Shown here: positions 1 through 24,820 of the stretch, piece by piece
Numbering within the stretch: the first letter of the stretch is position 1
How the letters are laid out: each line of letters opens with the position of its first letter
Assembly (NCBI GenBank): GCA_043800255.1
Contig: JAZDNF010000011.1
Coordinates: 1-24,820, forward strand
Direction: 5' to 3'
DNA length: 24,820 nt
Source of the DNA: Candidatus Altiarchaeota archaeon
GTDB lineage: Archaea > Altiarchaeota > Altiarchaeia > IMC4 > SCGC-AAA252-I15
Notes under the pieces: model-generated
Seen by the model: the letters and a program-made list of their open reading frames with translations, nothing else
Databases searched by the model: none
Told to the model about the DNA's origin: nothing
Made by a program: the position numbers and the translations under genes

Positions 1-790
1 TATATTATAAATAATATCAATAAAAAAATAGTGATATAAACTATATGAAATCTAAACGAATAACTTACCTTCGCATTTTTACGGAAGAGGGTATGCGTGG
101 ATCCACCTACATATCAGATTATATTGAAACAGTATATGATACCAGAAGTCAAAAAGTCCTATGTCAATAGTATGTATATCAAAACAATGTGGATTTAGTA
201 AAAATGATGGTATGGTGGGGGTCAAACAGTAAAAATAGCATAAAAAACGACTATAACGTAGTATAGTATATCAAAACAATATATACGAAGAGTAAATGTT
301 CGTAAAAAACATGAGAGAATACCTAAGAATGGTCGCTTGGGGTAGCCCAAAAGACACAAAAATAGATGTTGTCAAACCATGGATCCAATGATTTTGACGG
401 AAAAGGACATAGAAAAGCTAGAATTCGTCATGAATTCTGTTTTAGACGGCAATGCGTGCACATTTGACAAAAACAAGGTATTAGAAGCTTTGAAAAGCAT
501 TTTAAAGCCTAAATGTGCCGTTTGCAGGCAGGATATCACGGATGATCTAGTTATCATAAATGCCAAAAAGCTGCATAACCGGTGTAAAAAGCGCTACAAG
601 CCTCAATAAAGCGAAAATAATCTGTTCGTATGCTGGGCAACATATCAACGAAAAAAATTAGTTCGTATTATATAATAACTATAAAGGGTTTTTTATGATA
701 AATCTATCATAATTATTATATCAAAACATAATCTATATAATTATATAGAATCATAATATATGATAGACTTAATATATACTTTTTAGAAAA
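1..790. promoter_or_regulatory. AT-rich, mostly non-coding region with direct repeats and dyads; candidate replication origin or multi-operator region
   Basis: Visibly far more AT-rich than the rest of the window. GTATATCAAAACAAT occurs at 174-188 and 266-280, and TATATCAAAACA at 717-728. GTTCGTA occurs at 298, 624 and 661. An 18-bp perfect palindrome lies at 732-749. The function is inferred only. Confidence 0.4.
379..609 (+). CDS. Small zinc-finger protein (single LIM-like C-x2-C...H-x2-C finger)
   Basis: 76-aa ORF with CAVC-x16-HNRC and a basic C-terminus. Confidence 0.65.
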   Translation: MDPMILTEKDIEKLEFVMNSVLDGNACTFDKNKVLEALKSILKPKCAVCRQDITDDLVIINAKKLHNRCKKRYKPQ

Positions 791-927
791 ATTTGCTGGA
801 AAAATTTTGTGAGAGTTGGATTGCCGCCGCTGGGGCAGCATAGCCAGGAAACAGGTAAAAAACGTGAGATACCGCCTGAAAGGATATTTATACAGCCAAT
901 CTCAATCCTAATAGAGGTGGTTGGAGC

Positions 928-1302
928 ATGAACAGCCTGAAATTCAAGAGGGGGTTCAAAGACTGGGACCAAACGTATGAAGTAAGGATAGTCCCAGAGT
1001 ATACTGCCGACCTGGAGAAGATAATAACATCTGTTGAATTCTACGACCCTGCCAAAGGGCTGAAAGCTCAGATCCCTTGGAATGCGATAGAGCCGTTCCT
1101 GACAGGCAGGACTTCCGTGCCCTACTTTGACGAAAAGGGATTAAATGTGAGAGTTGACGGCAGCTCCATCATCATATCAAACAGCAGAGGCCTTAAGATA
1201 AAGGTGAGAGAAGACCAGGCCAAATCAATCTACCTCACAGCCAACAGGATGCTGGACGATATCACAGACGCCGTGAGAAAGCTTGCCGGGGATTACAAAT
1301 GA
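928..1302 (+). CDS. Hypothetical protein
   Basis: 124 aa with a GAGGTG RBS upstream. Its stop overlaps the next start (ATGA-type coupling). Confidence 0.8.
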   Translation: MNSLKFKRGFKDWDQTYEVRIVPEYTADLEKIITSVEFYDPAKGLKAQIPWNAIEPFLTGRTSVPYFDEKGLNVRVDGSSIIISNSRGLKIKVREDQAKSIYLTANRMLDDITDAVRKLAGDYK

Positions 1303-1664
1303 AAAGATTAATCGCGTTCTTAATCCTGATTGTAATAGCCTCCGGATGCCAGAACATAACCTCTGAGGACATAGAGAACGCGAAGAAGGCTATCGAGACC
1401 GGGAACCCAAGCTACTGTGAGAATATCGGCGACGTACTGGGCAAAGATACCTGCTTCAGCGCCGTGGCGAACAAGAAAGGCGACGCAACCATATGCAAGA
1501 GGATATCAGACCTGCGGATGGTGGACGGCTGCTATCTGGGCGTTGCGACAACGACACGGAATCCGAGAGTTTGTGAGATGATGAACCGCTCTAAAGACCA
1601 GGAGGAGTGCAAGCAGATGGCATCGAACGTCGGCAAAGAGGCTTTAGCGAACCTCGCAGGCTAG
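1299..1664 (+). CDS. Putative lipoprotein/secreted protein with Cys-repeat helical motifs
   Basis: Signal peptide MKRLIAFLILIVIASGC, then three repeats of C-x2-(I/M)-x7-C. Confidence 0.8.
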   Translation: MKRLIAFLILIVIASGCQNITSEDIENAKKAIETGNPSYCENIGDVLGKDTCFSAVANKKGDATICKRISDLRMVDGCYLGVATTTRNPRVCEMMNRSKDQEECKQMASNVGKEALANLAG

Positions 1665-1667
1665 ACT

Positions 1668-2624
1668 TCAGGCTGCCTTCCTTTTGCCTATAGTCTCTGC
1701 AATAGAGTCGACATTTGAAAGCGCCCTGGAGAGAGCTTCTTGGGGGTTGTCAGAGCCTTCAGCCTTCTTTACAGCCTCTTCCACGATTTCAAGGGGGTTA
1801 GCATCAATTCCCGCATCTTTCAGCCTCTCCCTCACCCTAAGCGCATCCCGGATGTTGCCTTCCACCTTAGGATTCATTCTCCCGTTCTCATCCCTCAACC
1901 CTACGTTTCCTACCTCAGCAACCCTTGAGGCAGCTTTCAGCAGGTCCATCTTCTTAACCCCGGCGGATTTCGACATTTCATCAAGTTTCTCGTATAACCT
2001 GTCAACGTTGGCTAACGCATCGCCTCTGATGTTTCTGGTTGAGAAGTCAACGTCAGCTTCGACGAGAGTAGGAGCCCCGCCAGGCTTAAGCTCTACTTTT
2101 ATCCTACCCGGGTTTCGTTCGAATACTGTTCCAGTCCCCTCAAGTACGCCCAACTGGTCCATGCGAGAGTCATCGCCTCTGAACACTTCAGTAGGCTGGT
2201 TTCTAAGGACATTGCCTTCCCTCATGCCCCTCCGGTCTTCCAGCCTGCCCATCGCCCCCTGCGCTGCAGCCTTCTTGCTATCGAGCACGGAACCAAGCTC
2301 CCTTATCCTGCTGGCGGTCGCCTCGCTGGGATTAGCCTCGTGCTGTTGAACAGCTTCAGAGAGCTGATTTGTGATAATCAGAAGCTCGGAATGGATAGGA
2401 CCACGTATCATCGTTAGGTCACGTTCCATGCCCATTTGCCCTCTTTCAGGCCACATAAGGTCTTCGTTCATCCTCTCCTGCAGGATTTCGTCAGGCTTCT
2501 CATGCAGCGGTTTCTCGCCCTCAAGGGCTTTTTTCACAACATAGGCTGCCGCCGCGACTTGCACACCCCTCTTCAGGCCTTCTTTCAGGCTGCTAGGCTT
2601 CCCAGTCCTCTGCCCGTTCGTCAT
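1668..2624 (-). CDS. Hypothetical charged, largely helical protein
   Basis: 318-aa ORF with natural composition and a 4-bp overlap with the upstream gene. No family recognised. Confidence 0.75.
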   Translation of the reverse strand: MTNGQRTGKPSSLKEGLKRGVQVAAAAYVVKKALEGEKPLHEKPDEILQERMNEDLMWPERGQMGMERDLTMIRGPIHSELLIITNQLSEAVQQHEANPSEATASRIRELGSVLDSKKAAAQGAMGRLEDRRGMREGNVLRNQPTEVFRGDDSRMDQLGVLEGTGTVFERNPGRIKVELKPGGAPTLVEADVDFSTRNIRGDALANVDRLYEKLDEMSKSAGVKKMDLLKAASRVAEVGNVGLRDENGRMNPKVEGNIRDALRVRERLKDAGIDANPLEIVEEAVKKAEGSDNPQEALSRALSNVDSIAETIGKRKAA

Positions 2625-3289
2625 CTCTCCCTCCCCATCTTGAACTTCAAAGCCCTTCTTATGAGCTCCGGACGGTGCTCTTCATTGAGCGTCTCTAAGA
2701 GGAATTCCGCAGGGTGGTTGCTGTCGGAGACCATCTCCCTGACAGCCAAGAATAGGTCACTGTCAATCAATCCCCTGCCCTTGTTCTCATCAGTTACCTT
2801 AAGGATAGCATCGAGCGCGTCCTTCTCTGATTTCAGAATGCTCGCAGGGTCGCGCTTCTCCCACTGTGACACAAGCAGGGCGAGCTCCTGCCTGCGCTCG
2901 TCGGCTGTCAATTCAACGTGAGGCTGTATCATGATGTCCGCACGCTGCCTCTTCTTTTCAGCTTCAAGAACGTGGGTTATGCGGCCCCTGTACCGGTCAT
3001 TGTAGAATCTTGCCATGTCCTGGGCGCCTGAACTCTTGTACGCTCTCACCACATCCCTGACGAATTTCACACCCTCAGGAGAGTCTCCAGACAGTATAAG
3101 CTTTATCCTGTCTTTTCCAGCCGGGCCGAGTTCGCCAGAAACTGCCTCCATCACCTGCGATAGCAATCGAATGTTCTTCAGATGCTCGAATGACTTAGCC
3201 CTGAGCCTGACGAAATTCTTTGAGCTCTCGTCCAGCCTATCAAAAGCCTCCCTGCTCAGCCCCTGCCACTCCAAGTTAACGTCAGACAT
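2621..3289 (-). CDS. Hypothetical helical protein (start uncertain: 3289 or 3298)
   Basis: Track ORF 2621..3337. An internal ATG (MSDVNLEW) gives an 8-bp overlap with the upstream gene. Confidence 0.7.
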   Translation of the reverse strand: MSDVNLEWQGLSREAFDRLDESSKNFVRLRAKSFEHLKNIRLLSQVMEAVSGELGPAGKDRIKLILSGDSPEGVKFVRDVVRAYKSSGAQDMARFYNDRYRGRITHVLEAEKKRQRADIMIQPHVELTADERRQELALLVSQWEKRDPASILKSEKDALDAILKVTDENKGRGLIDSDLFLAVREMVSDSNHPAEFLLETLNEEHRPELIRRALKFKMGRER

Positions 3290-3605
3290 CTTGCGCATGT
3301 TCCAAACCTCTGGACATCCTAGAAAGAAGAGCCACAACCTTCGGAACCTCGATGCCAGGAGACTTAAGTTTTTCCGCAGACCCTAGTATGCCCCTTATGG
3401 TGTCTTCGACTTCCACTGCATGCGCATCAAGCTTGTCAGGAGACGGTCTCGCAGCCTTTGCCAAACTTTCGGGAATCGTCACACTCGAACCCTCCATAAG
3501 ATATGTTTGCGCCTTGGGGACTGGAAGCTCGCCCGGAACCTGAGGCTGCGCTACGATTTCAGGCTTCTCGTCCGCCTTTCTCCTAAGCTTGAAACCTAGG
3601 GGCAT
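3282..3605 (-). CDS. Hypothetical protein
   Basis: 107 aa; first gene of a three-gene coupled minus-strand unit divergent from aroK. Confidence 0.65.
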   Translation of the reverse strand: MPLGFKLRRKADEKPEIVAQPQVPGELPVPKAQTYLMEGSSVTIPESLAKAARPSPDKLDAHAVEVEDTIRGILGSAEKLKSPGIEVPKVVALLSRMSRGLEHAQDV

Positions 3606-3662
3606 TTTTTTAACACCTTACGGTAATATATGGTAGGAATAGGGTAATAAATTGGTATAACT

Positions 3663-4565
3663 ATGGAAGCTTCTGCTGTTTCGCACGGCGCTGCCACGAT
3701 AATATGCGCTTTCGCCACAGGCCGCGGGGGAGCCTTAGGCATCAACCTCAAGACGAAGGCTACGGCAGAACTGGACGGCTCCGGGGAGATTACGGCAGCC
3801 ATCGTAGGGCAGCCTGATGAGAGCACACTCCTGCTTGAATCCTGCGCCAGACGGGTTCTTGAGTACTTTAGGATGGATTATGGCGTTGACATACGAACCG
3901 AGAGCAACATCCCCATAGCCTCAGGCCTTAAGAGTTCTTCCACTGCTGCAAACGCCGCGGTGCTGGCGTTATCAGGCGCCATAGCCCGCGAGCATGGACA
4001 GGTAATAGGCAGAGGAAACAGCCAGAAGCTGGTTGTGAAGGGCAGGACATTAGACCATGAGACCCTGATAAAACTGGGGGTGAAAGCAGCCTTCGACGCG
4101 AAGGTCACGATAACTGGAGCCTATGACGACGCTACAGCCTCCTACTTCGGAGGCTATACGGTGACAGACAACCTGAGGAGAAAAATCATCAGGAGGGGGA
4201 GGATAAAACCGTTGAAGGCGGTGGTCTTCGTCCCAGAAGGAAGGTCATATTCTGGAAAGGTTGACGTAAAACGGGTCAAGACACTGAAAAAGGAGATTGG
4301 CCTGGCGTGGGAGACTGCTAAAAAAGGGGACATATTCACTGCCATGACGTTGAATGGCTTATACCATACCCTACTGTTCAAGCAGAATCCTGAGGTGACG
4401 TTGGAGGCTTTGAACGCTGGAGCCGTCGCTGCAGGTCTTTCGGGGACCGGGCCGTCTGTGGTTGCGCTCGCACGCAATCCAAAGCCTATCGTGAAATCAT
4501 GGAAGCAGTTCGACGGCAGTATCCTGACGGCTGAGACCAACAACCTGCGGGCGTCGGTACTATAA
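3663..4565 (+). CDS. aroK: Archaeal shikimate kinase (GHMP family)
   Basis: PIASGLKSSS GHMP ATP motif, plus TGAYDDA, GGYTVTDN and GLSGTGPS. Confidence 0.95.
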   Translation: MEASAVSHGAATIICAFATGRGGALGINLKTKATAELDGSGEITAAIVGQPDESTLLLESCARRVLEYFRMDYGVDIRTESNIPIASGLKSSSTAANAAVLALSGAIAREHGQVIGRGNSQKLVVKGRTLDHETLIKLGVKAAFDAKVTITGAYDDATASYFGGYTVTDNLRRKIIRRGRIKPLKAVVFVPEGRSYSGKVDVKRVKTLKKEIGLAWETAKKGDIFTAMTLNGLYHTLLFKQNPEVTLEALNAGAVAAGLSGTGPSVVALARNPKPIVKSWKQFDGSILTAETNNLRASVL

Positions 4566-4566
4566 G

Positions 4567-4986
4567 ATGAAGGTTGTCACAAGACAGATTCAACTGAACA
4601 CGAAACCTGACCTCGACATCATAGACATCACATGCCATGTCTCAGACGCTGTCAAAGGCTCTAAGCTCAGGTCAGGGACCGTGACCATCTTCGTCCCAGG
4701 TTCAACCGGGTCTGTCTCGACCATGGAGTACGAGCCAGGCCTGCTGAAGGACATTCCCCGTGCCTTGGAGCAGTTCGCGCCATCGGGCATAGATTACGCC
4801 CATCACAGGACTTGGGGAGACGACAACGGCAAAAGCCATGTGAGAGCGACCATTATGGGACCCAGCCTCACAGTCCCCTTCGTGGACGGGAAGCTGACCC
4901 TGGGAACATGGCAGCAGATAGTCTTCCTGGACTTTGACACGCCATCAAGGAGCAGGAACCTGATAGTGCAGATTATGGGGGAGTAG
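4567..4986 (+). CDS. yjbQ: YjbQ/UPF0047 family protein (secondary thiamine-phosphate synthase-like)
   Basis: Motifs FVPGSTG, EYEPGL, DNGKSH and LGTWQQI. Confidence 0.93.
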   Translation: MKVVTRQIQLNTKPDLDIIDITCHVSDAVKGSKLRSGTVTIFVPGSTGSVSTMEYEPGLLKDIPRALEQFAPSGIDYAHHRTWGDDNGKSHVRATIMGPSLTVPFVDGKLTLGTWQQIVFLDFDTPSRSRNLIVQIMGE

Positions 4987-4990
4987 GGCG

Positions 4991-5725
4991 TCACCACTGG
5001 TGCATGAACATTGTGGCGTAGATAATCCCCTTTTCCTTGTCTTCTCCTGCCCCAACCCATCTGGTTATCCTTATGCTGTCGACAGAGGCATTCGCTGCCC
5101 TGAGGACGGACATGTTGGTTGTATTCCCGCTCGGTTTCAGAATTCCAATGTTTATCTCCGTTATCTCTCCCATATCAGAGTATGTGAGATTGTTGATTCT
5201 GAAGGAGTATTGGTTGAACACCGGTTTTTTCCCTAGGAACTCCGTGTTGAACTCGTATGACGTCACCAGCAGCGCGTCACTGTAGGCTGGCGAGGCCGTG
5301 CTCAGAGAGCAGCCGTACCCTTCGATGCAGTATTCGACAGGTTCACTGCACTTTTTCAGAATCTCCTTGCCAGTTCGGTACATGCATTTGCGCTTATAGC
5401 ATACCGGCCTGTATTCGACAGCGTAGACGTCGTAGCTGTCGCACCTGAGATTAGAGTAGTATTCTATGCCGCAGTCCCTGTTTTTCGTGCAGTTTGAGGG
5501 TATGATGTACACCGTCGTTGTGGTCGTAAGTTCCACAGAGGTTGTAGTCTCTGCGATGCTGGTCGTCTCCATGACTGTGCTGGTTGACGATGTTGTCGAG
5601 GTTACAGTGGACGTCACACTTGACGTCTGATTCAGTTCAGAAACATTCTCATGCTCTTTGACCTCTTTTGTAACGCATCCGCCGACGATTAATACCATGG
5701 CGCAAACGAGTATTTTCCAACACAT
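4991..5725 (-). CDS. Putative lipoprotein with Thr/Ser-rich linker and Cys-rich domain
   Basis: Hydrophobic N-terminus ending VGGC, a T/S tract and a CTKNRDC...C-rich module. The start is probably the ATG at 5725 (track gives 5746). Confidence 0.8.
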   Translation of the reverse strand: MCWKILVCAMVLIVGGCVTKEVKEHENVSELNQTSSVTSTVTSTTSSTSTVMETTSIAETTTSVELTTTTTVYIIPSNCTKNRDCGIEYYSNLRCDSYDVYAVEYRPVCYKRKCMYRTGKEILKKCSEPVEYCIEGYGCSLSTASPAYSDALLVTSYEFNTEFLGKKPVFNQYSFRINNLTYSDMGEITEINIGILKPSGNTTNMSVLRAANASVDSIRITRWVGAGEDKEKGIIYATMFMHQW

Positions 5726-5802
5726 AGCATTAGCACGACTCCTCAATTTAGATATTATCCTAAGGGGTATTATTTTAATTTCTCAGAGTTTAATAGACTA
5801 CT

Positions 5803-6204
5803 GTGACAGGTACGGTGAAGTATGGCATAGTAATAACTGCCGTTATCCTGACCGTTGTCTTTCTCATCTATCCGAACCAGAGCAGAATGTCCGGGAAGGA
5901 TATCACATCATACGACGTTAACTGTGATATAACCTCAATGAACCCTGCGCTGCCTACCGTAATCGAGTGCAGCATGTATCATGAACGAGCCACCGTCTAC
6001 CTGGTCAGCATAGAATATTCGACTGCCGGGAACCCGGCCAAGCAGAGCATAACGTTCACGCCTAAGATATCCTACTTCAACGAGGTGCTGCCTGTCAACA
6101 CAGTCAGCTACGAGGTCAGGATAGACATGCAGACCCAAGATGGCTGGAGGGAGATTTACCGTACAGCGGTATCGAACAAAGATCCTAAGATGTTCTGCGA
6201 GTGA
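5803..6204 (+). CDS. Membrane-anchored hypothetical protein (beta-rich ectodomain)
   Basis: N-terminal TM segment YGIVITAVILTVVFLIY; GTG start; T-run downstream of the stop. Confidence 0.75.
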   Translation: MTGTVKYGIVITAVILTVVFLIYPNQSRMSGKDITSYDVNCDITSMNPALPTVIECSMYHERATVYLVSIEYSTAGNPAKQSITFTPKISYFNEVLPVNTVSYEVRIDMQTQDGWREIYRTAVSNKDPKMFCE

Positions 6205-6243
6205 TAATACCTTTTTATTTTGGAGTCGGTATAATAGATTGCT

Positions 6244-7491
6244 GTGGGCTTTTTCGACAGATTCTTCAAAGGAGACGATCATCCGGCTGAGGTAGGTTTC
6301 GCAGAGCTAGGGGAATTCTTGGATGATGAGGCTGGCAGGCTGAACGAGACGGTCGGCAGGTCCTTGAAACCAGTGATCAAGGAAATCGCATACCTCAAGG
6401 AGCGGTTGAAAGACGACATCACATTGATTGATGAGTCGGATGTTCCCGAAGGCCTGCAGAGCAGGTTTAAGAGCATAGTAAGGACGTCCAAACCCCGTTT
6501 CACAGCGTCGATGCTGGATTTGGCTGATCATATCAGACCGCCCGAAACTCTGGACTATAAGGCGGCTGTGGATTTCCTTAGGAGCTTTTCCGACTGCCTG
6601 GAGAGAGTCGCCAAGCTCAATTTTGGCGAGGGAAGGTATCTTCCAATGGCTTTTGAGAAGCCGATGACCGACATCCGCGAGACTGTTAAGGGGATGGTCT
6701 CAGCCAAGAAGAGCCTGGAGGAGATCGTCGAATCCAACAGGAGGATTGCAACCCTATATGAGGCGCGGCAGACGTTCAACGACCTTGCTAATCTGAGGGA
6801 TGAGCTGAGTTCTCAGGAGGCTGGCAAGTTGGAACTTAAAAAAGCTATCGGAGGTCTTGAGTCTAACCTAGAGGGGCTAACCTCGGACTACAGGCTATCA
6901 AAATCAGCTTTAGAGGATTCAGAGCTCGTACAAGAGAGGGATTCCGCCAGAGCGGAGCGCAGGAGCGTTGAGGATGCTGTGTTCGCAGTCATCAGCCAGC
7001 TTAAGAGGCCGCTGCGCAAGTACAGGAGGACTGCTCTCGCAGGCGGCCTCCAGAAGAACGTGCTGGCTGCATTGGACGCTATGATGGAGAACCCAGCAGG
7101 CTGCCTCAGGGAGGAATTGGAGCCTGTGAGAAGCTCATTAGCCGGGATGAGAGAGGCGATTGAGAGGAACGCCTTGGACGTGAAGAACAGGGAGAAGGTT
7201 CTACTGTCAGTGGAGAAGGCTTTGAAGCTTCTAAGCCCGGAACCTGTTGTAGACTACGCAAGGCTTCTGGAGAGAGAGGGTGAACTGGAGAGGAGAATTG
7301 GAACATCTGATGCTGCCATAAAAGCGGAAGAGCTGAAAAGGCTCATCGAAAAGGCAGAAAACGACAGGCAGAGGATGCTGGCGGAACTCTCAACACTGGA
7401 GAAGAGAGGGGAGGAGCTGTCAAACAGGATAGCAGTCCTGAAGAAGAAGCTTTTAAGCCTGGCGGAAGAGCTGCAGATCAGCGTGACATAG
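6244..7491 (+). CDS. Long coiled-coil protein with N-terminal amphipathic helix
   Basis: 415 aa of heptad-rich E/K/L/R segments, beginning MGFFDRFFKG. No Walker motifs. Confidence 0.85.
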   Translation: MGFFDRFFKGDDHPAEVGFAELGEFLDDEAGRLNETVGRSLKPVIKEIAYLKERLKDDITLIDESDVPEGLQSRFKSIVRTSKPRFTASMLDLADHIRPPETLDYKAAVDFLRSFSDCLERVAKLNFGEGRYLPMAFEKPMTDIRETVKGMVSAKKSLEEIVESNRRIATLYEARQTFNDLANLRDELSSQEAGKLELKKAIGGLESNLEGLTSDYRLSKSALEDSELVQERDSARAERRSVEDAVFAVISQLKRPLRKYRRTALAGGLQKNVLAALDAMMENPAGCLREELEPVRSSLAGMREAIERNALDVKNREKVLLSVEKALKLLSPEPVVDYARLLEREGELERRIGTSDAAIKAEELKRLIEKAENDRQRMLAELSTLEKRGEELSNRIAVLKKKLLSLAEELQISVT

Positions 7492-7522
7492 ATCTAGCGT
7501 CATTCGATGAGAACCTAGATAG

Positions 7523-7855
7523 CTATTTCCACTCTGTTGTAACCTGAACGCATTCGCCTTCGACGCACTTTATCCTCAGGTTCCCAGCGTAGCCTGAGCA
7601 GAAGTCTGGGCACTGCCTTGTCACGTCGACGTATCTGCTGTTGCCGTAGAAGCATCTGCCGGTATCAGTGTGGACGCCGCATGCGCAGTCAATGTCGTTG
7701 GAACATGAGGTCTCATTCTCCATCGGCAGAGATTGTACTGTGGTCGTGGCTAGCGTAGTTGTCGAGGTGACTGTTGTAGTGGTCGTCGTCTGCCCTATGC
7801 AGCCTGATATCACCACAAGCGCCAGAAGGACTGCGGTCGAAGTTTCGATGTTCAT
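7523..7855 (-). CDS. Putative lipoprotein with Thr tract and eight-cysteine cluster-like domain
   Basis: ISGC lipobox-like motif, poly-Thr linker and eight Cys from CSNDIDC to CVEGEC. Overlaps the protease stop by 4 bp. Confidence 0.85.
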   Translation of the reverse strand: MNIETSTAVLLALVVISGCIGQTTTTTTVTSTTTLATTTVQSLPMENETSCSNDIDCACGVHTDTGRCFYGNSRYVDVTRQCPDFCSGYAGNLRIKCVEGECVQVTTEWK

Positions 7856-10800
7856 GTTATTAATAAGGGCAATGAGATTAAATTCCAGCCTGTGAGCAAC
7901 GCTATCTGGGAGTAGACGGTGTTGCCGCTTCCAGGTGTCGGAGAGCTGAAAGCGATGAAGCTCCCGTTCCCATCGGTTTCCCTGCCGATGGAAACGCCGG
8001 CCGGAATCGCAGACCAGCTAGCGTTCAATGCTGTGCAGTTGTAGGTGACGTTGTCTGATATGCTATTGTTCGGGTATAGGAGATACAACATCCCATAGGA
8101 GTCGTTGAGCGTCAGGGAGGTTACGTTGCCGTAGAACAGCGTGAAGCCTCCCCCAGTTATTGCGCTCGATGTTATGTTATAGCTGCCTGCCGAGTTGTTG
8201 AGCGTCCACCCCACCAGGCTGACGTCCGAGCTTCCGAGACTGTAGAGTTCTATCCACTCCAGGCCTGAGCTGGGATTCGGCAGGAATTCGTTAAACCTTA
8301 TCTGAGCAGGTTCTAGGATGGTGAGGTTTATCCTAGAAGACTCGTTCTGCAGGGTTGACGCGTTAGCAATCGCATAGAAGGTGTAAGCCTGATAGGACCC
8401 GCTCGCGAATATTAGCCATGTGACGTTGCATGAGCTCCCGCCTGCCATGTTCTGCAGGCACGATAGGTTGTTCGGGTAACGTGGATTGTCGGATGTCGTG
8501 TAGAACGGGCTCCCAGAGTTCATGGGCACAACGCCCTTATCTGATGATATTGTCGTCGTGGTCGACGTGCTAGTTGACGTTGAGGTTGTCGTAGTTTCTC
8601 CCGGGAGGATGGTCGTTGTCGTAGATGTCGTGGTAGGCGGCATCGGCGGCGACAGATAAGCTCTTACGCCGGCCTTTATGAACGGGTCCTTTACGGGGTT
8701 GGTAACCTGCCATGCTGCACCAGAACTGTACTTGGACGTGCTCGTTGAAGTGTTGGAGTAAATGAGTATAGGACCCAGTGAATCAAAAAGTTCCACTCCA
8801 AGCCAGAAACTTCCAGAGTCGATTTGCACACTCAGATTAACGACGCTCACATAGGTTATCGTGCCAGGGTATGCATAGAAACTCACTGTTCCGTTAATAG
8901 GGGTCATCAATTCAGCTCCAGGTTCTCCGCTGTTGTCTGCGTATACATGAACAGTGTAGTTAAGACGGTTTCCGTACTGTAGTAAAAAGACGCCCATGAA
9001 CTTTGTCAGGTTCGCAGGATAGGATGGCGGCGTAAACTTAGTCGCATATGTCCCGAGATTCGTGTACGTAGCTACGGGGGAGTCGAAATACTTCAATAAA
9101 GTTACATTGAACAGCGCAGTCTGTGTGTGGTTTGCGCAGTAGCCAGACGATATGTCGTGATTGTCGTAGTATGCGCTGCAAATCGCGTTTATGTTCGGAG
9201 TCCCGTCCGCAAGGTTTGCATTGTCGTCATCGGATATAAGCATGTCATCAAGCTCTTCTGAGAAGGAAAAAGGCAGGAGTTTGATTGCGCCCATGATAAG
9301 GGCGTCTGCGGTTTCCTTTCCAAGAGCGCCTCTTACGTCCCAACGCGCTCCAGATATCTGGGTGCTGTCAACGTGAACCTCGTTTATCCAGTCGTCAAGG
9401 AACTTGTCGGTGTTGTTGAGGTCCCTTATGGAAGAGGAGGGTAGTGCTTCCTCAGCCTGGGGTGAATTGTTGTTGATAGTGCACGCAAAGTAGTCGGCCC
9501 ATCCCTCGTTCATTGCGCCTGTCTCGTCGATGTATGGGAAATTCACAGGGTATATATGGTCGACAACGCCGTGGGTGTACTCATGGTAGATTACGTCGCT
9601 GAACAGGGCCAGATTCTCGCAGCTAGCACTGAGATTCCCGGCACCGAATAACATGCTCTCGGAGTTGCCGGTATAGTAGGCGTTACAATAACCTGTCTGG
9701 TGCTCTACGGTGGCGTTCATCCTGTAGCTCATCGAGGTTATGTTGAACGGCGCTCCGCTGGTATAGAAGTCATGGATCAGGTTTATGTGGTAGAACATGT
9801 TAGACTCCTCGTTCCTGTCGGATGTGTCCTCTGCGTCCCAGTCCCAGTTGTGTGTCGTTCCCGCGGTTATGGACTGATTATGAACGGCTTCCGCTGCGTC
9901 TTCGTTCAGTACCCACGCCCACGGCCCCTTCAACTGGGAGTAGACGTTCACGCTGTCTGAGCCTTCAGCAACCGAGTAAGCACCGCTATTGTTGGTTGTT
10001 GAGTTGCCCAATGTTGAGGCACCCTGTTGAACGTATACGTACTCGTTGCTGAAGTTTTTGGTAATCTGACCGTCGGAAAGCTTCTCAGGATATATCTTCC
10101 CTGTAACGGTTCCTGATACCTGATACCTGTTAGAATCCCAGTACCTGACGATGTTCCCGTTTCTGGCATCTACTATGAGCGTCCAGCTCCCGTTCGTTTC
10201 CGGTACCATCGGGAATCCAATCTTCCATGATAGTACGTAAACAGTGCTCTTGTCAACATTGACCGGGAAGATCACTAGCTCAGATTCTGCAGGCCCAACG
10301 CCGGAGTGAATCCCCATCATCTGCCTTGAGATATCTGAAGCCTCTTCCAAAGTTATCTCAGGCCTTGTGTCAAGCTTTATGCCACCAAAGAACTTGGACT
10401 TTATCTCCACAATTTTATTGTTCTTATACGCAACCATGACATAGCTGTCCTCTACAGGGATTCCGTTGTAGTTTTGATTGTAATAGAGGTAGTATGCAAT
10501 CTTGTCCTTAAGCACATCTGCATCAATCCTGAATGTCTTGAGATCTGCCTCATCCAGGCCGAAAACCTGTGAGTTTTGCCTGAGGAGATTTCTGGTTACT
10601 GAATCCAGTTGGGCAGACGTTGTTGCCGTGCTTATCCCCTCAGGAGAAAGACCGTAACCAAGCACCCTGATTCTGTTTTCGTCCGCTTCGATGTCCCAGT
10701 TGCTGCCATAAGTATTCTTGAACTGCTCTGCGGGTGATGCAAAAGCTGTCTCAACTGGGTCGAGGGTAGCGGTGATGTTCCCGCAGCTTCCGCCGACGCA

Positions 10801-11460
10801 CGTCACCGTGGCGGTGAAGTTCATGCTAGTCCCATTTGTGATGTTGGCACTCGCGTTCGGAGAAACTAAGTTGACGGTCAGGTAAGTGGCTATAGTCGTT
10901 GTGGAAGTCGATGATGTGGACGTGCTCGTAGTCGACGTAGATGTCGACGTGGTGGTCGTCGTAGGTCCAGAGGAAACGACGGCACGTATCATTATGTCGT
11001 CAGACGTCCAGAGGTACCATGTATCACCGTTATCGGCAGAGTATCTGCTGTGATTGTCTATTGGTGCAGTCCTATCATAACCGATGGCAGGATAACCGCC
11101 AACCCCATTAGGACGGTATAATACCCAGAAATCATCTGTAACGTAGTTGTTTATGGTGATATTGTGCCATCCTGTGGTTGTTGCAGTGTAGGACCACCAT
11201 GCAACCTGGCCTGAATAGTTGTTTTGTGTTCCGTTGAACACATAATATGTGAAGGAATCCGAATCAGTGTTGGTTATATAGAAACGTATCGTCTCCAAAT
11301 AGTTCTCAGTCGTGTTAAACCATACGCCGAACCATTCACCCTCTAAGTTCAGCAGCCATCCTCCGTTCGCGCTACCATCATCGTAGAGCAGCTCGGTCGC
11401 ATCAGCCAACGACAGCAGAGCAAGAAATATCAAAAGATAGGTGCCGTATCTGAAGGACAT
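7852..11460 (-). CDS. Large secreted thermolysin-like (M4/M36-type) zinc metalloprotease with propeptide, beta domains, T/S linkers and C-terminal lamin-tail-like domain
   Basis: HEYTH, GAMNEGWADYFA and EVH catalytic motifs. FTP/PepSY-like propeptide (QNYNGIPV, IVDARNGNIV). LTD-like NEFLPNP...EWIELY...PTPG. Signal peptide starts at ATG 11460; the track start at 11544 lies inside the tRNA. Confidence 0.92.
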   Translation of the reverse strand: MSFRYGTYLLIFLALLSLADATELLYDDGSANGGWLLNLEGEWFGVWFNTTENYLETIRFYITNTDSDSFTYYVFNGTQNNYSGQVAWWSYTATTTGWHNITINNYVTDDFWVLYRPNGVGGYPAIGYDRTAPIDNHSRYSADNGDTWYLWTSDDIMIRAVVSSGPTTTTTSTSTSTTSTSTSSTSTTTIATYLTVNLVSPNASANITNGTSMNFTATVTCVGGSCGNITATLDPVETAFASPAEQFKNTYGSNWDIEADENRIRVLGYGLSPEGISTATTSAQLDSVTRNLLRQNSQVFGLDEADLKTFRIDADVLKDKIAYYLYYNQNYNGIPVEDSYVMVAYKNNKIVEIKSKFFGGIKLDTRPEITLEEASDISRQMMGIHSGVGPAESELVIFPVNVDKSTVYVLSWKIGFPMVPETNGSWTLIVDARNGNIVRYWDSNRYQVSGTVTGKIYPEKLSDGQITKNFSNEYVYVQQGASTLGNSTTNNSGAYSVAEGSDSVNVYSQLKGPWAWVLNEDAAEAVHNQSITAGTTHNWDWDAEDTSDRNEESNMFYHINLIHDFYTSGAPFNITSMSYRMNATVEHQTGYCNAYYTGNSESMLFGAGNLSASCENLALFSDVIYHEYTHGVVDHIYPVNFPYIDETGAMNEGWADYFACTINNNSPQAEEALPSSSIRDLNNTDKFLDDWINEVHVDSTQISGARWDVRGALGKETADALIMGAIKLLPFSFSEELDDMLISDDDNANLADGTPNINAICSAYYDNHDISSGYCANHTQTALFNVTLLKYFDSPVATYTNLGTYATKFTPPSYPANLTKFMGVFLLQYGNRLNYTVHVYADNSGEPGAELMTPINGTVSFYAYPGTITYVSVVNLSVQIDSGSFWLGVELFDSLGPILIYSNTSTSTSKYSSGAAWQVTNPVKDPFIKAGVRAYLSPPMPPTTTSTTTTILPGETTTTSTSTSTSTTTTISSDKGVVPMNSGSPFYTTSDNPRYPNNLSCLQNMAGGSSCNVTWLIFASGSYQAYTFYAIANASTLQNESSRINLTILEPAQIRFNEFLPNPSSGLEWIELYSLGSSDVSLVGWTLNNSAGSYNITSSAITGGGFTLFYGNVTSLTLNDSYGMLYLLYPNNSISDNVTYNCTALNASWSAIPAGVSIGRETDGNGSFIAFSSPTPGSGNTVYSQIALLTGWNLISLPLLIT

Positions 11461-11513
11461 ATTAAGTAATAAATAGAGGCTAATAAAAAGTCCATTTATC
11501 CCAGATAAACAGA

Positions 11514-11647
11514 CGCCTCGGCAAGGACTTGAACCTTGGACCACCCGATTGCTGTGCCTTTTTTCCTGCTGTCCGATAGGACAGAGCGAGCCCCGTAAGG
11601 GGGGCGAGCGTAACAGTCGGGCGCTCTACCAACTGAGCTACCGAGGC
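11514..11647 (-). tRNA. tRNA-Asn(GTT) with canonical 37/38 intron (exons 11611-11647 and 11514-11549); CCA not encoded
   Basis: Minus strand reads GCCTCGGTAGCTCAGTTGGTAGAGCGCCCGACTGTTA | intron | ATCGGGTGGTCCAAGGTTCAAGTCCTTGCCGAGGCG. All four stems pair, and the discriminator is G73. Confidence 0.96.
11550..11610 (-). other. 61-nt tRNA intron with bulge-helix-bulge splice motif
   Basis: CUGU (32-35) pairs with intron ACAG, with 3-nt bulges UA|C and CA|A. Internal hairpins are CCCC-TTAC-GGGG and CTGTCC-TATC-GGACAG. Confidence 0.92.
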
Positions 11648-11773
11648 ATATTCTCTTTTGTCGGCACTTCTTTCCGCCAGCGCTTCACAGCCGACCTTTG
11701 GTCGGGTGTGTGCCAGACCCTCCGGGTCTGCCCATCTTCCTAAGAAAGGGCTGCAGACTGAGCTACCGAGGCA
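11632..11773. repeat. 17-bp exact direct repeat of the tRNA-Asn 5' end
   Basis: actgagctaccgaggca at 11632-11648 and 11757-11773, 125 bp apart. Confidence 0.95.
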
Positions 11774-11817
11774 GCTGTCACGCCCAGCTGGCATGAGGCA
11801 GACACTTTGTGTCTGGC
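11686..11817. repeat. Cluster of short palindromes (REP-like)
   Basis: ccgacc-ttt-ggtcgg at 11691-11705, cagaccc-tcc-gggtctg at 11714-11730, cagctg-N7-cagctg at 11772-11790 and cagacac-ttt-gtgtctg at 11799-11815. Confidence 0.8.
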
Positions 11818-11888
11818 TTAGCCACACTGAACGTTTGATTAATATATATCGCCGAAACAAAGTTCCGGGTCATCGCGTTTTTGATTTT

Positions 11889-12494
11889 TTACTTGGCGAG
11901 GCCGCCTTTGGCTCTTATGCTGGGCCGGATTTTTTCGGCTCCTATGCCTCTATTGTTGAGGCCTCTGCCTTTTTTGCCTGCTGGTGTCAGGCCTCTGTGG
12001 GCTCTGCCCCTCTGATGCCCCTGGATTATCCAGCGGACGTCCTTGTCTGATCTTATTGCCGGGTGACTTGGGTCTACCATGACGACCTCATACCATTTGT
12101 ATTGGCCGTCCTCCCAAAGCCAGTAGCTTCCCAGAACTTCTAGATTTGTGAATTTCTTGTCAGCGCGTTCCTCGCACATCCTCTGCAAGGACTTGGCGCG
12201 GGTTATCTTCAGGATTCCCATACCAGCCGGCTTCCTGCCTCTGACAGGCCTTGACTTCCTTGCGCCGCCTCTCCTTATTTTGACGCGGGCGACGACGAAG
12301 CCCTGCTTGCTCTTGTAGCCGTACTTGCGAGCCTTGTCTATTCTGGTGGGCTTCTCGACCCTTACAATCGAGGAGCCTGTTCTCCAAGTCTTGCGCCGTT
12401 CAATAATCAGTGCCCTGAACTCGCGGTTCTCGGGCTTGTTTATCTTATTTTTGATGCCCTTGTACAGGCTTCCAACATACTTGTAGTATCCCAT
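11889..12494 (-). CDS. rpl15e: 50S ribosomal protein L15e
   Basis: Motifs PTRIDKARKYGYKSKQG, LEVLGSYW, YKWYEVVMVDP and RGLTPAGKKGRGL. Confidence 0.98.
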   Translation of the reverse strand: MGYYKYVGSLYKGIKNKINKPENREFRALIIERRKTWRTGSSIVRVEKPTRIDKARKYGYKSKQGFVVARVKIRRGGARKSRPVRGRKPAGMGILKITRAKSLQRMCEERADKKFTNLEVLGSYWLWEDGQYKWYEVVMVDPSHPAIRSDKDVRWIIQGHQRGRAHRGLTPAGKKGRGLNNRGIGAEKIRPSIRAKGGLAK

Positions 12495-12570
12495 CTTGTT
12501 ACCTCCCGATTTCCGGATTCGAGCGCATGGCTCACATCTCCACTGCCATGATGGCAGCTTACGGGAAACT
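12495..12570 (-). promoter_or_regulatory. Structured 5' leader of rpl15e, probably the archaeal eL15 ribosomal leader
   Basis: Minus strand reads TTCCCGTAAG-CTGCCA(TCA)TGGCAG-TGGAGATGT-GAGC..GCTC-GAATCC..CGGGAGGT (RBS). It resembles the described eL15-Euryarchaeota leader; this is from memory and was not searched. Confidence 0.7.
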
Positions 12571-12658
12571 GAATTATATGATACGGAAGCACGGTTTAAA
12601 AATCAACGGAAAGGGTTTTTAACCGTGAAAAAGCAATCAGTAAGGAGTGTGATGGCGT

Positions 12659-13282
12659 TTGCCTTTCAAAAAGTTTTTTAAGTGGTTTAACAGGATATTC
12701 GGACGCAGGAAGGAGATAAGATTGGGATTCTACGGACCGCCGAATGCCGGGAAAACCACGCTTGCGAACAAGATTTCTATGGACTGGACCGGCGAACCTG
12801 TGGGCAAGGTCTCTGAGATACCGCACGAGACTAGGGAGGTTCAGAAGAAGGAGAAAGTGACTGTAACCGCAGGCGGGAAGAAGCTTGTCATGAACCTGCT
12901 GGACATGCCAGGCATCGCGACAAAGATAGACTTTGAGGATTTCGTCAAGCACGGGATGACAGTGGAGGACGCGCAGAAGAGGGCGAAGGAGGCGACAAAG
13001 GGCGTCATCGAGGCTATAAAATGGCTGGAGAACGTTGACACAGCATTGGTTATCATGGACGCCACCCAGGACCCCTACACGCAGGTTAACATCACAATCA
13101 TAGGGAACCTCGAGGCAAGGGACATCCCAGTCATATTGATTGCGAACAAGATAGACCTGGAAAACGCAGACCCTAACAGGATAAAGGAGGCTTTCCCCCA
13201 GCATCCTGTGGTTGAGATATCAGGCAAGACGGGGGAACATATCGACAAACTCTACACCGCAATAGCAAAGTATTCGAGATAA
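12659..13282 (+). CDS. oapA: Small Era/Ras-like GTPase OapA/ArvA
   Basis: GPPNAGKTT, IPHETR, DMPG, DATQDPYTQVN and NKID motifs; N-terminal amphipathic helix; TTG start after GGAGTG. Confidence 0.92.
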   Translation: MPFKKFFKWFNRIFGRRKEIRLGFYGPPNAGKTTLANKISMDWTGEPVGKVSEIPHETREVQKKEKVTVTAGGKKLVMNLLDMPGIATKIDFEDFVKHGMTVEDAQKRAKEATKGVIEAIKWLENVDTALVIMDATQDPYTQVNITIIGNLEARDIPVILIANKIDLENADPNRIKEAFPQHPVVEISGKTGEHIDKLYTAIAKYSR

Positions 13283-13283
13283 G

Positions 13284-13640
13284 ATGGACATCGAAATAGA
13301 ATTCATAAGCGCAAGCGAGCTGGAAGACAAGACGTCGGACGAGAAGGTGGAGTACATCCTGGAGAGGGTGAAAAAGAACAGCATATTAGTTGTCGAGAAG
13401 AGCCTCACAGCTTCTGAGGAGGCCAACCTCATAGAGGAGACAATGAACCAGGTTGACGACAAGTTCCCAGGCATCGAAGTCTCAACCCTCGGGGAGAAGA
13501 ACATCGAAGGCCTGAGGGAGCGCCTGATAAAGATGCTCGGAGGCTCCACCGGAGGCCTTACTGTGATAGGGCCGGCGAAGCTAGTCAAGAGGATAAAAAA
13601 GGAGCCTACCAAGATAAAACTTTTGGCTGGCAAAAAATAA
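13284..13640 (+). CDS. oapB: OapB/ArvB (DUF2073) family protein
   Basis: LIEETM...FPGIE...GLTVIGPA, in synteny with oapA. Confidence 0.9.
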   Translation: MDIEIEFISASELEDKTSDEKVEYILERVKKNSILVVEKSLTASEEANLIEETMNQVDDKFPGIEVSTLGEKNIEGLRERLIKMLGGSTGGLTVIGPAKLVKRIKKEPTKIKLLAGKK

Positions 13641-13641
13641 G

Positions 13642-14070
13642 ATGCCATACAAGTGCACGGTCTGCAACAAACTCTACAAGGAAGGCTCGCCCGAGCTTAA
13701 GGAGGTCATGGACAAGGGAGGGTGCTCCTGCGGGAAGAAGTTCCTCATGTACGTCTCGGAGCGGAAGGACGATCATGAGGAAGAGACCGCCCCAGACGCT
13801 GAGACGCCGATAAGGGACAGCATAAGGGCTGAAATCGAAGAGAAGAGGAAAGAGCTGAAAAGAGACGACCTCGAATGGCTTGGGAAAAAGCTGGTCAGGA
13901 TGCGAGAAAGCGATGAGCCCATCTACCTCGGGATAGAGACTATCAGAGTGCTGGAGGAGGGAAAATACGAGCTTGATGTGGCCTCCCTTATGAGAGGGAA
14001 ACCGCTGATAATAAAAAGCGAGGCGGGAGTATATTATATAGACCTGCCATACTCTATGAAGAAAAGATGA
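13642..14070 (+). CDS. oapC: OapC/ArvC Zn-ribbon (DUF2072) protein
   Basis: MPYKCTVC...GCSCGKKFLMY and IETIRVLEEGKYELDVASL...GVYYIDL, in synteny with oapAB. Confidence 0.9.
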   Translation: MPYKCTVCNKLYKEGSPELKEVMDKGGCSCGKKFLMYVSERKDDHEEETAPDAETPIRDSIRAEIEEKRKELKRDDLEWLGKKLVRMRESDEPIYLGIETIRVLEEGKYELDVASLMRGKPLIIKSEAGVYYIDLPYSMKKR

Positions 14071-15398
14071 TACACCCTATGGAAGAGAGATACGGGAGGG
14101 ATGAGGTCAGGAGGATATTCGACGAGGAGGCCAAGCTCCAGAAGATGCTGGACGTCGAGGCCGCGCTCGTCAAAGCCCACGCCGCCGTAGGCAACATCCC
14201 GAAGAAGGATGCGGCCGCCGTCGCAAGGAAGGCGAACACAAGGTTCGTGAAGGTGAAACGGGTTAAGGATATCGAGAAGGTCATAGACCATGACGTCATG
14301 GCAGTGGTCAAGGCATTATCGGAAAAATGCGGAAGCTCAGGCAGGTACATACACCTTGGGGCGACCTCGAACGACATAACAGACACCGCCCTGGCGCTTC
14401 AACTGAAAGAGTACATTGTGTATCTTGAGAAGGACCTGAAAGACCTGAAAAGTGTTCTGATACGACAGGCTGGAAAGCACAAGAAGACGGTCTGCGTCGG
14501 CAGGACGCACGCGCAGCACGCTGTTCCGACAACCTACGGACTGAAGTTCGCCATATGGGCTGCGGAAGTGCAACGGCACATGGAACGGCTAAGGGAGTGC
14601 AAGGAGAGGATACTCGTAGGGCAGCTGACTGGAGCTGTCGGCACGCAGGCCGCACTCGGCACCAAGGGCATAATCATACAGGATAAGATGATGAAAGAAC
14701 TGGGCCTGAAGCCGGTCTTAGTTTCCAACCAAGTGATACAGAGGGACAGGCACGCCGAGTTCCTGCTGCTGCTGGCCCTCATAGCGGAGACATTGAACAA
14801 GATAGGGACAGAGATAAGGAACCTCCAGAGGACTGAAATAGATGAGGTTGCTGAAGGCTTCGGGAAGAAGCAGGTCGGCAGTTCGACGATGCCACACAAA
14901 CGGAACCCGATATACGCGGAGAGGATATGCGGGTTGAGCAGGGTGATAAAGGCTGACGCGGTCGCATCATTGGAGAACATCCCCCTCTGGCATGAGAGGG
15001 ATCTGACGAACTCCAGCTCTGAGAGGATAATAATACCCGAAACGTGCATACTCTCCGATTACATACTTCAGTTGAGCGTAAACCTGATAGGCAACCTGGT
15101 GTTCAACCATGAGAGCATAAGACGGAACCTGGAGATGACGCAGGGCAGGATAATGTCAGAGTCCATAATGATAGAGCTCGCCAAGCGCGGGATGGACAGG
15201 CAGAAGGCGCACGAGCTCGTCAGGGAATGCGCGATGGAAAGCTTCCACAAGAAGAAACCGTTTGGCGAGGTTCTTGCTGATAGCAGGAGAATAACGTCAG
15301 TCCTCAGCCAGTCAGAGATAAAGAGATTCCTGAAGCCTGAGAACTATATCGGATCATCCGAAAAACAGATAGACAATCTCATAAAGAAGATAGGATGA
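14067..15398 (+). CDS. purB: Adenylosuccinate lyase
   Basis: Motifs HLGATSND, GRTHAQHA, GSSTMPHKRNP and WHERDLTNSS. Confidence 0.97.
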   Translation: MIHPMEERYGRDEVRRIFDEEAKLQKMLDVEAALVKAHAAVGNIPKKDAAAVARKANTRFVKVKRVKDIEKVIDHDVMAVVKALSEKCGSSGRYIHLGATSNDITDTALALQLKEYIVYLEKDLKDLKSVLIRQAGKHKKTVCVGRTHAQHAVPTTYGLKFAIWAAEVQRHMERLRECKERILVGQLTGAVGTQAALGTKGIIIQDKMMKELGLKPVLVSNQVIQRDRHAEFLLLLALIAETLNKIGTEIRNLQRTEIDEVAEGFGKKQVGSSTMPHKRNPIYAERICGLSRVIKADAVASLENIPLWHERDLTNSSSERIIIPETCILSDYILQLSVNLIGNLVFNHESIRRNLEMTQGRIMSESIMIELAKRGMDRQKAHELVRECAMESFHKKKPFGEVLADSRRITSVLSQSEIKRFLKPENYIGSSEKQIDNLIKKIG

Positions 15399-16013
15399 TT
15401 ATCCGTCCTTTATCGAGTAGGATACCCTGTAGACGTCTCTGCCGTCTTTTTTCCCGAAAAGCTTCGGCGAGGACGTCACCTTGAACCCCCTCCTCCTGAA
15501 TTGGGTGGCCAGCCCCCGCGCATAGGAGTTGGATGTCATGTACACGTCATAGCCGCCCCGCACTTTCTCGACATTTGACACCACCTCAGACTTGAATTCA
15601 AGCTTTATTTTTGGAGTCCTCACCTGCAGTATCGCCTCAAAGTAGCCGCCTGACAGCTTAGCGCATGAGGGGCATGTCACCTTCAGGAGGGGGATGTTGG
15701 ATTCGAACACGGTCTCAAAAGCCTCGCCAGCATACTCCCCCTTTACAGTAACTTTGACCTTCAGCCTTCTCTTGCCTCCCAATGGGACAACATCGACGGA
15801 CTTGACTTTTATGTGGTGAGGAACATGAAGCTTGCCCGAGACCAGACTACCAAGATTGGACAGCACATCGCCAGTCCACAATCCCCTGTTGGAGAACATC
15901 CCGCAGTCGCACACCTTAATCTCCACCGGCTTAAGGACGATAGGATTGTCTTTCAGGTAGCAGTCAACGCACAGGCCGCCCTTCCACTCCCTCCCGCACT
16001 TCGGACAGAACAT
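15399..16013 (-). CDS. nmd3: NMD3-like protein (short form)
   Basis: N-terminal CPKC/CVDC, CPSC-x4-GGYFEAILQVR and KLFG...VYRVS. 204 aa, with no C-terminal OB domain evident. Confidence 0.88.
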   Translation of the reverse strand: MFCPKCGREWKGGLCVDCYLKDNPIVLKPVEIKVCDCGMFSNRGLWTGDVLSNLGSLVSGKLHVPHHIKVKSVDVVPLGGKRRLKVKVTVKGEYAGEAFETVFESNIPLLKVTCPSCAKLSGGYFEAILQVRTPKIKLEFKSEVVSNVEKVRGGYDVYMTSNSYARGLATQFRRRGFKVTSSPKLFGKKDGRDVYRVSYSIKDG

Positions 16014-16067
16014 GAACTAATAATGGTTGCAGGCGCTTTTATAACATTGTTTCCTATATAATGTACT

Positions 16068-16223
16068 ATGGCCAGGGTCAAGACAGTAGAGAAGAAGGCG
16101 ATACTGGTGAAGCAGAACAGGGTCAGGAAGAGGGCCCCCGTTTGGGTTTACGCGAAGACTAACAGAAATGTCAGAGACTCCCCCAAATCCAACAGGAACT
16201 GGAGGAGAGATAGCATATTCTAG
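16068..16223 (+). CDS. rpl39e: 50S ribosomal protein L39e (absent from the ORF track)
   Basis: Hand translation MARVKTVEKKAILVKQNRVRKRAPVWVYAKTNRNVRDSPKSNRNWRRDSIF (51 aa) has the P-x-W-x3-KT and R-x-WRR signatures. Confidence 0.92.
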   Translation: MARVKTVEKKAILVKQNRVRKRAPVWVYAKTNRNVRDSPKSNRNWRRDSIF

Positions 16224-16738
16224 GCAGTAACAGCAGGCTTGATGGTTCTTTTGATCATGTCCAACGATTCACCCTTCCTTAGGGAATCCTTGTGAATGAA
16301 TGGTATCTTCAGTATTTCAGCCGTGTCTCTGACGCGAGCATCATCTGACACCAGGATAACCGAGTCTCTGGGGATGATCGACTTCAAAGTCAGTGCGAAG
16401 TCGATGCCGTGGTCACCGTACAAGTCTATGGCACTCTCACCCTCCTTAGGCATCCTAGAACGCATGTAAGCGTCGACTATCGCACCCGCAAGCCTGTTGT
16501 GGCCTTTTCCAACTATAGTATAACCTTCATCGATTGTTCTCGCATTCCTGATGCGCACACTGTCCCCATACAAGTCCTGAAGCATGCTGTTCATCCTGTC
16601 AATGTCGCCCTCATCGTCTTCTAAGACGAGTATAATGTCCCTCGGCGGAACGCCTTCCCCGATTTCCTTCGGCCGCGGAACAGCCCCGCTCTGCTTAACC
16701 CCTGAGCCGCCCTTCTCTTTGAAAACTTGTTCGACCAT
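16220..16738 (-). CDS. Stand-alone response-regulator receiver-like protein (paralog 1)
   Basis: ILVLEDD, AIVDAYM (phospho-Asp position), VILVS and FIHK. Confidence 0.8.
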   Translation of the reverse strand: MVEQVFKEKGGSGVKQSGAVPRPKEIGEGVPPRDIILVLEDDEGDIDRMNSMLQDLYGDSVRIRNARTIDEGYTIVGKGHNRLAGAIVDAYMRSRMPKEGESAIDLYGDHGIDFALTLKSIIPRDSVILVSDDARVRDTAEILKIPFIHKDSLRKGESLDMIKRTIKPAVTA

Positions 16739-16739
16739 G

Positions 16740-17258
16740 TTAATTCTTCACCTTATCAGAAGGCCGGATAGTGTCCTTTATCAGCTTCTTAACCTCCTGG
16801 GAAATGTTGGGGTACCCATCCAGTTCGTCCTTGTGGATGAAGGAGACCCCAATCTTGCCAGCCTCCTGCTCTATGTAGTCTGCATCAGAGCAGATGATGA
16901 CATTAGGAGTAGCAGCTTTGATCGACATTGCGAAAGCGAAACCGTGAGGGCCGTATAAATCTACCGCCTTTTCGTGGGCCTCCGGCTCCCTTTGCACCAT
17001 GTGTATGTCCACTACAGCTCCCATCAGCCTGCCCTTCTCTTCGGTCAGGAGTTTGGCGCCTGCTTCCAGGTTTTTTGCAGTGACAATTCGAACGTTGCCG
17101 AGTACGTCATATAGAAGCGAATATATCAGGTCTCTATAATGCTCATCGTCCTCTAAGACGAGGACAGTGTCCCTTTTTTGACCGCTGGGAATCTGGATTG
17201 GGCCGGGTAGTTTAGACGCTTCCCTGCCTCCCGGCGGTTTCAGCTTCTCCCCGGTCAC
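16740..17258 (-). CDS. Stand-alone response-regulator receiver-like protein (paralog 2)
   Basis: VLVLEDD, AVVDIHM, VIICS and FIHK; clearly similar to its neighbour. Confidence 0.8.
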   Translation of the reverse strand: MTGEKLKPPGGREASKLPGPIQIPSGQKRDTVLVLEDDEHYRDLIYSLLYDVLGNVRIVTAKNLEAGAKLLTEEKGRLMGAVVDIHMVQREPEAHEKAVDLYGPHGFAFAMSIKAATPNVIICSDADYIEQEAGKIGVSFIHKDELDGYPNISQEVKKLIKDTIRPSDKVKN

Positions 17259-17298
17259 GGATTATTATGGGACGTTGGAGAAGATAAGGCGCAGGAAC

Positions 17299-18204
17299 TT
17301 ATTTTGACTTGGAGAATATTTCCTCCAGTTTGCTGATGATGTCCTTGTTGCCTACGTAGACTGGAACCCTCTGGTCGACGTGTTCAGGCTTTATCTCCAG
17401 TATCGACTTGAAGCCGTTGCTTGATTTTCCGCCGGCGTTTTCCATGATATAGGACATCGGATTGCACTCTATGACAAGCCTCAGTTTGCCTTCAGGCTTG
17501 TCCACAAGCTCAGGGTAGCCGAAGAAGCCGCCGTATATGAGAACCTGGTTGAAGTCTCCCACGAAAGCTCCGCCGTACCTCAGCTTCTTGCCCTCGCTCA
17601 CAAGCCAGTCCACAAAAGTCTTGAACCTGGGAGTCCACTTTTTGGGCAGGCCGCCTGGCCCGTAGAGTTTGCCAGTATCAGGGAGTTTCATGCTCTCCCT
17701 GCCCAGTAGGAAATCCTTGCTGCCTTTCCTGCCTTTCACGAACTCGTGCACGCCTTTGCCCGCGCAGTACACGAGAGTGTTGATCGGCCCGTAGAGGTTA
17801 TAGAATGCGCAGACCTGCTTTTTTCCGGGAACGAGTAAGTCCTTCTCTTTGTGTATGCCTATTATTGTGCCGAACAGGTTGTTCGACTCTATATTGGAGG
17901 AGCCGTCAAGGGGGTCCATGGTCACAGTGTAGGAGCCGGTCCCGTCAGGGTTCTGCAGGGGCTCGCCGAGCTCCTCGCTTATGACCGTCTTCACCAATCC
18001 TGTCTTAAGCAGGGCGTCAGCCAAGACATCGTTAGTCCACACGTCCAGCGCCTTCTGCTCTTCCCCGTAGATGTTCTCAGAGCCTGCCTTCCCCCGCCTG
18101 TGCGGGAGCTCCGCGTGTATAGTGTCAGTAATATCAGCAACCGCCAACACGATCTTGGCAACATCATCATCAATGTCCTGCAAATGCTCGTTTAGGGAGA
18201 CCAT
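17299..18204 (-). CDS. fbp: Fructose-1,6-bisphosphatase class I
   Basis: GEEQKALD, SEE, DPLDGSSN, RYGGAFVGD and GKLRL motifs. Start placed at MVSLNEH (18204). Confidence 0.95.
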   Translation of the reverse strand: MVSLNEHLQDIDDDVAKIVLAVADITDTIHAELPHRRGKAGSENIYGEEQKALDVWTNDVLADALLKTGLVKTVISEELGEPLQNPDGTGSYTVTMDPLDGSSNIESNNLFGTIIGIHKEKDLLVPGKKQVCAFYNLYGPINTLVYCAGKGVHEFVKGRKGSKDFLLGRESMKLPDTGKLYGPGGLPKKWTPRFKTFVDWLVSEGKKLRYGGAFVGDFNQVLIYGGFFGYPELVDKPEGKLRLVIECNPMSYIMENAGGKSSNGFKSILEIKPEHVDQRVPVYVGNKDIISKLEEIFSKSK

Positions 18205-18276
18205 TCTAAACCACCAACAGATATTAAGATTAGAGGATAAAAAAAGACTTTTATTCATGCACTAGGATTAATAAGC

Positions 18277-19392
18277 ATGGACTATTCTAAGCCTGTTTCT
18301 GGGAAGGAGCTTTTCAAGGCGCTTGAGGGGAAAGACTGCATCGTAATGGCAGCCAACATGAGGATAAGCCACAGCGCCAGAGGCGTTATGATGGCAGCCA
18401 AAGAGAAGAACGCCGCCGTATTGTTCGAGATAGCGAAATCCGAGGTCGAATATACCGGCCAGACGCCGCAGATTTTCATGGACAACATACTGAAGACCGC
18501 CAAAGAATTGAAGTTCAACCAGCCGTATGCGGTCCACGGCGACCACATCACAGTCAAGGACACAAGCCCTGAAGCGTATAAGGGCGCTGAAGACCTCATC
18601 AAGGCAGAGCTTGCCGCAGGATTCACCTCGTTCGCAATAGACGCGTCCCACAACTTCAACGAAGAGGCTAAGACAACAAGAGAGCAGCTCGCAGACAACA
18701 TCAGCATCACAACGAAGCTGGCTGCCCTGATACCAAAGGGAGCTGGCCTTGAGGTCGAAGTCGGCGAGGTCGGCAGGACAGACCCGAAGACGGGGAAGCA
18801 GCTGATTACCACAGTGGACGAGGCCGTGACTTTCATAAAGGCGGTGCAGGCTAACGGCGTCAGGCCTGACCTGCTTGCGATAAACAACGGGAGCATCCAC
18901 GGAAACATGTTTGACAAAGAGGGTAACATCTTAGAGCAGGTTAGCATAGACACCAAGAGAACAGAGGAGATAGTTGACGCCATCAGGCCACTTGGCGTAA
19001 AACTCGCCCAGCACGGCATAACTGGAACCCCGCTGAGGCTCATGCACCTCCTCATAGAGGCCGGAATCTCGAAGGGGAACGTGGGGACGAACTGGCAGAA
19101 CATAGTGGTAGAGCACATGGACCCAACCATAAGGAAGAAGATGGAAGACTGGACGCTCCAGAGCGACCACGCCAAGAAGATGAAGGCCAAAAAACCGGAA
19201 ATCAGCCAGAAAGAGCTGATAGCCAAGAACATAAAGCATTCGATAAAAGTCTTCAAGGCCGAAATCGACGGCATGGACAGGAAGTACGTCCAAAAAATCC
19301 ACGAAGCAACCAAAAAATCAGCGCTCGAATTCTTCGACGCGTTCAACGCCGAAGGAACGGCAGGTATAGTAAAAGACTATCTGGAAAAGTAA
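18277..19392 (+). CDS. fba: Fructose-bisphosphate aldolase class II
   Basis: Motifs VHGDH, IDASH, EVEVGEVG, NGSIHG, AQHGITG and KGNVGT. Confidence 0.92.
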   Translation: MDYSKPVSGKELFKALEGKDCIVMAANMRISHSARGVMMAAKEKNAAVLFEIAKSEVEYTGQTPQIFMDNILKTAKELKFNQPYAVHGDHITVKDTSPEAYKGAEDLIKAELAAGFTSFAIDASHNFNEEAKTTREQLADNISITTKLAALIPKGAGLEVEVGEVGRTDPKTGKQLITTVDEAVTFIKAVQANGVRPDLLAINNGSIHGNMFDKEGNILEQVSIDTKRTEEIVDAIRPLGVKLAQHGITGTPLRLMHLLIEAGISKGNVGTNWQNIVVEHMDPTIRKKMEDWTLQSDHAKKMKAKKPEISQKELIAKNIKHSIKVFKAEIDGMDRKYVQKIHEATKKSALEFFDAFNAEGTAGIVKDYLEK

Positions 19393-19394
19393 AT

Positions 19395-20321
19395 CTACTT
19401 CCAGTAGGGCTCTTTTATGTGATGATAGGCCGTTAGTGCGGCTGTGCAGCCTTCGCCGATTGCTGTTGCAATCTGGAGGATTCCGCCTGTCACGTCGCCG
19501 GCCGCGAACACTCCAGGGACGTTGGTCTCCATGTTCCGGTTGACAATTATGTAACCTTTGTCGTCAGTCTCTATGCCCAAGTCCTTCGCGAACTGCGACG
19601 TTGGAACATTCCCTATCGAGATGAAGACGCCGTCCACGTCCAATCTGCTTTTCTTACCATTAGTTGTGTCCTTCAGTTTGACGTACTCCACGAAATCTCT
19701 GCCGCCAATCTCCTCAACAACAGAGTCGTATATTATCTTCCCGCCCTTGGCCTCGAAGGCTCTGACCCTCTTCTCCTCAGCCCGCAGCTTATCCCTCCTG
19801 TGCACTACAGTCACATTCTTCGCGATGCCTGCCAGGTAAATGGCCTCGTTGACTGCTGAATTACCGCCGCCGATGACAGCAACCCTTTTATCCCTGAAGA
19901 AGGGGCCGTCGCAGGTGGCGCAGTAGCTCACCCCCTTGCCTGTGAATTCTTCCTCGCCCTTGACTTCCAGCTTCCTGTGCGAGCCGCCCGTCGCGATTAT
20001 GAACGCCTTAGCATAGTACTCTTTTGAGCTGCTCTTAGCCTTGAACCCTGATGCCGTCTTCTCCAGGCGCAGTATGTCGTCTGAGGCGAAAACCACGCCC
20101 AATTTTTTAGCCTGCTCCTCCATCTTCGAGGCAAGCTCCTGCCCTGATATCAGCTCATAGCCGGGGTAGTTGCCTATGTCAGACGCCAGGAGCATCTGAC
20201 CGCCAGGCTGGATTTTCTCAACCAGCAGGACTTTTAGGTCCCTCCTGACCGCGTAAATCGAGGCTGAGAGTCCGGCCGGCCCGCCTCCTAGTACCAGAAC
20301 ATCATACTCCATAAATACCAC
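19395..20321 (-). CDS. trxB: Thioredoxin-disulfide reductase (start may be 20312)
   Basis: Motifs GGGPAG, SYCATCDG, GGGNSA, HRRD and FAAGD. Confidence 0.96.
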   Translation of the reverse strand: MVFMEYDVLVLGGGPAGLSASIYAVRRDLKVLLVEKIQPGGQMLLASDIGNYPGYELISGQELASKMEEQAKKLGVVFASDDILRLEKTASGFKAKSSSKEYYAKAFIIATGGSHRKLEVKGEEEFTGKGVSYCATCDGPFFRDKRVAVIGGGNSAVNEAIYLAGIAKNVTVVHRRDKLRAEEKRVRAFEAKGGKIIYDSVVEEIGGRDFVEYVKLKDTTNGKKSRLDVDGVFISIGNVPTSQFAKDLGIETDDKGYIIVNRNMETNVPGVFAAGDVTGGILQIATAIGEGCTAALTAYHHIKEPYWK

Positions 20322-20386
20322 CCAAAAGGATAGGTAATAAACATTTTTAAGCTAATGCTTAATAATAGATAAGTTAAGGTGATTCG

Positions 20387-20887
20387 ATGAACATATACCG
20401 TATTTTCTACAATCACAGGCACGACGAGATTGTTGTAAAAAGGGATAAGCTGCTGGACAGACTCCAGAAGAAGAGGTCGTTCACAGACGAAGACATTCTG
20501 GAGATAATGAAATTCAAGGGAGTAGGCCCGAAGGAGGACTACAAGAACGTTAACTCCATGAGGGTGACGTCTGAAGCTTTCATCGAGCCTGACCTTAACA
20601 AGAAGATGATGATACTCCGCAGGCTCAGGGGAGTCGGCATGGTAATGGCCTCCGCGATACTGTCGTTCCAGAACCCCTACGAGTACGCAATCATAGACAC
20701 CCCCACATGGAATCTTCTCGTGAGAAGGTTCGGATTCAACGCAGATGAGAAGAAAGGCGTCGACTACTCCGTAAAGGAGTATCAGAATTACATGCAGGAG
20801 ATCAAGGCGATTGCAAACGAGTACGGGATGAAACCCGTAGATGTTGAGCTGACACTATACCTGATAGACAAAAAAAGGATACAATGA
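20387..20887 (+). CDS. Helix-hairpin-helix protein, HhH-GPD DNA-glycosylase-like
   Basis: LRRLRGVGMVMASAIL followed by P-x2-YAIID and a C-terminal VELTLY. Confidence 0.7.
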   Translation: MNIYRIFYNHRHDEIVVKRDKLLDRLQKKRSFTDEDILEIMKFKGVGPKEDYKNVNSMRVTSEAFIEPDLNKKMMILRRLRGVGMVMASAILSFQNPYEYAIIDTPTWNLLVRRFGFNADEKKGVDYSVKEYQNYMQEIKAIANEYGMKPVDVELTLYLIDKKRIQ

Positions 20888-21252
20888 GATTGCTCTACTT
20901 CCTGGTAATAGCATTCCTCATGTCACTGCTCGACATACTCTACACGTTCACGAACGTTAACATACTGAGAAAACACACCAGACACTGGAAGGACACTGAA
21001 TACAACCCTCTCGTAAGAAGCTCCTGGCACATCTTCGGATTCTTCGACGGCACCGTCATTGCGGGAGCGCTCACGCTTGCAGTGGTCCTGATACTATCAT
21101 ACATGATAGGAGAGGACGAATTCCTCCAGGGTTTTGTCATCGGGATCTTCGTGATAGTCCACCACTACCATTACATAAACTACGCCTACATCAGGCAGAA
21201 GTACCTGAACAAGAAGTCGAGCCTGGTGGAAAGGATACTGTCAAATATCTAG
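20884..21252 (+). CDS. Small integral membrane protein (about 3 TM; DUF5658-like D-x2-YT...E-x-NP)
   Basis: Hydrophobic segments and the LDILYT...EYNPL pattern; ATGA overlap with the upstream gene. Confidence 0.75.
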   Translation: MRLLYFLVIAFLMSLLDILYTFTNVNILRKHTRHWKDTEYNPLVRSSWHIFGFFDGTVIAGALTLAVVLILSYMIGEDEFLQGFVIGIFVIVHHYHYINYAYIRQKYLNKKSSLVERILSNI

Positions 21253-21256
21253 TTTG

Positions 21257-21372
21257 GAGGGAGGTCGTTACGTTTTACGTTAGCGTCCCTTCCTATGCGA
21301 TGCATTCACTGTTAGACTCCTGCATCCACCAAGGGCAAAGTTAAATTATGTTGTTGCGTCCGACTCTCCCTC
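21257..21372 (-). ncRNA. Candidate unclassified structured ncRNA (~116 nt)
   Basis: Ends pair (GAGGGAGAGTCG / CGACCTCCCTC). Inner stems are CCCTT/AAGGG and GATGCA/TGCATC. A BRE/TATA-like ACAAGGTTTTATAC sits about 21-28 nt upstream on the minus strand. Confidence 0.5.
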
Positions 21373-21469
21373 GTTATAACATCCGAATAAGAGTATAAAA
21401 CCTTGTCTATTGAGCGGTAGAAAAGTAATAAAACCGGTGCTTAAATTGCGCCCTTCGAATATATACCAT

Positions 21470-22561
21470 ATGAATTACGGAACGATGTTTTTCATGTTCC
21501 TGATAGCGTCGTCAAGCGCCTCAGCCTGGAACATCTACACGCAGGAGCACATATGCGAGAAGGCTGTTGAGCAGATATGGAACACAGCTGTGGCAGACAA
21601 CTGCCTGCCGAGGATGAACTCCAAATTCATAGAAACTATCTGCAGGGAAGTGTACGAGGTCAAGGGACCAGACTATTATAACAGCTGCATGAACCTGGTG
21701 AACGACAAAACATTCCTGCATCCATCGGAGATACCGCCGACACTCTTCAAGGACACAACGTTGCACTATGACTACTCCAGCTGCCCTGCCGCGCCTGGGC
21801 CAACGCTCAGGATGCTGTGCGGGAACAGGGACGATCATCCGGCATCAGACCTTGCTGAGGTGTGGTTCAAGAGGGCCGAGCAGGCGAATGAGATATGCCT
21901 GAGAGTGTATGACTTCTGCATTGGAGCCCACTATTATGCTGACTCCGAAAACCCGCTGAACCAGATGAAGAACGTGAGGGAGAGGGACTGCAAAGCCCCG
22001 CTGATGAACATGGTGGACGACCGCCTCAGAGCCAACGACGACAACTGGCAGGCCTCAAAAAGGTGTAGGTTCGAAGGCGTCGAGTACGAGCAGACTCTGA
22101 GCATAACGGACGAGAGGATCACGAACATAATAGCCGCGCTCTACGAGAGGGGCGTCAACCTGTCGGAGCTGAGCTTCAAGCAGCAGAGCAAGGTCGTGCT
22201 GCTCGCGAATTCGATAGACTTCGACCTGGGCTTCAACTTTTACAATTATCTTCTGACTAGGAACGTTGACATCGTCCGCTCCACTGCAGAGGAATTCCTG
22301 GCATACCAGTACAGCCCATACGTGATAATACTTGGCGGCCAGAACGCCCCCGAAGGCGTTGGAGAGGTTGTGAGGACGGTCTTGACCAATGAAGAACAGG
22401 AGAACCTCATAGCCTCGCCGGTTAACACGATAGCGGCAGAGAAGGGTGACGTGTGGAAGCTGGGCCAGAAGGTCTGGGTGCTCGCAGGATACGACAGGTT
22501 CCTCACCCAGAACGTCTCAGAATCCAACCGAGAGCTGGTTTACAAGCAGATAAGAGCATGA
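21470..22561 (+). CDS. Secreted protein: degenerate Zn-dependent phospholipase C/P1-nuclease-like domain plus C-terminal S-layer/cell-surface-type domain
   Basis: Signal peptide ...SASA|W, motif HYYAD-x3-PLN, many Cys, and a C-terminal LANSID...VIILGGQNAPEGVG...VLAGYDR. Start placed at ATG 21470. Confidence 0.7.
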   Translation: MNYGTMFFMFLIASSSASAWNIYTQEHICEKAVEQIWNTAVADNCLPRMNSKFIETICREVYEVKGPDYYNSCMNLVNDKTFLHPSEIPPTLFKDTTLHYDYSSCPAAPGPTLRMLCGNRDDHPASDLAEVWFKRAEQANEICLRVYDFCIGAHYYADSENPLNQMKNVRERDCKAPLMNMVDDRLRANDDNWQASKRCRFEGVEYEQTLSITDERITNIIAALYERGVNLSELSFKQQSKVVLLANSIDFDLGFNFYNYLLTRNVDIVRSTAEEFLAYQYSPYVIILGGQNAPEGVGEVVRTVLTNEEQENLIASPVNTIAAEKGDVWKLGQKVWVLAGYDRFLTQNVSESNRELVYKQIRA

Positions 22562-23466
22562 ACAAGACCCCGGTCATCAAAATCATCGGAGTGGGTGGCG
22601 CGGGAAACAACGCCTTGGACCATCTTGCGCAGGACAGGATTGGAAACGTCGAAATAGTCGCCGTGAACACCGACGCACGAGTTCTTCTAAGGTCTAAGGC
22701 TGACAGGAAGGTGCTCATAGGCAAGGACATCTCAGGAGGGAATAGCACAGGCAACAACATAAAGATGGGCGAGAGATGCGCCAAATACGACATAGAAAAG
22801 ATAGCTGAAGTCGTTGACGATTCAGACCTCGTGTTCATAATATGTGGCCTCGGCGGCGGGACGGGGTCGGGCGCTTCACCCGTGATAGGCGACCTTGCCA
22901 GAACCAAGGGGGCTCTGACGGTTGCAGTCGCAACCACGCCGTTCAATTCCGAGGGCGAGCCAATCAGGGAAAACGCTGAGAAGGGTTTGGGAAGGCTTAA
23001 GAACAACGCTGACGCGGTGATATTGTTCTCGAACGAGAAGCTCCTCAAGGTCATGCAGGACCAGCCGATAACCGAGGCTTTCGATTCCGTAAACAGGATG
23101 ATAGCTGGGATAGTGAGAGAGATGGTCTCAATCATAGGGGAGGAAGGCGTCGTGAACTTGAGCATAGCCGACCTCCGCTCAGTGCTGAAGGAGGGCAGGA
23201 CTGTGGCATGCGCTATCGGCAGGGGAGAGGATCCGATGTCATCCCTCAGGGACGTCCTGAAATCGCCGTTCGCGGAGGTGGATTTCAGGTCGGTGAAGAA
23301 CATCTTCATAAACGTGTCAGGGAACATCAGCACAAAGCTTGAGGACGTCGAAGCCGCCATCAAATTACTGGCTAACAAGACAGGAGGGAAGGTTGATATC
23401 CTGTGGGGCATGCAGAATAAGCTGCCCCAAGAGGAAGAGGTGAGAACTCTTCTCATCCTCTCTTAG
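22558..23466 (+). CDS. ftsZ: Divergent FtsZ/tubulin-family GTPase (core only, 302 aa)
   Basis: GVGGAGNN, VNTD, GLGGGTGSG and PFNSEG motifs. ATG 22558 overlaps the upstream stop; the track start at 22453 is too long. Confidence 0.88.
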   Translation: MNKTPVIKIIGVGGAGNNALDHLAQDRIGNVEIVAVNTDARVLLRSKADRKVLIGKDISGGNSTGNNIKMGERCAKYDIEKIAEVVDDSDLVFIICGLGGGTGSGASPVIGDLARTKGALTVAVATTPFNSEGEPIRENAEKGLGRLKNNADAVILFSNEKLLKVMQDQPITEAFDSVNRMIAGIVREMVSIIGEEGVVNLSIADLRSVLKEGRTVACAIGRGEDPMSSLRDVLKSPFAEVDFRSVKNIFINVSGNISTKLEDVEAAIKLLANKTGGKVDILWGMQNKLPQEEEVRTLLILS

Positions 23467-23500
23467 ACCGTTATTTAACAGTATTTCTAATTGATATTGC

Positions 23501-24820
23501 ATGAACCTGAAGGGCCAAACCTCCGTGGAGCTTCTTGTCATAATCGCCATCGCACTTGTTGTCTTCGGGACTATTTTTTCGATGACGCAGAGGTCGTTCA
23601 CGTCCTCACAGTACGCCCTGAGGACCGTCCAAGCCAGGACTGCGCTGAAGCAGCTGGCAGACTCCGCCGACCTCGTCTACGCCCAGGGTGAAGGAGCAAA
23701 GACACAAGTCTATGTGACGATTCCAGGCGGCATAACCATGACCGAGGTTTCAGGCAATCACATTCTCATACAGGTGGACGTCAGCAAGGGCCTGCAGGAC
23801 CTTTTCGAGTCGTCTGACGCGTGCCTTACGGGGGAGATACCGTCTACCGAAGGCAGCCACTGGGTGACCCTGGAATACACTGGAGGATGCGTTAACGTCG
23901 GCTCCAAGAGCATCTCAGTCAGCCCATCCTCCAAGAGTTTCACAGTACAAGGCGGAGTTGGGCCGTCATCTCAGGAGATAAACGTCTCAAACGCCGGCGA
24001 CATTGAGGTTAACGTGTCGTTAACGATCGGCGGGAGCATACAGTCTTGGGCGACCGTCAGCCCCGATAACCTCACCATCCAGCCTTCAGGCATAAACAGC
24101 TCAACGCTGACAGTCAACCCCCCAGGGGGGACAGCCCCAGGATACTACTACGGGCAGATTGTAATCTCCAACTCGGAGGTATCGTATATCGATGTCTCTG
24201 TTCTGGTGTCAAGCGACCAGTCCCTGAACCTCCAGCCGACTTCCTGGGCCACGACCATACCGCAGGGAGAGAGCAGGACACAGGGCTGGACAGCATGCAA
24301 CAACGGCGACAGCATACTCTACGGGGTTACGCTCTCGAAGTCTTCAGGAGACGCCGGAGACTGGCTGACATTCTCCGGAGGGAATAGCATCGGAGACATC
24401 AGCCCCGGACAATGCGGTTACAAGGATTCAAGTTTGAACGTCCCCGGAGCGACTGCACCAGGAACTTACGCCGGAACGGTTACAGCATCAGACGGCGCAT
24501 CAGACTCAAGCAACCTGAATGTCAACGTCATAGCTCCTGGGGCTACGACGACCACAACAACTTCAACAAGCTCAACTTCGAGTTCGTCCACATCTTCGAC
24601 GAGTACTACAGTGACTAGCACGACGAGCTCTACTTCGACTAGTACGAGCTCCACTTCGACGACGGTGTCGACGACGTCTACCAGCACTACGTCGTCTACG
24701 AGTACTAGCAGTACTAGCACATCCACAAGTACGAGCACTACATCAACCACCACCAGTACTTCAACCACCAGCAGCACATCGACCACTTCGACCAGCACGA
24801 CGAGCACGACGCTGCCCATC
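23501..24820 (+). CDS. Class III signal-peptide (pilin-like) surface protein with Ig-like domains and long Thr/Ser tract; partial, open at the window end (absent from the ORF track)
   Basis: Hand translation begins MNLKG|QTSVELLVIIAIALVVFG...LADSADLVYAQGEGAK. Two repeats end in PxxTAPGxYxG. No stop in 440 codons. Confidence 0.9.
   Translation, partial: MNLKGQTSVELLVIIAIALVVFGTIFSMTQRSFTSSQYALRTVQARTALKQLADSADLVYAQGEGAKTQVYVTIPGGITMTEVSGNHILIQVDVSKGLQDLFESSDACLTGEIPSTEGSHWVTLEYTGGCVNVGSKSISVSPSSKSFTVQGGVGPSSQEINVSNAGDIEVNVSLTIGGSIQSWATVSPDNLTIQPSGINSSTLTVNPPGGTAPGYYYGQIVISNSEVSYIDVSVLVSSDQSLNLQPTSWATTIPQGESRTQGWTACNNGDSILYGVTLSKSSGDAGDWLTFSGGNSIGDISPGQCGYKDSSLNVPGATAPGTYAGTVTASDGASDSSNLNVNVIAPGATTTTTTSTSSTSSSSTSSTSTTVTSTTSSTSTSTSSTSTTVSTTSTSTTSSTSTSSTSTSTSTSTTSTTTSTSTTSSTSTTSTSTTSTTLPI
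24544..24811 (+). repeat. Low-complexity Thr/Ser-coding tract
   Basis: Run of ACN/TCN/AGY codons with mixed third positions. Confidence 0.9.

Follow-up and report, generated by a model that had tools for sequence, protein, structure and literature searches.

A predicted stand-alone structured RNA outside the described RNA families is a single-copy core gene of one uncultivated Altiarchaeota family

The window analyzed here (i.e., the whole stretch of DNA, 24,820 bases in length) is predicted to carry, on its minus strand from 21372 to approximately 21257, a single-copy, independent gene encoding a structured non-coding RNA with its own TATA-type promoter at 21393-21400. The RNA lies outside every described RNA family and is a core gene of one uncultivated family of Altiarchaeota. 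A sequence-only reading had previously proposed a novel stand-alone RNA with its own promoter on this strand, a proposal that is borne out by homologs whose helices covary, by an A/T box upstream of 20/20 family members, by single-copy occurrence and by the lack of any Rfam match. The window corresponds to one entire contig (C12) of a draft genome (1.75 Mb, 17 contigs, 93% complete), and the element lies inside a 217-base gap (21253-21469) separating two plus-strand genes. Upstream is a gene for a 122-residue membrane-type protein (20884-21252), with the hairpin beginning 5 nt past its stop codon, and on the other side is a gene for a 363-residue protein with a hydrophobic N-terminus (gene B, 21470-22561); neither protein has a Pfam family. 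Gene B belongs to a multi-copy family, with five matches in its own genome and one to six in each of 20 relatives.

The overall shape of the RNA is a single long irregular hairpin composed of a closing helix (P1), a large asymmetric internal loop, a second helix (P2), a purine-rich bulge and a third helix (P3) with a variable tip. All parts are given on the minus strand, where RNA position i corresponds to window coordinate 21373 - i. The body of the RNA, counted between the outermost bases of the closing helix, spans 21257-21372 (116 nt), as delimited by the fold, by full-length covariance-model matches in 19 other genomes and by covariation. P1, which is found both in the minimum-free-energy fold and by covariation, joins a 5' strand (21361-21372) to a 3' strand (21257-21267) through 7 bp (21366-21372 with 21257-21263), a bulged A at 21365 and a further 4 bp (21361-21364 with 21264-21267). 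The internal loop is formed by a 5' unpaired strand (J5, 21336-21360, 25 nt), with the consensus CAACA and then UAAC just before P2, and a 3' unpaired strand (J3, 21268-21286, 19 nt), which has the family consensus UUAA..CG and here reads CGUAAAACG. The inner hairpin (21287-21335) consists of P2 (21331-21335 with 21287-21291, 5 bp), the purine bulge (21292-21294) on the 3' side between P3 and P2, P3 (21321-21329 with 21295-21304, nine pairs and one bulge) and an apical loop of 16 nt (21305-21320). The stems, loops, TATA-like box and motif sites (gcgtcc on the plus strand at 21356-21361 and 21283-21288) described by the sequence-only reading are all present, and its stems are the same as those of the minimum-free-energy fold of the minus strand (-35.5 kcal/mol, z -2.87, 2/200 shuffles as stable). 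The plus strand folds at least as stably (-36.9 kcal/mol, z -3.58, 0/200 shuffles), so that folding alone shows an inverted repeat and cannot name the strand.

Homologs were identified using covariance models. A BLAST search with the 191-nt region against 40 relatives returned short matches only (E 0.02-1), which were insufficient alone, and three of these weak matches later proved to lie inside true homologs. A first covariance model was built from the minus-strand sequence alone, with 25 base pairs chosen conservatively, and matched over the full length in 5 of 48 further genomes from the order (24.8-40.8 bits); three of these matches lay at the sites of weak BLAST matches. A second model of six sequences, run with strict filters on 61 genomes of the phylum, found matches in 13, and a third model of 13 sequences was run on sets of up to 40 genomes. 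With this third model, a match was obtained in 18 of the 21 genomes of the window's own family (f1), one copy each and including 5/5 high-quality genomes; the three genomes with no match are 84%, 85% and 57% complete. Matches were also obtained in two sister families, namely in the single genome of f4 (G023, 70.5 bits) and in one of two genomes of f3 (G027, 83.5 bits), the second of which gave a weak score of 22.4 bits. The third model had no match in 22 genomes of f5 (one hit of 21.5 bits, E 0.09), in the one genome each of f2, f6 and f7 (the latter a one-contig genome), in four genomes of f8 or in eight of f9, where absence denotes no match with these models, whose E-values are rough. In sister family f5, 11 loci around the Lhr-type helicase gene were searched for a diverged copy with filters off; scores reached at most 16.8 bits, and the two best-scoring hits fell inside the helicase reading frame. 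As the genomes are draft metagenome bins of related organisms, these counts are not independent. The span between the ends of P1 is 116 nt in the window copy and 102-125 nt in its relatives.

The predicted structure was then compared with the pattern of substitutions in an alignment of 21 rows (20 members and one weak row) fitted to the covariance model. In this alignment, 89.2% of 502 cells were paired and 23 of 25 pairs changed on both sides, giving a covariation score of 0.607 versus 0.196 in shuffles (0/500 as high) and no more than 0.122 with slid partners; alignments from earlier rounds agree on covariation. Within P1, the 7-bp part was 95.9% paired and the 4-bp part 85.2%, with 9 of 11 pairs changing on both sides. 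P2 was 99% paired with all five pairs covarying, and P3 was 79.5% paired with all nine pairs covarying. RNAalifold applied to a model-free MAFFT alignment of 18 members recovered P1, P2 and part of P3, and 13 of the 16 pairs were compensated. These patterns indicate that the RNA structure is maintained by selection.

Conservation extends beyond the helices. CAACA in J5 is the most conserved sequence among members, and the purine-rich 5' side of P1 is conserved, as is the purine bulge on the 3' side between P3 and P2, which is of the GGGG or GAUG type. The length of J5 is 24-27 nt in 20/20 members and that of J3 is 19-22 nt in 19/20, with 16 nt in one. Variable parts include an insertion, differing in length, that separates the two segments of P1, and also the tip of P3, which carries GAG...RUGA in 11/20 members and is a plain hairpin in 9/20; GAG...RUGA can form tandem G.A pairs on a mini-helix of 2-3 bp, with no 3-nt bulge. 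A long-range pair between J5 and the purine bulge may exist at alignment columns 33 and 132 (window ~21356 and ~21293; CG 12, AU 3, UG 2, GU 1, UU 1), resting mostly on a two-clade split, and columns 32 and 133 are 85% paired with one pair type. Additional J5-J3 pairing occurs in many single-sequence folds with differing registers and is absent in the window's own copy.

Several finer features proposed from the window copy did not carry over to the family. The central bubble had been described as two-fold symmetric; the similarity of the two loop strands falls within that of composition-matched shuffles in 20/20 members (fractions 0.07-1.0). Each loop strand was also said to begin with a repeated GGACGC-(T)AAC motif, and this proved to be particular to this genome, with GGACGC unseen in the other alignment rows. 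Lastly, an alternative pairing suggested as a switch was paired in 66.7% of cases versus 65.7% in shuffles, of which 174/500 scored as high.

At the level of strains, five DNA runs from two studies contain parts of the stretch, whose sequence occurs in none of the runs recorded as RNA, a result that speaks neither for nor against a transcript. Groundwater metagenome contigs (two studies) cover the region at ~96.5% identity. A 2253-base metagenome contig spans 20700-21900 with 42 differences from the window. Those listed include 20 in the 553 coding bases before the element, one in the 116-base element and six in the 97-base spacer to gene B, none of the latter within 21393-21406. The sole listed change in the element, 21316 A>G, would by our reading of the loop turn a predicted apical-loop U.G into C-G; two differences of the contig are unlisted and could fall anywhere. 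Comparing the element with the spacer gives a Fisher p of 0.049 and with all other bases a p of 0.18, which is a weak hint of strain-level conservation of the element.

The strand was assigned from the region upstream of P1. A TATA-like box (TTTTATAC, 21393-21400, minus strand) is located 20 nt before the G that opens the closing stem, and directly upstream of this box is the purine-containing ACAAGG (21401-21406, minus strand), a possible BRE as read from the sequence. An A/T octamer (at least 7/8 A/T) starting 36 to 25 nt upstream of P1 is present on the sense strand in 20/20 members and on the opposite strand in 6/20, which identifies the minus strand as that of the RNA; the balance of G.U and A.C cells in the helices (21 vs 16) did not decide the strand by itself. 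A pyrimidine precedes the stem's first G in most members, and we infer a transcription start at or beside 21372 (G). At the other end, P1 is followed by AC(N) in 15/20 members, including ACA in 6, as counted by eye with a register shift of 2-3 nt allowed in five rows; the window copy reads CAAAC. T-runs are found downstream of P1 at variable distances, that of the window being only three T long, and the 3' end of the RNA is probably a little beyond 21257.

Other sequence elements were observed close to the RNA. In the spacer between its promoter and gene B, ATAAAACC occurs twice, 33 nt apart (21395-21402 and 21428-21435, plus strand), the first copy corresponding to the RNA's TATA-like box on the reverse complement side, and a further TTAAATT (21441-21447) would be consistent with leaderless initiation at the ATG of 21470. 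At one locus in a relative (L071, G017), a T/A-rich hairpin of the CTTTCTTT...AAAGAAAG type and then GTGTTTCAT are found ~20-80 nt downstream of the RNA, after which comes a same-strand tRNA containing an intron (161 nt, 48.8 bits). A similar T/A-rich hairpin with GTGTTTCAT is present at another locus (L058, G016) beside what is, by sequence alone, a tRNA-like gene.

No known RNA class accounts for the element. At the gathering score, the sole Rfam match in the whole window was a tRNA at 11514-11647; with E up to 10, four matches were obtained around the element, all at chance level only, one of them a Tetrahymena snoRNA (E 6.2) off the element's center. A search of the 20 members against 4227 Rfam families with E up to 5 gave zero matches at the RNA. 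The sequence-only reading had seen no signature of tRNA, 5S, SRP or RNase P RNA and no C/D boxes, and in agreement with this the family models for tRNA, 5S rRNA, SRP RNA and RNase P RNA give no match at the element, ARAGORN with default settings reports no tRNA over the window, and the 20-member alignment holds no C/D boxes. The genome's own 5S rRNA (77.7 bits), SRP RNA (132.4 bits) and RNase P RNA (98.4 bits) are located elsewhere, on contigs C16, C15 and C4, respectively. A MITE, or another mobile repeat, was likewise rejected, as the element has a single copy in its own 1.75-Mb genome (the remaining hits are 14-19 nt with E above 1), occurs once per genome in 18/21 family genomes, and is flanked by TTTG and GTTA, which form no target-site duplication. 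At the level of titles and listings, the literature yielded no description of this RNA, nor of any structured non-coding RNA from Altiarchaeota, and a word search in one preprint (10.64898/2026.10.21.760802) gave 0 occurrences of Altiarchaeota.

The tRNA of the window (11512-11648, minus strand) is itself unusual in length (134-137 nt, with a long insert; Rfam 59.4 bits) and was missed by default ARAGORN. With intron search enabled, ARAGORN predicted 36 tRNA genes in the whole genome, 30 of them longer than 100 nt. A few of these predictions (831, 1193, 306 and 254 nt) are probably false, and tRNAs with long introns appear to be the norm in this organism.

The genomic surroundings of the RNA differ from locus to locus. 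In the window, the element sits at a break in gene order: orthologs of the flanking genes are not adjacent in any relative examined, in the nearest genus the stop of the 122-residue gene has a different reading frame starting only a few bases away, and orthologs of gene B are preceded by other genes in relatives. The element was not found beside orthologs of either flanking gene in relatives. It was absent after the stop of the upstream-gene orthologs in six relatives and four metagenome contigs, and a protein-anchored search with the upstream gene gave two genome-contig loci and four metagenome-contig loci, none bearing the element. Neighboring genes vary by genus, with no consistent neighbor. 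In genus g2, these are an Lhr-type helicase and a dCTP-deaminase-like gene; g3 and g5 have neighboring reading frames of the g2 type, as recognized by sequence, and reading frames near the RNA in g9 and g10 are presumably queC/D/E, an assignment made from sequence alone. Neighbors at other loci include M48 peptidase, TIM-barrel, PhoU, CBS and TPD proteins. The window's next gene downstream of the RNA (in the minus-strand sense) converges on it, and the nearest downstream ORF is likewise convergent at no fewer than 4 of 12 other loci examined, which argues for a trans-acting product and not a leader. A riboswitch or cis-regulatory leader was rejected, as no constant, related gene follows on the same strand and the neighbors are unrelated across genera.

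As possible functions, the sequence-only reading had put forward a dimeric-protein scaffold, a dual guide and an RNA resembling bacterial 6S RNA. Following the exclusion of alternatives, our first-ranked reading is a trans-acting protein platform with the internal loop as its working site, a proposal that we regard as evenly balanced between right and wrong. The RNA would act in trans, independently of neighboring genes, with its helices as a scaffold; the working surface would be formed by the purine bulge together with the internal loop of constant length. This surface would most likely bind one or more proteins, producing a small ribonucleoprotein, and the tandem G.A pairs that are frequent at the variable tip could recruit an L7Ae-type protein. 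There is no constant neighbor or partner gene at the RNA loci, so the protein platform rests on exclusion and not on positive evidence.

Among the competing explanations, a guide RNA survives best, and we consider it unlikely. Such an RNA would pair its loop strands with rRNA, tRNA or mRNA and direct modification or regulation, the closest form being an oversized, H/ACA-like pseudouridylation guide. Consistent with this are the hairpin with its large internal loop, the tandem G.A pairs near the tip (11/20 members), the single-stranded AC(N) directly after the basal helix (15/20, ACA in 6, by eye) and the conservation of the loop sequences, as for guide sequences. A search of the genome for H/ACA proteins found Nop10 (69.3 bits) and a match to Gar1 below the cut-off (16.8 bits), from which the H/ACA machinery may exist in this genome. 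However, the ACA box of H/ACA RNAs is found ~14-16 nt from the top of the pocket, and here 28-37 nt lie between the loop's top and the point where the basal helix ends in all 20 members. Moreover, the AC tail is missing in the window's own copy, and the GA motif, which lacks a 3-nt bulge, does not occur at all in 9/20 members.

Searches for rRNA targets lend a guide no support. These used four relatives with both the RNA and rRNA genes, the window's genome being without assembled 16S or 23S rRNA. Duplex energies of the loop strands with same-genome 16S and 23S rRNA in the four genomes were no better than those of shuffled strands, and a bipartite, H/ACA-type search gave 0-7 hits per rRNA, compared with 0-7 for shuffled guides. 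Two alignment columns were hit in two genomes each and were not kept in the others, and no bipartite target site common to all four genomes was found. The window's own genome contains two perfect 12-mers complementing the loop strands, where ~3 are expected by chance (an estimate). As a separate observation, the 16S rRNA match of G023 (L093) spans 1646 nt versus 1484-1489 nt in three relatives, which suggests an insertion or intron in this rRNA.

A catalytic or ligand-sensing RNA, in which the internal loop and purine bulge would constitute an active site or pocket and the helices would hold the shape, appears more doubtful still. Approximately 30 conserved nucleotides are concentrated in fixed-length junctions, flanked by covarying helices and a variable peripheral stem, and conserved junctions of fixed length between covarying helices are typical of ribozymes and aptamers. 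The one possible long-range pair, from the 5' loop strand to the purine bulge (columns 33/132), would suit such a fold, but it depends largely on the split between two clades. In addition, no known ribozyme or riboswitch family matches, and the RNA is not positioned upstream of a gene that it could control.

It is improbable to a yet higher degree that the RNA is a decoy for RNA polymerase or a transcription factor, similar to 6S RNA, whose A/U-rich loop strands would mimic opened or TATA-like promoter DNA and hold back part of the transcription machinery. Such a decoy shares the outline of a closing stem, central loop and terminal hairpin, and both loop strands are indeed A/U-rich with TATA-like runs in what is a single-copy core gene. 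Conversely, none of the 20 members matches the Rfam 6S family at E up to 5, the RNA has 102-125 nt in contrast to ~180 nt for bacterial 6S RNA, and its loop is conserved in sequence, unlike 6S RNAs, which retain shape better than sequence. We know of no archaeal equivalent of 6S RNA.

Finally, a non-RNA origin, either as an inverted repeat acting at the DNA level (a mobile-element remnant or a protein-binding site) or as the 3' end or terminator of the plus-strand gene stopping at 21252, is barely credible: the slightly better fold of the plus strand, the start of the hairpin 5 nt beyond that stop and the location where gene order departs from relatives would fit, but a mobile element would not be expected as a single copy in the genome, and once each in 18/21 family genomes beside unrelated neighbors, compensatory changes in 23/25 pairs are unexpected for a protein-binding DNA repeat, and for a gene end, conservation of the promoter-like box is confined to the minus-strand side and the orthologs of the upstream gene (six relatives, four metagenome contigs) have no element after their stop.

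Returning to the trans-acting platform, a wider and more tentative possibility is that the RNA represents a previously undescribed class of archaeal housekeeping RNA. It could be the RNA subunit of a yet undescribed ribonucleoprotein, or a ribozyme, which would have originated within a single branch of the Altiarchaeota and persisted as a core gene present once per genome, with a loop of fixed geometry unlike those of known archaeal guide, scaffold or catalytic RNAs. To our knowledge, few structured non-coding RNAs of archaea have been described other than those found universally and the guides of the C/D and H/ACA types. Single-copy retention in nearly all family members, with compensatory change maintaining the helices and with fixed loop lengths, very likely implies a central role. 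The Altiarchaeota are an uncultivated subsurface lineage, and the RNA offers a concrete object for finding a new RNA-protein machine, with a predicted 5' end, a structure model and 20 natural variants. Its recovery also illustrates that a covariance model made from a single sequence can retrieve a family missed by BLAST and gene order.

In comparison with known systems, the outline of the RNA most resembles that of an oversized, single-hairpin H/ACA RNA and, more loosely, those of 6S, Y or C/D RNAs. For each of H/ACA, 6S and C/D RNAs, a defining feature that was tested is lacking, and neither sequence nor Rfam comparison relates it to Y RNA; we therefore file the RNA under no known family. Like archaeal box H/ACA sRNAs, it is predicted to be a stand-alone gene with its own promoter and has a hairpin whose basal and upper helices are separated by a large internal loop (here supported by covariation), G.A pairs towards the tip (11/20) and AC(N) after the basal helix (15/20; ACA in 6). 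Unlike them, it has loop strands of 24-27 and ~19-22 nt and 28-37 nt from the loop top to the basal end, i.e., roughly twice the usual spacing. Its GA motif does not include the K-turn's 3-nt bulge, and 9/20 members have plain hairpins in its place. The window copy also lacks an AC tail, the rRNA searches gave no target, and no H/ACA family of Rfam matches.

With bacterial 6S RNA, the RNA shares a closing stem, a central unpaired region, a terminal hairpin and the character of a single-copy, housekeeping-type gene, whereas it is about two thirds the size, archaeal, conserved in its loop sequence and without an Rfam 6S match. Archaeal box C/D sRNAs likewise are small and stand-alone, and their two unpaired strands are placed between terminal and internal structured motifs with G.A pairs. 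In these RNAs, C/C' (RUGAUGA) and D/D' (CUGA) boxes flank guides of 12 nt; here, in contrast, no conserved C (RUGAUGA) or D (CUGA) box is present in the 20-member alignment, the unpaired strands are approximately twice that guide spacing, and the two strands are no more alike than chance. Y RNA and related ribonucleoprotein scaffolds built from a stem and an internal loop differ in sequence and in Rfam assignment, and they share with this RNA the pairing of both ends into a long basal stem, a large loop with conserved sequence and a presumed role as a protein platform.
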